Below the pieces are notes generated by a model. The model saw only the letters and a program-made list of their open reading frames with translations, was not told where the DNA came from and did not search any database. Positions 1 through 64,000 of a DNA stretch of 64,000 nt are shown here, piece after piece. Every line of letters starts with the position of its first letter. The stretch's first letter is position 1. Position numbers and translations under genes: made by a program. Origin of the DNA: Thermodesulfobacteriota bacterium (lineage in GTDB: Bacteria > Desulfobacterota > GWC2-55-46 > JADFVP01); NCBI GenBank assembly GCA_046754225.1, contig JBHHVI010000003.1, forward strand, positions 5,933 to 69,932, in the 5' to 3' direction.

Positions 1-75
1 TGGAAGCTTCGATTGCGAAAACGCGTCTCGAGGAAATAAAAGGAGAATAAGAGAAGACCGCCGTATTAAATGAAA

Positions 76-122
76 CCCCGCCCAGTCTTCTCCATACGTT
101 GGGCGGGGTTTTGTATTTTTTT
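76..122 (+). terminator. rho-independent terminator (hairpin CCCCGCCCA...TGGGCGGGG followed by T-run)
   Basis: Inverted repeat 76-84/100-108 followed by TTTTGTATTTTTTT; terminates an upstream + strand gene lying before the window. Confidence 0.6.
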
Positions 123-310
123 AACAATAGACCCTCCATTGTGAATAACACCTATCTGCGCCCCCGGTGGGTCTGAAAGGATATTTTGCCCCCCCTCAGC
201 CCCCTGCTGCGCCGAACCCCTGTTGAGTAAAAAATAGTCCCTAAGGCCGCCTAATTGGATATAATATTATTACTGAGCTATAATATCCCTGAAGATGAAT
301 CCTGGAGATA

Positions 311-1447
311 ATGAAGAAAAAAGTTTCCATAACCAGATGCGCCCGATACGAAGATGAGGCCGTTTACGAAGGGGTAAAAGAGGCCGTCGGGGTCATCGGC
401 GGCATGGGCCGCTTCGTTAAGGCGGGAGAAAGGATCCTCCTTAAACCCAACCTCCTTGCCGCCAAACCTCCCGAGGCGGCGGTGACGACGCACCCCTGTC
501 TGGTCCGCGCTGTTATAAGGCTTGTTCGCGAAGCGGGGGCAACGCCTGTTGTGGGGGACAGCCCCGCGCTCGGAGGCGCCAGGAAGGTAGCCGGGAGGTG
601 CGGCATACTCGAAGTATGCGAGTCTGAAGGCGTTGAGCTCATAGAACTTACAAACCCGGTAATGGTGGAAAACCCCGGCGGACACACATTCAAGCGCCTT
701 GAGGTGGCCGAATCGGTCCTCGACGTCGACGGCGTAATCAACATACCCAAACTCAAGACCCACGCCCAGATGCTCCTCACCCTGGGAGTTAAAAATATCT
801 TCGGCTGCGTGCCTGGAAAACTCAAACCACAATGGCATTTGAGCGCCGGCGTGGATAATTCTTATTTCGCCGGCATAATACTCGAACTGTATATGCTTAT
901 AAACCCGCGGCTCACCGTTATGGACGCGGTGGTGGGCATGGAGGGAAACGGTCCCGGCAGCGGCGCGCCGAGGCACATCGGCCTCATATTCGCCGCAGAG
1001 GACGCCGTAGCCATGGACACCGTTATTTCAAGGGTCCTGGGTGTGAACGCAGAGGACATTCCCATACAAAAGGCGGCGGCTTTGAGGGGGCTGGCGGGGG
1101 CGCGTCTTCAAGATATCGAGATACTCGGCGAGGCCATTAAAGACGTCCTCGTTGAAGGTTTTGTCCTTCCTCCCATCATGCACACGAACTTCGCCGCCCG
1201 GCTTCCTTACTTTATCGATAAAAGGGTGAGAAGGGCCCTGACTTCGAGACCCCATGTAACGAACTCCGACTGCACTCTCTGCAACGTATGCGTCGACGTA
1301 TGTCCTGCCGAGGTTATGGAGAATAAAGACCGGATCCGTATCGACTACGACAACTGCATCAGGTGTTACTGCTGTCAGGAGATGTGCCCGCACGGCGCGA
1401 TTACCTCGAAGGAGGGCTGGCTAAAAAGGATACTCCCCGGCATGTAA
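311..1447 (+). CDS. DUF362 domain protein with C-terminal 2x[4Fe-4S] ferredoxin-type domain
   Basis: 378 aa ORF; two CxxCxxCxxxCP motifs at the C-terminus (CTLCNVCVDVCP, CIRCYCCQEMCP); N-terminal region typical of DUF362. Confidence 0.65.
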   Translation: MKKKVSITRCARYEDEAVYEGVKEAVGVIGGMGRFVKAGERILLKPNLLAAKPPEAAVTTHPCLVRAVIRLVREAGATPVVGDSPALGGARKVAGRCGILEVCESEGVELIELTNPVMVENPGGHTFKRLEVAESVLDVDGVINIPKLKTHAQMLLTLGVKNIFGCVPGKLKPQWHLSAGVDNSYFAGIILELYMLINPRLTVMDAVVGMEGNGPGSGAPRHIGLIFAAEDAVAMDTVISRVLGVNAEDIPIQKAAALRGLAGARLQDIEILGEAIKDVLVEGFVLPPIMHTNFAARLPYFIDKRVRRALTSRPHVTNSDCTLCNVCVDVCPAEVMENKDRIRIDYDNCIRCYCCQEMCPHGAITSKEGWLKRILPGM

Positions 1448-1658
1448 ACCCCTGTCTGTGTCCCCCGTCCTTGCAAAGAAAACGCTTATAAATTATAATT
1501 AAATCATAAACATCCGGCGCGGAGATAGCCATAGCCGGAGTTTTCAAAGAGCCTCCCCGATGTGAGATGGCCCCTGCGGTCTTTTCACAGTCATAAAGCT
1601 TTTTTTACCGGTCTTAGTATTTTTAGAACGCCGCACCGAAAGACCCTGGGAGTAATTC

Positions 1659-4600
1659 TTGAAAGGTAATAAACCGAGAAAAAGGCCGTTATTCAAGGCG
1701 CTTATGCTCCTGCTGGGCGCCGTGGCGGCAGGCGTGGCGGTCTATCTCTTCCTTGTCCCCATAGACCTTTCCGGCTACCGGGACAATATCGCCAAAAGGA
1801 TAGAGGATTTTACCGGAACGAGCATGGTCTCGGAGTCCATTACGCTCCGTGTACTTCCCGTACCCTACATAGAGGTGAAGGGGCTCAGGTTATTTGAAGA
1901 GGATAGGGAAGTCCTGAGTGCCGGCGATATGAGATTCAAGGTCTCGCCGCTACCGCTGTTTCTTAAAAAGGTCGTCTTGAAAAAAGTACGGCTCACGGAC
2001 TGGACCCTGACGGCCGAAAGGGACAAAGGGGGCGGAATAAAAGTCTACAATATCTATGAACGCATTATAAGACGCAAACATGTGGTCACCGTAAGTTCTC
2101 TGGAGATGGCGGAGGGCAGGATATCGGCCCGAGACCTTGCCGGCGGGCGGGACGTGAGCTTCGATATCACCGTTGACAGGGCTGAGCTCCGCAGGACAGG
2201 GCGCGGAGTTAAATTCATGGTAAACGCCGGGGTCGGCCCTGAGGCGAGACTGTTTTTAAACGGCACGGGCGGAAAAGTCGATGACAGGACCGTGATAAAA
2301 GGAACGGCGTCTTTAACGGACTTTGGGATCGGTTGGCTCAACGAGTACATACAAACAGAGGGGCTTAAAATAAAGGGGCGGGTCTCCACAAAGATTTCGT
2401 ACAGTTCAGGCGCCGGCCACCTCCTCTCCGGCCTCTTCAACTATAAGGACCTTCACGTGGACTGGCCCGTCAGGTTCAAGAAACCTATCCTTTCCAGCTC
2501 CGGGTCCTCCACTATAAGACTCGCCTCCATGGGAAAAACCCTGCAGCTGAGCATGGGCAAGTTTAATTCCGAGTTTGAGGAATTCGATATCAAGGGGCGG
2601 GCAGGTGTTACAGTGCCCCTTGAGGACAAAGACAAAACCACCGTCGAGCTCGCCGTAAGCTCGACCCCCATGGCCGTTAAGAAAGCCAGAGAGTTTATGC
2701 CGGCCGGGGTCTTCAGCCAAAAGACGGCCCGTACGATAAAGGGCTTCAAGACCTACGACGGAAACATTACCATAGACGAATTCACATTAAAGGCGGGGCT
2801 CAAGGAAATACTCGAGAGGACCATATTCAAAAAGCCGGGATTCATCGCGCTCAAGGTGGGCCTCGACGGGTTGAACTTCAGATACCCCGGCGTAAAGGGG
2901 CGATTCTCCAGGATCACCGGGGGCGTCATCTTGAAGGACGCGACGCTACTCTTCGAAGATATCACGGGAAGGTACAATTCCGGCGAGGTAATAAATTTTA
3001 ACGGGGCGCTGACGGACATATACACTACGCCGGAATATAAGATTGCCATGAAGCTTAACCTTGAGGCCGGAGAAACCCTGAGGATAGTAAAAGGACTTTA
3101 CAAGATCAAATCCGGCGCCACGAGAAAAAAACTCGACATGACCGACACACAGGGGATTACACGAATAGCCATAGGCCTCAATGGAGACCTTCACGGCAGA
3201 AGACCGACGGTCTATTCCGGGACAATGAAATTCACGGGGCTCAAGCTCCGCTATCCCGACGTGCCCGTCTTCTTTGATTCGGCCACCGGAGAGATAACCT
3301 TTGACAACAATTCAATAGGGTTCAAAAAAATCTTTATCCGTGACGCGGCGAATTCCACGTACAAATTAACGGGGCGGATAAAGGACTACAAAGACAAACG
3401 TCCCTTCATAGACCTCAAGGTCGGCGGCGGGCTCAAAAGGGGCACGCTCCTTCCCTTTATCGAAGGGACCTCACTGGAGCATGTTGTTTTTGAAGACGGC
3501 TTCTCTTACACCATGCTGATAAAGGGGAAGTCGAGCAACCTGCTCTTTACGCCTTCCATAGACCTCACGGCGACTTCAGTGAGGTACAAGAAACTCGTCA
3601 AGAAACCCAGGGACTTCCCCGTTACCTTAAACGGGAAGGTAATGTTAAAAAACAGCGGCTTCGATATTGAAAAGGCTGTCTTAAAGGTAGGTACTTCAGA
3701 TATCCACTCAAGCGGCCACTTTGGTAACGACCTCAAATCCTACCGGTTTACGCTGGAATCCAAGGTCATAAAACTGTCTGACATAGGCAGCCTCACTCCC
3801 TTTTTAAAAAGGGACGCCAGCAACGCCGGGCTCCTGACCGTCGATATGATGGTATACAAAGATAAGGGGGCTCAAAAACCGGGGTACAGGGGCTGGCTCA
3901 GACTGAAAAAAGGCATCCTTACCCCCTTCTTCGCGGCGTCCCCTTTTAAGGATATTGTTTTCAGCGCGAAATTCAGGGGCGACTCCGCCGATGTCAACCT
4001 TGCAAGACTCAAAGCGGGGAAAAGTGAAATAAAGGGCGCCGCGCATTTCACCTCGATATCCGGCAGGGTCATGGACTTTGAAGTGGATTCACGGGCCCTT
4101 TATCTCGAAGATTTCTGGGAGAAAAAAACAGCGCCCTTCAAGGACTGGGTAAAGGAAATCATGGAACTTGATTTCATGAAGGGGAAGGAAGTCCCGGAAA
4201 AATCCGCGCCTGTGAAAAGACCGTTGACGGGTAACGGCACAGTCAGGATAGCCGGGGGCAGCGCCTTCGGCCAGCCCTTCAAGGACTTTTCCATGAAGGT
4301 GGACTTAGGTGAAAAAGCCGTGCATATGAAGCCCGTCTCTCTCATAACAAACGGAGGAACCGTGGGTGCGGAGAGTACCTTTTACAGGAGCCCTGATTCG
4401 GATATCTTATACGACGTAAAGGCCGATATTTCCGGGGTCCGGCTAAAGACATTTTTGTCGAGCCTCGGCGTAAAAGACGCAGTAATCAGCGGCACCCTCA
4501 ACGGTAAGATATTCCTTGCCTGCAAACGCAATGCGAAACCCCTGGCAAGAGGGGTAGACGGAGAGGTCCATCTCCAGGCCGAAAGGGGCAAGCTGTGGAA

Positions 4601-5165
4601 ATTTCTCTTTCTGGGCAAAGTCTTTTCCGTCGTGAATATAATATCCCTGGACGAACTCTTTAAAAAGGGCCTTCCCTACAGGATGATATCAGGGGACTTC
4701 AAGGTGGAAAAAGGCGTCATAACAACGAACAACCTCTTCTTTGACAGCGACTCCGTCAGGATGTCCTCCGCCGGCAACCTGGACACGGCTGAACGGACTA
4801 TAGACGTTGTCCTCGTACTGCATCCCTTTGTGACGATAGACAAGATAATAACGAGCATTCCCGTCGCGGGATGGATAATAGGCGGGAAAGACAAGAGCGC
4901 CGTGAACGTATATTACAGTATCAAGGGCCCGGTCAAGGACCCGTCCGTGAAGCCGGCCCCGGTAAAAAGCATTCAGGAAGCGGTGCTGGGCAAACTCCAG
5001 AGGCTTCTGGAGGCCCCCTTTAAGATGATAAAAGAGGGTTCTGAAGTGATTATGCAAAACGGAGAAAAGAAGGCCGGCCCGGACAATACCATCGAAGGAG
5101 AGGAGGGTAATGGAAAAAGCGACGGCGGGGTTCTGGAACAAAATAAAGGCCCGGTGGTACCGTAA
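1659..5165 (+). CDS. AsmA-family outer-membrane assembly protein (large, N-terminal TM anchor)
   Basis: 1168 aa; N-terminal hydrophobic anchor followed by long repetitive beta-rich sequence typical of AsmA/TamB-like proteins. Confidence 0.65.
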   Translation: MKGNKPRKRPLFKALMLLLGAVAAGVAVYLFLVPIDLSGYRDNIAKRIEDFTGTSMVSESITLRVLPVPYIEVKGLRLFEEDREVLSAGDMRFKVSPLPLFLKKVVLKKVRLTDWTLTAERDKGGGIKVYNIYERIIRRKHVVTVSSLEMAEGRISARDLAGGRDVSFDITVDRAELRRTGRGVKFMVNAGVGPEARLFLNGTGGKVDDRTVIKGTASLTDFGIGWLNEYIQTEGLKIKGRVSTKISYSSGAGHLLSGLFNYKDLHVDWPVRFKKPILSSSGSSTIRLASMGKTLQLSMGKFNSEFEEFDIKGRAGVTVPLEDKDKTTVELAVSSTPMAVKKAREFMPAGVFSQKTARTIKGFKTYDGNITIDEFTLKAGLKEILERTIFKKPGFIALKVGLDGLNFRYPGVKGRFSRITGGVILKDATLLFEDITGRYNSGEVINFNGALTDIYTTPEYKIAMKLNLEAGETLRIVKGLYKIKSGATRKKLDMTDTQGITRIAIGLNGDLHGRRPTVYSGTMKFTGLKLRYPDVPVFFDSATGEITFDNNSIGFKKIFIRDAANSTYKLTGRIKDYKDKRPFIDLKVGGGLKRGTLLPFIEGTSLEHVVFEDGFSYTMLIKGKSSNLLFTPSIDLTATSVRYKKLVKKPRDFPVTLNGKVMLKNSGFDIEKAVLKVGTSDIHSSGHFGNDLKSYRFTLESKVIKLSDIGSLTPFLKRDASNAGLLTVDMMVYKDKGAQKPGYRGWLRLKKGILTPFFAASPFKDIVFSAKFRGDSADVNLARLKAGKSEIKGAAHFTSISGRVMDFEVDSRALYLEDFWEKKTAPFKDWVKEIMELDFMKGKEVPEKSAPVKRPLTGNGTVRIAGGSAFGQPFKDFSMKVDLGEKAVHMKPVSLITNGGTVGAESTFYRSPDSDILYDVKADISGVRLKTFLSSLGVKDAVISGTLNGKIFLACKRNAKPLARGVDGEVHLQAERGKLWKFLFLGKVFSVVNIISLDELFKKGLPYRMISGDFKVEKGVITTNNLFFDSDSVRMSSAGNLDTAERTIDVVLVLHPFVTIDKIITSIPVAGWIIGGKDKSAVNVYYSIKGPVKDPSVKPAPVKSIQEAVLGKLQRLLEAPFKMIKEGSEVIMQNGEKKAGPDNTIEGEEGNGKSDGGVLEQNKGPVVP

Positions 5166-5868
5166 GGGGCTCGAGTACTCCAACTTCGCATCCACGGCGC
5201 TGCCGGTGATTCTTACACGCGCGCCCGGCGCGGATTCTTTTCTCGACGTGGGCTCGGGGTGCGGAACCCTCGCGATACCGCTGGCGAAGAAAGGCAAGAG
5301 GGTGACGGCCCTCGACCCGTCTCCCGCCATGATAGAGATACTCAAGGAGGATATAAAAAAAGAGGGGCTGAAGAATATCAAGCCCGTACTCGCCGCGTGG
5401 GGGGACGTACCGGTTGAGCCCCACGACGCGGTCATATGCGCCAATGTGCCGGCGCTCCTGAAAGAGTCTACGGGGTTCCTGGAGGACGCCGTGGTGACAG
5501 CAAAAAAGGCCGTATTCCTCATAGAGAGCGCGGGGCCGTATTCGGACAAATTTTTTTATAAAGAACTCTACCCCCTCATATTCGGCAGGCCCTTCGGGCA
5601 GAGGATCGATTATCTGAAGACCTACAACGAGCTCCACGCCATGGGGGTCTTCGCCAATGTTGAGATAATCGAGTACGACTTCGACCAGCCCTTTGACTCC
5701 CTGGAAGAGGCCCTCATCTTCTGGAAAGAATACATGGGCATAGTCACCGAAGAGCACGACGCGGACCTCGGGGCCTTCCTTGAAAAGAGGCTTGTGAGGA
5801 AGGGGGAGGTCCTCCTCGCGAAATTTCACAAGAAGGCCGCCGTTATATGGTGGAGGACGGACAAATAA
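5110..5868 (+). CDS. class I SAM-dependent methyltransferase
   Basis: 252 aa; motif LDVGSGCGTLAIPLA (SAM-binding motif I); start overlaps the asmA 3' end, so the true start may be further downstream. Confidence 0.6.
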   Translation: MEKATAGFWNKIKARWYRKGLEYSNFASTALPVILTRAPGADSFLDVGSGCGTLAIPLAKKGKRVTALDPSPAMIEILKEDIKKEGLKNIKPVLAAWGDVPVEPHDAVICANVPALLKESTGFLEDAVVTAKKAVFLIESAGPYSDKFFYKELYPLIFGRPFGQRIDYLKTYNELHAMGVFANVEIIEYDFDQPFDSLEEALIFWKEYMGIVTEEHDADLGAFLEKRLVRKGEVLLAKFHKKAAVIWWRTDK

Positions 5869-5981
5869 TACCCGGCAGTGGTAAAAAGACTCAGAGAAGG
5901 TCTCTTATGTTTATGGCGGGTTTCTTCAGATTTTTATGAGCGCAGATGGATTTACAGAAGCGTTGAGTTAAAAAGGGCGGG

Positions 5982-6764
5982 TTAAAAATTGTGGCTGCTC
6001 TTCATAAGGAGGCTCACTCCGAGGTAGGTGAAGATGACCACGAAAAAACCCCCCACAGTTGCGATACTGAGCCCCCTGCCCCTCCAGTCCTTTACGTAAT
6101 AGGCGTGCATCGCACCGGCGTAATAGAACCACACTATAAAACTCCATATGGTCTTGGGCTCCCAGAGCCAGTACGTGCCCCAGGCGAGGTACGCCCAGAG
6201 CGCCCCTGAGAACATGGCGGCCGAGAAGAGGCAAAAACCCCACAGTACGCTCCTTCCGGCGATATCCTGATACCTCTTTACTTCAGTGCCGTTTTTTCCC
6301 CCCGACTCGTAAAAGAGATATAGCGCCGCCCCTGAAAAGGCGAGCGTAAAGAGTGCGTATGCCGCGAAGGAGAGCGTCACGTGCGCCTCAAACCAGTAAG
6401 TACGGAGGATGAGCGAGAGGGGGCCGCCGGGCTTTTCGTTTACAATGGCGAAGAGAAGCGCCAGGATTGCCACGGGCATTGTAACCACCTCGGCCTTCCG
6501 CTCTGAGTACTTGAGCATCACAATCACGGTCACAAGTACGGTCGTCCAGCTGTAAAAGAGAAGCGTCTCGAACATGCTTGCCATGGGGGCATGTCCCGTT
6601 GCGGTTATCCTCAGTATAAGGGCGGTGGTGTGCGATAAAAGGCCGAGGAGAACGAGGGCCTTTGAAGTCGGCTCAAGAGCCCTTACACTCTTAAAGTGGA
6701 AGGCAAGGACGGCAATAAAACCGGAGAGATAAAAGAGAGCCGAGGCGTATAAAAAGGCTTTCAT
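5982..6764 (-). CDS. ccsA: cytochrome c-type biogenesis protein CcsA/ResC (haem handling, W-rich WWD domain)
   Basis: 260 aa polytopic membrane protein with WGTYWLWEPK tryptophan-rich motif and conserved His residues. Confidence 0.7.
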   Translation of the reverse strand: MKAFLYASALFYLSGFIAVLAFHFKSVRALEPTSKALVLLGLLSHTTALILRITATGHAPMASMFETLLFYSWTTVLVTVIVMLKYSERKAEVVTMPVAILALLFAIVNEKPGGPLSLILRTYWFEAHVTLSFAAYALFTLAFSGAALYLFYESGGKNGTEVKRYQDIAGRSVLWGFCLFSAAMFSGALWAYLAWGTYWLWEPKTIWSFIVWFYYAGAMHAYYVKDWRGRGLSIATVGGFFVVIFTYLGVSLLMKSSHNF

Positions 6765-6822
6765 GAATTTTTAATTCCAGACATTTTTTACGGCGGCCCG
6801 CTCGGGGCGGCCCTCAGGCGTT

Positions 6823-7461
6823 CTATCGCCCCCGCCCCTCTTCCCAGATGTATGCGTGCAGCTGCAGTTGCAACCTGACCCTTAACACGTCCTTAAGTAT
6901 CCAGTCCGCCAACTCGCCGGGAGCGAGGCCGGGCCTTACCGGCGCGAAGAGCACCTTATCGGTCCTGTCCTCTATGAGTTCAGCGAGGCATCTTTTCGCG
7001 AACTCATAGTCCGTCCTGTCGGCGATTACGAATTTTATCTCGTCGAGGGGCGTTATGGATGAGAGGTTTTCGACCTTGAATGAGCCGGAGTGCCCGCTCG
7101 AAGGGCATTTGATGTCGACTATCTTTATAACCCTCGCGTCGAGGCCCTTCATATCAACGCTGCCGTTCGTCTCGATGAGCACCGTATAGCCCCTGTCAAG
7201 CAGCCTCACGGCGAGCCCCCCTGACTCCTCCTGAAGGAGCGGCTCTCCGCCCGTTATCTCGACAAGCCGGCAATTAAAACGTTCCACCTCGCCGACTATC
7301 CCGTCGACGGTCATATCTTCGGCCCCCTCGCCGGCCCTGGCATAAGAGGTATCGCACCAGTCGCAGCTCAGGTTGCATCCGGCGAGCCTTACAAAGGCGC
7401 AGGGGAGTCCGGCGTATGTGGACTCTCCCTGGATGCTCAAAAATATCTCACTTACAAGCAT
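6823..7461 (-). CDS. queE: 7-carboxy-7-deazaguanine synthase (radical SAM)
   Basis: 212 aa; FVRLAGCNLSCDWCDT radical-SAM cluster motif and overall QueE-like layout. Confidence 0.8.
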   Translation of the reverse strand: MLVSEIFLSIQGESTYAGLPCAFVRLAGCNLSCDWCDTSYARAGEGAEDMTVDGIVGEVERFNCRLVEITGGEPLLQEESGGLAVRLLDRGYTVLIETNGSVDMKGLDARVIKIVDIKCPSSGHSGSFKVENLSSITPLDEIKFVIADRTDYEFAKRCLAELIEDRTDKVLFAPVRPGLAPGELADWILKDVLRVRLQLQLHAYIWEEGRGR

Positions 7462-7574
7462 TTACCTGAAATTTTGTACCCGGCTATGAAAAGGGCGCAT
7501 AAAAAAGACGTTATGCGGCGGCTCTACCGCCCCGCCTTGAGGAAGGCCGTGCTCTTCATCCGGGTAGTAGCAGC

Positions 7575-10037
7575 CTACTTTTTCTTATTATCGTTATTGT
7601 TATCGTTATTCTTGTTTTCCGCGCCCTTTTGCTTTTTCGCCGCCGGGGGTCTTCCAAAGGCCTTGTACTTCTTTGCGAGGTCCCTCAACGTGTCCCCGGC
7701 GAGGCGGTTTATGGTGCCCTCGGGGAAGACCCCGTCGGCCCCCCTCTCGCCGGCTCTAACGCCCGTGAGTATCTCAATCCCCTCATCGACCATATCTATG
7801 GGGTAGATGGCGAACTTGCCCCCGGCCACGGCTTCGCGCACCTCTCTTTTCAACATAAGGTTCTTTACGTTCCGCCCCGGTATAATCACACCCTGACGGC
7901 CTGTCAGCCCCTTTGCCGTGCATACATCGAAAAAGCCCTCTATCTTTTCGTTCACCCCCCCTATGGGCTGGACCTCTCCGAACTGGTTCATGGACCCCGT
8001 GACGGCAAAGCTCTGGTCTATGGGCTTTCCCGAAAGGCTTGAAAGGAGGGAGTATACCTCTGTGCAGGTGGCGCTGTCGCCCTCTATCTCGTCGTAGAGC
8101 TGCTCGAAACAGATGGAGGCTGAAAGGGTCATGGGGAAATCCCTTGCGAACCTCTCTCCGAGAAAACTCTTGAGTATCATGAGGGCCTTGTTATGTATCT
8201 TGCCGCTCATCTTGACCTCGCGTTCGAGGTTCACAACACCGGCGTCCCCCATAAAGGTCCTGGCCGTGACCCTCGAAGGCTTGCCGAATGCGTAGTCGCC
8301 GAGGCTAAGGACGGCCAGGCCGTTAATCTGGCCCACCACGGCCCCCTCGGTATCCACCATTATGGTATCCTCTGTAATGTATTCCCTCAGCCTGTCCTCA
8401 ACCTTGGAGTGCCTGTATCTCTTCTCATCAAGCGCCTTTTCCACGTGGCCGGCGGTAACGGTGGAGCTCCCCTCAACCGACGCCCAGTAACCGGCCTCCT
8501 CCACAAGGGTCTGTATGTCGTTGAACCTCGCGGATAGTTTTTCCTTCTCTCCTGCGAGCCTGGCGCCGAACTCGACGACACCCGCCACGCCTGTGGCGTC
8601 AAAGGGCAGGAGCCCCTGCTTCGTACAGCATGTGCCCACGAAGTGGGCGTACTTCTCCATGCTCTTTTCGTCCCTCGCCATGATAACCTCAAAATCGGCC
8701 TTGACCTTGAAGAGCTTCCTGTATTCCCTGTCGATGTTATAGAGAAGATAATAGATAAAGGGGTCTCCGATGATGACGAGTTTTATATCCACGGGGATAG
8801 CCGAGGGTTTAAGGGTGGTCGATGAAACAAGCCTGTACTGCTCCCAGACGTCCTCTATCTTCACCTCCCCGGTCTTTATCATCCTCTTAAGGGAATCGTA
8901 TACAAAGATATTCCTCAAGATGTCCAGGGCGTTTACGATGAGGTAACCGCCGTTGGCCCTGTGGATGGAGCCGCTCTTTATCATGGTAAAATCGGTGGAG
9001 GCGACGCCTAACTGCACCCTGTACTCAATCCTGCCGAAGATATTGTAATATGTCGGGTTCGATTCAAAGACCACAGGGGCCCCTCCCGTATCCTTGTTGT
9101 TTACAAGCAGGTTCACCCTGTAACGTTCGTAGGCGGGCCCCTGGCGCTGAAGACTCAGCGCCCCAAGGGCTATGGGCATCTGCTCCTTGGGTTTAAAGTC
9201 CTCTATGTTCGCGAATATATCCTCTTTAACCATGTTTATGAAGGCCACCACCTTGCTAAACTCCTTGAACTCTTCAAGGAGCTCCATTATAACGGGATTG
9301 ACCACATACTGGACCATCTCCCTGTCGAGGTTCGCGATCCTTACCCTCGTCTCTTTCTCGATCCTGCGCGCCTCCCTTATGGCCTCGGAGAGTTTGTCCT
9401 GAAGTATCTTAAGGTCTTCATCTATGACGGACTTTTTTTCCAGGGGGAGTTTTTCGTACTCCTGCTGGCTAAGGGGTTTGCCGTCTTTGGCGGGCACAAC
9501 GGCAAGGCCGCTTACGGTCTTTCTCACCATGAAATCCTTTTCAGCGGCCAGCTTTTCGAGCCTGGAAAAGACCGCCTTGGTCCTCTCCTGCTGGCCGTCG
9601 AGGATTTCGTCGCGGTGCGTCTCGTAGTCCTTGCTCTCAAAGACCTTGGGGATATCCCTTCTCAAGGTCTCTATGAGCTCCTCCATCTCCTTTACGAAAA
9701 GGCACCCCTTGCCGGGAGGGAGGTTGATGGCCGTGGGGGCGTCGGGCTCGGTAAAATTGAATACATAGCACCAGTCGTCGGGTACGGACTCTTTCGCGGC
9801 CTTCTCCTTTATGAAATTCATGACAGTGGTGTGTTTCCCCGTGCCTGTCTCGCCGAGGACAAAGATATTGTAGTTCGTGTTCCTTATGCCGAGACCGAAG
9901 TCTATCGCCTTAAGCGCCCTCTCCTGGCCTATTATCTCCCTTAGCGACGGGAGTTCTGCGGTGGTCTTAAAGGAAAACGCAGAGGGGTCGCAACTTAATA
10001 TCAGCTCTTCAGGCCTTAAAGGTTCAATCTTCGCCAT
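7575..10037 (-). CDS. Lon-related ATP-dependent protease (AAA+ plus S16 peptidase domain, lon_rel/BrxL-like architecture, no LonA N-domain)
   Basis: 820 aa; Walker A VLGETGTGKHT; C-terminal S16 domain with Ser/Lys dyad region (GDSAT...GGVNEKIEG); low-complexity N/D/K-rich C-terminal tail. Confidence 0.7.
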   Translation of the reverse strand: MAKIEPLRPEELILSCDPSAFSFKTTAELPSLREIIGQERALKAIDFGLGIRNTNYNIFVLGETGTGKHTTVMNFIKEKAAKESVPDDWCYVFNFTEPDAPTAINLPPGKGCLFVKEMEELIETLRRDIPKVFESKDYETHRDEILDGQQERTKAVFSRLEKLAAEKDFMVRKTVSGLAVVPAKDGKPLSQQEYEKLPLEKKSVIDEDLKILQDKLSEAIREARRIEKETRVRIANLDREMVQYVVNPVIMELLEEFKEFSKVVAFINMVKEDIFANIEDFKPKEQMPIALGALSLQRQGPAYERYRVNLLVNNKDTGGAPVVFESNPTYYNIFGRIEYRVQLGVASTDFTMIKSGSIHRANGGYLIVNALDILRNIFVYDSLKRMIKTGEVKIEDVWEQYRLVSSTTLKPSAIPVDIKLVIIGDPFIYYLLYNIDREYRKLFKVKADFEVIMARDEKSMEKYAHFVGTCCTKQGLLPFDATGVAGVVEFGARLAGEKEKLSARFNDIQTLVEEAGYWASVEGSSTVTAGHVEKALDEKRYRHSKVEDRLREYITEDTIMVDTEGAVVGQINGLAVLSLGDYAFGKPSRVTARTFMGDAGVVNLEREVKMSGKIHNKALMILKSFLGERFARDFPMTLSASICFEQLYDEIEGDSATCTEVYSLLSSLSGKPIDQSFAVTGSMNQFGEVQPIGGVNEKIEGFFDVCTAKGLTGRQGVIIPGRNVKNLMLKREVREAVAGGKFAIYPIDMVDEGIEILTGVRAGERGADGVFPEGTINRLAGDTLRDLAKKYKAFGRPPAAKKQKGAENKNNDNNNDNKKK

Positions 10038-10078
10038 GATACCCCCTTAAAGGATTTGCAGGTCTTGTGACGCACGCA

Positions 10079-11026
10079 TTAATGTATATGGGTCTTTTCA
10101 CGATGGGCGAGGCTTTCGAGCACAACGTCACGGTCGCAGCCGAGGCACTCCGCCTGTAAGGTAGTATAAAAGATATGGTACTTATGGGCAAGCATTTCAT
10201 TCGACTCTTTGAATATCTCACCCATCCTCCGCCTCTCGGGCGGGGTTATGTCAATATGGGCGCTCAGGGCGTAGACGTTATGGCATATGCTCCATACATG
10301 GAGCCTGTGCACGTTCGACACCCCTTTAATTGAGTTCAAATCTCTCACCACGTCTTTTATATCTATATCCTTGGGAACGCCCTCAAGGAGGATATGCGAG
10401 GAATCTCTCAATATCTGAAAAACGCCGTAAAAGATTATGCCGCCTATCACGAAGCTTATTATGGGGTCGACGACATACCATCGAGTGAAATATATGATTA
10501 TCGCCGCGGCGATGACGCCCACCGAGGCGACGGCGTCTCCGAGGACATGGAGGAAGGCGCTTCTAATATTCAGGTCGCTCGCGGCGAAGTGCCTGAGCCT
10601 CAGGGCCACCACCAGATTCACCACGAGTCCCACGAAGGCTACTGCGAGGGTCCCCACGCTATCGACGGGCTGGGGGTTTATGACCCTCCCATAGGCCCTG
10701 TAAAAGATAAAGAGCGTTATAAGGAGGAGCGTAAAACTGTTTATGAAGGATACGAAGACCTCGACCCTGTGAAGACCGAAGGTCCTCTTCTCGCTGGGCG
10801 GGAGCCCGGATATGTAGAGGGCGAAGAGGCTTAAGAGAAGGGCGAAGGCGTCCATGAAGACGTGCAGGGCGTCTGACATGAGGGCAAGGCTGTTCGTTAT
10901 ATAACCGCCGCCGAGTTCGGCCGCGAAAATAGCGCCGGTGAGCGCTACGGAAAAGAGCAACCTCTTTTTAAGAACGCTGTCTGAGTTCTCATGCGCCTTT
11001 TTATTGTCTCTTTCAACGGTAGACAT
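10079..11026 (-). CDS. cation diffusion facilitator family transporter (CzcD/ZitB-like)
   Basis: 315 aa; 6-TM core with HxxxD motifs (HVFMDAF, HVLGDAV) and a cytoplasmic C-terminal domain. Confidence 0.8.
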   Translation of the reverse strand: MSTVERDNKKAHENSDSVLKKRLLFSVALTGAIFAAELGGGYITNSLALMSDALHVFMDAFALLLSLFALYISGLPPSEKRTFGLHRVEVFVSFINSFTLLLITLFIFYRAYGRVINPQPVDSVGTLAVAFVGLVVNLVVALRLRHFAASDLNIRSAFLHVLGDAVASVGVIAAAIIIYFTRWYVVDPIISFVIGGIIFYGVFQILRDSSHILLEGVPKDIDIKDVVRDLNSIKGVSNVHRLHVWSICHNVYALSAHIDITPPERRRMGEIFKESNEMLAHKYHIFYTTLQAECLGCDRDVVLESLAHREKTHIH

Positions 11027-11040
11027 AACAAGATAGAACC

Positions 11041-12129
11041 TCAGGGTATAATCCAGATACTCTCTTTTTTCAATAATACCCCGACAGACTCTCCGGTGGC
11101 AAGGGCTAAATCCCTCATCACAAAGTTGGGCAGCTCTATCTTTAAGAGCGCCGGGCCTGTCTTTAGAAACAGTATATGGGTAGTGCCCCTGCCCGTTGAC
11201 GACACTATCTCGCCCTCTATGCGGTTTACGCGGCGGGCCCCGTCAATCCCCCTGTCCTTCCTTATTACGGGTATCTCCTCGGGCCTTATGCAGAAGTCCA
11301 CCTTCTGCCCGGTCTTAAGGGCGGCCCTCCCCCGCCTTCCGGCCCTGATCTCGCCGAGGGCCGGGCTCTCGATAACGACGTCAGAGCCCTCAAACCCCTT
11401 TATAACTCCGCTGAAGATATTGCGCGCCCCCACGAACCTTGCCACGCTCCGCGTGGCGGGCCTGTAAAAGACCTCCTCGCGGCCGTCGAACTGCTCTATC
11501 CTGCCGTTATTTATAACGGCTATACTGCCTCCGAGCATAAAGGCCTCTTCGAGGTCATGGGTCACCAGTATGGTGGTTATGGGGAACCTCTCATGGATAT
11601 TCAAGAGGTCGGCCCGGAGTTTTTCCCTCACCTGATAGTCGAGGGCGGAAAAGGGCTCGTCAAGGAGAAGGACCCGGGGGCCTGTAGCCAGCGTCCTCGC
11701 CAGCGCAACCCTCTGGCGCTGACCTCCGGAGAGCTGGCGGGGATATCTTTTTTCAAGGCCGTTGAGTCTCATTATATCGAGGAGGTCCGCTACGGCGCCC
11801 CTTATCCTCTCCCGGCCAAGGCCCTTTAATCCGTAGGCGATGTTGCCGGCCACGTCCATATGGGGAAAGAGGGCGTAGTCCTGAAAGAGATAACCCACCC
11901 CCCTTTTTCTTATGGGTACGTTCACTCCCGTAGAAGAATCAAAGAGCTTTTCCCCGTCTACCTCGACCACCCCCTCTTGAGGGCGCTCGAGCCCTGATAT
12001 CATCTTCAGGGTAAGGGACTTGCCCGCCCCTGAAGGGCCGAAGAGGACCGTCAGCTCCTCATCGAGCCTTAAGTCCACATCGAGGTAAAACCCCCTGAAA
12101 CTCTTTTTCAGCCTGAATGATAGACTCAT
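11041..12129 (-). CDS. modC: molybdate ABC transporter ATP-binding protein with C-terminal TOBE domain
   Basis: 362 aa; Walker A GPSGAGKS, ABC signature LSGGQRQRVALAR, Walker B LLLDEPFSALD; operon with modB/modA. Confidence 0.8.
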   Translation of the reverse strand: MSLSFRLKKSFRGFYLDVDLRLDEELTVLFGPSGAGKSLTLKMISGLERPQEGVVEVDGEKLFDSSTGVNVPIRKRGVGYLFQDYALFPHMDVAGNIAYGLKGLGRERIRGAVADLLDIMRLNGLEKRYPRQLSGGQRQRVALARTLATGPRVLLLDEPFSALDYQVREKLRADLLNIHERFPITTILVTHDLEEAFMLGGSIAVINNGRIEQFDGREEVFYRPATRSVARFVGARNIFSGVIKGFEGSDVVIESPALGEIRAGRRGRAALKTGQKVDFCIRPEEIPVIRKDRGIDGARRVNRIEGEIVSSTGRGTTHILFLKTGPALLKIELPNFVMRDLALATGESVGVLLKKESIWIIP

Positions 12130-12151
12130 ATTCTTTTCACCGGCCTTTGGA

Positions 12152-12808
12152 TTAAAACTTGCCCCTTGTAAAGATACCCACTCCGTAAAGGACGAGGAAG
12201 GAAAACACGGTCACTATAATGACGAGCATATTCGCCGTAAAGTCGTCGCCCATCTGCACGGCGTCGTATATCGCTATGGGCAGGGTCCGTGTTGAGCCGG
12301 GGATATTTCCCGCCACCATGAGAGTGGCGCCGAACTCTCCCGTGGCGCGCGCGAAGGCCATGACAGCGCCGGCCGCCATACCCCTCCAGGCAAGGGGGAG
12401 GGTCACGGTCCTCAGTATATCCAGCTCCGTCCTGCCGAGAAGCCTTGCGGCGTCCTCGAGTTCTCCGCTTACTTCCTCAATGGCGGCGCGCGCCGGCTTC
12501 ACGAAGAGAGGCAGGGAGGAGACAAAGGCCGCAACCACCGCCCCTTTCCATGTAAAGACCACTTCTATGCCGAGATAATCCTCAAAAAACCTTCCGATAA
12601 AACTCGAATGGCCGAATACGGTGAGGAGATAATAGCCGAGCACCGTGGGGGGTATTACAAGGGGCTGCATTATAAGGACGTCAAGGACGTTCTTGCCCCG
12701 GAAATCCTTCTTCGCCAGAACGAGGGCGAGGCCGAGGCCGATCGCCGCCGTAAAGATGGTGGCCGTAAAAGAGACCTTGACTGTAAGGTAAAGCGGATAG
12801 AGGTCCAT
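12152..12808 (-). CDS. modB: molybdate ABC transporter permease
   Basis: 218 aa; ABC permease with EAA-like loop (ARATGEFGATLMVAGN); adjacent to modA/modC. Confidence 0.8.
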   Translation of the reverse strand: MDLYPLYLTVKVSFTATIFTAAIGLGLALVLAKKDFRGKNVLDVLIMQPLVIPPTVLGYYLLTVFGHSSFIGRFFEDYLGIEVVFTWKGAVVAAFVSSLPLFVKPARAAIEEVSGELEDAARLLGRTELDILRTVTLPLAWRGMAAGAVMAFARATGEFGATLMVAGNIPGSTRTLPIAIYDAVQMGDDFTANMLVIIVTVFSFLVLYGVGIFTRGKF

Positions 12809-12830
12809 GGCAAAAAAAATTGGTGTTAAA

Positions 12831-13598
12831 CTAACGCACCCCCGGCAAAGTAAAACCGAGACTCCTCATAACATGCCGGCCCTTTGGACCGTTGACGTAC
12901 TCTATAAATTCCCTTGCCGTTTTTTTCCGCTTCGAGGCGGAAAGAACCGCCCCGGCCTGCTCTATGGGCCTGTGCGCGGCAGGGTCAATAACCGAGTATG
13001 AAATCTCCGGCGCTTCGGCGACGGAAAGGGCCACGATACCGGCCGGGACGTTTCCCGATTGTATGAACTGAAGCGTCTGCCTCACGTTTTCACCGTAAAC
13101 GAGTTTATCTTTTATCTTATCCCATACCCCGGCGCTCTTCATCGCCTCCATGGCGGCCGTCCCGTAAGGGGCGTGGTCGGGGTTGGCGATAGCTATCCTC
13201 TTTATCTCCGTGCTCAAAAGGTCTTTAATCCCCTTTACCTCGATACCGGAAGATTTATTTACCGCCAATACTATCCTCCCCTCCGCATAAACCCTTATTG
13301 ACCCCGGCAGTACTAATCCGCCTCTCTTGAGCTCATCAATATATTTGATATTGGCCGAAAAGAAGAGGTCGAAGGGCGCGCCCTCTTCTATCTGCCGCTT
13401 CAACATGCCCGATGAGCCGAAGGATGTCCTCACACTCACGCCTTTCTCATCTTCAAACATAAGTGCTATTCTCTTCAACGCAAAGGCGTTGGATGCGGCG
13501 GCGGCAACGGTCAGCACCTCCTTCCCGGCCCCGTGGACAGTGCTTATAGCGCTTAAGAGGATCGCAAGAGTAAAAACAATTGACAGCCTTTTAAACAT
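12831..13598 (-). CDS. modA: molybdate ABC transporter periplasmic substrate-binding protein
   Basis: Signal peptide MFKRLSIVFTLAILLSAISTVHG, ModA-like body; start placed at the internal ATG (13598) because the upstream ATG (13631) lacks an RBS and abuts a terminator U-run. Confidence 0.8.
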   Translation of the reverse strand: MFKRLSIVFTLAILLSAISTVHGAGKEVLTVAAAASNAFALKRIALMFEDEKGVSVRTSFGSSGMLKRQIEEGAPFDLFFSANIKYIDELKRGGLVLPGSIRVYAEGRIVLAVNKSSGIEVKGIKDLLSTEIKRIAIANPDHAPYGTAAMEAMKSAGVWDKIKDKLVYGENVRQTLQFIQSGNVPAGIVALSVAEAPEISYSVIDPAAHRPIEQAGAVLSASKRKKTAREFIEYVNGPKGRHVMRSLGFTLPGVR

Positions 13599-13632
13599 AC
13601 GCAACCTGCCCTTATAATTCCGCAAACGCAAT

Positions 13633-13669
13633 CAAAAAACAAAAAAAGACCAGCCCGGAAAGGCTGGCC
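13633..13669 (-). terminator. rho-independent terminator-type hairpin (GACCAGCC-loop-GGCTGGCC followed by U-run on the - strand)
   Basis: Stem 13648-13655/13662-13669 followed on the - strand by UUUUUUUGUUUUUUG; either the terminator of the histidine kinase gene or the expression platform of a riboswitch in front of modA. Confidence 0.55.
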
Positions 13670-13846
13670 TGAGCCAAATTTTCTCCTTTCCAAAGTCGGG
13701 AGGCATGCCCGTTTCCAGTCATACCCTGTCGGCCTGACTCCATAGTCTTTGTTTAAAGACCTTAGGAGAATCGGCTCGGAGATATTCTCTCTATTAAATT
13801 TTAGAAAATTCTACAACACCGCGGCACTAAAGTCAACCTCGGCGGG
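13636..13846 (-). promoter_or_regulatory. candidate molybdenum-cofactor (Moco) riboswitch in the modABC leader
   Basis: ~200-nt structured leader between the kinase stop and modA. It contains CUCCGAGCCG, GCCUCCC and GGAAAGGAG elements and ends in an intrinsic-terminator hairpin. From memory, modABC leaders in many bacteria carry the Moco RNA motif; I could not run a covariance model. Confidence 0.35.
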
Positions 13847-15232
13847 TTAAACGTCTTTGTCTGACGGTATAAAGAAGCCGAAGGTCGCGCCCTCCCCTGG
13901 CAATACCCACACCCTCCCGCCATGGGCCTCGACAAAGGTCTTTACGATACTGAGTCCGAGGCCGGCCCCTCCCGTCTTGATGCCCTCCTCTGTCTGATAA
14001 AAGGCGTCAAAGACCCTGTCCGCGTCCTCCTTTGAAATCCCGCCTCCGTCGTCATAGACGGAAAACTCAAAGCGACTGTTTTTAACACAGCATTTGATAC
14101 GCACTTCGTTCTTCGAGTGTTTTACGGCGTTACTCAGGAGGTTGTACAAAATCCTTTCGAGTTTTTCAGGATCGGCCACGAGCTCAGCTCCGTCGTCGAA
14201 TGACCCCGCAAGGGGCTTATCGTTCACGAATATCTCCTTACCGGAGTTTTCAAAAGGCTCGACGGCCGCCCTGAGGACGTCGAAGGCCTGGACAACCCTT
14301 TTATCAAGGGGGAGGGCGCCGCTCTGGGCGCGGCTGAAGTTTAAGACGTCGACGGCCATATTCTCCACCCTGTGAGATGATTCGAGAATTGCACCGATCC
14401 TTTTCCGGCTCTTTTCAGGGATATTGTCCCCCACCTCGCGTATCAGACGGTCGGCGTTCAACGAAACAATGGTAAGCGGGCCTTTTATGTCATGCATTAT
14501 ATAATCGATATACATCATGTTTACCCTGTCAAGCTCCTTCTGTTTTGTCATGTTGAAGGCTATGCCGAGAAAATTCCTTACCTCGCCGCCCGCGTCCTTC
14601 ATGGCGTTTATGGAAAGAAGGACCGGTACTTCCCGCCCGTCTTTCCTCAGGTTTATAATCTCCCCCCTCCAATAACCCTTGTCGGGGTTCAAGAGGTCCT
14701 CCCACATCTTTTCATACAGTTTTATTGTGGAGTGTTCCGACTGGAGGAGCCTCGGGTTCTTGCCGAGGACCTCGTCTTTGCTGTATCCGTAAGTGTCGAG
14801 GAAGGACTTATTGACGTCTATAATGCAGGCGTCTTTATCTGTAATCGTCACGGCGTCGTTGGAAAATTTAAAGATCCTCTGGAACTCATCGGTCAGGATG
14901 GCGGGCATCTCAGAGGACCTCTCCGTCTTCACGGTAAACATTATGGAATCAAGGGCGCCGGTGCGGTCCCTTAAAGGGTAGATGCTCACGAAGACGTCTA
15001 TGACGGTCCCGTCTTTTCTCAGGACCTCTGTCTTATGTCCAACTACAGGACCGGCTTCCTTCGCCGTATCAAAAAGCGCTTTATACTCCTCGTACTTTTG
15101 TGCGGGGGCGAACATTCTTAGAGTACCGCCCATCACCTCGTCGTGAAGATACCCGAGGATGCCCGTCAGGGCGCTGGAAAAACGGATAATCCGCCCCTCC
15201 TTGTTTAGACTGAGAGTCCCCTCCTTTTCCAC
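13847..15232 (-). CDS. PAS-domain sensor histidine kinase
   Basis: 461 aa; PAS regions, H-box HDIKGPLT, HATPase_c motifs (NLLSNAVKHS, GGAGLGLSIVK). Confidence 0.75.
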   Translation of the reverse strand: MEKEGTLSLNKEGRIIRFSSALTGILGYLHDEVMGGTLRMFAPAQKYEEYKALFDTAKEAGPVVGHKTEVLRKDGTVIDVFVSIYPLRDRTGALDSIMFTVKTERSSEMPAILTDEFQRIFKFSNDAVTITDKDACIIDVNKSFLDTYGYSKDEVLGKNPRLLQSEHSTIKLYEKMWEDLLNPDKGYWRGEIINLRKDGREVPVLLSINAMKDAGGEVRNFLGIAFNMTKQKELDRVNMMYIDYIMHDIKGPLTIVSLNADRLIREVGDNIPEKSRKRIGAILESSHRVENMAVDVLNFSRAQSGALPLDKRVVQAFDVLRAAVEPFENSGKEIFVNDKPLAGSFDDGAELVADPEKLERILYNLLSNAVKHSKNEVRIKCCVKNSRFEFSVYDDGGGISKEDADRVFDAFYQTEEGIKTGGAGLGLSIVKTFVEAHGGRVWVLPGEGATFGFFIPSDKDV

Positions 15233-15348
15233 TTGTCACCTTTATATAAATTGTCCCTATCTAAGATGTTAAACATATTTAATATGTTACAACAAATTTA
15301 AAACCAAATAAAGATTTAAAATTCTTGAGGCCCGTCCCGATTGGAACC

Positions 15349-16536
15349 CTACTTCAAGACAGAGGGGAGAAAGGATTGTCCCTCGCCAAGGGGGGGGATT
15401 GCGAAGGCCTCGGCTATGGAAGCGCCGAGGTCGGCGAAGGTCTTTCTTGTGCCGAGGTTTACTCCCCCTCTTAACCCCTTGCCGTAGACGATAAGAGGGG
15501 CGTACTCGCGAGAATGGTCGGTGGACGGGGTCGTCGGGTCGCAGCCGTGGTCTCCCGTGATAATAAAAAGGTCGTCTTCCGTTAAGAGGGCTGTTATCCC
15601 GGGGATTCTTTTGTCTATATTCTTAAGGACCCCGGCGCATCCCCGGGGGTCGTTCCTGTGGCCGTAGAGCATGTCGAATTCAACGAGGTTGGTGAATATA
15701 AAGGCGGGGCCTTCTCGCGGGGATTTAACCGCCTCGACAGTCTTGTCGAGACCGTCGCTGTCGCTGGTCGTATGGAGCTCGTCGTCAATCCCCCTGTGCG
15801 CGAAGATATCGCCGATCTTACCAATGCCTGTAACATGGACACCCCTTTCCCTGACCCTCTCAAGGAGCGTTTTGGCGGGAGGCCCCATGGAAAAGTCCCT
15901 CCTCCCCGCCGTCCTCGTAAACGCGCCGGGGGGGCCGGTAAAGGGCCTCGCTATAACCCTCTCGATATTGTACTCATTCAAAAATCCCCGCGCCTCGCGG
16001 CAGACCCCGTAGAGTTCCTTTAGGGGCACAATATCCTCATGGGCCGCTATCTGGAATACGCTGTCCGCCGATGTGTATATGATGAGCCTATGAGACTCAA
16101 TATGAACTTTACCGAACCTTTCTATTATCTCCGTGCCCGAGGCGGGTTTCGCCCAGAGGGCGCCGTAGCCCGTCAGGGCGGAAAACTTTTCGAGCATTTC
16201 AGGAGGAAAACCGTCGGGAAAGGTGGCGAAAGGCTTTTTGAGTATTACTCCCGCCATCTCCCAGTGGCCCGTTGACGTGTCCTTACCCGGCGACGCCTCC
16301 GCCATCCTGCCGTATGAGGCTATGGGTGAACAGGGCTTTTCTATAAGGTCAACACCCTCGATACAGCCGAGCCCCATGGATGAAAGGTTTTCAAGCGCGA
16401 GCCCTCCCACGGCCCTCGCGGTGTTGTCGAGGGTGTCGCTCCCGGAGTCTCCGTACCTGGCGGCGTCAGGGAGCTCACCCGCGCCGAGCCCGTCAATGAC
16501 GACGACTACAACTCTTTTAAAGAAAGGTTTTTTCAT
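15349..16536 (-). CDS. deoB: phosphopentomutase
   Basis: Full-length similarity to DeoB (VVVVIDGLGAG, TSADSVFQIAAHE, RVIARPF, TGDHGCDPT); start placed at MKKPFF with an AGGGG RBS. Confidence 0.85.
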   Translation of the reverse strand: MKKPFFKRVVVVVIDGLGAGELPDAARYGDSGSDTLDNTARAVGGLALENLSSMGLGCIEGVDLIEKPCSPIASYGRMAEASPGKDTSTGHWEMAGVILKKPFATFPDGFPPEMLEKFSALTGYGALWAKPASGTEIIERFGKVHIESHRLIIYTSADSVFQIAAHEDIVPLKELYGVCREARGFLNEYNIERVIARPFTGPPGAFTRTAGRRDFSMGPPAKTLLERVRERGVHVTGIGKIGDIFAHRGIDDELHTTSDSDGLDKTVEAVKSPREGPAFIFTNLVEFDMLYGHRNDPRGCAGVLKNIDKRIPGITALLTEDDLFIITGDHGCDPTTPSTDHSREYAPLIVYGKGLRGGVNLGTRKTFADLGASIAEAFAIPPLGEGQSFLPSVLK

Positions 16537-16576
16537 GACCCCTATATTGACCCGTATATTGCAATAGTGTTCCGCT

Positions 16577-17290
16577 TTAAAACCGTTCAATCTTTTTCAC
16601 AAGGCCCGTTACCTTCCGAACCATGAGGTCGAAGAGCCTCAGCCCCTTTTCAGCAGTAGCCTTTGAGGGGTCCCCCCATACGGCGCCGGGCCAGTATTTC
16701 ATCTTGTCACGCGCCACAATCGGCTTTGGCAGGCCCGGGTATTCCTCCTTCGACCTGCCCTTTACGAGTTCGGGGGCGAGGTAAAGTACGGCAGAGGTCT
16801 CCATCTCTCCGGCGTGGGAGTCGTTCTCAGTCTCGGCTATAAGGTTCGCCTCGGGGCCGAGCACCTCGTAGATTGAAAGGGCGGCGATGACTGCGCCCTT
16901 TAATTCAACGGTAAGGGCCTCGGCCGCCTCCTTCATGGCGGAGACGTGGAGGCTCCCGCCGTGGCCCGAGATGAGAATGAATCTCTTAAACCCCTTACCT
17001 GAGGCGTCCCTTACTATATCCTTGGTCAACATCCTCAGGGTGGCGGGAGTTACGCCGATTGTCCCGGGGTGCCGGCCCGTTGAGGTGCATACCCCGTAAT
17101 AGACGGGCGGGGCCACAAAGAGCGGGGTCTCTTCAGAGACCTTCTTAAGGACCTCCCTTATAACAAGGGTATCGGTATTCAACGGGAGATGCTCACCGTG
17201 GGCCTCAACGGTACCGTAAGGCACGGCGAGCGTCCTGGTCTTCCTCATACCCCTCTTGAATTCCTTCATTGTCATCTCTTCGAGTATCAT
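16577..17290 (-). CDS. creatininase-family amidohydrolase
   Basis: Motif AVPYGTVEAHGEHLPL; the listed ORF extends further N-terminal, probably spuriously. Confidence 0.65.
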   Translation of the reverse strand: MILEEMTMKEFKRGMRKTRTLAVPYGTVEAHGEHLPLNTDTLVIREVLKKVSEETPLFVAPPVYYGVCTSTGRHPGTIGVTPATLRMLTKDIVRDASGKGFKRFILISGHGGSLHVSAMKEAAEALTVELKGAVIAALSIYEVLGPEANLIAETENDSHAGEMETSAVLYLAPELVKGRSKEEYPGLPKPIVARDKMKYWPGAVWGDPSKATAEKGLRLFDLMVRKVTGLVKKIERF

Positions 17291-17418
17291 CTCAAACCCC
17301 TCCCTCTTTCTTTTTCTTCGGCTTCTTCGGCGGCTAAAGGGCGCGGCAAAGGATATCGTCAAAAATCTTTCAAGATTTTTTCAGAGTCGGCCCTTTCCCG
17401 AAGCTCAAGCGCAAAAAA

Positions 17419-17823
17419 TCATTTCCTTGAAAAAAAGTATCCGTACATAAAGGCCCCGAAAAACCCGCCCATACCGTTCACGAGGGCGTCCATAACCTCA
17501 CCGCTCCTTTCGGGGATAAAATGCTGAACAAACTCGATAAATACGCCGTACAGGAATGATATTGTAAAGGCTGCAGCTATTACCTTTTTTCCCGACCCTC
17601 TCACGCCAGTGTATCGTGAACCCCTTACAAGGGCCCTTGCCCACAAAAACCCCATCAAGGCGTAAAGAATAAAATGTGCCGCCTTGTCCGCCTGCCAGAA
17701 GAGTTCCACGGCCTCCGGGGACTTTCTTACAGAGAGGATAAATATAAGGGCCATGTAAAGGACGGCCGCGACATAGCCCTGCTTTAACATGGGATTTTCT
17801 GAAGTCCTGTTAAGGTTCCTCAT
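17419..17823 (-). CDS. VanZ-like family membrane protein
   Basis: 134 aa, 4 TM, KxxHF and FxEFxQ motifs typical of VanZ-like proteins. Confidence 0.55.
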   Translation of the reverse strand: MRNLNRTSENPMLKQGYVAAVLYMALIFILSVRKSPEAVELFWQADKAAHFILYALMGFLWARALVRGSRYTGVRGSGKKVIAAAFTISFLYGVFIEFVQHFIPERSGEVMDALVNGMGGFFGAFMYGYFFSRK

Positions 17824-17843
17824 TAACGCTCTCCATGTTTTTC

Positions 17844-19136
17844 CTAAAAATACGCCTGAAGCCTTAACGCGTAGATAAATTGGTCGGCCGCCGCCCTGTC
17901 GCCTCCGGGGTTCATGACGTACTGAAGGTCAGGCGTTACATGAAAGCCTCTTCCTTCAAGAGCGCCCATCAGCGAAAAGTTATAAAAGACTTCGAGGTAA
18001 TGCTCGTCGCCAGGGTTGAAGCCCGATGGGGCGGCCCGCTTAAAATCCTCACCGATAAAACTCAAGCCGTAGCCGAGCCCCATCACGTCATCGGGACGGC
18101 CCATAAAACCGCCGCGCGCGTTAAGCCCGCCTCCCACAAACCCCTTGAACTGAGCCACCTTCTCCCTCTGAAGGCCCCAGCGGAGCCAGAACCCCAATGT
18201 TTCGGTTATGGACTGGTCGACGCTCATACCTGCGCCTTTGTTCTCCGCCCTTAAAAGACCCGGGTCGGTGGGGTCGGCGAGGTCTGCCTGCGATGAATCG
18301 GGCCTCTCTTTTCTGAGCCAGTAATAGAGCCTGTAATTGCCCTCTCTTCCTAAGAATTCCCGATGAAGGCCTATCTCAGCCATGAGAAAAGGGCTGTCAA
18401 AGGCGCCTTTGTAGTCGCCGTCGCCCTCAAAGGCCCCGATGGTCACGTCTACGGCCACGGAAGGCGACCATGTGAGCCTCACACCTGGAGAATAAAAATC
18501 CTCGGAGCCGCCGAACTCAACGGCCGGGTTGTTTACAAAGGCGTTGGCCATAAACCGGCCCCTCTCATCATTGGCGAACTCGTTGGTGTCGAAGTATTCA
18601 GTTATATCGAGCTGGCCCAGGGAGACCGTTAAAGCGCCGTCAAAAAAAACGTGCTCGTAATATACCTGCGTTACATGGACGTTTGTGTCGTTAAAGGCCT
18701 CTATGTCGCCGTTTGGCCCCGTGGTGTTGCCGTTGGGCGCGGTAGCAAACCCGACCCCCTCAAGGCCCGCACCCCTCTGGAAGTCCAGTACAAGAACGGC
18801 GCGGCCGGCCTTTCCAACGGGCCCCTCAAGGGCCATGTCGGCGGATATGGCCGCCTCGGCCTTCTTTTTGTCCTCCACGTTCATAACGCCCTGCACCGTA
18901 AAGGTAAACCCGCCTGAAATCCTTAGCCCGTAAAGGCTGTGCACAGGGTGGAGCCTGTGTCCCGGTTCACCCTTGACCTCCACCGCCTCGAGCCTCTCCT
19001 CGAGCCTTTCGACCCTTTCCCTTAAGCTCTTATCCTCTTCAACTTCGTTCAGGGCGGCGGATTCATCGGCAGAGGAAACGCTGGAGATAAAAAAGGGCGC
19101 AACAAAAATGAGAATTAAACAAAAAAATTTCTTCAT
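17844..19136 (-). CDS. outer-membrane beta-barrel porin (OprB-like carbohydrate-selective porin family)
   Basis: 430 aa; signal peptide, N-terminal coiled-coil, beta-rich body ending in aromatic ...LQAYF. Confidence 0.5.
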   Translation of the reverse strand: MKKFFCLILIFVAPFFISSVSSADESAALNEVEEDKSLRERVERLEERLEAVEVKGEPGHRLHPVHSLYGLRISGGFTFTVQGVMNVEDKKKAEAAISADMALEGPVGKAGRAVLVLDFQRGAGLEGVGFATAPNGNTTGPNGDIEAFNDTNVHVTQVYYEHVFFDGALTVSLGQLDITEYFDTNEFANDERGRFMANAFVNNPAVEFGGSEDFYSPGVRLTWSPSVAVDVTIGAFEGDGDYKGAFDSPFLMAEIGLHREFLGREGNYRLYYWLRKERPDSSQADLADPTDPGLLRAENKGAGMSVDQSITETLGFWLRWGLQREKVAQFKGFVGGGLNARGGFMGRPDDVMGLGYGLSFIGEDFKRAAPSGFNPGDEHYLEVFYNFSLMGALEGRGFHVTPDLQYVMNPGGDRAAADQFIYALRLQAYF

Positions 19137-19168
19137 AGGCTTGTCACTCGACCTCCTTATAAGAAAAC

Positions 19169-19969
19169 TCAGTCGTGCTCATCGTGCCTCGAAAAAGGGC
19201 CGTGGCTGTGGATATGAGTTATGGCCCCGTGCCTGTGGGCGTGTTCGTGTATCAGGTTGGCCCGTAGAAGCAGGGCCTTGTCTTTAAGGACCTGCTCGGC
19301 CGGGCCGTCAGCCGAGAGCCTGTGCGATTCGTCGAGGACCACCACCCTCTCGGAAATGTCCTCGGCAAAACTCAAGTCGTGCGTGGCTATTATAAAGGTC
19401 TTTTTTATCCGCTTGAGTTCACCGAGGAGTTCAAGGAGCCAGACCTGCGTCCTCGGGTCAAGGGCCGCCGTCGGCTCGTCAAGGAGAAGCACATCGGGGT
19501 TCAGGGACAATACGGAAGCGATGGCGACCTTTTTCTTCTCGCCTCCGCTCAATCGGAACGGGGCCCTTTGCTTGAGGGGCGCAATCCCCAGCATTTCAAG
19601 GACGTCGCCGACCCTCTTTTTGACCTCACCGGTGGAGAGCCCGGTCTGCAGGGGGCCGAAGGCCACTTCGTCATAGACGGTGGGACTGAAGAGCTGGACG
19701 TCGGGCTCGGAAAAGACGAAACCGACGCTTAAGCGGAAAGGCCTTTTAATGGCCCCCTCCGTCAAAAGCCCGCCCCGGAACCTGACGCTCCCCGAAGCGG
19801 GGAAAATCAGTCCGTTCAGTATCTTAAGGAGCGTTGATTTGCCGGTGCCGTTGGCGCCGAGCACGGCGAGGCTCTCCCCGCGCCTTACAATAAAACTTAT
19901 ATCATCGAGGGCCGGGACGCCGCCATAAGAGAAGCCGACCCCCTCGACCCTGTATATTTCTTCTTCCAT
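19169..19969 (-). CDS. cbiO: ECF/CbiO-type ABC ATPase of a Co/Ni transporter, with His-rich C-terminal tail
   Basis: 266 aa; Walker A GANGTGKST, signature LSGGEKKKVAIA, Walker B LLLDEPTAALD; C-terminal HEHAHRHGAITHIHSHG...HDEHD. Confidence 0.75.
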   Translation of the reverse strand: MEEEIYRVEGVGFSYGGVPALDDISFIVRRGESLAVLGANGTGKSTLLKILNGLIFPASGSVRFRGGLLTEGAIKRPFRLSVGFVFSEPDVQLFSPTVYDEVAFGPLQTGLSTGEVKKRVGDVLEMLGIAPLKQRAPFRLSGGEKKKVAIASVLSLNPDVLLLDEPTAALDPRTQVWLLELLGELKRIKKTFIIATHDLSFAEDISERVVVLDESHRLSADGPAEQVLKDKALLLRANLIHEHAHRHGAITHIHSHGPFSRHDEHD

Positions 19970-19997
19970 GACCCTGTCCGCGAGTTTGATTTTTCCC

Positions 19998-20861
19998 TTA
20001 CACCATTAAAGAGATAAGGAATAGAAAGGTTACAGCGCCTATCCAGAGATAATCCCGGCCCCTCATCACCGAGCCGCCGAGCACCCTGAGCCTGCCTCCA
20101 AAACCCCTTGACACCATGGCCATATTAAGCTCTTCGGCGGCCGCAAGGGATTTTTTGAGGAATAACGCTACACGGGAGGCGAACCAGCCCCCATGGTCTT
20201 TGAGCCTTGACGCGTCTATTGTTCTGGACCTTCGCGCCATGGACGTATCCTCGGCCGTCCTCAAGAGTATGAAGATGTGCCTGAAAGTCATAAAGAGTGT
20301 GGTTACGAATACGGCCGGTACGGGTAACCTCCTGAGGCCTATAAAAAAATCGGCCTCTCGCGTGGTGAGTATGAGTAGCGCCACAAGGGAGGTCATGGTG
20401 GTGACCCTGGTGATGAAGAAGACGCCCGTCTTTAGCCCGCTCTCTGTTATGAAAAAATCAAAGCCGCCAAGGGAGAAGCCGGTAACTGCTTTGCCCGGGC
20501 TTAAGAACCTGAAGAATACAGGGATTATTATAATGAGCGTGAATATGAACGCCGGAAGGACCTTTTTGGCAATGCTCGAAAATCCCACTCCCGACAGGAC
20601 GGCAAGTACGGCAAGGAGCGCCGCCGCCGTCAGGAGCGTAAAAAAATCCTCCGCGAATGAGGCGGCGGCGGTAAGGACGAGCACTCCGGCAATGCGGGCC
20701 GAGGGGTCAAGGAGCTGCAGGAACCCGCGCCTCTCAGCGCTCTCCTTCGAGTCGGAGATCCAACCCCTTAAAGAGGCGAGGGCGGAAAGGTTCTTTCTTA
20801 TAAAACCTGCCTCCTTTGTAGCCGCCCCTTGCCCGCCCCTGCGGCCATCGGACTCCTTCAT
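19998..20861 (-). CDS. cbiQ: ECF transporter transmembrane (T) component CbiQ
   Basis: Polytopic membrane protein in the cbiMNQO gene order; start trimmed to the internal Met so that it no longer overlaps the cbiMN gene. Confidence 0.65.
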   Translation of the reverse strand: MKESDGRRGGQGAATKEAGFIRKNLSALASLRGWISDSKESAERRGFLQLLDPSARIAGVLVLTAAASFAEDFFTLLTAAALLAVLAVLSGVGFSSIAKKVLPAFIFTLIIIIPVFFRFLSPGKAVTGFSLGGFDFFITESGLKTGVFFITRVTTMTSLVALLILTTREADFFIGLRRLPVPAVFVTTLFMTFRHIFILLRTAEDTSMARRSRTIDASRLKDHGGWFASRVALFLKKSLAAAEELNMAMVSRGFGGRLRVLGGSVMRGRDYLWIGAVTFLFLISLMV

Positions 20862-20875
20862 CCACTCCGGTATCT

Positions 20876-21871
20876 TCAGCGTCTTCTGCAATGCCTCTCC
20901 CAGCAATATATTCCAAGGACCAGTAGAGAACTCCCGAGGGCCGCGGAAAAGATATAAAGGACGGAGGGGCCAATGGCCCCGAGCCTCCCGGCGATGCCGG
21001 TCATAAACGAAGAGCCGTAGCCCGGCAAAATGCCCTTCCAGCCATCGGCCCTCGACATGCCCTCGGGTATGTAGCCGAAGAGCTTTAAAAACTCTTCTCC
21101 CGACCACTCTCCCCAGGGCGTGGCCGCGGCGAAAAGTCCTATGGGTACGAGAATTATAAGCGCCGTCAGGAGGAGCCACATGGGGTTTATCCTCCCCGAG
21201 CCGATTATAAGCTCCCCCTCCCTTCTGTATTTATAAATATAAAAGACCACCATAGCTGTTCCAAGGGCCTCGACGGGCCCGAAAAAGAAGAGATGGGGCA
21301 AAACCATGGCTGGGATTGTTATGGAGAGGGGAAAGGGGGCGTAAAGCGGGGCGCCGGCCTGAGTGTGGGCCACAAGGGGCTGAAGGCCGAGTTCGAGAGC
21401 CGCGGCGAATGCCGCCACATTGACGCTTATATACCCGGCGATGAGCGCCGCCGTAAACCTTCTCTTCACACCCGGCTTTCCCAGGGTCAATCCACTGTAG
21501 ATGTAGTAGCCTGAAAAACTCATAAGGAAGGCCATGTTAAAGCAGTTCGCGCCGAGGGCCGTTACGCCTCCGTCGCCGAAGAGAAAGGCCTGGAGCACGA
21601 GGGCGAGGCTCAAGGCCGCCACAGCCGCCCACGGCCCGATCGCTATGGCCGCCACAGCCGCGCCGACCATGTGCCCTGATGAACCGCCCGGAACCGGGAT
21701 ATTGAACATCATTATGACAAAACCGAAGGCGGCGGCAAAAGCCATGAGAGGCATTTCCTTCACCTTCAACCTCTTTTCCACCTTCCTCGAAGAAATATAC
21801 CAGAGGGGCGCCATGGCGCCGTAAAAGACAGAGCAGGTAGCCGGGCTCAGGTATCCGTCGGGTATATGCAT
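20876..21871 (-). CDS. cbiM: fused CbiM-CbiN (or NikM-NikN) substrate-capture component of a Co/Ni ECF transporter
   Basis: Starts MHIPDGYL, the invariant CbiM/NikM N-terminus; C-terminal extra TM pair with PWGEWSGEE, CbiN-like. Confidence 0.8.
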   Translation of the reverse strand: MHIPDGYLSPATCSVFYGAMAPLWYISSRKVEKRLKVKEMPLMAFAAAFGFVIMMFNIPVPGGSSGHMVGAAVAAIAIGPWAAVAALSLALVLQAFLFGDGGVTALGANCFNMAFLMSFSGYYIYSGLTLGKPGVKRRFTAALIAGYISVNVAAFAAALELGLQPLVAHTQAGAPLYAPFPLSITIPAMVLPHLFFFGPVEALGTAMVVFYIYKYRREGELIIGSGRINPMWLLLTALIILVPIGLFAAATPWGEWSGEEFLKLFGYIPEGMSRADGWKGILPGYGSSFMTGIAGRLGAIGPSVLYIFSAALGSSLLVLGIYCWERHCRRR

Positions 21872-22048
21872 CTTTAATACCCTCTCTTCAAAGGTTTTTT
21901 ATGACCATGCATGAAAAGGCGCCTTTTAATCGCTGCGCCCATGGCCCTGTCCAAGTCCGCCCCTCCTGGCCGGGAGTTGAAGACCTTTTTGACTCGGGGT
22001 TTTTCATATTAATTGCGACGGACCGGGGCGTCGCCTGGCGTGCTTTTA

Positions 22049-22810
22049 TCAGCTTCCCGTCTCTTCCGTTCCGCCACGGCTCTCTTCTTCCCTCTCGTCC
22101 ACCGAGCGGCCGGCGGGGCGGTTTCTACAAATAATCTGCGAAAAGATACCCCTCAGCATATTGACCTCCCTCTGCATGAGGGCCGTCCTGCCCAGGATTT
22201 TTCTAAAATTTCTCTTGATAAGTTTTAATAGCCCCCCGCCCCCCTTGTCGCCGTATTCCAGGGCCCTCAAGGCCTCTTCCATGTGGACATACATCTTCTC
22301 CACTTCCTCCACGGGCGCGGCTTCTATTGTCTCTCCCCTAAAGGGCTCGTTCTCCGAGACGAAGAGGTGGTGGGCGAGGAGAAAGACGGCGTGGGAGAGG
22401 TTTAAAGAGGGATAACCGCCGTGAGCCGGGAGTTCCACGAGGATATTGCAGAGTTCGAGTTCTGTGTTTTTAAGCCCCTTGTCCTCCCTGCCGAAGAGGA
22501 CGGCCACGCTGTTTCTCCGGGCCATATTGAGTATGCCCCCCACCGCCTCATGGAGGTTTAATACAGGGTCTCTAACCTTACCGAGCCTGCGGGTCGTAGC
22601 GGCCACAAAACCAAACCTGGAGAGCGCCTCTTTTAAGCCCTGAAAGACCCTCGCCCCGCGTATTATATCCGTAGCATTGCAGGCCATGGAAAGGCATTCA
22701 TCGTTATTAAAATCACAGGGGTTTACAAGGACGAGGTCAGAGAGGCCGTTATTTTTCATCGCCCTCGCGGTGCTGCCTATATTTCCCGCCCCCCTCGGCT
22801 CCACAAGCAC
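22049..22810 (-). CDS. SpoU/TrmH-class RNA 2'-O-methyltransferase (TrmJ-like)
   Basis: 253 aa; LVEPRGAGNIGSTARAMKNNGL and SLNLSHAV motifs of the SPOUT class. Confidence 0.7.
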   Translation of the reverse strand: MLVEPRGAGNIGSTARAMKNNGLSDLVLVNPCDFNNDECLSMACNATDIIRGARVFQGLKEALSRFGFVAATTRRLGKVRDPVLNLHEAVGGILNMARRNSVAVLFGREDKGLKNTELELCNILVELPAHGGYPSLNLSHAVFLLAHHLFVSENEPFRGETIEAAPVEEVEKMYVHMEEALRALEYGDKGGGGLLKLIKRNFRKILGRTALMQREVNMLRGIFSQIICRNRPAGRSVDEREEESRGGTEETGS

Positions 22811-22904
22811 TATTGAGATATTTTTTAGCCTGTCCGCTATGGCCCTGTTCCCCTTGAATAAAAAATCTCTTTTGCCGGTCTCTTCATCTCTCTTTTCAAG
22901 CCCC

Positions 22905-24266
22905 TTATGAAAGGGTCCTTTTTAAAATCTCTCTCGCCGCCACAACCCCTGATACCGCCGCCTGGATTATCCCCCTCGTAACGCCTGCCCCGTCGCCCGC
23001 GGCAAAGAGGTTTTTTATCTCCGTCTCCATGGAACCGGCGAGCTTGAGCCTCAGGGAATAAAACTTCACCTCGATGCCGTAAAGGAGCGTCGAAGGGGAG
23101 TTTACACCCGGAGCGAAGCGGTCGAGGACTTCAAGCATTTCTATTATATCGGATACGTAACGGTATGGCAGGACGAAGGAGAGGTCTCCGGGCGTAGCGC
23201 CCTGAAGGGTCGGCCTGACCCCGCCCCTTTTTATCCTTCCCGGCGTGGAGCGCCTTCCGTGCAGCAGGTCCCCGAGCCTCTGAACGATTATGCCCTCGCC
23301 GAGGAGATTGGCGAGCCGGGCTATATAGCGGCCGTAGGCGATAGGCTCATGGAAGGGTTCGGTAAAGGTCGTTGAGACGAGTATGGCGAAGTTAGTGTTT
23401 TCAGAACCCCTTTTAGAAAAACTGTGCCCGTTCACAGTACAGAAACCGGCGTGACTTTCCTTTACGACTATACCGTAGGGGTTCATGCAGAAGGTCCTTA
23501 CCTGGTCATCGAATTTTTTTGAATTATACAGGAGTTTCGCCTCATGGAGCGTGTCTGTTGCGCTTCTCAAGATGGATGCCGGCACCTCTACCCTGACGCC
23601 TATGTCCACGGGGTTAACGGTGGTGGTGAGCCCCATCTCCTCCGCCGTATCCTGAAGCCAGTGGGAACCGCTCCTGCCGGGACACAGTATTACGTAATCG
23701 GCCCCGTACTCAGCGCCGTCGGCGGTCCTCACGCCCTTTACGACGCCGCCCCCGCGAACAATCTCCTTGACCTCCGTATCGAAGAGGAGGTCCACCCCGC
23801 CCCCGAGGGCCTCCCTCATATTCTTTAAGACCTTGAAGCACCTGTCCGTGCCCATATGCCTTATGGGGAAGGTTACGAGCCTCAGGCCCGCCCTCGCCGC
23901 CGTTTCTTCTATGCCGGCCGCCGTTTTTTTATCCTGCCCCTTGAGCTCCTCCGTCGCTCCGAATTCAAGGAAGAGCCCGTCGGAATAGCCGATGAGGTCA
24001 TCAAGGTCGTCATCCTCAAGGTAGTCCCTTAAAAAGCCTCCAACGTCTTTGGTCAGGTTCAATTTGCCGTCACTGAAGGCCCCGGCGCCGCCGAAACCGC
24101 TGAAGAGGTCCTTTCTCTCTCTCTTTTCAAGGTCCCTGCCCTTTTCAACGAGAAGGATTTTCAAACCCTTTCCGCCTCGCGCGAGCTCGAGGGCGGAAAA
24201 GATCCCCGCGGGGCCGGCCCCCACTATTATGCAATCATAACGCATATTTTTTTCTCCCATAAACAA
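22905..24266 (-). CDS. FAD-dependent oxidoreductase (uncharacterized COG2509-like dehydrogenase)
   Basis: 453 aa; N-terminal Rossmann GxGxxG (IIVGAGPAGIFSA) and C-terminal FAD-binding GDGAG. Confidence 0.6.
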   Translation of the reverse strand: MFMGEKNMRYDCIIVGAGPAGIFSALELARGGKGLKILLVEKGRDLEKRERKDLFSGFGGAGAFSDGKLNLTKDVGGFLRDYLEDDDLDDLIGYSDGLFLEFGATEELKGQDKKTAAGIEETAARAGLRLVTFPIRHMGTDRCFKVLKNMREALGGGVDLLFDTEVKEIVRGGGVVKGVRTADGAEYGADYVILCPGRSGSHWLQDTAEEMGLTTTVNPVDIGVRVEVPASILRSATDTLHEAKLLYNSKKFDDQVRTFCMNPYGIVVKESHAGFCTVNGHSFSKRGSENTNFAILVSTTFTEPFHEPIAYGRYIARLANLLGEGIIVQRLGDLLHGRRSTPGRIKRGGVRPTLQGATPGDLSFVLPYRYVSDIIEMLEVLDRFAPGVNSPSTLLYGIEVKFYSLRLKLAGSMETEIKNLFAAGDGAGVTRGIIQAAVSGVVAAREILKRTLS

Positions 24267-24343
24267 AAAAATACTGGAAGATTATAACAGAATTACTTTG
24301 AGGTGGCGAATTTTTCGCCTCCTCTTTCAAAAGATAAGGAAAA

Positions 24344-24375
24344 GGGGGTGTCTAAAAGACACCCCCTTTGTTTTT
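24344..24375. terminator. hairpin GGGGGTGTC-TAAAA-GACACCCCC followed by T-run; putative terminator for the sigma-factor gene (could act bidirectionally)
   Basis: Perfect 9-bp stem; TTTGTTTTT on the + side and a U-rich tract on the - side. Confidence 0.45.
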
Positions 24376-24448
24376 CAGGTATGGGATGTGGAAGGTTGGT
24401 TTAAGGGTAAGATTTTATGCTCTTAAGTACGGGGCCTTTATTGCGCAG

Positions 24449-25456
24449 TCAAACCACGTCTGAAAAGGTCATGTCCGCGCCCTCGATAATATCCTTGAGC
24501 TTTACGAGCGCCCGCCCCTCGATCTGCCTGACCCTTTCCCTGGTAACGCCGAACCTCCTGCCTATGGTCTCAAGCGTCTCAGTGTCAACGCCGCCGAGGC
24601 CGAACCTGAGCCTCAGGATTTCCCTCTCGTTCTTTTCAAGGCGGCCCAGCCACTCCTTCACCCTGCCGTTCATCTTATTGCTGACTATGATATCAAGTGG
24701 AGAGAGCGCAGACTCGTCCTCTATCCTTTCAAGAAGCGGCTGATCGAAATCCTCGGACGGAGTAGACTCAAGCGAGCATGTCTTCTTTATTATCCTGTCA
24801 ATCTTCTTGACATATCTCCCCGTGAAACCCGTCCTTGCTGATATCTCGCTTATGCCGGGCTCCCTCTCCAATTCAAGGGCGAGCTGCCTTCTCGCCTTCG
24901 TAATCCTCGCGAGGTCGTTTGTCACGTGTATGGGCAGGCGCACCGTCCTCGACTGGTTGGCTATGGCCCTGTCCACGGCCTGCCTTATCCAGTACGTAGC
25001 GTACGTGGAAAACCTGCAGCCCTTTTTGGACTTGAAACGCTCCACGGATTTTATAAGACCGATGTTGCCCTCCTCTATAAGGTCCTGCAGCGGCAGGCCC
25101 CTGTTCAGGTACCTCTTGGCGATATTTACTACGAGCCTCAGGTTGGACTCGATCATGGTTCTGCGCGCCTCGTTGTCGCCCCTTGCTATCCTCCTGGCAA
25201 GCGCCTTCTCCTCATCCGCGCTTAAGAGATTGAACTCCTTTATGCTGTTGAAGTATATGCTCACGGTGTCGGCGGCCGGCGCCTTCACGTTGGCGCCCCT
25301 GGCGCGCTTATTTTTGCCGGCCATGACCTGAGTGGCGCAGGCCCTCCTTCTCTTTATTCTCCGGACGGGGGCCAGTCCCTGAACCTTCCCGGCGGAGCGG
25401 ACTTCCGACACGGGTCCTGAACCTTTCTTATTACGGGCAACTCCTCCTGTCAGCAT
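24449..25456 (-). CDS. RNA polymerase sigma factor, sigma-70 family (RpoD/RpoS-like, regions 1.2-4)
   Basis: Conserved regions 2-4 ([29 protein letters not shown], region 4 HTH); the basic N-terminal extension may be overcalled, with an alternative start near 25324. Confidence 0.8.
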
Positions 25457-25485
25457 CTTTGTACCCCCTTCCGCCTTAAAGGACT

Positions 25486-25593
25486 TTATGAATCCGACTT
25501 TTCAAACTCTGACTCTTTGCACTCCGGGCATTCCTTGGGCCTGCACCTCGACTCCTTGGAGTACCCGCATTTCTTGCATTTCCATGCCGCCAT
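25486..25593 (-). CDS. small zinc-ribbon protein (35 aa, CxxC...CxxC), absent from the ORF track
   Basis: [35 protein letters not shown]; AAGGAG RBS 8 nt upstream of the ATG; sits between the peroxiredoxin and the sigma factor on the same strand. Confidence 0.45.
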
Positions 25594-25668
25594 TTTTACT
25601 GCTCCTTATTATTAAAGAAATCTTTATTTAAAGCAAAAAGTCTGTACGCCCCTCTTCATAAAAAAGGC

Positions 25669-26265
25669 TTACGCCAGATGGGCGCCTGCGTACTCCTCAA
25701 GCCCCTCCTGCGTGGGCTTCATCCCGTCTTCGCCTTTATGCCAGTTCGCCGGGCAGACCTCACCGTGTTCCTCACTGAACTGTATGGCGTCAATCACCCT
25801 CAGTATCTCGTCCACGTTCCTGCCAAGCGGCAGGTCGTTTATCGTGAGGCTTCTGAGTTTGCCCTCTTTATCTATAATGAACATCCCCCGGAGCGCGATG
25901 CCCGGTTTCTCAAGAAGCACGCCGTACTTCATGCATATGCTCTTGTCGAGGTCGGATACGAGGGGGAACTTAATCTCGCCGATGCCGCCGTCTTTACGCG
26001 GCGTAGTCCGCCACTTGTAGTGAGAGAAATGGCTGTCAACGGAGATTCCCACAACCTCGGCTCCCCGGGCCTTGAACTCTTCCATCCTATCGCTCAACGC
26101 CACTATCTCCGTCGGGCAGACAAAAGTGAAATCAAGGGGATAGAAAAAGAGAACAACGTACTTACCCTTGTAATCCGACAGTTTCAACTCCTTCATCGAG
26201 CCGTCTTCCATGACAGCCTGTGCCGCGAACTCCGGCGCCTCTTTCTGAATATAAGCCTCTGACAT
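25669..26265 (-). CDS. ahpC: 2-Cys peroxiredoxin (AhpC/Tsa family)
   Basis: FTFVCPTEI peroxidatic Cys motif and a resolving Cys in ...GEVCPANW. Confidence 0.85.
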
Positions 26266-26288
26266 CTTCTATTACCTCCTGAGTTTTT

Positions 26289-26696
26289 TTATTTGCAGTT
26301 GTTGCATATACCGTAAAAATCCACATGGTTGCCCTTTATTTCGAAATCACCCGAAACCTCCCGGGGAAGCCTCAGCACCTCTGTGTAGTCTATAAAGACG
26401 TCTTCGATCCTGCCGCAACCGGTGCACATGATGTGGTGATGAGGTTTGTAGTTTGGATCAAAGTGTTTTCTCTCAGGGTCTATCGTTATCTCAAGCAGCT
26501 CGCCGCGCTCTATAAGGGCCTGAACAGTATTGTAGACAGTGGCGAAGGATACTGTAGGGTGCTTTTTTCTAATCTCCCTGTAAATGTCATCGGCGGTGGG
26601 ATGGTCCGTGTTGCCGTCGAGGTAGTGAAGTATGGCGAGCCTCTGCGGCGTCAGCTTGAAACCCTTTCCCCTGTATCTTTCTATTATCTTTTCCAT
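26289..26696 (-). CDS. Fur-family transcriptional regulator, probably peroxide-sensing (PerR-like)
   Basis: 135 aa; winged-helix N-terminus, HHHIMCTGCG and CNNCK zinc sites; immediately upstream of the peroxiredoxin. Confidence 0.75.
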   Translation of the reverse strand: MEKIIERYRGKGFKLTPQRLAILHYLDGNTDHPTADDIYREIRKKHPTVSFATVYNTVQALIERGELLEITIDPERKHFDPNYKPHHHIMCTGCGRIEDVFIDYTEVLRLPREVSGDFEIKGNHVDFYGICNNCK

Positions 26697-26969
26697 CTTG
26701 AACTTTTCAAAAAAGGTTTTGTTTTCAATGATTATTAACTTGGAATGGTTCTATTATAGTAAAGATTCCAGGTTTGTCAAGCTTTTTTTGTCCCCTCAGG
26801 ACATTTTTTTTAACTTGTTGGAATTAAAGGATAAAATTAGCTTAAGGGGGAGCGGCGGCATTCTTCCGAGGAACGGTTATTGACTGAGAAAAATAAAAAT
26901 GATACAAACTTCTCACGCTTTTATTTCAGAACCTGCAAAGTTAAAAGCGTTACAGGGAGGGCCGCAAAC

Positions 26970-27455
26970 ATGTTCTTCAGCCTCATGCACATAGTCCACG
27001 TTATAGCAGTCGTACTCTGGATAGGGGGGCTGGCCTTTATAACGTTCCTTCTCCTGCCCATGATAATCAGGATGAAGGACCCGCTACAAAAGGTTCTCCT
27101 TTTTCAGCGCATAGAGCACAGGTTCGCTCCGCTGGCCCGCGTCTATAACATAATAACGGGCATATCCGGCGTTATAATGGTCCTGACAATGGGATGGCAG
27201 CGTATCATCTTTACAAGGGCCGGCCTTCCGCTCCTTGTGATGAGCGCTGTATGGGTCATGTGGTTTGTGATGTTATTCGGCCTTGAGCCTCTCATCGTAA
27301 GGCGGATGCTCGACAACATGGCCCGGGGCGGGACCAATATGGATATAGAGGGCGTCTTCAACAGGATGAACAGGATGCACTGGGTCCTTGTTATAGTCTC
27401 CATCGTCGCCATTATATCCGGCTCGGTCTTCGCCCACGGCCCTCTCTTTTTCTAA
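26970..27455 (+). CDS. hypothetical 4-TM membrane protein
   Basis: Start placed at MFFSLMH with an AGGGAGG RBS; no family recognised with certainty. Confidence 0.45.
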   Translation: MFFSLMHIVHVIAVVLWIGGLAFITFLLLPMIIRMKDPLQKVLLFQRIEHRFAPLARVYNIITGISGVIMVLTMGWQRIIFTRAGLPLLVMSAVWVMWFVMLFGLEPLIVRRMLDNMARGGTNMDIEGVFNRMNRMHWVLVIVSIVAIISGSVFAHGPLFF

Positions 27456-27464
27456 TCTTTTTGT

Positions 27465-28037
27465 TTACGCCTCCTCAAAAAAAACCCCCTCAAGGGCGAG
27501 GAGCGCCCTCTTTATCTCCACCCCTCCCGTATAGCCTCCCAGGCGGCCGTCAGCCCCTATGACCCTGTGACACGGTATTATTATGGGCAGGGGATTCCCG
27601 GCGCAGGCGCCCCCCACGGCGCGCGCGCTTTTGGGGCGCCCTATAATGGATGCCACTTCGCCGTAGCTTCGTAGAGAGCCCCGGGGTATCCCTCTGAGGG
27701 CACCCCACACCGCCTCTTTAAAAGAAGTCCCGTGAAATTTTACGTCCACGCTGAAAGATACGGGCCGTCCGGTGAAGTAGCGGTCAAACTCCCTGAAGAG
27801 GACGGCGAACCTTCTTCCATCCTCTCTCAAATCCAGACCACCGGCCGGGCCGCGGACGGTCGGGCCGCGGGAGAGCCTCTTTAAAAACGCTTTCACATCA
27901 GCGAGGCCAACACCAACACCTACGACCCCCTCTAAATCGGCGGCTACGTAGAGGCGGCCTACCGGAAGAGGGGCCTCGTAAGACGAATACCATACCGGCC
28001 CTTTTATGAGCGTACCTTCGAGCTTCTTCACGTCCAC
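27465..28037 (-). CDS. ogt: methylated-DNA--protein-cysteine S-methyltransferase
   Basis: Active-site PCHRVIGADG and the GNPLPIIIP motif. Confidence 0.8.
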   Translation of the reverse strand: MDVKKLEGTLIKGPVWYSSYEAPLPVGRLYVAADLEGVVGVGVGLADVKAFLKRLSRGPTVRGPAGGLDLREDGRRFAVLFREFDRYFTGRPVSFSVDVKFHGTSFKEAVWGALRGIPRGSLRSYGEVASIIGRPKSARAVGGACAGNPLPIIIPCHRVIGADGRLGGYTGGVEIKRALLALEGVFFEEA

Positions 28038-28329
28038 CCACCCACGGCAAACAAAAGCGGCGTTTTTTTATGAAACAAAAAACGCAGGTTGTCAGATTAA
28101 TTATAAAGGTTTTTAAGGACAATTGTGCGAAAAAAAGGGCGGGGTGGAAGGCGGATTCCGGGGCGAACCCCGTGGCGTTCGATTCTCCTCTAAAGTCCGT
28201 CGGCTGTAATGCAGACAATAGCACCGCTTTGCGCCCCTTAAGAGTCAGGGGGGCGGACCGATGGGGTGATTTAGTGAAGGGGTGAAGGGGATTCAATTTC
28301 CGTTCCCGCCGGAGAGCACGGCGGGGCGG

Positions 28330-29610
28330 CTAAAAATCCTTGCCGGCGGTCATAACGGATCCGCCAACCTTTAATCTGGCGATGGTATCGTTTTTGACCT
28401 TGGCGAAACGCGCCATCTCCCTTCTCGAAACAGACAATTTGGGGTTGGACCTTATGTTAAGGGGATTTAAAAACCGCCCCCTCTTCTTTACCTCGTAATG
28501 GAGATGGGGGCCGGTGGAAATACCCGTTGAACCCACGTACCCCACCACATCACCCTGGGCCACCCGGACGCCCCGCCTTATGCCTCTTTTTATCCTCGAC
28601 ATATGGCCGTATCCGGTCTTGAACCCGTTACTATGCTTTACCACCACAAACCTGCCGTAACCCTTTTTCCATCCTGCGAACTCCACGCGGCCGCTGCCCG
28701 TCGTCTCGATGGGGGTGCCCCTGGGCGCGGCGTAATCCACGCCGTGGTGCGGCCTGTACCTTTTCAGTATGGGATGATAGCGCCTTCTGGAAAAATAACT
28801 CGTAATCCTGCTGTAGCGGAGCGGGGACTTCAGAAGGAGCCTCCTTAAAGACCTGCCTTTGAGGTCGTAATATCCGGGCCTGCCCCTTCCGTCCTTAAAA
28901 TATACCGCCGAATAAGTTCTGCCGTTATTTACTATTTCCGCGCCGAGGATACGGCCTGTCTTTACCGGCCTCCCCTCGACGTAAGTCTTTTCATAAAGGA
29001 TACTGAAGGTGTCGCCCTTTCTTATGTCCGTGGCGAAGTCCACGTCCCAGGCCATTATATCGGAGAGGGAGAGGATTATCCCCGGGTCCACACCTTCTTG
29101 TACGCCGGCCTCATAGAGCGAGGTTTCAATCTCACCCGACGCCCTCTCGACCCTCACCTCAGTCGGGAGTTTCAGTATGCCCGCCTTATAGCCTTCACTG
29201 ACATTGTCGTTCCTCTTCAAGACGAAGAGCTCGAAAGCGTTGAGGCCGTAGAGCACCCTGTCGACACGCCCCTTGAGCGTAACTACGCTCAGCTTGGTTC
29301 CGCTCCGCAGGCGCGAAAGATTGCAGATTGGTTTGGCCACCCTGGCCATCCTGTATATTTCGGAAGGCGCCACATTGAACCGGCTCATGATGGAGTAAAA
29401 AGTATCATTCCGAGTGACCTTTATATCGTATCTGTCCGGCCTGGCGACGGTAAGGTTTTCGGCGGGGTATTGGTCGACGTCCCTGCGGGAAGAGGCCTCG
29501 GGGCTCAAAAGGAATAAGAGCGACAGGACGACCGAAGAACCCACGAGCGCCAGAAGAAGAAAGGGTCTCACCAAACTGTTATTTCTTAACCCATCTGAAA
29601 GGTCTCTCAA
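28330..29610 (-). CDS. M23 family metallopeptidase with N-terminal TM anchor and OapA/LysM-like region
   Basis: HHGVDYAAPRGTPI and GYGHMS motifs (HxxxD/HxH of LytM-type peptidases). Confidence 0.75.
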   Translation of the reverse strand: MRDLSDGLRNNSLVRPFLLLALVGSSVVLSLLFLLSPEASSRRDVDQYPAENLTVARPDRYDIKVTRNDTFYSIMSRFNVAPSEIYRMARVAKPICNLSRLRSGTKLSVVTLKGRVDRVLYGLNAFELFVLKRNDNVSEGYKAGILKLPTEVRVERASGEIETSLYEAGVQEGVDPGIILSLSDIMAWDVDFATDIRKGDTFSILYEKTYVEGRPVKTGRILGAEIVNNGRTYSAVYFKDGRGRPGYYDLKGRSLRRLLLKSPLRYSRITSYFSRRRYHPILKRYRPHHGVDYAAPRGTPIETTGSGRVEFAGWKKGYGRFVVVKHSNGFKTGYGHMSRIKRGIRRGVRVAQGDVVGYVGSTGISTGPHLHYEVKKRGRFLNPLNIRSNPKLSVSRREMARFAKVKNDTIARLKVGGSVMTAGKDF

Positions 29611-29830
29611 TTTTGTCTTCCCCCCGAGAAATTTTTTAAATAATATTAGAATCGCAGGCCGCTGTCAAGGCCCTTCTTTAAACTTTTCTTAATATCTACA
29701 GGGGTTTTTATCAGTTACCTGCGTCACAAAGGATGCAATAATAATTTGAGCTTTCCATAAAAATCAAGTATCATTGGAAACAGACAGGGAGACTAACAGA
29801 GGCGGCAGATAATTTCAGTGCGCGTTAATC

Positions 29831-30928
29831 ATGGTTGAAACCAGAAATACCATATTAAAGGACATGGGGCAGAGGAAGGCCGTCATACTCGTTGCCGATG
29901 ACGACAGGTTCTTCCTCGAAATAATAAAGGACCTTGTTGAGGGTATGGGGCACGTCGCCGTTACGGCGGAAAACGGCGCCGAGGCCGTCAAGCAGGCAAT
30001 AAAGACCCCGCCCGACCTCGTAATTACCGACGTTGTAATGCCTGTCATGGACGGTTTTGAACTGACGGAGAAACTGAAACTCACGCCCGAAACAAGCCAC
30101 ACCCCCGTAATAATAGTCACCGCGCTCGCCGACAAGGCGTCAAGGCTCAAGGGGCTTCAAAAAGGAGCCGACGAGCTTTTAACCAAGCCCGTTGACGAGG
30201 CCGAATTCAGGATAAGGGTACTGAACCTCCTCAAGGTCAAAAAATACGAGGACTATCTAATCGAGCACGGCAGGACCCTTGAGGGAGAAATAAAAGACAA
30301 GTCCATTCAGCTCGAGGAGGCCTTCGAGCAGATACGGAGCAGTTACCTGGAGACGGTCTACAGGCTCACTCTTGCCGCCGAATACAGGGATCGCGAGACG
30401 GGGTCGCATATAAAAAGGATAGCCCTCTACTCAAAACTCGTGGCCACCGCACTGGGTCTTCATGAAATGGACGTGGACGCCATATTCGAAGCGAGCCCCA
30501 TGCACGACGTCGGTAAAATAGGCATACCGGACTCCATACTTCTAAAACAGGGCAGATTCTCTGAAGATGATTTTAATGTCATGAAGACCCACTGCACCAT
30601 AGGGGCGAACATACTCCATAACCCCGGACCCGAACTCCTGAAAACCGCAATGGAAATTGCCCTCACGCACCATGAGAGGTGGGACGGGAGCGGATACCCG
30701 GCGGGCCTGAAGGGCCGTAACATACCGCTGTCAGGAAGGATTGTGCAGATAGTGGACATATACGACGCCATGAGGAGCAAGCGGCCCTATAAGCCGCCCT
30801 ACAGCCATAAGAAAACCCTCAGCTTCATCCACGGAAAAGAAAAAGAATTTTTTGATCCGGAAATCTTCTCGGCCTTTATGGATAACGCGGAACAATTAGA
30901 CAGGATATTTGAAGAGAACCGTACTTAG
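29831..30928 (+). CDS. response regulator with HD-GYP c-di-GMP phosphodiesterase output domain (RpfG-like)
   Basis: REC domain (ILVADDD...PDLVITDVVMP, conserved K) followed by HD...HHERWDGSGYP (HD-GYP). An alternative start at 29864 is possible. Confidence 0.8.
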   Translation: MVETRNTILKDMGQRKAVILVADDDRFFLEIIKDLVEGMGHVAVTAENGAEAVKQAIKTPPDLVITDVVMPVMDGFELTEKLKLTPETSHTPVIIVTALADKASRLKGLQKGADELLTKPVDEAEFRIRVLNLLKVKKYEDYLIEHGRTLEGEIKDKSIQLEEAFEQIRSSYLETVYRLTLAAEYRDRETGSHIKRIALYSKLVATALGLHEMDVDAIFEASPMHDVGKIGIPDSILLKQGRFSEDDFNVMKTHCTIGANILHNPGPELLKTAMEIALTHHERWDGSGYPAGLKGRNIPLSGRIVQIVDIYDAMRSKRPYKPPYSHKKTLSFIHGKEKEFFDPEIFSAFMDNAEQLDRIFEENRT

Positions 30929-30953
30929 TGATTCGGCTGGTCTTAGTCTTTAC

Positions 30954-31799
30954 TCAGGGGTCAAGCCACAGATAATCAGTATCTCCCGATGTGATATCCC
31001 AGCGCATGAACCCGTCTCGAGACTCAGGCAGGACTACAAGGCTGGTTAAATCCGACCTGGCGCTTATCTTTCTCGGGATGGCCCGTTTCCATGAATGGGC
31101 GCTCCCCGAAAGTACCACCATCGTTCTATCGGGGTTTTCTTTCAGGTAATTTACCACCCGGGATGCCATGAAGTTGTCCCATACCATCTGGACCTCGCAG
31201 AAGTTCTTGTAGCCGGCCTTTGTGTCTTCATGTTCCTTGATGGCGTCTTTTATGAGTTTTTCGTACTTCTTGTCCACGTCACATGTAATGTCGCCGATCA
31301 CCTCGCGCTCATCGGGCGCCAACGAGCTAACCTTGCCCATAAAGACCTTGTGGGAGATCCCGTGAGGCACATTGAGCCCCACAAGGGGTATGCCGTTCTT
31401 TCTCGCGTACCGTAAGATACCGCTGTACTGATACCAGGATACTTTCCAATTTTTGCGATACTCTTTTTTGAAGGCCTTAGCAGTCATCTCTCCCGCCACC
31501 CACCGGTCGAGGGCTCCCTGACTGTCGGCCCTGAACATCTCAAGGCCTATGGCGAGTTTAACTCCGGCCGCGTGGAGGGCCTTGATTACCTTAAGCTGTA
31601 TCCTGTGGTGACTCCAGTCTTCATGGTACTCACCTACAAAAACCGCCCGGGCCTTACGAAGTTCATCTGGAAGAAGCTTGACCGGCACATCCACGGCGCC
31701 GGGATAGCGCACTACCCTGTTTATTATGCAACCCCCGGTAAGGAGGGCGATCATAACGAGAGGCAAAACCAGTTTTATTGTAATGGATACCTTTTTCAT
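30954..31799 (-). CDS. ChaN-family (DUF399) lipoprotein
   Basis: Lipobox LLTGGC; VFVGEYHEDWSHH motif typical of ChaN-like proteins. Confidence 0.55.
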   Translation of the reverse strand: MKKVSITIKLVLPLVMIALLTGGCIINRVVRYPGAVDVPVKLLPDELRKARAVFVGEYHEDWSHHRIQLKVIKALHAAGVKLAIGLEMFRADSQGALDRWVAGEMTAKAFKKEYRKNWKVSWYQYSGILRYARKNGIPLVGLNVPHGISHKVFMGKVSSLAPDEREVIGDITCDVDKKYEKLIKDAIKEHEDTKAGYKNFCEVQMVWDNFMASRVVNYLKENPDRTMVVLSGSAHSWKRAIPRKISARSDLTSLVVLPESRDGFMRWDITSGDTDYLWLDP

Positions 31800-31842
31800 C
31801 GCTCCATCTTCACCGCATAACGCTTTCACGACGTAAAACCCA

Positions 31843-33000
31843 TCAGCCCCTCTTGTCCATCGGGACGTACCGGAGATGCCTCAGGCCGATGTATTTCTGC
31901 ACGGGACGGTAAATGCGGTTGGTCTTCAACTGCTCCTTCCAGTGCGCCAGCCACCCGGCGACCCTGCCCATGGCGAATATGGGGGTAAAGAGCTCGGCCT
32001 CGATGCCTATGGATTTAAAGACGACGCCGGAGTAAAAATCAATATTGGGGAAGAGGCGTTTTTGCTTCAGCCTCTCCCGGACGACCTCTTCTATCTCGTC
32101 GGTTATCTCGAACACCTTAATGTCAACGGCCCCGCCTCCCCGGGCCTTTAATTCCTTAATGTAGCCCTTTAATATATTGCCCCTGGGGTCGGCTGTCTTG
32201 TAGACCCTGTGCCCTATCCCCATTATCTTCTCATGCCTGTCCATCTTCTCCTCTATATACCCCCTCACCCTCTCAACGGAACCTATCTCCTCTATCATAT
32301 CCAGGACCCTCTCGTTGGCGCCTCCGTGAAGCGGGCCGGAAAGGGTGCCTATGGCCGACGACACTATTGTATAGGGGTCGGCGAGCGTAGAGCCCACGAC
32401 CCTGGCGCTGAAGGTCGACGCGTTCATGGTGTGGTCGGCGTGGATAATAAGCATCACGTCGAGTATCTTTTCCACAAGGGGCGAAGGCTCCTTCTCGAAG
32501 AGCATATAGTAAAAATTCCCCGCGAAGCTCAGGTCGTTCCTCGGCGCTATCGGGGCGTCGCCGGCGCGCATCCTGTGACACGCCGCCACGATCGTCGGCA
32601 TCTTGGCGATGAGCCTCACCGCGGACCAGTACCGCACCTCCGGGTCAAGGGTGTTCCTTGCAGGGTAATACATGCCCATCGCCGAGACCACGGACTGGAG
32701 GAACTCCATGGGATGGCCCGTCTCGGGCAGCGCCTCCATCATCCTCAGTATCTTGTATTTGAGCCTCGTATGAAGGGTTATGTCCTCTTTGAATTTTTCA
32801 AATTCCGCGCGCCCCGGCAGCTCGCCGAATATGAGCATATAGGCGGTCTCCAGAAATGTGCTCTTTTCGGCAAGGGTCTCGATGGGTATCCCCCGGTACT
32901 CAAGGACCCCTTTCTCCCCGTCGATAAAACTTATGGCCGACTCCGCCGCCGGTATGCCTTCGAGCCCCGGCACAACATCCATCTGTCTCTCCTCCATCAC
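31843..33000 (-). CDS. gltA: citrate synthase
   Basis: 385 aa; GHRVYK active-site region, LHGGANE, and a citrate-synthase-like C-terminus. Confidence 0.85.
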   Translation of the reverse strand: MMEERQMDVVPGLEGIPAAESAISFIDGEKGVLEYRGIPIETLAEKSTFLETAYMLIFGELPGRAEFEKFKEDITLHTRLKYKILRMMEALPETGHPMEFLQSVVSAMGMYYPARNTLDPEVRYWSAVRLIAKMPTIVAACHRMRAGDAPIAPRNDLSFAGNFYYMLFEKEPSPLVEKILDVMLIIHADHTMNASTFSARVVGSTLADPYTIVSSAIGTLSGPLHGGANERVLDMIEEIGSVERVRGYIEEKMDRHEKIMGIGHRVYKTADPRGNILKGYIKELKARGGGAVDIKVFEITDEIEEVVRERLKQKRLFPNIDFYSGVVFKSIGIEAELFTPIFAMGRVAGWLAHWKEQLKTNRIYRPVQKYIGLRHLRYVPMDKRG

Positions 33001-33137
33001 AGGCCTCCGTAGCTTTTATAACCACAAAACCAACCCTTTAAAAAGGTCCGGCAATATTCTCTGATCATAAAGCTTACCATGAATCTTCATTCTTTGCCAT
33101 TTTACCGGAACCTGTTTTTAAAGAAATTTCTTTAATG

Positions 33138-33180
33138 GATCAAAAATAAAAGAGGCCTTCACGGAACTGTGAAGGCCTCT
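33138..33180 (-). terminator. rho-independent terminator after rdgB (12-bp stem AGAGGCCTTCAC/GTGAAGGCCTCT followed by a U-run on the - strand)
   Basis: Perfect inverted repeat 33151-33180 followed on the - strand by UUUUAUUUUUG. Confidence 0.7.
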
Positions 33181-33201
33181 TTGAACGCGATGTTAAAACA
33201 A

Positions 33202-33813
33202 TCAAAAGGGGGCTACGTTTTCGGCCCCGCCCCCTGAGAACCATTGCCGGAACTTCTTCAAGGCCAGCGCCCTGTGGCTTATGGCGTTCTTTTCCCGGGG
33301 GGTGAGCTCAGCCGCCGTCTTTTTCTTTTCCGTTACGAAAAAAACAGGGTCGTAACCGAAACCGTTTTCACCCCTCGGCCTTTCTGTTATATACCCATCG
33401 AAGCTCGCGGTAAAAACACGCTCCTCGCCCCCGGGCGCCACGAAGGCCAGAGAGCACTTAAAACGCGCCCCTCTTTGGGCTTCGGGCACTCCCCTCAATT
33501 CGGCAAGGAGTTTCATGTAATTCACGACGTCTCCTGCATCGGGCCCGCCGTACCTTGACGAAAACACGCCGGGACGGCCTCCGAGATAGTCGACCTCGAG
33601 TCCGGAATCATCGCCGAGGGCGGCCAGGCCCGTTTCAGAGGCAACGAAGCGGGCCTTTATAAGTGCGTTCTCCGTAAAGGTGGCGCCCGTCTCGGGCGGA
33701 AGTTCTAAGGAGGGAAAATCCTCAAGGGTGAGCACCTCTATATCAAGGCCGGCAAGTTGAGCTCTGAGCTCCGTGACCTTGGATTTGTTCCTTGTGGCGA
33801 GCACCATCTTCAT
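33202..33813 (-). CDS. rdgB: dITP/XTP pyrophosphatase (Ham1/RdgB family)
   Basis: LATRNKSKV..., GDDSGLEVD, and FGYDPVF motifs. Confidence 0.85.
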   Translation of the reverse strand: MKMVLATRNKSKVTELRAQLAGLDIEVLTLEDFPSLELPPETGATFTENALIKARFVASETGLAALGDDSGLEVDYLGGRPGVFSSRYGGPDAGDVVNYMKLLAELRGVPEAQRGARFKCSLAFVAPGGEERVFTASFDGYITERPRGENGFGYDPVFFVTEKKKTAAELTPREKNAISHRALALKKFRQWFSGGGAENVAPF

Positions 33814-33883
33814 ACAAATTCCGCTGTCGGATTTTTTTAAAAGAAGGGGAATAAAAAGACGCCTGAGAAGAACCGGGGGGGCT

Positions 33884-34636
33884 TTAGCCGTAAAGTCCTT
33901 TTTGAACGTCCGATAAGCGCCTTATGCCGTTTTCCGCAATATCGACGAGGCCGTTCATATCTTCTCTGGAAAAGGTCTTTTGCTCGGCCGTACCCTGAAT
34001 CTCAACGAGCCTGCCTGAGCCCGTCATTATAACATTCATGTCAACATCCGCCCTTGAGTCCTCTTCATAGTCGAGGTCAAGGAGCGCGTGTCCGTCAACT
34101 ATCCCCACACTTACCGCCGCTACAGAATCGACTATGGGAAGAGACGCGATTTCCCCTGCCATTACGAACTCCCTCAACGTGTCGGCAAGGGCTATGTAGG
34201 CGCCCGTTATGGATGCCGTACGGGTGCCTCCGTCGGCCTCAAGGACATCGCAGTCGACTATTACCGTTCTTTCTCCAAGGGCTTCGAGGTCGCATACCGC
34301 ACGGAGGCTCCTGCCTATGAGGCGTTGTATCTCGTGGGTCCTGCCGCCTATCCTACCCCTCGCCGATTCCCTGGGGATCCGTACCGGGGACGACCTCGGC
34401 AGCATGGAATACTCCGCCGTAACCCAGCCCTTTCCGGTGCCCTGCAGAAATGGGGGGCTTTTATCCTCCACCGTCGCGGCGCATAGCACCTTCGTGCCCC
34501 CCGTCGCTATGAGCACCGAGCCGTCGGCGGTCTTGAGATATCCCCTCATGATATTCACCGGGCGGAGTTCGTCAAACTTCCTGCCGTCTTTTCTACTGAG
34601 CCCTTCTGAACCCAACTGTTTCCAGTCCTTCCTCAA
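33884..34636 (-). CDS. rph: ribonuclease PH
   Basis: Collinear with E. coli Rph ([47 protein letters not shown]); the start is uncertain because of TTG candidates overlapping the amiC 3' end. Confidence 0.85.
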
Positions 34637-35417
34637 ACCTGTTTTTAAAATCGATAATGCCGAGGGCTATTGAATCGGCTATTTGCCGTTTGCCCTTTGA
34701 CGAGACGAGCCAGCGCCGGTCCGTCGAGTTGGATATGAAGCCGAGCTCAACGAGGATCGCCGGCATAACGGCGCCGCCCAAAACGGTGAAGGGCGCCTGT
34801 TTTACTCCCCGGTCGCCTCTACCCGTTGAACGTACGAGGCTCATGTGGATTGATTCCGCAAGAGCTGAACTCTCGTGGTGGGCCGCGGTTGTGGCGAGGT
34901 CCAGCAAGGTTGTTTTCAGGTCATCCGTGAAACCACCCTCGATGCCGGCCTCTTCAGGGTCGAAGCCGTTCTCCAGGGCGGCGGTCCTTCTGGACGCCTC
35001 GTCAGAGGGCTCGTAGTTAAGAAAAAAGGTCTCAAGACCTTTTGCGCTGCGGTTCGGGGCTGAATTGGCGTGTATGCTTATAAAAATATCCGCATCATTA
35101 CTGTTGGCTAAAGCGGTCCTTTCCTCGAGGGGCAAAAAGGTGTCCCCGTTCCTCGTGAGAATAACCGTGCATCCCAGCTTTTTCCTGAGCACCTCGGCGA
35201 GCCTTTTAGCTACGGCGAGGGTGAGGTCCTTCTCTCTTACGCCCCTCGGGCTTATGGCGCCGTTGTCCACGCCGCCGTGGCCCGGGTCGATGACTATTAC
35301 GTCAATGGGGTCCGTTGACGGTGAGATAACTGAATCGGCCCATACCGGCATGGGGCCGAGGAGCGTCAAAAGAAGGCCTATGAGAAAAAACGGGGTTTCG
35401 AAAAAGATACGCCTCAT
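34593..35417 (-). CDS. amiC: N-acetylmuramoyl-L-alanine amidase (Amidase_3 family)
   Basis: Signal peptide; VIDPGHGG and SIHANS motifs. Confidence 0.8.
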
Positions 35418-35599
35418 CTTGATATCCCTTGAGTTTGCGCTTCCAATTAAGCCGTGAGGACTGAAATACTTTATCTTATCAGCCAGCCTACTATTTTAAT
35501 TACTCGCTCTCAATAAGTCAACACCATATCCCCGCTTCCCTTTTAGAAAAAAATCTTTTAATATAAAAAAAATCGTAGTCACCGGAATGGAAAAAGACG

Positions 35600-36292
35600 A
35601 TGATAAGATTTCGGAACTGGCGCAAGGTGTTCGTATCGGCAGGGCTCTCCTGGCTGATGAAGTTTTTGATGCTCGCCATGGTGCCCTTTGAATTGTACCG
35701 GGGCGGCTACCTCTTCACCGTCCTTATATTCGTCGCCGTGGGCATCTCACTCGTGCCGAGCATCGTTCAGAGGAACTATAATATATCGCTTCCCTTCGAA
35801 CTCGACCTCCTTATCACCTTGAGCCTCTTCCTCCACACCTTTCTCGGCGAGGGGCTCGAGTTTTACAACAAGTACTGGATATGGGACAAACTGCTCCATG
35901 TTTACGGAACAGCCGTAATCGCCATACTCGCCTTTGTAACAGTCTATTCTCTTCATTACACGAAAAAGCTCCGCCTCACGCTCCCGCTCATAATCCTTAT
36001 AACATTCACCTTCGCCATGACAATGGGGGCGTTATGGGAGATAGGGGAATTTGGAGTGGATCAATTATTTGGAAAGAACGCTCAGAAGGGGCTTGACGAC
36101 ACCATGTTCGACCTCATAAACGACCTTCTCGGCGGACTTATAGTCGCCTGCATCGGCGCCCTTTACGTAAGATATTCCAAGCCCGAGACGAGGCAAAAAC
36201 TCGCCAGACCCATGGGAGAGGTATTCGGTCTGGGCGACAGGGTGGACCGTATAAAGAGCCGGTTAAAGGGCGTTAATGACCGACGCGATTAG
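35600..36292 (+). CDS. hypothetical polytopic membrane protein
   Basis: 230 aa, at least 5 TM segments; no confident family assignment. Confidence 0.4.
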   Translation: MIRFRNWRKVFVSAGLSWLMKFLMLAMVPFELYRGGYLFTVLIFVAVGISLVPSIVQRNYNISLPFELDLLITLSLFLHTFLGEGLEFYNKYWIWDKLLHVYGTAVIAILAFVTVYSLHYTKKLRLTLPLIILITFTFAMTMGALWEIGEFGVDQLFGKNAQKGLDDTMFDLINDLLGGLIVACIGALYVRYSKPETRQKLARPMGEVFGLGDRVDRIKSRLKGVNDRRD

Positions 36293-36319
36293 GGGCGGCG
36301 GCGAGGGCTGGCCCCTTTA

Positions 36320-38890
36320 TCAATAGAGCACTAATTTCTTTTTGTAGTGCAGGGAATTCCTGTCGCCGGGGTCTACCGAAAGGGCGTCCCTGAAGTACCT
36401 GGCGGCCATTTGAAAGTTGGCGTCGGCAAAGTAAGCCCTTCCTATGAGATTATATTTTCCAGCGTAAAACTTCTTTGAAAGGCTCGAAGATATCCCGGCC
36501 ATGTCACGGCCGCCGAAGTTCTTAAGGTACTTGACAACAGGCTCTCTATAGCCTAAAAGCTCGGCTATATTGGGTGAAATGGTATTAAGATGAAGGCTCA
36601 CCGGCCCTGTAAATTCAACGATAGGCATATCATCGGACATGACGGGGGCGCCGTCGGCGTACATCCTTACCATATCCTCGTTCATCACAAATGTGGTCAG
36701 GAACTCATAGGGGTCTTCAAGGTCAATGTCCGTTAAGAGCCTCCTGATATTGGGCATGGACAACCTCTCCATAACCTCTGAAAAATCTATGTTCATCTTT
36801 TCCGGAGAGCCTATCATAAAGATATCGGCATTGACGAGCCATACGGATGTGTGGGGAAAGACCTCCTGAAAGGTCCTGACCATGAGCCGGACATCCTCGG
36901 TGGAGAGGTTATATAGGGGTATCCACTGGCTCATAATCCCGTCCTTCTTGAGGTGGGACCTGGCGAGCTCGTAGTACTCTTTTGTATAGAGGTTAACCAC
37001 GCCCGCGAGTGACGGGTGCATGGGCTCTTCAGTTATGACGTCGTATTTTTTCGTGGTAACGGCGAGGTAGCTCCTGCCGTCGTCTATGGTGATGCGGGAC
37101 TTCGGGTTATTAAGGACGTCCATGTTCTCCTTTTTGAAATAGGCCGCGCCCTTTATGACGGAACGCGCTATCTCTACATTGTCAACCCTCTTTACCGGGA
37201 ACTGGCTCAGGGTGCCGAAGGTGGTGCCGGAGCCGAAACAGATTACAAGGACGTCTTTCGGGTCGGGGTGGAGCACCATGGGCAGCACCCCCTGGAACCT
37301 GTTTATCTGCAACCCCTCGTAGAAGGCGGCGGTAGCGCGGTTGCCGTTTACCCACAGCCTTTTATTTGACGCCGCAAGGCCCATCCCTTTCTTTTCCGCT
37401 ATCATAACCGTTGCCGTGGCGCCCTCTTTATAATAAACCACGTCCTCGCCCTGAGTAAGAAAACCCTTGTTAAGCGCAAAGGGCATGTTCTCCGGAAGCC
37501 CCAGGATAATGAAGGCGGCGGTAAGGACGCCGAGCAAAGAAAAGGCGTACCTCGTGGTGGTCTTCGAGAAGGGGTTCAAGAGCATGAAAAGGACTCCCAT
37601 GGCGATGTTTACGCACCCTATAAGGACGATGGTATTCTGCATGCCCACGAAGGGTATGAGGACAAAGCCGCCGACGAAAGACCCGATGATGCCCCCCACG
37701 GTATTTACGGAATAGATATTCCCTATCTTTGTGCCGACGCTCTCGGCCCTCCAGTCGTATATCTTGCAGACGAGCGGAAAGGTGGCGCCGAAGAGGAAAG
37801 AGGGGACGATGAGCGTAATGAATGAGACGAGGAAGTTCAAGTATACGAACTCGGACCAGTCCGGCGTAATAGAGAGCCTTGAGTAAAAACCCATAGACGG
37901 GAGGAGCGCGTAAATGGTTATAAGGGCTATGGAGCTGATCCCGATGAGCATCTCCACAACGGCGAAGAGCGTTACCACGGCCCCCCTTGACTTAAACCTG
38001 TCTACAAAGGAAGAAAAGACGAAACTGCCCAGCGCTATACCCGTCAGGAAAACCCCCAGCACGACGGCAAAGGCATAGACCGTTCCCGTAAGGATAAAAC
38101 CCAACACCCGTGTCCAGATTACCTCGTAGGTGAGCCCCGTAAAGCCCGAGACGGCAAAGCCCCATATTACGAGCGCCGTAAAATAACCGGGTAGCGGCGC
38201 GCCGTTTATCCCTTCCCCCCCTGAGGCGGGTCCCGCAACAGCCCGGCCCTCTCCGTATTCATCCGGGTACTGCTCGCCGGAAAACCTTCCCATCAGGATC
38301 GCCGAAGCGCCTATAAAGAGGTTTAAGAAACCCGCGGAAAAGAGTATGGTCCTGAGACCGAAGGCCGGTATGAAGAGAAAGGCCGTCAGGAGCGCCCCGG
38401 CCACCGCCCCGAAGGTATTGACGGTATACAGACCGCCTATATCCCTTGCGAACCTTTTTTGGCTCCTGGCTATGGTCTTGCTCAAGATGGGAAGAGTCGC
38501 CCCCATAAGGGTCGTAGGCAAAATAAGCAGGAGGGCCGAAAGGGAGAATTTTATCAGGCTGAGGCCGAAAAATCCTGAACCCAGCCACCGGGCCAAAAAC
38601 ACATAGGCGGAATTATTAAGGCCGAGGAGAAGAGAGAAGACGAGGGCGTATACGCCGATAAGGACCTCGGCCGTCCCGTACCAGAAAAAACCATTCCTGC
38701 GGCGGTCTATCCACCTGCCGCCTAAAAAACTCCCAAGGGCGAGACCTCCGAAAAAACAGGTCAGCACCGTAGAGACGGCCAGGAGCGTCACGCCGAACTC
38801 AAGGGTCAGGAGTTTTGTCCAGACGACCTGATATATAAGCCCGGTCATACCGGAGCCGAAAAAGAGAAGGAAAACGACAAGCCTTATCAT
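36320..38890 (-). CDS. fused MFS-like membrane domain / spermidine-synthase-like aminopropyltransferase domain / C-terminal TPR
   Basis: 856 aa; ~12 TM N-terminal half, then a spermidine-synthase-like Rossmann region (VLVICFGSGTT...), then TPR-like C-terminus. Confidence 0.65.
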   Translation of the reverse strand: MIRLVVFLLFFGSGMTGLIYQVVWTKLLTLEFGVTLLAVSTVLTCFFGGLALGSFLGGRWIDRRRNGFFWYGTAEVLIGVYALVFSLLLGLNNSAYVFLARWLGSGFFGLSLIKFSLSALLLILPTTLMGATLPILSKTIARSQKRFARDIGGLYTVNTFGAVAGALLTAFLFIPAFGLRTILFSAGFLNLFIGASAILMGRFSGEQYPDEYGEGRAVAGPASGGEGINGAPLPGYFTALVIWGFAVSGFTGLTYEVIWTRVLGFILTGTVYAFAVVLGVFLTGIALGSFVFSSFVDRFKSRGAVVTLFAVVEMLIGISSIALITIYALLPSMGFYSRLSITPDWSEFVYLNFLVSFITLIVPSFLFGATFPLVCKIYDWRAESVGTKIGNIYSVNTVGGIIGSFVGGFVLIPFVGMQNTIVLIGCVNIAMGVLFMLLNPFSKTTTRYAFSLLGVLTAAFIILGLPENMPFALNKGFLTQGEDVVYYKEGATATVMIAEKKGMGLAASNKRLWVNGNRATAAFYEGLQINRFQGVLPMVLHPDPKDVLVICFGSGTTFGTLSQFPVKRVDNVEIARSVIKGAAYFKKENMDVLNNPKSRITIDDGRSYLAVTTKKYDVITEEPMHPSLAGVVNLYTKEYYELARSHLKKDGIMSQWIPLYNLSTEDVRLMVRTFQEVFPHTSVWLVNADIFMIGSPEKMNIDFSEVMERLSMPNIRRLLTDIDLEDPYEFLTTFVMNEDMVRMYADGAPVMSDDMPIVEFTGPVSLHLNTISPNIAELLGYREPVVKYLKNFGGRDMAGISSSLSKKFYAGKYNLIGRAYFADANFQMAARYFRDALSVDPGDRNSLHYKKKLVLY

Positions 38891-39220
38891 AAACCTATTT
38901 TCAGTAGCCCCTCTGAGAGATAAAAAAGGAGGTGATTGCCCCGGCGTTCGCTCCCTTAAAGAGACCGACCCCTTAAGTGCTCTTAACTTGATGTAATAAT
39001 AAAATATTTAAACATATAGAAAATGGTTTTACAATTTTTGCCTTTCCAGCCGCAGTGGCATTGTCGATTTCCCTGCCCTCCCTGCCATAAATTCTCTTTA
39101 AAAATCAACTCGTTATCAAGAACACAGTGAAGATGAAAATACAATTAAAATTTTTTAATATCCACTGAAGGAAAAATCTTCCCATAAAATTCCCTTAACG
39201 CTTTTACACGCTGTAGGCCC

Positions 39221-39248
39221 TTTACAATCCCCGCCCATTGGGTATACT
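39221..39248 (+). promoter_or_regulatory. sigma70-type promoter (TTTACA-16 nt-TATACT) upstream of the small Cys-rich ORF
   Basis: Near-consensus -35 and -10 hexamers with a 16-nt spacer about 30 nt upstream of the ORF start. Confidence 0.4.
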
Positions 39249-39279
39249 GAAATTAAGCAAATCGATAAGGGGTAAAATC

Positions 39280-39432
39280 ATGGAAGAAAGGAATTCGGAA
39301 GGTACGGTGGAGTTATGCCGGGTATGCGGCAAGCCTGTTGACGACTGCGTCTGCTGCCCTGAATGCGGACATGTCTGCCCACTCGACATGGGCGAGGATT
39401 ATTGCCCGGTATGCAGCCCCAAAAAGCCGTAA
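39280..39432 (+). CDS. small cysteine-rich protein (50 aa, 9 Cys; zinc-ribbon/metal-binding)
   Basis: MEERNSEGTVELCRVCGKPVDDCVCCPECGHVCPLDMGEDYCPVCSPKKP; AAGGGG RBS; start trimmed relative to the 64-aa track ORF. Confidence 0.45.
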   Translation: MEERNSEGTVELCRVCGKPVDDCVCCPECGHVCPLDMGEDYCPVCSPKKP

Positions 39433-39449
39433 AAAAGGCGTGGTGAATC

Positions 39450-40076
39450 TTAAAGGGGCCTTGAGCCCGTCTTCACCCTCGCGGATAACTTGATTTTGAC
39501 CTTCCCGAGGGCCGCCTTCAGCTCCGCGGTATTCTCATCAAGGCTTCTTTGTTTCCTTAATATGTATGACGGATGGTATACGGCCATGAGCGGTATCTCC
39601 CCGGGCCCCTTGAACCATACCCCTCTTTTGAATTCCTCTTCAGGGCAAAGGGCGTTAAAGGCCGTCACCCCCACGGCGAGGATGACCCCGGGTTTTACAA
39701 TCCTTATCTCCTCGTACAGGAAGGGTAGGAAGAATTTCTCTTCCGCCTTTGACGGTTTTCTCGTCTTGAGCCTTTTTGTATCTATGGTGGGCCATATCTT
39801 AACGACGTTTGTTATATAGAACTCGTCCCTCTTCTTTTTAAAGACCTCTTCAAGGATAAGCGTAAGAAAGGCCCCGGACCTTCCCACAAAGGGAATTCCT
39901 TCCATCGTCTCGGTCCTGCCCGGCGCCTCGCCGACGACCATGAGCCGGGAGGAAACGCCCCCCGCTCCGAATACAACTCTATTCCCCTTTAAAGAAGGCG
40001 CCTTCCGGCACGCGGCCATAACCCTCTTAAAGAGCCTTTTTAATTTCTCTTCCGATTCTTTTTTCTGAGGAGGCAA
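39450..40076 (-). CDS. uracil-DNA glycosylase, family 4
   Basis: GEAPGRTE motif and FVGRSG; ~200 aa size typical of family-4 UDG. Confidence 0.8.
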   Translation of the reverse strand: MPPQKKESEEKLKRLFKRVMAACRKAPSLKGNRVVFGAGGVSSRLMVVGEAPGRTETMEGIPFVGRSGAFLTLILEEVFKKKRDEFYITNVVKIWPTIDTKRLKTRKPSKAEEKFFLPFLYEEIRIVKPGVILAVGVTAFNALCPEEEFKRGVWFKGPGEIPLMAVYHPSYILRKQRSLDENTAELKAALGKVKIKLSARVKTGSRPL

Positions 40077-40175
40077 TTTAAGAGTGGTATTAAGGTTGGG
40101 TTTTTCGGATTAAAATATCCGCCTGAATTTTTTTTCGATTAACAGCATATGGAGCATCAGGCCTTTACAGGGAAG

Positions 40176-41225
40176 CTAAAAAGAATTTTTAAAAAGGTTC
40201 ATATCTTCATCTCCGCCGGGCCTCTGTGCCTCTTTCTCTTCTTCCGTGCGGGGCTTTTCACCGGAGGGGGCGGGTCTGCCGCCCCTGTAAATGGGCCTTT
40301 CGAACATGCGCTGATAACCCGTCCACCCCCCTTCCTCCTCCCCTTCGAGGAGCGTCCTGAAGGCCGCGACCTTGGCGTCGAGGTCGTCGAGGTAATAGAG
40401 CATTACGGCCTCCAATATCTTGGGGCGTTTCGGGGACCCGAATTCAAGGCGTCCGTGGTGGGAGAGGAGCATGTGTTTTAAGAGCATGGCCAGCTCACCG
40501 GGAAAGCCCGCCACCTCCTTCATCTTCTCGTCTATCAGTTCAACGCCGAGCGTTATGTGCCCCACGAGCCTTCCCACATCGGTATAACCGAAGGCCCTTG
40601 AGTATTCCAGTTCATAAATCTTTCCAATGTCATGGAGGATCGCCCCGGCGGTTAAGAGGTCTTTATTAACGTCGGTGTCCCTCGCGTAATGCTTTGAAAC
40701 CACTCCGGCGAGGCCGCAGATGGAGAGCACGTGCTCCAGGAGCCCCCCTATATAAGGGTGGTGCATGGCCTTTGCCGCGGGGGCGTGCATGAACCTGCCC
40801 CTGACGTCAGGGTCTTTAAAGACGGCTTCAAGGAGCGCCTTTATATACCGGTCCTGAACCCCTGAGATTATCTCCTCAAGTTCCTTCATCATCTCCGCGG
40901 GGTCTCTCTTTGACGACGGCAGGAAATCGGCGAGCGAATAGCCGGACTCGGGCACAGGTTCAATATCAGAGACGTTTAGCTGGAGCCCCCCCTGATAGGA
41001 GACTGCGAAACCTTTCACCTTTACGACGTCGTCTGCGTCGAACTTTTTGGCCAGCGCCTCCGCCCCCTCCCAGACGCGCGCCTCAACCTGGCCCGTAGAG
41101 TCCATGAGCCTCAGGTTAAGATAAGGCTTTCCCGACTTACTTACCCCCGTATCCTTCCTCGTAACGATAAAGGAATCGTAGACCCTGTCCTTCTCCCTTA
41201 TATCCTTTACAAAAAGCTTTTTCAT
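40176..41225 (-). CDS. OB-fold + HD-domain 3'-5' exoribonuclease (YhaM-like)
   Basis: N-terminal OB-fold followed by an HD domain (HHPYIGGLLEH, ILHDIGK, LSHHG). Confidence 0.7.
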   Translation of the reverse strand: MKKLFVKDIREKDRVYDSFIVTRKDTGVSKSGKPYLNLRLMDSTGQVEARVWEGAEALAKKFDADDVVKVKGFAVSYQGGLQLNVSDIEPVPESGYSLADFLPSSKRDPAEMMKELEEIISGVQDRYIKALLEAVFKDPDVRGRFMHAPAAKAMHHPYIGGLLEHVLSICGLAGVVSKHYARDTDVNKDLLTAGAILHDIGKIYELEYSRAFGYTDVGRLVGHITLGVELIDEKMKEVAGFPGELAMLLKHMLLSHHGRLEFGSPKRPKILEAVMLYYLDDLDAKVAAFRTLLEGEEEGGWTGYQRMFERPIYRGGRPAPSGEKPRTEEEKEAQRPGGDEDMNLFKNSF

Positions 41226-41238
41226 AATCGAGTCCCTG

Positions 41239-42219
41239 TTATTGAACTATAAGTCCCGTCGAAGCGGCGCCCTTTGCGCGCCTTAAAAACCACTCCACGT
41301 AGCGCCTTACCCCCTCCTCTATCCGCACACTCGCGGTAAAGCCGAGAAGCCTTTCCGCCTTTCCAGTGTCGGCGTAGGTTATGGGCACGTCTCCCGGCAT
41401 GGGGGGGAGTTCATCTATCTCGGCTTTCTTTCCGAGGTTTTCCTCTATGACGGCGATAAGCCTCTTTACCTCCACGGTCCTTGAGCCCCCGAGGTTTATT
41501 ATCTCGTATACGGAAGGTTTGTAAAGGGCGGCAGTAACGCCGCGGATGATGTCATCTATGTAGGTAAAATCCCTTTTGGCCGACCCGTCGCCGTAAAGGG
41601 GTATTTTTTTGCCCTCGTGGATAAGGCGGGTGAACTTCGCCACGGCCATATCGGGCCTTCCCCTCTCTCCGTAGACCGTAAAGAACCTCAGGCACGTTAC
41701 GGGTATATTATAGAGGTGCGAATAGGTATAGCACATGAGCTCCCCAGCCCTCTTTGTGGAGGCATATGGAGAGATGGGACGCTCCACGGGGTCTTCCTCG
41801 GAGAAGGGGACCTTGCTGTTCACGCCGTAGACCGACGATGATGATGCGAAGACGAAGTTTTTTACCTTAAGGCCCTTTACCCCCTCGAGTATATTGAGGG
41901 TGCCGAGACAGTTAACCTCTTCGTAGAGGACGGGGTCCTCTATGCTCGGCCTCACTCCGGCCCTCGCGGCGATATGGCAGACCACGTCGGGCCTCTCGGC
42001 GCGAAAGACCTCTTTAACCTTTTCCGGGTCCCTTATGTCTATCTCATGTAGCGTGAAGGCAGGGGTTTCCAGAAGTTCTTTTATGTTCTCCCTCTTGACG
42101 GCGGGGTCGTAAAAGTCGTTGAAGTTGTCCACGACCACGACCTCCTCGCCCCTTTTAACAAGGGTCTCAGAGAGATGGGAGCCTATAAAGCCGGCCCCTC
42201 CTGTAACGAGGATTTTCAT
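41239..42219 (-). CDS. NAD-dependent nucleotide-sugar epimerase/dehydratase (UDP-glucuronate/glucose 4-epimerase-like)
   Basis: ILVTGGAGFIGSH Rossmann motif and YASTK catalytic YxxxK. Confidence 0.8.
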   Translation of the reverse strand: MKILVTGGAGFIGSHLSETLVKRGEEVVVVDNFNDFYDPAVKRENIKELLETPAFTLHEIDIRDPEKVKEVFRAERPDVVCHIAARAGVRPSIEDPVLYEEVNCLGTLNILEGVKGLKVKNFVFASSSSVYGVNSKVPFSEEDPVERPISPYASTKRAGELMCYTYSHLYNIPVTCLRFFTVYGERGRPDMAVAKFTRLIHEGKKIPLYGDGSAKRDFTYIDDIIRGVTAALYKPSVYEIINLGGSRTVEVKRLIAVIEENLGKKAEIDELPPMPGDVPITYADTGKAERLLGFTASVRIEEGVRRYVEWFLRRAKGAASTGLIVQ

Positions 42220-42381
42220 CAGGTAAAACTAACACATAAGACATTCCCGGTCAAGAATCTATGGGTGAGCGGGGGCGGTAAGATTGCGAATTACAAGAAA
42301 AGGCACACCGAAAAAGCGGGGGGCTGAAGATATCAACTCCCCCCGCCTTGACTGACCGCCGGCCGGTGTTAAAATGTAAGT

Positions 42382-42810
42382 GTGACTTATACTTTTTTTG
42401 AGCATATCTCGGACATAGGCATAAAGGCCGAGTCCCCCACCCTCGAAGGGGCCCTGGAGGACGGGGCCGCAGCCATGCTTGAGGTGATGTTCGAACTCGA
42501 CACCATAGTCGAAGTGGAAAAGCGCGCCATAAAAGCGGAGGCCGGGGAGATAGAGACCCTCTTTGTCGAGGTCCTTAACGAGATACTCTCCATTCAGTGT
42601 AGAGACGGGCTCGCCCTTAAGAGGCTCAAGACCGTGGAGCTTAAGAAGACCCCTTCCGGGTTTTCCTTCAAGGGAGAGGCCTTCGGCGAACCCATAGACC
42701 TCAAAAGGCATGTAGTAAAGACAGAGGTAAAGGGCGCGACATACTCGGCCCTTAAGTACGTGAGGGGCGAAGGGGGAACGCATACCCTTCAGTGCATACT
42801 TGACGTATAG
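42382..42810 (+). CDS. archease (RtcB activator)
   Basis: 142 aa; FEHISDIG N-terminus typical of archease; directly upstream of rtcB. Confidence 0.8.
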   Translation: MTYTFFEHISDIGIKAESPTLEGALEDGAAAMLEVMFELDTIVEVEKRAIKAEAGEIETLFVEVLNEILSIQCRDGLALKRLKTVELKKTPSGFSFKGEAFGEPIDLKRHVVKTEVKGATYSALKYVRGEGGTHTLQCILDV

Positions 42811-42849
42811 GGTTTTTTAAGTGGAAATATTTATAATCGGGGGTGACTG

Positions 42850-44325
42850 ATGACCGCGCTGAACACCATAGAGGTTAAAAGGATTTCCGAATATCTCTGG
42901 GAGGTGCCTAAAAGGGGCGACATGCTCGTTCCGGCGCGGATATACGCCGACAGGGAGACGGTTACACCCCTCATAGAGGAACTGGGCAGGGTAAAGACGG
43001 GCGGGTTCACACCGGCGCTGCGTCAGGTGGTGAACGTGGCCACGCTTCCCGGCATAGTAAAGGCCTCTCTCGCCATGGCCGACATCCACCCGGGTTACGG
43101 CTTCGCCATAGGCGGGGTGGGTGCCTTTGACATGGAGACGGGGGTTATAAGCGTGGCGGGCGTGGGGTTCGACATAAACTGCGGCGTCAGGGTCTTAAAG
43201 ACCCCGCTTAAGAGGAAAGACGTTGAGCCTAAAAAGGTAGACCTCGCCAACCAGATCTTCCGGGACGTCCCGGCCGGTGTGGGTTCCAGAGGAGAGATTC
43301 TGTTAAACGAGAAGGAGATAGACGAACTCCTCGTAAGGGGCTCGGCCTTTGTCGTTGAGAGGGGATACGGACTTCCCGAAGACCTCGAGTACACCGAGGA
43401 GCGGGGCGCCGTTAAAGGGGCGCGGCCCGGTAACGTCAGCCACAGGGCCAAAGAAAGGCAATTCCGTCAGGTGGGGACCCTGGGCTCGGGCAACCATTAC
43501 CTCGAGGTCCAGTACGTGGAGGAAATTTTTGATAACGCCGCCGCCCGTGTCTACGGCATAGAAAAAGACGGCATACTCATCGCAATACACTGCGGTAGCC
43601 GCGCCCTCGGCCACCAGATAGGAACCGATTACCTGAAGACCCTCGACGCGGCGAGCCGTAAATACGGCATACCCATAAGGGAGCGTGAGCTCGTATGCGC
43701 CCCCATAAAAAGCCCCGAGGGCCAAAAATATTTCAGCGCCGTAAACGCCGGCATTAACTGCGCCTTCGCCAACCGGCAGGCCATCTCGCATCTCGCCAGA
43801 GGTGCGTTGTCGAGGGTAATGGGCATAGAGCCTTCCGAGGTAAAACTCCTTTACGACGTGGCCCACAATACGTGCAAGGTGGAGACGCACGACGTTGACG
43901 GCGCCCAAAGAGAACTCATGGTCCACCGTAAGGGCGCAACGCGCGCCTTCGGGCCGGGCCGGGCCGAGATACCGGAAAAGTACAGGGCCGTGGGCCAGCC
44001 GCTACTCGTCGGCGGGACGATGGGCACGGCCTCTTACATTTTAAGGGGGACCGATAAGGGCATGAGGGACTGCTTCGGCAGCGCCGTACACGGCGCCGGA
44101 AGGGCCATGTCCAGGGTGAAGGCCAAAAGGACCTGGCGGGGCACGGAACTCATAAAGGAGCTCGAAGGAAAAGGGATAATCATCAGGTCGCGGTCCAAAT
44201 CGGGCGTGGCCGAAGAGGCCCCCGGCGCGTACAAGGACGTGGACAGGGTCGTCGACATAATGCACAACGCCGGGATAAACCAGAAGGTGGCGAGGCTCCG
44301 CCCCCTTTGCTGCGTCAAGGGGTAG
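42850..44325 (+). CDS. rtcB: RNA-splicing ligase RtcB (3'-phosphate/5'-OH RNA ligase)
   Basis: 491 aa; metal/GMP-binding motifs NCGVR, GSGNHY, HCGSR, VHRKGAT, HGAGR. Confidence 0.9.
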   Translation: MTALNTIEVKRISEYLWEVPKRGDMLVPARIYADRETVTPLIEELGRVKTGGFTPALRQVVNVATLPGIVKASLAMADIHPGYGFAIGGVGAFDMETGVISVAGVGFDINCGVRVLKTPLKRKDVEPKKVDLANQIFRDVPAGVGSRGEILLNEKEIDELLVRGSAFVVERGYGLPEDLEYTEERGAVKGARPGNVSHRAKERQFRQVGTLGSGNHYLEVQYVEEIFDNAAARVYGIEKDGILIAIHCGSRALGHQIGTDYLKTLDAASRKYGIPIRERELVCAPIKSPEGQKYFSAVNAGINCAFANRQAISHLARGALSRVMGIEPSEVKLLYDVAHNTCKVETHDVDGAQRELMVHRKGATRAFGPGRAEIPEKYRAVGQPLLVGGTMGTASYILRGTDKGMRDCFGSAVHGAGRAMSRVKAKRTWRGTELIKELEGKGIIIRSRSKSGVAEEAPGAYKDVDRVVDIMHNAGINQKVARLRPLCCVKG

Positions 44326-44365
44326 AGGGCTTGGAGACTGCATAAAAAATTTTCGCCCACTCTCT

Positions 44366-44425
44366 CCCGTTCTTTTATCCATTATCCCCGTTATCCCCAT
44401 TATCCGGAGCTCCCGGTTCGTTTAT
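44366..44425. repeat. cluster of five TTATCC(A/C) direct repeats (DnaA-box-like half sites)
   Basis: ttatccattatccccgttatccccattatccgg ... gtttatccatg in the rtcB/SDR intergenic region. A CACCGGcCCGGTG inverted repeat lies just downstream (44441-44453) and an ATAACCGGTTAT palindrome at 44509-44520. Confidence 0.5.
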
Positions 44426-44593
44426 CCATGACCTCGGCCCCTCTCTCAGCCACCGGCCCGGTGGCAAGGGCCTCCCGAATTTTTTCGACCTGTAAGAGGG
44501 CTTACATTTTTTTAATCGATAACCGGTTATTATCTTTCCGACTGTAAGAATCCGGACCATAGGCCCGGAGCGCGGCTTTAAGGAGGGTTATTC

Positions 44594-45454
44594 ATGAGCG
44601 ATTTTTCCAAAGAAGAACAACTACCCGGCGTTGTAATGCCGGAGTGCGACGTCCATAAAACCCTGAAGGGACAAAAGGCCCTCGTAACGGGAGCGAACTC
44701 GGGCATTGGAAAGGGCGTGGCAGTGGCGCTGGCAAAGGCCGGGGCAGACGTGGTCGTAAACTACGTCTCCGGGGAGGAGGCGGCCCTTGAGACGGCCGGG
44801 GAGATACGCGCCGCCGGCGTAAAATCCTATATACACGAAGCCGATGTATCAAGGGAGGACCATGTAGAGGCCATGTTCAAACGGATGAGAAGGGAGCTGG
44901 GCACAATCGACATACTCGTAAATAACGCGGGGCTCCAGAAGGACGCCCCCCTTACCGAGATGACGCTCAAGGACTGGAAGACCGTCCTTGACGTAAACCT
45001 TACGGGCCAGTTCCTATGCGCCCGCGAGGCGGTAAGGGAGTTCATGCGCCGGGGCGTGGTGAAGGAGGTCTCCTGCTCGGCGGGCAAGATTATCTGCGTC
45101 AGCTCCGTACATGAGGTAATCCCCTGGGCCGGACATGTAAACTACGCCGCTTCCAAGGGAGGCGTTATGCTCATGATGAAGAGCATCGCGCAGGAATGCG
45201 CCCCCCACCGTATCCGCGTCAACTCAATTTCTCCGGGCGCGGTGCGTACGCCCATAAACAGAGCCGCCTGGAGCACGCCCGAGGCGTACGAGTCGCTCAT
45301 GGAACTGGTCCCATACAAGAGGATAGGCGAGGTGGAGGACATAGGACGGGCCGTGGTATGGCTCGCCTCGGACCACGCCGACTATGTTAACGGTATAAGC
45401 CTTTATATAGACGGGGGCATGACGCTCTATCCGGGATTCTCAGAGGGAGGATGA
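44594..45454 (+). CDS. short-chain dehydrogenase/reductase (glucose 1-dehydrogenase-like)
   Basis: TGANSGIGKG cofactor motif, NNAG, and S...YxxxK catalytic triad (YAASK). Confidence 0.8.
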   Translation: MSDFSKEEQLPGVVMPECDVHKTLKGQKALVTGANSGIGKGVAVALAKAGADVVVNYVSGEEAALETAGEIRAAGVKSYIHEADVSREDHVEAMFKRMRRELGTIDILVNNAGLQKDAPLTEMTLKDWKTVLDVNLTGQFLCAREAVREFMRRGVVKEVSCSAGKIICVSSVHEVIPWAGHVNYAASKGGVMLMMKSIAQECAPHRIRVNSISPGAVRTPINRAAWSTPEAYESLMELVPYKRIGEVEDIGRAVVWLASDHADYVNGISLYIDGGMTLYPGFSEGG

Positions 45455-47280
45455 AAATGTATAAACCCATAAACGACTACGGCTTAATCGGCAACCTCGG
45501 CTCATGCGCACTTGTCGGGCTCGACGGCTCCATAGACTGGGCCTGCCTGCCCCATCTCGACTCCCCGGCCCTCTTCTCCGCCCTCCTTGATTCAAAAAAG
45601 GGGGGACGCTTTCAGATAGTCCCGGAAGGAAAATACAGCTCCTCTCAGGCCTATATGGAGGACACGAATATCCTTGAGACCACCTTCACCACACCCACGG
45701 GGGTGGTGACGATAACGGACTTCATGCCCTTTTTCGGAGAGGAGGAGGACCGCGAACGCCCCGTCATATACCGCGTGGTAAAAGGCGCAAGCGGCTTGGT
45801 GAAGCTCGATATTACCTTTGAGCCCCGTCTCGACTACGCCCGCGCCGAGACCAAACTTGCTGGAGATGATACAAAGGTCGTTGCCAAAGGAGGGGGGCAG
45901 TCAATCACGCTCACATCCGCCCGCCCAATAGCCATTAAGGGAGATGAGGCGGGCGGCTCCATTGAGATTAACCGTGGCGAAGAGGTTGTATTCGCCCTCG
46001 GTTACGGCTTGAGCCTCGATAACGCGCCGGAGGCCGCCGGGGCCCTTACAGCCACGGCCAGAAAGTGGACGGCGTGGGCGCACCGCTGCGAGGAGAGCAT
46101 GTGCGTATTCGGAGGCCCCTGGCACGCTCAGGTCGTGCGCTCGGCCTTTACCCTCAAGATGCTCACCCACAGCCACACCGGGGCCGTGGCCGCGGCGGCC
46201 ACGACATCTCTACCCGAAGAGATCGGGGGGGAGCGCAACTGGGACTACCGCTTCGCCTGGCTGAGGGACGCCTCCTTTACGGTGCAGGCGCTACATAACC
46301 TGGGGCACAGGGAAGAGGCGGAGGCCTTCCTCGCATGGTTCCAGCAGGCCATCTCCCCGCACGCCAGCCCATCGGAGATTCAAATCATGTATAGCCTGCA
46401 CGGAGAGACCACCCTCAAGGAGGAGGAACTCAAGCACCTCGAAGGGTACAGGGGGTCGCGCCCCGTAAGGATAGGGAACAAGGCCTCTGAGCAGCGCCAG
46501 CTCGATATCTACGGCGAGGTAATAGACGCCGCATATCAACTGACCCGCTACGGCTCCACCCTCGAAGCCGAGCACTGGCCCTTTATCTGTTCTCTCGCCG
46601 ATTATGTCAGCGGGGCGTGGAAAGAGAAGGACGCCGGGATATGGGAGGTACGCGGCGGGGTCGCCCACTTCGTATACTCAAAGGTTATGTGCTGGGTGGC
46701 CCTTGACCGGGCGGTGAAGTTAAGCAAAGTCCTCGGCCACGCGGGGGACGTGGAGCGCTGGTCCGCCGGGGCCGCGGCCATAAGGAAGGCCGTCCTTACC
46801 GAGGGGTACAACGACAGGGTCGGGGCCTTTGTCCAGTCCTTCGGCTCCGACGTGCTCGACGCATCGAACCTCCTTATCCCACTTGTGGGGTTTCTGCCCT
46901 TTGACGACGAGAGGGTAAAATCCACCATAGACGCCACGAAACGGGAATTGAGCGACGGGGCCTTCGTTCACCGCTACAGGGCCGATGACGGCCTTAAGGG
47001 AAATGAAGGGGCCTTTCTCCTGTGCTCCTTCTGGCTCATAGATTGTCTTACACTCTCGGGGAGAGTCGATGAGGCTATAGAGGCCTTTGAAAAAATCTCA
47101 AGCCACGCCAACCACCTCGGCCTCTTCGCCGAGGAGATAGACCCGGCCACGGGGGCGTTTCTCGGCAACTTCCCGCAGGCCTTCACCCACATAGGTTTCA
47201 TCAACAGCGCCCTCTACCTCGGAAGGGCCCTGGGAAAGGAGCAGATGGGCCCCAACCCCATGGGTTCGACGGGGGGTTGA
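45451..47280 (+). CDS. glycoside hydrolase family 15 (glucoamylase/trehalase-like)
   Basis: 609 aa; N-terminal beta-sandwich plus (alpha/alpha)6 catalytic domain with WDYRFAWLRDASF-type motifs; ATGA start/stop overlap with the SDR gene. Confidence 0.8.
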   Translation: MKMYKPINDYGLIGNLGSCALVGLDGSIDWACLPHLDSPALFSALLDSKKGGRFQIVPEGKYSSSQAYMEDTNILETTFTTPTGVVTITDFMPFFGEEEDRERPVIYRVVKGASGLVKLDITFEPRLDYARAETKLAGDDTKVVAKGGGQSITLTSARPIAIKGDEAGGSIEINRGEEVVFALGYGLSLDNAPEAAGALTATARKWTAWAHRCEESMCVFGGPWHAQVVRSAFTLKMLTHSHTGAVAAAATTSLPEEIGGERNWDYRFAWLRDASFTVQALHNLGHREEAEAFLAWFQQAISPHASPSEIQIMYSLHGETTLKEEELKHLEGYRGSRPVRIGNKASEQRQLDIYGEVIDAAYQLTRYGSTLEAEHWPFICSLADYVSGAWKEKDAGIWEVRGGVAHFVYSKVMCWVALDRAVKLSKVLGHAGDVERWSAGAAAIRKAVLTEGYNDRVGAFVQSFGSDVLDASNLLIPLVGFLPFDDERVKSTIDATKRELSDGAFVHRYRADDGLKGNEGAFLLCSFWLIDCLTLSGRVDEAIEAFEKISSHANHLGLFAEEIDPATGAFLGNFPQAFTHIGFINSALYLGRALGKEQMGPNPMGSTGG

Positions 47281-47503
47281 ACGGCTCACCCCCCCACCGG
47301 ATATGAAGAAGGTAAAGATAGCGTCTATCGAAAACTTTTTATTCGACGCCCGCCTCATTGGAAAGGGAAAGGGGTAAGGGTGGTATGCAACCTGTGCTCG
47401 ATGATTGCGATTTCCGCCAAAACGTTGTATGTTTTTTGATAATCAATGATGTAGGGCATTACCCGCCCTACGAAACTGTTACATTGTAAAGAATGATACT
47501 AAT

Positions 47504-48247
47504 ATGAGTAATTCATCAATTAGTGCAAATACCTTATTTCACTTCACAGACAGCATAGACAATCTTGTAGAGATATTAAGAAATGAATTTTCCCCGCACT
47601 ACAGTTTGGAAAATTTGGATCCTGTCTTAGGAGACGATTTCCAAATTGCACTACCAATGGTTTGTTTTTGTGACATTCCTCTTTCCCAAATTCATAATCA
47701 CATTGATATCTATGGACGCTATGCATTAGGTTTAACTAAAGACTGGGGAAAAAGAAATGGAATAAACCCTGTGTTATATACCTACAATGGAGCTACAATA
47801 GCTAATCACATTAGTTCTCTGGCGGGTCAGATAACCAGCGATTCTATTGGCAATTCTATTGATACCTTGCGTGATTTTTTTAATTTTATTAAACCCTATG
47901 AAGGAAAGTTATGGAGAAATGGGGCTTTTAAAAATGGAATACAATTTTATGATGAAAGAGAATGGAGATTTGTTCCGTCGATTGATGATGAGGATGGAAT
48001 CAAACGATATTTAAATAAAGAGATTTTTTTGGATAAAACCCGCAAAGACGAAGAAACACAGAAATTGAAAAGCAAAAAACTCTCTTTCGCACCTAACGAT
48101 ATAAAATATATAATTGTAGATAAGGAGAGTGAAATTTATGATATGGCTATCAAAATCGAAGATATTAAAATGAAGTTTCCGCTTAAACATGTAAAAATAC
48201 TCGTTACACGAATTATCTCTATGGAACATATAAAGGACGATTTTTAG
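47504..48247 (+). CDS. AT-rich orphan gene; AbiGi-like (putative abortive-infection family) hypothetical protein
   Basis: 247 aa ORF of roughly 33% GC embedded in ~60% GC DNA. The N-terminus SANTLFHFTDSIDNLVEILRNEF matches what I recall of the AbiGi family (PF10899). No AbiGii partner is present. Confidence 0.5.
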   Translation: MSNSSISANTLFHFTDSIDNLVEILRNEFSPHYSLENLDPVLGDDFQIALPMVCFCDIPLSQIHNHIDIYGRYALGLTKDWGKRNGINPVLYTYNGATIANHISSLAGQITSDSIGNSIDTLRDFFNFIKPYEGKLWRNGAFKNGIQFYDEREWRFVPSIDDEDGIKRYLNKEIFLDKTRKDEETQKLKSKKLSFAPNDIKYIIVDKESEIYDMAIKIEDIKMKFPLKHVKILVTRIISMEHIKDDF

Positions 48248-48295
48248 AAAATATGGAGCTGATTTCTTTCTTCAACACCCCCCCTCTTATGGTGT

Positions 48296-48330
48296 GAAAT
48301 CCCCCCCTCCCCCCCTTTAAAAAGGGGGGG
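48296..48330. terminator. G7/C7 homopolymer hairpin (CCCCCCC-TTTAAAAA-GGGGGGG), probable bidirectional terminator
   Basis: Perfect 7-bp G:C stem between convergent genes (AT-rich ORF on + and the zinc-ribbon ORF on -). Additional C7/C6 tracts lie on either side. Confidence 0.45.
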
Positions 48331-48341
48331 AGTAGACCCCC

Positions 48342-48515
48342 CTCAAAAATCCTCGGCCAGGTAGGGTTCGTCGGCCTTCTTCTTTAACTTCAAGGGGCAC
48401 TGGCAGTAGGGGCAGTAGACCTGCTCGCCCGTCTTCTCCTCGTCGGAGATGGGCACCTCGGCTGAGCACATGGGGCACTCCAGGTACCCTGAAAAGGTAT
48501 CCCTGTCGTATCCCA
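48342..48515 (-). CDS. small zinc-ribbon protein (57 aa; LysW-like fold, CPxC...CPxC)
   Basis: MGYDRDTFSGYLECPMCSAEVPISDEEKTGEQVYCPYCQCPLKLKKKADEPYLAEDF. Not in the ORF track (<60 aa). Its start lies 3 nt after the stop of the upstream gene on the same strand. Confidence 0.45.
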
Positions 48516-48518
48516 TCG

Positions 48519-48776
48519 TCAGCCCCCCGTCACCTTATAGACCTCGTCGTGCTCCCTGCCGTGCTCTATGAGCTTTATGCCCACGCTCACGCCCACCCCG
48601 GCCTCTTCCACGCTCTCGTGCTCTATCTGGATGGAATCGACCTTCTGGGTGAAATCAGAGGTGTGCCCCTTTACGTGGATGGTATCGCCTACCCTGAGGG
48701 GGCCGCCAAGGTCCACGGCCGCCACATTGAGATGCGTATAGTAATGGGTAATCGTCCCCACTCTCTCCTCTCCCAT
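48519..48776 (-). CDS. EF-Tu domain-2-like beta-barrel small protein
   Basis: 85 aa; resembles standalone translation-factor domain-2 proteins; translationally coupled to the downstream zinc-ribbon ORF. Confidence 0.45.
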   Translation of the reverse strand: MGEERVGTITHYYTHLNVAAVDLGGPLRVGDTIHVKGHTSDFTQKVDSIQIEHESVEEAGVGVSVGIKLIEHGREHDEVYKVTGG

Positions 48777-48982
48777 AGTACCCTCCTTTTATAAAAGGTT
48801 AAGACAAAAGGATTTACGGTTTTCCCTATTCTACTCTGAACGCCCCCTTTGTCAAGACGCCGGTAAAAATTTCCACTTGACGGGAGCGGACAAAAAAAGG
48901 AGAATTATATAAGGGCTTTTAACCTGAAAAACTTGTCCCCAAAAACTATAACCGGCACGATAACCGGTAAAAAAACAGGACC

Positions 48983-49210
48983 GTGTACAGAAGAGAAATA
49001 AGAAAATTATACCTTTCCGTGGGAGAAGAGGTAATTCACACAGGCCACCCCGAATGGGGCTCAGGAAGGGTAGTGGAGGAGATGAACTCCACCGTGGCCG
49101 GCGGGATGAGCATGGTGAGGATTGAATTCCACCACGGAGGGAACAAGACCTTCGATAACAACCTGTCGAGCCTCTGGTGCTGCTACCACGCGGGAATCAG
49201 GAAAGTATAG
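48983..49210 (+). CDS. DUF3553-like small protein
   Basis: Pattern V.H...PEWG.G.V.......V.F..GG.K......L..L matches DUF3553. Both candidate starts (48983, 49019) are GTG, so the start is uncertain. Confidence 0.35.
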   Translation: MYRREIRKLYLSVGEEVIHTGHPEWGSGRVVEEMNSTVAGGMSMVRIEFHHGGNKTFDNNLSSLWCCYHAGIRKV

Positions 49211-49257
49211 CGGTCTTCACATGAAAGGTTCGGGCCTGCCTGTTAAAGTCGCCCCTT

Positions 49258-50775
49258 TCAATAAAGAGGGGTCCCTTCCATCTCCGCCGGTTTCTCAATA
49301 CCCATAATCTTCAAGACCGTGGGGGCCACGTCCTTGAGCCCTCCCCCCGACTTCAGGACCACACCCTTGAGGGCGTCGTCTATCAATATAAAGGGCACGG
49401 GGTTTATCGCATGGGCCGTAAAGGGCTCTCCCGTGGCGTAATCGATCAACTGCTCGGCGTTGCCGTGATCAGACGTGACAATTACAGTCCAGCCCTTTTT
49501 GGCGGCGGCGGCCACCTCGCCGACAGCCCTGTCAACGGCCTCGCAGCCCTTTATAACGGCGTCGAGGATGCCCGTGTGCCCCACCATGTCGCCGTTTGCG
49601 ATATTCATGAGTATAAAGGAATACCCCCCTTCCTCTATCTTCTCCACGGCCGCCCCGGCAATCTCGGCGGCCCGCATCTCAGGCTTCTTATCGTATGTTG
49701 GGACGTCTCTCACCGAGGGTATAAGGAACCTCTCCTCGCCGGGGAAGGGTTTTTCAACCCCGCCGTTAAAGAAGAATGTCACATGGGCGTACTTCTCCGT
49801 CTCGCTCACCCTGAACTGCTTCACTCCTTTCCCGGCGAGTACCTCGCCGAGGTTGTTTTTTATCTCCTGCGGGGCGAAGAGGACGGGAACGGTAAACTTC
49901 CTGTCATACTCCGTCATGGTGGCAAAACCGCAAAGGCGTGGAAGGGCCTTCCTTTTGAAGCCGTTAAAACCGCTTTCCGTAAAGGCGGCCGTCAACTCCC
50001 TCGACCTGTCGGCCCTGTAGTTAAAGAAGAGGACTCCGTCGTCGTCGGAGACCGGGGCGTAAGACCCTTTAATAACAGTGGGCTTAACGAACTCGTCCGT
50101 CTCGCCGCGCGCGTACGCCGATTCCACGGCTGAGACGGGGTCCTCCGCCTCCGACCCGGCGCCGGAGGTTATGGCGTCATAGGCCTCTTTGACTCTATCC
50201 CATCGCTTGTCCCTGTCCATGGCGTAAAAACGCCCCGAGACGGTGGCGATGGAGCCTGCCCCCTTCTCCTTAAGAAATTCCGAGAGGGCCTTTATATAAC
50301 CGGCCCCGCTCTTCGGGGGCGTATCCCTCCCGTCGAGGAAGGCGTGGACATAGACGCGGTCTATCCCTTCGTCCTTCGCGGCCTCGATGAGCGCGTAGAG
50401 ATGGTCTATATGGCTGTGCACCCCGCCGTCGGAGACAAGCCCCATCAGGTGCAGGGCCCCGGCGGCCTCCCTTACCTTGTTCATGAGGTCCTTGAGGGCG
50501 GGGTTCTTCCCTAAACTCCCGTCCTTGATGGCCTTTGTTATCCTCGTAAGTTCCTGAAATACTATCCTGCCCGAACCAAGGGTGAGGTGGCCCACCTCGG
50601 AGTTGCCCATCTGCCCCTCGGGAAGGCCCACGGCCTCCCCGGAGGTCTGAAGCTTTGTCCAGGGATATTCCCCGTACAACCTGTCGAGATTTGGGGTGTC
50701 GGCTATGGCGGTGGCGTTATACTCCCTCTTCGGGTTTATACCCCAGCCGTCGAGGACTATGAGACAGACCGGCTT
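49258..50775 (-). CDS. gpmI: 2,3-bisphosphoglycerate-independent phosphoglycerate mutase
   Basis: LIVLDGWG N-terminus, catalytic Ser region GNSEVGH, C-terminal TSDHGN motif. Confidence 0.85.
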   Translation of the reverse strand, partial: KPVCLIVLDGWGINPKREYNATAIADTPNLDRLYGEYPWTKLQTSGEAVGLPEGQMGNSEVGHLTLGSGRIVFQELTRITKAIKDGSLGKNPALKDLMNKVREAAGALHLMGLVSDGGVHSHIDHLYALIEAAKDEGIDRVYVHAFLDGRDTPPKSGAGYIKALSEFLKEKGAGSIATVSGRFYAMDRDKRWDRVKEAYDAITSGAGSEAEDPVSAVESAYARGETDEFVKPTVIKGSYAPVSDDDGVLFFNYRADRSRELTAAFTESGFNGFKRKALPRLCGFATMTEYDRKFTVPVLFAPQEIKNNLGEVLAGKGVKQFRVSETEKYAHVTFFFNGGVEKPFPGEERFLIPSVRDVPTYDKKPEMRAAEIAGAAVEKIEEGGYSFILMNIANGDMVGHTGILDAVIKGCEAVDRAVGEVAAAAKKGWTVIVTSDHGNAEQLIDYATGEPFTAHAINPVPFILIDDALKGVVLKSGGGLKDVAPTVLKIMGIEKPAEMEGTPLY

Positions 50776-50808
50776 CATAAGGTTCTCCAATCTCACACCC
50801 CCTTGCCC

Positions 50809-52134
50809 TCATTCCAAAGGAGCCTCGGGGGTCATCACAAGGGTGTTCCACTCTCCGCAGGAGTTGCAGCGCGCCCTCCAGCCTTTATGGCGATGGCCGC
50901 ACTCCGCGCACGTAAAAGGCACATAAGGCACGACGCCCTTTAATCCCAGGGCGTCTTTAAACATGGAGGCCGCCCTTTTGGACTGTTCCTGCCTGAAAAA
51001 GGCCTCGCCCAGAAGCACACTGGTGTAAAAACTCTCCTTGCCCTCATGGTGTATCTTTTCAAGCTCCTCAATGGCCCTTGCCACCATCTCGAGCCTCAGA
51101 TAAAAACGCGCCAGCAGTATCCTCAAGTTGACATCGCCGGGGTGCGTCTCAATCTCTTTTTTGTAGAGTTCGAGCATCTTTTGCGGCGCGGACCCCTTTA
51201 TGCACGACTCTTCAAGCCTTATAAGAAGCGCGGTAGAGACGGGGTGCCTGCTGTAAGCCTTCTCCAGCACCCTTGTCTCTTCGAGGACGCCGCCCCTCGC
51301 GGCGCTGATTTCAGAGAGAAGGATATAGGCGGGGATGAAAAAATCATCTTTTTTAAGGACCTCCTTGAGCTTTTCCGAGGCCTCTTCGAGCCTTTCCTCT
51401 CTCTCGTACCCGCTTGCCACCTCGTAGAGAAGGCCCGGCAATTTACCCGCCTTTTCATTGCCGCCGAAGAACCAACCACTCTTTTCCAGCCCGAGCAGCT
51501 TATTTTCAAGCTCCACGGCCTCCTCCCACTCCTCGTCCTTTATCTTTATGTCGCGGAGTTTCAAAATGGCGGCGCGGTCCCTGGGGTCAACCTTCAGAGC
51601 GTCCTCAAAGGCCCTCGCGGCCCTCTGCGTCTCCCCCGCTTCGAGGGCGTATCTTCCAATGGCGGTGAGGATTACTACGGAGCCGGGGTTGTGAAAAGAT
51701 TCGGTCTCCAGGACATCAAGGGCCTCGTAGGCCTTCCCCTCATGGAGATATGTATCGGCGAGGGTCAAGACCATCTCGGGCTCCCCCGGCATTGAGGCGA
51801 GGGCCTTCTCCATAAACCCCCGCGCCTGCTCCGCGTCCCCCTTTGAAAGGGCCTCCATGGCCAGGTGGTGGCTTATCCTCGCTTCACGCTCCACTTTGAC
51901 CTTCTTTTTTTCCCTGGCGTAATTTACCGCCCTTTTAGCGTCGGTTATGACCGCGTCGAGCCCTGCCATAAAGACACCGATAAGGAAACTCAGGAACAGG
52001 ACCAGCACCACCGGCAGGGTGTAGCTGTAGTCCTTCGCTATTATGACGGTAACCACACCGGGGTTCTGGGTATAGAGATAAAAAAACCCCCCCAGCGCTA
52101 TAACGGTAAGGAAAAATATTATCTTGACGTGCAT
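50809..52134 (-). CDS. lapB: LapB (YciM)-like TPR protein with C-terminal rubredoxin-type zinc ribbon; N-terminus resembles a fused LapA-like 2-TM segment
   Basis: N-terminal TM helices, TPR repeats, C-terminal CAECGHRH...CNSCGEW metal site as in LapB. Confidence 0.65.
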   Translation of the reverse strand: MHVKIIFFLTVIALGGFFYLYTQNPGVVTVIIAKDYSYTLPVVLVLFLSFLIGVFMAGLDAVITDAKRAVNYAREKKKVKVEREARISHHLAMEALSKGDAEQARGFMEKALASMPGEPEMVLTLADTYLHEGKAYEALDVLETESFHNPGSVVILTAIGRYALEAGETQRAARAFEDALKVDPRDRAAILKLRDIKIKDEEWEEAVELENKLLGLEKSGWFFGGNEKAGKLPGLLYEVASGYEREERLEEASEKLKEVLKKDDFFIPAYILLSEISAARGGVLEETRVLEKAYSRHPVSTALLIRLEESCIKGSAPQKMLELYKKEIETHPGDVNLRILLARFYLRLEMVARAIEELEKIHHEGKESFYTSVLLGEAFFRQEQSKRAASMFKDALGLKGVVPYVPFTCAECGHRHKGWRARCNSCGEWNTLVMTPEAPLE

Positions 52135-52174
52135 ATCCTTTTACGGGCTGAATTTTTAGAGAGAGTCCAGACGC

Positions 52175-52645
52175 TCAGTGGGAGTAGGGCTCTCCCTTTA
52201 TAATCGTAAAGGCCCGGTAGACCTGCTCGGCAAGGAGCAGGGCCGCGAGGTCTCTTGTCATGGTCATTGGCGAGAGGGAGATGACCCGGTCCGCGCTTTC
52301 CGTAACGCTGCTATGAAGTCCATAGGGGCCGCCTATTATAAAGGCGAGTTCTTTAACCCCCGTATCCATCCTCTCCCTTAGAAAGCCTGAAAAGGCCCGG
52401 GAATCGAAGGCCGCGCCGCCCTCGGCGAGGGCCACTTTATAATCCGCCTTTTTAAGCGCGCCTTCAAGCCTCGTGGCCTCTTTTTTAACGGTCTCCGTGG
52501 GGGATATCTTTTTCGAGGAAGGGGCCTGCCTTACCTCTATCGTCTCCACATCCGCGTACCTGCCGATCCTCTTTATGTATTCCCTGAAACCTTCCCTCAG
52601 GAAGGTCTTTTTTATGGGCCCCACATGGGCGAATTTTATCTTCAA
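52175..52645 (-). CDS. rlmH: 23S rRNA (pseudouridine1915-N3)-methyltransferase
   Basis: 156 aa SPOUT fold; GGPYG..S motif; typical nadD-rsfS-rlmH neighbourhood. Confidence 0.85.
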   Translation of the reverse strand: MKIKFAHVGPIKKTFLREGFREYIKRIGRYADVETIEVRQAPSSKKISPTETVKKEATRLEGALKKADYKVALAEGGAAFDSRAFSGFLRERMDTGVKELAFIIGGPYGLHSSVTESADRVISLSPMTMTRDLAALLLAEQVYRAFTIIKGEPYSH

Positions 52646-52662
52646 TTTTTTTGTTAAAAATA

Positions 52663-52962
52663 CTAACCGCTTTTTCTTGCCTTCTCTTTAAACTCCATCC
52701 TCGGGGCGTCGGCCCAGAGCCCTTCAAGGTCATAGAAGGCCCTTACCGGTTCGAGGAATATGTGGACCACCACATCGCTATAATCCATAAGCGCCCACCG
52801 CCCCTCTTCCACGCCCTCGACTCCGTAGGGGCGCTCCTTCTTCTTCTTGAGGCCGTCGGAGACGTTCCTTGCGATGGCCTGGACCTGTCTTTCGGAATCG
52901 GCGCTGCAAATGAGCACATAATCGGAGACGCTGGATATCTTTTTTATGCAGAGGATGACCAC
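52663..52962 (-). CDS. rsfS: ribosome silencing factor RsfS (Iojap family)
   Basis: Iojap-like core DYVLICSADSERQVQAIARNV and HIFLEPVRAFYDLEGLW; the N-terminus probably extends upstream via a non-ATG start. Confidence 0.75.
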   Translation of the reverse strand: MVILCIKKISSVSDYVLICSADSERQVQAIARNVSDGLKKKKERPYGVEGVEEGRWALMDYSDVVVHIFLEPVRAFYDLEGLWADAPRMEFKEKARKSG

Positions 52963-53046
52963 GTCTCGCGCCTTTTTTTCAAGGGCGAGCTTCGCTATCT
53001 CCTCCGCCTTCTTCTTTGGATACAGTTTTCTTTCCCCTTTTTTATC

Positions 53047-53697
53047 TTAAGGCCGCCTGTAAAGCCCCTCTTCTTCGATGTAATCAGCGACGGCGCCTGG
53101 CAGAAGATACCTGATTGAGAGGCCCGCCCTTACCCTCTCCCGTATCCCGGAAGAGGATATCTCCATCAAGGTGGTCTTTAAATACGTTACCGCGGTGCCG
53201 TAGGAACTTACGTATGAGTCGTTGTCACGATCGTAACGGAATTTTCTCGCCAGCCCTTCCGGCACGACCTCGGCTATCTTCTTTACGGGGTAGCCGGGCC
53301 TTTCAACCACGACAAGACCGGAAAGCTCGAAGATCTCCTCGTACTCGCACCACGTGGTTATATCGTTAAAGGAGTCGGTGCCGATTATGAGGCTTACTGA
53401 GAGCTCTTTCGGCCCCCTCTCCTTCAGTTCCCTGAGGGTGACCACGGTATAGGACCTGTCGCCCCTTTTTATCTCTATGTCCGAGGACTCAAACCCGGGG
53501 TTGTCCCTTATTGCCAGCCTCACCATCTCAAGACGTTTTCCGGCGGGGGTGATCTTTTCATCGGGCTTATGGGGCGGTATAAAGGCCGGCACAAAAAGGA
53601 CCTTATCGAGCCCCATGGCCTCACGCACCTCTTCGGCTAGCCTCAAATGGCCGTAATGTATGGGATTGAATGTACCGCCCAAAAGGCCGATATTCAT
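53047..53697 (-). CDS. nadD: nicotinate-nucleotide adenylyltransferase
   Basis: GGTFNPIHYGHL (HxGH nucleotidyltransferase motif) and ISSSGIR C-terminal motif. Confidence 0.85.
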   Translation of the reverse strand: MNIGLLGGTFNPIHYGHLRLAEEVREAMGLDKVLFVPAFIPPHKPDEKITPAGKRLEMVRLAIRDNPGFESSDIEIKRGDRSYTVVTLRELKERGPKELSVSLIIGTDSFNDITTWCEYEEIFELSGLVVVERPGYPVKKIAEVVPEGLARKFRYDRDNDSYVSSYGTAVTYLKTTLMEISSSGIRERVRAGLSIRYLLPGAVADYIEEEGLYRRP

Positions 53698-53892
53698 TGA
53701 CAGAACCGGAACTCCTTGAAAATAATCGATTTAAATATGCTATATGATAAAAAATTGACTGTCAACGCTTTTATATAAACCCCTTTAGAAGGCTCAAACA
53801 AAGTCCTTTCCGTGACAATAAGGTTTTACACCTTGACAGGGACGTACGTAAACACTTATCCTATAATGATTCTACACTGGGAGTATTAAACC

Positions 53893-54747
53893 ATGAAAAA
53901 ACTGTCACGGACAAAGATACTGCTGACCTTATCAATATCAATCATCGCGCTCCTCTTTACGGCCGCGCCTGTCAAAACGGCGGTATCAAATCAAAAGGCT
54001 AAAAGCGCGCTCAAGGTGCGCGCGAAGAAACGCTACAAGGCGGCATTTGATCTTGCCCATAACGAAATATTCTCGCCACTTGTCGAGGGGCCGCTCCACT
54101 ACTCCAAATTCTATAAGATGATAAAAAAATCCGGCGCCTCGATGGCGGTCAACAAAAAGGCTCTTACGCCGGGCTCTCTCAGTGAGTTCGACGCCTACGT
54201 GGTGGCGGGTCCGAGCAAGGATTTTTCACCTGGAGAACTGACGGAGTTGAGGGAATTCGTTAATGACGGGGGCAGTCTCCTTGTGCTTCTCCATATCTCA
54301 GGGCCCGTTGCGAGACTCACCGAACAATTCGGCATCGTCGTATCCAATTTTGTAATCTCCGAGCACTTGAATACTATCAAGAACAAGTCCCAGGACTTCC
54401 ATGTCAGGGACTTTTCCCCCCATCCCGTTACAAGAGGGCTTAAGGAGATAGCGGTATTCGGCACATGGGGGCTTATGACGGAAAAGGGGGGCGCGGTGGT
54501 GGCGAAGACCTCCGAAAAGGCCTGGGCGGACCTGAACAGGAACCGCGACTTCGACAAAGACGAACCGGAGCAGTCCTTCGGCATAATAGGCGTAAGCGAG
54601 TACGGAGAGGGCAAGGTCGTTGTCGTGGCCGATGACGCGCCCTTTGCCAACCTCTTTATAGGTATGGCCGACAACAGCAAGCTGGCCCGTAACATCGTCC
54701 GGTGGTTCATGGAAAGAAGGAAGACGGGGGGCATAAACGCCCGGTAG
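53893..54747 (+). CDS. secreted DUF4350/ThuA-like (class-I glutamine-amidotransferase-like fold) protein
   Basis: Signal peptide; DAYVVAGPSKDFSPGELTELREFVNDGGSLLVL motif typical of this fold; function unknown. Confidence 0.4.
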   Translation: MKKLSRTKILLTLSISIIALLFTAAPVKTAVSNQKAKSALKVRAKKRYKAAFDLAHNEIFSPLVEGPLHYSKFYKMIKKSGASMAVNKKALTPGSLSEFDAYVVAGPSKDFSPGELTELREFVNDGGSLLVLLHISGPVARLTEQFGIVVSNFVISEHLNTIKNKSQDFHVRDFSPHPVTRGLKEIAVFGTWGLMTEKGGAVVAKTSEKAWADLNRNRDFDKDEPEQSFGIIGVSEYGEGKVVVVADDAPFANLFIGMADNSKLARNIVRWFMERRKTGGINAR

Positions 54748-54863
54748 GGGAAAAAGTTATTCCTCGGCCGACGCGCGGGGGGCTGTAGATTGCACACGGC
54801 CGCAGGGCGGAAAAATCTGATAGAAACACTTCCGGGCCGCCCATCAAATAAACATTCGAGTTA

Positions 54864-55907
54864 ATGAAGCGTATCTGGGGTCTATTTTCTTCCATCTGGC
54901 TTACCGTCGTCCTTGCCGTTCTTATATGCCTTGTCGCGGCCCTTGGTTCGCTTGAGAGCCTTAAGAGCCCCGAGGTCTTCAGTTATCTCGACAGGGTCGT
55001 ACTCCTGGACGGCCTCAAGGGTCTGCCGCCGGAGGTTCTCGGCCGCGTATACTGGATCTTTCTGCTCATCATTCTTATCTTCCTCTTTTCCATAAACACC
55101 CTCGTCTGCACCGCTGACAGGGTCTCTTCAATAGTCAAAAGAGGCGGGCCGTGGCGTGGGCTCTTCCCCCATATAGTGCATATCGGGTTTCTCGTGGCCG
55201 TGGCCGGCCACCTCGCAGGGAGCCTCTGGGGGTTCAGGACGAGCGGCAACATACTTTACAGCGGGGAGCTCACCGCAGTACCTTACGTGAAAGACCTTTC
55301 AATACGCCTTGACAAGGTGGACGCGAGAGAGGACGCACGGGGAAACCTTGACTACCTGAAGACAAAGGTTACGCTCTTTAAGGGCGGGAAAAAGGCCGTG
55401 GCAGGGGAGATCAGGTTAAACGCCCCGCTTATATACAGGGGCATAGCCTTTTATCATACCAACCAGGGAAGCGTCCCGGGGGGGCTTGTTCTGCGGGCCG
55501 GCGGCGCTGAGAAGCGGGTGCCTTTTTACGGCTCTTTTAATATCCCCGGAGCGGGGAAGATAAGGCTCGGCGAGATATATCCAGACCTCGCCAAGGACGA
55601 AAAAGGAGCGCCCTATTCACGCTCAAAGGAGTTCAGAAACCCCTTTGTGGAAATCGAGAGCGACGGAGCCGAGAGGGCATTCCTCAATATCTCAAGGCCC
55701 GGCGAAAGGGTGCGGCTCGGCCCCCTTGAGGTGGAACTCGTCGATTATATCATGAGGCCCTATGCCGTCCTTATGATAAACAGGGACCCGGGGATAGCCC
55801 TCGTCATGGCCGGCTCAGCCATACTCGTCATCGGGATGGCGCTGCTCCTCTTTTTCAGGGGGGAGAGGGGCGAGATAGTAAGGCGCCCCGGAGCATCAAA
55901 ACAATAG
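54864..55907 (+). CDS. short ResB/CcsB-like cytochrome c biogenesis membrane protein
   Basis: N-terminal TM pair, a central His-containing TM (HIVHIGFLVAVAGH), a large periplasmic segment and a C-terminal TM, i.e. a ResB-like layout at reduced size. Confidence 0.4.
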   Translation: MKRIWGLFSSIWLTVVLAVLICLVAALGSLESLKSPEVFSYLDRVVLLDGLKGLPPEVLGRVYWIFLLIILIFLFSINTLVCTADRVSSIVKRGGPWRGLFPHIVHIGFLVAVAGHLAGSLWGFRTSGNILYSGELTAVPYVKDLSIRLDKVDAREDARGNLDYLKTKVTLFKGGKKAVAGEIRLNAPLIYRGIAFYHTNQGSVPGGLVLRAGGAEKRVPFYGSFNIPGAGKIRLGEIYPDLAKDEKGAPYSRSKEFRNPFVEIESDGAERAFLNISRPGERVRLGPLEVELVDYIMRPYAVLMINRDPGIALVMAGSAILVIGMALLLFFRGERGEIVRRPGASKQ

Positions 55908-55931
55908 ACTGCAACCTTAACGGAGACGGCC

Positions 55932-56954
55932 TTGAGTTACGAAGTACTCACGCTCTTATTTTTCCTCGTAGTAATAGTCGCGGCGAGCGAGCTCTTTACA
56001 AACGCCATAGAGATCCTCGGGGCCAAACTGCATTTCTCAGAGGGAGTTACCGGGAGCATCTTCGCGGCCGTGGGCACGGCGCTGCCCGAGACGATGGTCC
56101 CCATCGTGGCTATTCTGACGGGTGATTCCAAAGGCATAAGCGAGGAGGTGGGGGTGGGGGCAATTCTCGGCGCCCCTTTCATGCTCGCAACGCTCGCCAT
56201 GGCGCTCGTGGGCCTTTCGGCCTGGCACTTCAGAAAACGCCGGAGAAGGGTCAGGATAAAACCTGAGCCCGGCGGCTTCAGACGCGACATGGAATTCTTC
56301 CTCTTCTCGTTCACCATCGCCTTCCTTGTAGCCTTCACGCCGCAGGATTACCGGGCCGTGAGGGTCTTCGTCGCCTTTGTTCTTGTGCTCACCTATTTTT
56401 ATTACATAATGGAGACCGTAAAGGCGAGCTACGACCTCGTAAGAGACGGGCACGGCACAGAGAAGTCGAAGGGCCTGTACCTTTCCCTCATCTTCAAGGA
56501 ACATATGTTCACAGTCCTCATCCAGCTCCTCTTCGCCGTAGCCGTTATCATAATAGGGGCAAAGGGTTTTGTGGCCGGCGTGGAGCATATCGCGGGGCCC
56601 CTTAAGATACCGGTCATAGCCCTTTCGCTCCTCATAGTGCCCGTAGCCACCGAACTCCCCGAGAAGATAAACAGCATACTCTGGACGCGCAGGGGCAAGG
56701 ACACCATGGCCGTAGGAAACGTCACCGGGGCAATGGTCTTTCAGGGGAGCCTTCTACCGGCCGTAGGCATATTCCTTACCCCATGGGCCGTCAACACTAC
56801 GGTCGTGACGAGCGGCATCATCACCATCGGGGCCTCGGTCTGGCTCTACATCTTCGCCATAAGAGGCAAGGGGTTGAAACCCGGCCGTCTCCTCGTTAAC
56901 GGGGCCCTCTATCTTCTATTCGTCTTTATAGTCATCCACCTCACAAGACCGTAA
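55932..56954 (+). CDS. Ca2+/cation antiporter (CaCA, sodium/calcium exchanger membrane region) family protein
   Basis: Two alpha-repeat motifs (GTALPE... and ATELPEKI) across 10 TM segments. Confidence 0.6.
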   Translation: MSYEVLTLLFFLVVIVAASELFTNAIEILGAKLHFSEGVTGSIFAAVGTALPETMVPIVAILTGDSKGISEEVGVGAILGAPFMLATLAMALVGLSAWHFRKRRRRVRIKPEPGGFRRDMEFFLFSFTIAFLVAFTPQDYRAVRVFVAFVLVLTYFYYIMETVKASYDLVRDGHGTEKSKGLYLSLIFKEHMFTVLIQLLFAVAVIIIGAKGFVAGVEHIAGPLKIPVIALSLLIVPVATELPEKINSILWTRRGKDTMAVGNVTGAMVFQGSLLPAVGIFLTPWAVNTTVVTSGIITIGASVWLYIFAIRGKGLKPGRLLVNGALYLLFVFIVIHLTRP

Positions 56955-57030
56955 AGAGGGCGCCGCGCCGGGGGCAATAGATTAAGAGACGGTTTGATTT
57001 ACCGGTGCCGGCCTGTCGGCATCAAATGTC

Positions 57031-57948
57031 ATGGATAGAATCACCATGGATAGGATAAAAATCTTCTTTCTCGCCACACGTCCGCAGTTCTTTCCCGCCG
57101 TCTTCTTGCCCGTGGCCCTGGGGGCGAGCGCGGCGTGGGAGAGCGCCGGGAGTTTCAACGTCCTCTATTTTATCCTCACACTCGCAGCCTCCCTTCTCTA
57201 CCACGCCGGGATGAACGTACTTAACGACTATTTCGACTTTCTTAACGGCACGGACAACATCAATAAAACCCCGCTCACCCCCTTTACGGGCGGGTCGAGG
57301 TTTATTCAGCGTGGCGACATCACCCCGCGTGAGACGTTTATTCTGGGCTTTACGCTTGTCAGCGCCGGCAGCGCCGTAGGTCTTTATCTCGCCGTAAAGG
57401 TAAGCTGGGTCCTCATCATCATCGGAGGCGTCGGCCTTTTCTCCGGAATCTTTTATTCCGCCCCGCCGCTCTTTTTCGCGGGCCGGGGGATGGGAGAATT
57501 TATCGTTGGCCTTAACTTCGGCGTACTCACGGTGCTCGGCTCCTATCTGGTACAAACGGGCCGTATCTCGCCGGAGCCGGTATTCGCGTCACTGCCCCTG
57601 TCGTTTCTCGTTTCGGCGCTCCTCTATATAAACGAGTTCCCCGACTACGAGGCGGATAGAAGCGCGGGCAAAAGAAACCTCGTAGTGAGGCTGGGGCTGA
57701 AAAGGGCGCGTCCGGGGTTCTGTTTACTCGTGGCGGGGGCGTACCTGAGCATCATACTCGGCGCCGTGCTCGGATATCTTCCCGCCCTCTGCCTTGCGGC
57801 CCTCGTCTCAGGCGTCTTCGCGTTGATATCCGTAAAAGGCTTTTTAAGGAATTACGACGGGGGAGCGAAACTCATACCTTCCATAAAATCAATAATACTC
57901 GCCCAGATCGGAACCGGGGCCCTTCTCATCGCCTCCAATATCCTGTAG
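57031..57948 (+). CDS. menA: 1,4-dihydroxy-2-naphthoate polyprenyltransferase (UbiA superfamily)
   Basis: NDYFD and a downstream D-rich motif (YEADRSAGKRN), UbiA-type 8-9 TM layout. Confidence 0.7.
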   Translation: MDRITMDRIKIFFLATRPQFFPAVFLPVALGASAAWESAGSFNVLYFILTLAASLLYHAGMNVLNDYFDFLNGTDNINKTPLTPFTGGSRFIQRGDITPRETFILGFTLVSAGSAVGLYLAVKVSWVLIIIGGVGLFSGIFYSAPPLFFAGRGMGEFIVGLNFGVLTVLGSYLVQTGRISPEPVFASLPLSFLVSALLYINEFPDYEADRSAGKRNLVVRLGLKRARPGFCLLVAGAYLSIILGAVLGYLPALCLAALVSGVFALISVKGFLRNYDGGAKLIPSIKSIILAQIGTGALLIASNIL

Positions 57949-58028
57949 TTTTTATCCGGGCAGGAACGTTAGACCCCTTCATTAACGCCCCGGCATTCCA
58001 ACGGCTCGCCCTATGGGCCGCTCCTGCT

Positions 58029-58056
58029 TGACAACGCAAAATCCGGCGCCTATTAT
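58029..58056 (+). promoter_or_regulatory. near-consensus sigma70 promoter (TTGACA-16 nt-TATTAT) for hsp20
   Basis: Hexamers 58029-58034 and 58051-58056; AGGAGG RBS before the ATG at 58119. Confidence 0.45.
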
Positions 58057-58118
58057 TTAAGTAGAGGAGAAAACAAACAGGCAAAGAGCAAGTTTATGTA
58101 CGAAAGGAGGTAACGATT

Positions 58119-58586
58119 ATGTCAATTGAAAAATGGAACCCTTTTAAGGAGATAGATTCCATGAGGAGAGAGATGGACAGGCTCTGGGACCAGGTATTTC
58201 CCACATCGAGGAGGTTTCTAAGGGAACTTCCCGTCAAGTCCCTCATGGAAAAGGAGACGGCCGTGCCGGCCATAGACATCGTTGAAAAGGCCGGAGAGGT
58301 GGAAGTGAGGGCCGAGATGCCCGGTGTGGACAAGGACGACATTGAAATCTCCCTTCAGGAGAACAGACTCACCATAACCGGGAAACTCCAGAAGGAAAAA
58401 GAGACGAAAGATGAGGACTACTATTACCGCGAGAGGAGCTACAACTCCATATCCAGGTCGATAGATATCCCCTACAAGGTAAACCCCGCGAAGATAAAGG
58501 CGGGGCTCAAAAACGGCATACTCACAGTGCACCTGCCCAAGGCCGCTGAGCTTCAGCCGAAGAAGATCAAGGTCGAGGTCTCATGA
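58119..58586 (+). CDS. Hsp20/alpha-crystallin family small heat-shock protein
   Basis: 155 aa; alpha-crystallin domain (AIDIVEKAGEVEVRAEMPGV...GILTVHLPK). Confidence 0.85.
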   Translation: MSIEKWNPFKEIDSMRREMDRLWDQVFPTSRRFLRELPVKSLMEKETAVPAIDIVEKAGEVEVRAEMPGVDKDDIEISLQENRLTITGKLQKEKETKDEDYYYRERSYNSISRSIDIPYKVNPAKIKAGLKNGILTVHLPKAAELQPKKIKVEVS

Positions 58587-58616
58587 GGGCCGGGGGCGTT
58601 TCAAGGGGAAGTCAGG

Positions 58617-58650
58617 TATAAAGAAAAGGGGGCGTGAAATCGCGTCCCCC
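58617..58650 (+). terminator. rho-independent terminator after hsp20
   Basis: GGGGGCG..CGCGTCCCCC stem followed by TTTTTTATT. Confidence 0.55.
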
Positions 58651-58725
58651 TTTTTTATTGCCGGTGTATCCGGCGCCTTTTCATAAAAAATTTTAAAATT
58701 ATTACCGCTCAGGCGTCCGCCGGGG

Positions 58726-60150
58726 TCAACCCACGTTATCGTACTCCCTTACCCTGAAGGCTACTCCGAGCTCATCCTCGGCCACACGCCGGCAGGCCTC
58801 TATATCGAGACCGGGCACGGCCACGACAGAAGCCACGACCTTTGGGATATGTTTTTTCGCCTCCCGCAAAAAGTAGAGTATGGCCGGGTACGCCTTATCG
58901 CCGTAAGGCGTCTTAACGAGCCTCTGGTACGTTTCGGAATCAGGGGCGTTAAGGCTCACGGAGATGGTGTCTACGAACTTCAAGCCCGACAGGACATTTC
59001 CGCCGTGCGCGAGGTTGGCGAGCCCGTCGGTGTCTACCCTTATGCGGCAGCCCCGCTTTTTAAGGAAGAGGCCGACCTTCCTTACGAGGTCAAGGCGCAG
59101 GAGCGGCTCCCCGTAGCCGCAAAAGACCACCTCGTCATACTTTTCCGGCTCCGGCCCGACGGCCTTTATGACCTGTAAAAAATCCGGCTCCTCGGAAAGC
59201 CTCAGGTAGTGCCCCTTTACGGTATATGACTTGAACTTGGTGCAAAATGTGCAGCGGTTCGTGCACCTGTTTGTAATATTCAAATAAAGGGAGTTCCTTA
59301 TGGGGTAGGCGATCCTTACATCCCTCTCCCCCCCACCGCCAATGCCGAATAACTCACCGGCGTTCTGTGTCGTTATCCGCGCCACGTCGCCGGGGCTCAA
59401 GCCCTTGAGTTCGGCGATCTTAAGGGCCGTATGGACCAGAAAGGCCGGCTCATTCCTCTTGCCCCTCTCCGGGACGGGGGCGAGATAGGGGCAGTCCGTC
59501 TCAAGGAGCATCTTCTCCACGGGGATTTTCTTTATTGCTTCTACGAGAGAAGTCGCCTTCGGGAATGTTACCACGCCGGTAAAGGAGAGATAGAAACCCA
59601 TCTTGAGAGCCTTTGCGGCCATCTGAGGGGAGCCTGAAAAACAGTGAAATACCCCCCCCACATCCTCGGCGCCCTCTTCGCCGAGTATGGCAAGGGTCTC
59701 CCCTTCCGCCTCCCTCGAATGTATGATAAGGGGGAGGTTCAGTTCCCTGGCGAGGTTAATATGTCTTCTGAAGACCTTTTTCTGCGCCTCCTTCGGGGAG
59801 TTCTCGTAATGGTAATCGAGCCCTGTCTCACCGAGGCCCACTATCTTCGACTTCCCGTCAAACCTTTTATTAAGGGCGAGGTCCTTTATAAGGTCGAAGG
59901 GTTCATCGCTATCATTATCAAGGGCATCCTTTGCGTCGTGGGGATGTACGCCGAGGGCACCGTAGATGAACCCGTACTCCTCCAAGATCCTCTCGATGCC
60001 TGAAAACCCTTTCTCTCTATCCCAGCAGCCGACGGTTATTATCTCTTTAACCCCCGCCGCCGATGCCCTCTCTATAACAGCGTCCCTGTCAGAGTCGAAC
60101 CTGGCGTCGTCCAAGTGGGCGTGGGTGTCTATCAATAAAAACTTTTCCAT
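58726..60150 (-). CDS. TatD-family metal-dependent hydrolase fused to a C-terminal radical-SAM domain
   Basis: N-terminal ~265 aa TatD (IDTHAHLD, HSRE, ETDCPYLAP); C-terminal domain has CTNRCTFC (CxxxCxxC) and a glycine-rich SAM motif (FCGYGEPLL). Confidence 0.75.
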   Translation of the reverse strand: MEKFLLIDTHAHLDDARFDSDRDAVIERASAAGVKEIITVGCWDREKGFSGIERILEEYGFIYGALGVHPHDAKDALDNDSDEPFDLIKDLALNKRFDGKSKIVGLGETGLDYHYENSPKEAQKKVFRRHINLARELNLPLIIHSREAEGETLAILGEEGAEDVGGVFHCFSGSPQMAAKALKMGFYLSFTGVVTFPKATSLVEAIKKIPVEKMLLETDCPYLAPVPERGKRNEPAFLVHTALKIAELKGLSPGDVARITTQNAGELFGIGGGGERDVRIAYPIRNSLYLNITNRCTNRCTFCTKFKSYTVKGHYLRLSEEPDFLQVIKAVGPEPEKYDEVVFCGYGEPLLRLDLVRKVGLFLKKRGCRIRVDTDGLANLAHGGNVLSGLKFVDTISVSLNAPDSETYQRLVKTPYGDKAYPAILYFLREAKKHIPKVVASVVAVPGLDIEACRRVAEDELGVAFRVREYDNVG

Positions 60151-60194
60151 TTTTCCATTTATACATTAAAAAATTCTTTTAACCTGACGCGGGG

Positions 60195-61727
60195 CTACTC
60201 TACCCTCGGAAAGAGCGCCGCGCCCCTTCGCACCTTGAGTCCTGTAATATTTCTCCCGTTAATCTCCACTTCCCTGTCAAAAGAAGCCCCATCTATCTCC
60301 GAGTCTATGCCGAGTTGGCCCCATATATTTTGAGCCGACTCCGGCATGAAGGGAAAGAGATAGACGGCGAGTATCCTCAAACCCTCGGCCAGCGTGTAGA
60401 GTACCCTTGAGAGGTCATCATTATAGCCGCCGCCCTCCTTTGCCAATTTCCATGGCGCCGTCTTCTCAACATAGCCGTTCAACTCTCTCACCCTTAGCCA
60501 GACCTGGACGAGGGCCTTGTGAAAAGCAAGTTCTTCCATGCAATTATCCACGATATCGGGCAGGGTTTTAAACAAACTCCAAATCCCCTTCTCAAGGTCT
60601 CCATCCTCCCCGCCCGGCGGGATAATACCCCCCCTGTATTTTTCTATCATGGAGACTGAGCGGCTCAGGAGATTTCCGAGGTCGTTGGCGAGGTCGCTCG
60701 TAATCCTTCCCTCCAGGGCCTTTAATGAAAAATCGCCGTCCATGCCGAAAGGTACCTCGCGGAGAAGAAAATACCTGAACTGGTCCACTCCGTACTCTTC
60801 AATCGTCTTTACGGGGTCAACGACGTTTCCCTTTGATTTACTCATCTTCTCGCCGTTAACCGTCCACCAGCCGTGGGCGAATACTTTTTTGGGCGGTCTT
60901 AATCCCGCGGCCATGAGAAAGGCGGGCCAGTACACGGCGTGGAACCTCAATATGTCCTTGCCTATGACATGGACGTCGGCGGGCCACATTCCCATCTCAT
61001 CGAGACCGCCGGGGTATCCCGCGGAGGCGAGGTAGTTGGTCAGGGCGTCGAACCATACGTACATGACGTGGGAGGGCTCTCCGGGCACGGGTATGCCCCA
61101 TGAAAAGGTGGTCCTGCTTACGCTCAGATCCCTGAGCCCCTCTTTTATAAAACTCGTTATCTCATTTTTCCTCTTTTCCGGCCTGATGAACCCGGGGTTT
61201 TCCTCGATGTATTTAAGGAGCGGCCCCCCGTACTTTGAGAGCCTGAAGAAAAAACTCGGCTCCCTCAGTTTTTCCACAACTCTCCCGCAGTCAGGGCAGT
61301 GGCCCTCTACGAGCTGATTTTCAGTCAAAAAATTTTCGCAGGGCGTACAGTACCAGTCCTCGTACTCGCCGAGGTATATTTCCCCCTTCTCCCTCACCAC
61401 CTCCCACAGCGCGGCCGCCGCCTCTTTATGCCTCTTCTCGGTGGTCCTTATAAAGTCGTCGTTGGATATATTGAGCTTTCCCCATAACTGCTTGAAACGC
61501 ACCACTACTGAATCGGCGAACTCGATAGGCGTCTTGCCCGCCCCGGCCGCCGCCTTCTCCACCTTCTGGCCGTGCTCATCGGTGCCCGTAAGGAAGAGGA
61601 CCTTAAAACCCTTGAGCCTCTTGAACCTGGCGAGCACGTCGGCGGCCACCGTGGTATAGGCGTGCCCTATATGGGGCACGTCATTTACGTAATATATGGG
61701 AGTCGTAATATAGAAGGTCTTTTTCAT
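60195..61727 (-). CDS. metG: methionine--tRNA ligase (short form)
   Basis: HIGH motif (PHIGHAYT), KMSKS, and a CxxC...CxxC zinc knuckle. Confidence 0.9.
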   Translation of the reverse strand: MKKTFYITTPIYYVNDVPHIGHAYTTVAADVLARFKRLKGFKVLFLTGTDEHGQKVEKAAAGAGKTPIEFADSVVVRFKQLWGKLNISNDDFIRTTEKRHKEAAAALWEVVREKGEIYLGEYEDWYCTPCENFLTENQLVEGHCPDCGRVVEKLREPSFFFRLSKYGGPLLKYIEENPGFIRPEKRKNEITSFIKEGLRDLSVSRTTFSWGIPVPGEPSHVMYVWFDALTNYLASAGYPGGLDEMGMWPADVHVIGKDILRFHAVYWPAFLMAAGLRPPKKVFAHGWWTVNGEKMSKSKGNVVDPVKTIEEYGVDQFRYFLLREVPFGMDGDFSLKALEGRITSDLANDLGNLLSRSVSMIEKYRGGIIPPGGEDGDLEKGIWSLFKTLPDIVDNCMEELAFHKALVQVWLRVRELNGYVEKTAPWKLAKEGGGYNDDLSRVLYTLAEGLRILAVYLFPFMPESAQNIWGQLGIDSEIDGASFDREVEINGRNITGLKVRRGAALFPRVE

Positions 61728-61896
61728 TCTACTCTTGATGCCCCGGAAGGGGGGCGTGAGTTAAATCTACCGGGCCTCAACCTTTACCTCCGGCCCGGCG
61801 CCCCGGCCGGCCGCGCCCCTTTGGGCCCGTTAAAGAAAAGACCCCTGAAGGCCGAAAATACAGGAGTCTTATAATTTCAGGCAACGAGACCGCCCG

Positions 61897-62664
61897 TCAG
61901 TGCTTTTTGCAACCGCCGCAGCCGTCGCCCCTGGCGCCCTTACCGCCGTTACCGCCTTTTCCACCGTTACCGCCGTTACCGCCTTTGCCGCCTTTGCCGC
62001 CTTTGCCGCCGTTACCGCCTTTGCCGCCGTAGCGGCTGTACTCGTAACCGAGACAACACATGAGCCTTCCGCATATGCCTGATATCTTGGCGGGGTTCAA
62101 GGCGAGGTTCTGCTCCTTGGCCATCTTTATGGTGACAGGCGCGAAATTTTTTAGAAAAGAGGCGCAGCAGAGTTCACGGCCGCAGGGGCCGATGCCCCCG
62201 AACATCTTCGCCTCGTCGCGCACCCCGATTTGCCGCATCTCTATCCTCGTGTGGAACCGCGAGGCGAGGTCCTTCACAAGCCTCCTGAAGTCCACCCTCG
62301 ACTCCGATGTGAAGTAGAAGATGGCCTTGCTCGAATCGAAGAGATATTCCACATGGACGAGTTTCATGGCGAGTTTATACCGGGCTATCTTCTCCCTGCA
62401 TACCCTGAAGGCCTCGTCCTCGCGATCCGAATTGAAGCCGAGCCTCTCCATATCGACTTCCTCGGCCTTGCGTATAACCCTGTTCAATTTGCGGGCCTTG
62501 CTCTTTTGCTCAATCTCCCTCGGATAATAGACGACACTGCCCATGCCGAGCCCTTTATCAACCTCGACTACGACATAATCCCCCGGGCGGAGCTTGAGTC
62601 CGTTACTGTCAAAATCATAAACCTTGGAGGCCTTTTTAAACCTCACGCCTACAACCTTTATCAT
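61897..62664 (-). CDS. ricT: PSP1 C-terminal domain protein (RicT/YaaT-like) with glycine-rich GGKGGNGG repeat tail
   Basis: PSP1 domain (GVRFKKASKVYDFD...); C-terminal 30-residue G/K/N repeat and terminal CGGCKKH. Confidence 0.75.
   Translation of the reverse strand: MIKVVGVRFKKASKVYDFDSNGLKLRPGDYVVVEVDKGLGMGSVVYYPREIEQKSKARKLNRVIRKAEEVDMERLGFNSDREDEAFRVCREKIARYKLAMKLVHVEYLFDSSKAIFYFTSESRVDFRRLVKDLASRFHTRIEMRQIGVRDEAKMFGGIGPCGRELCCASFLKNFAPVTIKMAKEQNLALNPAKISGICGRLMCCLGYEYSRYGGKGGNGGKGGKGGKGGNGGNGGKGGNGGKGARGDGCGGCKKH
61938..62027. repeat. imperfect 9-bp tandem repeat (ccgttaccg / cctttgccg) x ~10 encoding the GGKGGNGG tail
   Basis: Direct tandem repeats visible in the sequence inside the 3' end of the ricT-like gene. 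Confidence 0.7.
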
Positions 62665-62697
62665 CCAATAAACCTCTTTCTTTCCACAACAAAAAGA

Positions 62698-63696
62698 CTA
62701 AATCAACGCGCCTTTTCCGGCGAGCCCCATAAGGAGCGCCTCCATGGCAAGGAGCTTGTTGGCGTAACGCGGCGGCGTCACATCGTAGCGTGCCTTCTCT
62801 ATCATATCGAAAGAATCTGCGAGGGCCTTCGGGGCCGGCGCGGCTTTGATGAAACCCTCGAGGTCCGCGTTGACCATGAGTTCCCCCGCGCCTTCGCTAA
62901 AGACCATTACGTCCCTGCACCATAACTTTAAAAACTCGAGAACTTCCCCGAGGTCTCCCCTTGCCGACAGCTCACCGGCAAAGGCAAAGAGCCCCGCCGT
63001 ATCGTCTCCGTCGAGGCCGCTTAGCCTCTCCACTATCTCCCTGCGCTTCTCAAAGACCCCGTCCTCTGAGTATTTGACGGCGGAAGCGATGCTCCCGGCG
63101 CTAAGGCGCGCTATTCTTCCGGCGTCATCGGGCGCGGCCATGTTGCTCTTCACCAAAAACTCCCTTACAAGCTCTTCGGGAAGGGGTCTGAAGATTATCC
63201 TCTGGCACCTTGAGATTATAGTGGACAGAAGCGAGCCCGGCTTTGACGAGATAAGGATTATGACCGAATCAGGCGGCGGCTCTTCAAGGGTCTTTAGAAG
63301 GGCGTTTGCCGCCCTTTGCTCCATCTTATCGGCCCCGTCGACTATTACGACCTTCTTGCCGCCTGTTGACTTGTACTTAATGGCGTCCTGAAGCTCCCTT
63401 ACGCGCGCTATCCTTATAAGTCCGGCCACGGTCCTGACACCGTCCTTATCCTCGGGCCAGACCTCAATAAGGTTGGGGTGTGTGGCGCTTCGGACCAACC
63501 GGCAGTCTTCGCAAGCCCCGCATGGCGCGCCTGAACCGGCGCAGTTGAGCGCCCCGGCGAACTCCCGGGCGAGGCTCCTCTTGCCTATGCCTTCGGGCCC
63601 GGTGAAAAGATACGAATGGGCGACCCTCCCGGCGCTTATAGCCTTTTCGAGAATCTCCTTTTCCCTCGCGTGGCCTGTAATATCCTCAAAACTCAT
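62698..63696 (-). CDS. holB: DNA polymerase III subunit delta'
   Basis: AAA+ clamp-loader fold: HSYLFTGPEGIGK, zinc module CGACEDC, SRC motif (ISRCQ). Confidence 0.85.
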   Translation of the reverse strand: MSFEDITGHAREKEILEKAISAGRVAHSYLFTGPEGIGKRSLAREFAGALNCAGSGAPCGACEDCRLVRSATHPNLIEVWPEDKDGVRTVAGLIRIARVRELQDAIKYKSTGGKKVVIVDGADKMEQRAANALLKTLEEPPPDSVIILISSKPGSLLSTIISRCQRIIFRPLPEELVREFLVKSNMAAPDDAGRIARLSAGSIASAVKYSEDGVFEKRREIVERLSGLDGDDTAGLFAFAGELSARGDLGEVLEFLKLWCRDVMVFSEGAGELMVNADLEGFIKAAPAPKALADSFDMIEKARYDVTPPRYANKLLAMEALLMGLAGKGALI

Positions 63697-63700
63697 AGAG

Positions 63701-64000
63701 TCAAAAACCTATTTTCTCTATAATATCACAGATGTCCCTCTGTATAGAAAGTATTTCTTGAGCGCCGTCTATGACCTTGACACGGCGGGGCTCGCCGGCC
63801 GCTATCTTCAAGTACCCCTCTCTTACCCTTTTATGAAAGGCCATATCCTCTTTCTCAAAGCGGTCCTCCCTGGGCCCGGCCCCTTTGGAAATCCTCGACC
63901 ATGCCCTTTCAAGCCCCACCTCCGGGTCCAAATCCAGGAGGAGTGTCAGGTCCGGGACAAGTCCTCCCGTGGCGAGGGTGTTCATGGATTTGACGGCCTC
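63701..64000 (-). CDS. tmk: thymidylate kinase (C-terminal part; gene runs off the window end)
   Basis: Lid/C-terminal region DLTLLLDLDPEVGLERA...RFEKEDMAFHKRVREGYL collinear with Tmk; the frame is open to position 64000. Confidence 0.8.
   Translation of the reverse strand, partial: EAVKSMNTLATGGLVPDLTLLLDLDPEVGLERAWSRISKGAGPREDRFEKEDMAFHKRVREGYLKIAAGEPRRVKVIDGAQEILSIQRDICDIIEKIGF

Follow-up and report, generated by a model that had tools for sequence, protein, structure and literature searches.

We identified, in the chromosome of a Thermodesulfobacteriota bacterium, a compositionally foreign islet that is very probably a cassette recently acquired by horizontal transfer. Its single gene encodes a protein of the AbiGi family and, judged from sequence comparisons, is almost certainly a typical member of a large standalone AbiGi clade that is always partner-less. 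The explanation that we prefer for the locus as a whole, at a little better than an even chance, is that this solo-clade cassette encodes an abortive-infection-type effector with a DarT-like ADP-ribosyltransferase (ART) fold. Features of the locus are collected in Table 1; the window referred to throughout is the entire 64-kb stretch of DNA that was analysed.

Table 1. Features of the islet and its borders, numbered from the first nucleotide of the 64-kb window.
Feature	Position	Strand	Basis or remark
Host GH15 glycoside hydrolase gene, left flank of insertion site	45451..47280	+	Pfam Glyco_hydro_15, 2e-78
Low-GC acquired cassette, estimated extent, edges approximate	47420..48285	.	GC profile and identity boundary with strain L001
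Inverted repeat GTAGGGC-N7-GCCCTAC, 32 nt upstream of start codon	47451..47471	+	Exact match
Standalone AbiGi-family gene, 247 aa, predicted ADP-ribosyltransferase-like fold	47504..48247	+	
Motif I candidate L-F-H-F-T, residues 11-15 (H13), aligning with DarT 'HFT'	47534..47548	+	
RNEFSPH (R26...H32), not a conserved motif	47579..47599	+	
Y70-G71, candidate ART motif II tyrosine, assignment inferred	47711..47716	+	Invariant in solo clade and paired AbiGi
Y-D-E-R-E-W-R, residues 149-155, candidate ExE-type motif III	47948..47968	+	
C7/G7 tract cluster, hypervariable between strains	48278..48330	.	4 of the 21 C7 tracts of the window
Perfect C7/G7 palindrome with 12-nt arms, CTCCCCCCCTTT/AAAGGGGGGGAG, in convergent intergenic spacer	48307..48332	.	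Repeat search
Terminator-like hairpin GGGGGG-TCTACT-CCCCCC followed by CTTTTT, directly after Zn-ribbon stop	48325..48342	-	Terminator scan
Host 57-aa Zn-ribbon gene, convergent with the AbiGi gene, right flank of insertion site	48343..48516	-	Orthologues in L090, L098, L099 and L100

The GC content of the islet (approximately 47350–48400) was 0.30–0.39 in 300-nt windows, compared with 0.56–0.63 upstream, and it had recovered to 0.57–0.60 by 48250–48700. In the sequence itself the low-GC run starts near 47420. The first-pass annotation of this DNA, made from the sequence alone, had described such a drop over about 1 kb with immediate recovery around a lone gene, and both points were confirmed, the AbiGi gene being the only substantial ORF of the islet; the N-terminal strings SISANTLFHFT...NLVEIL and RNEFSPH that it had quoted are present in the translation. 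The gene has a GC content of 0.328 and a GC3 of 0.29, while GC3 of the nine surrounding genes is 0.68–0.83. The window has 57 ORFs of 90 aa or more, and the AbiGi gene is the one strong GC3 outlier among them; 55 of the others lie between 0.57 and 0.77 and one at 0.49. The position described earlier, between sugar-metabolism and small-protein genes, also holds: an SDR gene and a GH15 glucoamylase/trehalase-like gene form the upstream flank, followed after a spacer of 1,062 bp, which contains the AbiGi gene, by small Zn-ribbon, EF-Tu-domain-2-like and DUF3553 genes. The remainder of the window is ordinary housekeeping chromosome (including citrate synthase, MetRS, TatD, DNA polymerase III delta', RtcB, iPGM and LapB).

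The orthologous loci of relatives support the horizontal acquisition that had been proposed. The host GH15 gene has orthologues in relatives with 65–87% identity. Four contigs with GH15 genes 65–69% identical to that of the window (L090, L098, L099 and L100) carry an empty site without AbiGi, in which the convergent 57-aa Zn-ribbon orthologue follows GH15 after 212–376 bp. As in the window, iPGM and LapB follow the Zn-ribbon gene in L090 and L099; the L100 contig ends inside iPGM and the L098 contig in an unassigned ORF. In the closest relative, L088, whose GH15 is 87% identical, another plus-strand ORF begins 89 nt after GH15; its 47-aa fragment has no Pfam or NCBIfam match. Because a different ORF occupies this position, the GH15/Zn-ribbon spacer may be a variable spot. 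A second strain (L001), represented by a 966-bp contig from another sequencing run, matches 47428–48388. Over the 820 nt of upstream region and coding sequence the two sequences are identical, and they remain so up to 48284. The spacer has 10 differences, all of them at 48285–48324, and there are three in 46 nt of the host Zn-ribbon gene. Conservation is thus far higher in the cassette than in the adjoining host DNA. Since the first difference lies at 48285, the right edge of the cassette is placed between 48248 and 48285. We consider recent acquisition very probable because of the combination of the GC3 outlier, the four empty sites, the different occupant in L088 and the identity of the cassette in L001. 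The picture is that of a single-gene cassette of roughly 0.9 kb that would have inserted into the convergent intergenic spacer between GH15 and the Zn-ribbon gene.

Single-gene low-GC islets of this kind were found in 25 other hosts in which the GC content of the gene was at least 8 points below that of the flanks. The low-GC patch has a median length of about 910 bp (range 723–1,396 bp) and extends beyond the gene by a median of 50 nt upstream and 15 nt downstream. In most loci the GC content of the AbiGi gene is below that of the flanks, with a median difference of about 6 points. The nearest relatives of the protein are only 59–63% identical, and no donor was found; an exact 28-mer from the upstream region was absent from the JGI metagenomes. 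A phage origin was also considered and rejected, as tblastn gave no match in 50,697 phage records and no significant viral structural match was obtained.

Both secondary structures that had been reported at the islet edges exist (Table 1). The upstream inverted repeat is identical in L001, and folded as an RNA hairpin it gives a z-score of -1.8, a modest gain over shuffled sequences, 8 of 200 of which fold as well. One may speculate that it serves as an operator, a 5′-UTR hairpin or another regulatory element. Downstream, the 111-nt spacer with the perfect C7/G7 palindrome folds with -31.8 kcal/mol (z -2.3, likewise modest). The additional C-tracts that had been pointed out are likewise there, five of the 21 C7 tracts of the window being situated at the islet edges (47289, 48278, 48301, 48309 and 48324); about 40 such tracts would be expected in the window by chance, and C7 tracts are thus no general trait of the genome. 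Because the downstream hairpin resembles a minus-strand terminator immediately behind the Zn-ribbon stop codon, and because it varies between strains, we assign it mainly to the convergent-terminator spacer of the host. Calling the islet repeat-bounded, as the first-pass annotation did, is thus misleading: the two hairpins are separate local structures, and no convincing repeat pair flanks the islet. The best direct and inverted repeats around it measure 11–19 nt with 72–91% identity, within the range of 118 chance inverted pairs, and the search for a target-site duplication or flanking repeats yielded nothing above chance. One 10/11-nt inverted pair, GGGGGGTTGAA/TTCAACACCCC, brackets the islet at a distance of exactly 1,000 bp and resembles an integron core site. 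This did not generalise, an attC-like R''...R' pair occurring downstream in 5 of 135 loci compared with 1.6 expected, and an integron-type core site was rejected. Hallmarks of transposons, MITEs or integron cassettes were absent; to the left and right the islet adjoins housekeeping genes and not recombinases.

The earlier assignment to AbiGi proved correct and strong in the profile searches. The protein matches Pfam AbiGi (PF10899) with 146.9 bits against a cutoff of 22.4 (E=9e-43), its only match in the Pfam scan, and PADLOC AbiGi (PDLC02331) over its full length (E=4.8e-53; residues 3–247 on model positions 12–260 of 260). All family-invariant residues are retained (E36, F55, C56, D57, H66, Y70, G71, K79, Y92, K130, D150, E151, E153, W154 and R155). 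The NCBIfam equivalog AbiGI (NF042957), on the other hand, gives 70.2 bits, below its cutoff of 300, and for this reason the protein is, on profile scores, a member of the AbiGi family but not an orthologue of the characterised lactococcal AbiGI. At NCBI the identical protein, encoded on a 79.5-kb MAG contig, already bears the name 'abortive infection system antitoxin AbiGi family protein [Thermodesulfobacteriota bacterium]'. At the family level the annotation of the gene is thus already known, and in this genome it is an ordinary, recently acquired accessory gene.

The absence of an AbiGii partner was borne out. Genuine AbiGi/AbiGii pairs are found on plasmids of Lactococcus, Streptococcus, Bacillus and E. 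coli, where the AbiGi proteins are 27–32% identical to the window protein and each gene is immediately followed on its 3′ side by that of a protein of about 400 aa, annotated as AbiGII or AbiGii in three of the four plasmids and as hypothetical in the E. coli plasmid. From these four partners an AbiGii HMM was constructed, which recovers its four seeds only. Neither the window, searched in six frames, nor 162 homologous loci (82 from species genomes and 80 metagenomic) gave a match to it at E<=10, by which a hidden AbiGii partner was rejected. Another conserved partner was rejected as well: all-against-all clustering of two genes on each side in the 82 loci revealed no recurrent neighbour family, and the small clusters obtained were confined to closely related Syntrophomonas genomes. 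In Pfam and PADLOC scans, 140 immediate neighbours contained 152 different Pfam families and were mostly housekeeping genes; a minority were defence genes (matches to Shedu-like, AbiJ, PD-T4-6, PtuA and DRT reverse transcriptase), and the solo AbiGi gene of Clostridium perfringens adjoins a type I restriction-modification system. Of the species genomes scanned, 551 carry relatives, with only about 40–45% identity, and these genomes range from Saccharibacteria to Bacteroidota, Clostridia, Acidobacteriota and Methanoperedens archaea. An exhaustive profile search returned 4,377 clusters at 50% identity, and among its best 150 matches almost all proteins have 240–290 aa. The solo proteins are collinear with paired AbiGi and have gained no extra domain. 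These data support the suggestion of a standalone variant and extend it to the clade, with neither AbiGii nor a recurrent neighbour in any of the 162 loci, and since the clade is always solo, the label 'orphan' that had been given to the gene is misleading.

ART enzymes carry three motifs, I ([H/R]), II ([Y/SxS]) and III ([E/ExE]), positioned in the NAD+ pocket. Structure prediction and fold comparison, which had been proposed as a check, pointed with good confidence to an ADP-ribosyltransferase-like fold for the AbiGi protein: the model was alpha/beta, was classed as an ART fold, and had as its nearest structures consistently DarT DNA ARTs. The motif I candidate was aligned by HMMER to E. coli C7 DarT1 (8baq). 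Across 60 homologues its residues L11, F12 and T15 do not vary, and conservation of H13 and F14 is 90% or higher; in Gram-positive AbiGI, H13 is replaced by N or K. Motif II would be Y70 and motif III E151-x-E153, as far as conservation can tell. Y149, E151, E153, W154 and R155 are invariant in the same 60 homologues. All solo and canonical paired proteins compared share D150, E151, E153, W154 and R155, and E153 is predicted to start a beta strand. Sequence comparison did not prove homology to DarT, as only the N-terminal motif aligns; hhalign to the DarT profile gave P of about 1e-3 over only 38 columns with 22% probability. The suggestion of a HEPN-like R-x5-H motif in RNEFSPH was not borne out. 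Close homologues have K, I, V or T in place of R26, and N or R in place of H32, so that neither residue is conserved; the Pfam scan of the protein gave no HEPN match, and the predicted fold is alpha/beta and of the ART type, unlike the all-alpha HEPN fold.

Compared with lactococcal AbiG, a two-component system (AbiGi and AbiGii) of the plasmid pCI750 type, the window protein shows full-length, collinear homology to AbiGi and shares with paired AbiGi E36, F55-C56-D57, H66, Y70-G71, K79, Y92, K130 and D150-E151-x-E153-W-R. Unlike lactococcal AbiG, the gene has no AbiGii, its 3′ neighbour being the convergent host Zn-ribbon gene, and it is located on the chromosome of a Thermodesulfobacteriota MAG and not on a plasmid. 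The protein is also shorter at its N-terminus, and it has kept the motif I histidine that is replaced in Gram-positive AbiGI. DarT, the toxin of DarTG, ADP-ribosylates thymidine in single-stranded DNA and acts in phage defence. The window protein differs from it in several respects: the Pfam scan gave no match to DarT (PF14487) at E<=10, a DarG macrodomain antitoxin is not adjacent (the neighbours are GH15 and Zn-ribbon genes), no conserved arginine was found in AbiGi to correspond to that of the DarT 'RLDG', and AbiGi carries an ExE motif as well as some 90 additional C-terminal residues of alpha/beta structure. A precedent for an mRNA-modifying ART effector that aborts infection when triggered by a phage structural protein is CmdT of CmdTAC (PMC11618068); CmdT works in a three-gene toxin-antitoxin-chaperone system, unlike the window gene, which is alone, and the likeness is one of precedent. 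By profile methods, the nearest sequence relatives of AbiGi in the ART superfamily are DUF2971 and Lsan_2474, whose Pfam families are distinct from AbiGi; the same study places AbiGi (PF10899) among the ART families and gives DarT and DUF2971 as similar to it (bioRxiv 10.1101/2024.07.30.605764).

Taken with the literature, these observations suggest how the gene might act. The AbiGi protein would be an ART-fold enzyme closest to DarT that keeps H13, Y70 and E151-x-E153 as candidate catalytic residues, and it would serve as a self-contained effector of abortive-infection type that is inactive in uninfected cells. A phage component would switch it on, whereupon it would transfer ADP-ribose from NAD+ to a nucleic acid or, with lower probability, to a protein, and this modification would block phage transcription or replication. 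We infer the catalytic activity, target, trigger, anti-phage role and avoidance of self-toxicity, and an ADP-ribosylating anti-phage effector is a possible function to which we give somewhat less than an even chance. Lactococcal AbiG interferes with both transcription and replication of the phage, and its trigger is the major tail protein (PMC13064643, PMC12184496). DarTG and CmdTAC are examples in which infection by phage can be aborted through ARTs that modify DNA or mRNA (PMC11618068 and references cited there). When expressed singly in E. coli, lactococcal abiGi was not toxic, and nor was abiGii (PMC3985639); this would be compatible with the need for a trigger.

Four other explanations were weighed against this effector. 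The names given by Pfam and NCBI would make the protein an antitoxin, and a gene that lacks its partner and whose lactococcal counterpart is harmless on its own in E. coli could be an orphan antitoxin left after loss of the AbiGii toxin, or an 'anti-addiction' remnant that neutralises incoming toxins of AbiGii type. However, the antitoxin label is itself a prediction, and abiGii was equally non-toxic in the same experiment. Moreover, neither AbiGii nor a fragment of it was detected by HMM in the 162 loci from many phyla, which does not fit repeated recent loss, the solo and paired proteins are collinear, and the predicted ART fold with its invariant candidate catalytic residues is enzyme-like. 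We therefore regard an orphan antitoxin as quite improbable. Still more improbable is a functionless passenger that arrived by recent transfer and is neutral or decaying in its host. The extremely unameliorated composition, the absence of a detectable promoter-like site upstream of the AbiGi gene and the lack of the gene in relatives would suit such a passenger, but the ORF is intact with every family-invariant residue kept, and the cassette is identical in L001, whose adjacent host DNA has diverged.

The ART fold could also serve another purpose, within defence or outside it, for instance in an NADase that depletes NAD+, a protein ART, an RNA 2′-phosphotransferase-like enzyme or a non-catalytic sensor. 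We consider this improbable, though less so than the other alternatives: the nearest structures are consistently DNA ARTs of the DarT type, and a distribution that is sporadic, crosses phyla and is compositionally foreign, with AbiGi absent from the close relatives of the host, is that of a conflict gene and not of a housekeeping enzyme. An ART effector should need restraint, and structured elements are present on both sides of the gene, the upstream one unchanged in L001, so the gene might instead encode a toxin with an overlooked antitoxin, either a small ORF or a type I or III RNA in the flanking hairpin and C-tract DNA. To this we assign a low probability, much as for the orphan antitoxin. 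An RNA partner was rejected, as no Rfam family matches the islet, which is also devoid of a ToxI-type tandem-repeat array; no neighbour is conserved in the 82 loci, the islets of other hosts barely exceed the gene, and the strain-hypervariable C-tract region downstream reads as the terminator of a host gene. The DarT-like effector encoded by an acquired solo cassette thus remains our preferred reading.

AbiG is among the few classical lactococcal abortive-infection systems that are still without a mechanism; a review from 2026 records no resemblance of it to known proteins, and thousands of AbiGi homologues are automatically annotated as 'antitoxin', a label that is probably misleading. What the present analysis adds is a view of the clade, which is always solo, behaves as a compositionally foreign single-gene cassette of about 0.9 kb, and combines a predicted DarT-like fold with a conserved H/Y/ExE set. 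A bolder proposal, which we put forward tentatively and regard as rather unlikely, is that solo AbiGi proteins constitute a widespread and previously unrecognised class of single-protein anti-phage systems, namely self-regulated DarT-like ARTs without antitoxin in bare cassettes of this size. Such a class would be passed among phyla of bacteria and archaea although its cassettes carry no mobility gene that can be recognised. Solo AbiGi raises the question of how an effector stays harmless without an antitoxin. The opaque AbiGi annotation can now be turned into a testable hypothesis, the NAD+-dependent modification of nucleic acid by a single protein, and, if the proposal for the class is true, the antitoxin label would have matters the wrong way round, the enzymatic effector of AbiG systems being AbiGi itself.

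In L088, the closest relative, whose GH15 is 87% identical to that of the window, the stretch L088:2961-3190 is orthologous to the window from about 47281 onward and carries a different plus-strand ORF (MKTATVEKILGGKKALQMKIKDRMDFVTLSDRGVSKGSLLHLAKFFN...) at the position of AbiGi. This ORF, incomplete at the contig end, gave no match to Pfam or NCBIfam in its partial form. The presence of different genes at the same position suggests that the spacer between the GH15 and Zn-ribbon genes is a variable-cargo spot. The empty-site spacers of two further relatives (L090:7867-8137 and L099:7822-8197) are AT-rich (35-44% GC) and show no conservation between them. Both contain internal direct repeats of their own, such as a unit of approximately 80 bp that is duplicated in L090 (GGAAAAAAGAAA...CATAAACTTT).

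The left arm of an inverted pair that brackets the islet overlaps the GH15 stop codon and includes GTTGAAC, a match to the integron core consensus GTTRRRY. A survey of other loci for attC-like motif pairs showed no clear enrichment (5 of 135 loci versus 1.6 expected). Comparison with L001, a short contig of a second strain, showed that the C7/G7-tract spacer at 48285-48324 is hypervariable between the two strains compared, with 10 substitutions or indels in 40 nt next to 820 identical nt on its left. These differences include changes in the length of homopolymer tracts, for example G7 to G8.

Coordinates of features around the AbiGi islet
Feature	Position in window	Strand	Location or remark
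RtcB, RNA ligase gene	42850-44325		3 kb upstream of the ART-fold AbiGi gene
Inverted pair, 10/11 nt, GGGGGGTTGAA / TTCAACACCCC	47271-47281 and 48271-48281		brackets the islet; exactly 1,000 bp apart
EF-Tu-domain-2-like gene, 85 aa	48519-48776	-	between Zn-ribbon gene and iPGM
DUF3553 gene	48983-49210	+	between Zn-ribbon gene and iPGM

In L090 and L099, iPGM directly follows the Zn-ribbon gene. The GC content of the window also falls to 0.45-0.47 at 48700-49150. On both grounds, the region 48519-49210 may represent a second small variable segment.

Tpt1, an RNA 2'-phosphotransferase, is the fifth-best structural match of the AbiGi protein, and an RNA ligase gene (rtcB) lies nearby. This proximity is probably a coincidence, since the relatives examined lack AbiGi and carry genes upstream of GH15 that differ from those of the window. 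When every ORF of the window was scanned with PADLOC, further matches were obtained to MzaA (3.5e-48), mad3 (2e-31, two ORFs), QatD (2e-21), AriA (3e-17, two ORFs) and mad8 (6e-12, two ORFs). These matches probably come from paralogues with housekeeping roles, for instance ABC ATPases or TatD.

A few AbiGi family members are longer, namely P0299 (550 aa), P0287 (377 aa) and P0334, P0339, P0347, P0354 and P0368 (290-309 aa, two matched stretches each). One of them resembles two AbiGi copies in tandem, another is extended at the N-terminus by about 120 aa, and in several an insertion splits the domain.

Paired and solo proteins were also compared at the motif-I histidine (paired proteins L094:2944-3825, L096:2950-3843 and L097:2920-3759 versus L095:2956-3777). 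In Lactococcus, Streptococcus and Bacillus, the canonical AbiGI proteins from pairs have N or K at this position (LFNFM or LFKFM instead of LFHFT), whereas the paired E. coli plasmid version has kept the histidine, as have the sampled solo-clade proteins, among which H13 is at least 90% conserved. All of these proteins share an invariant ExE motif.
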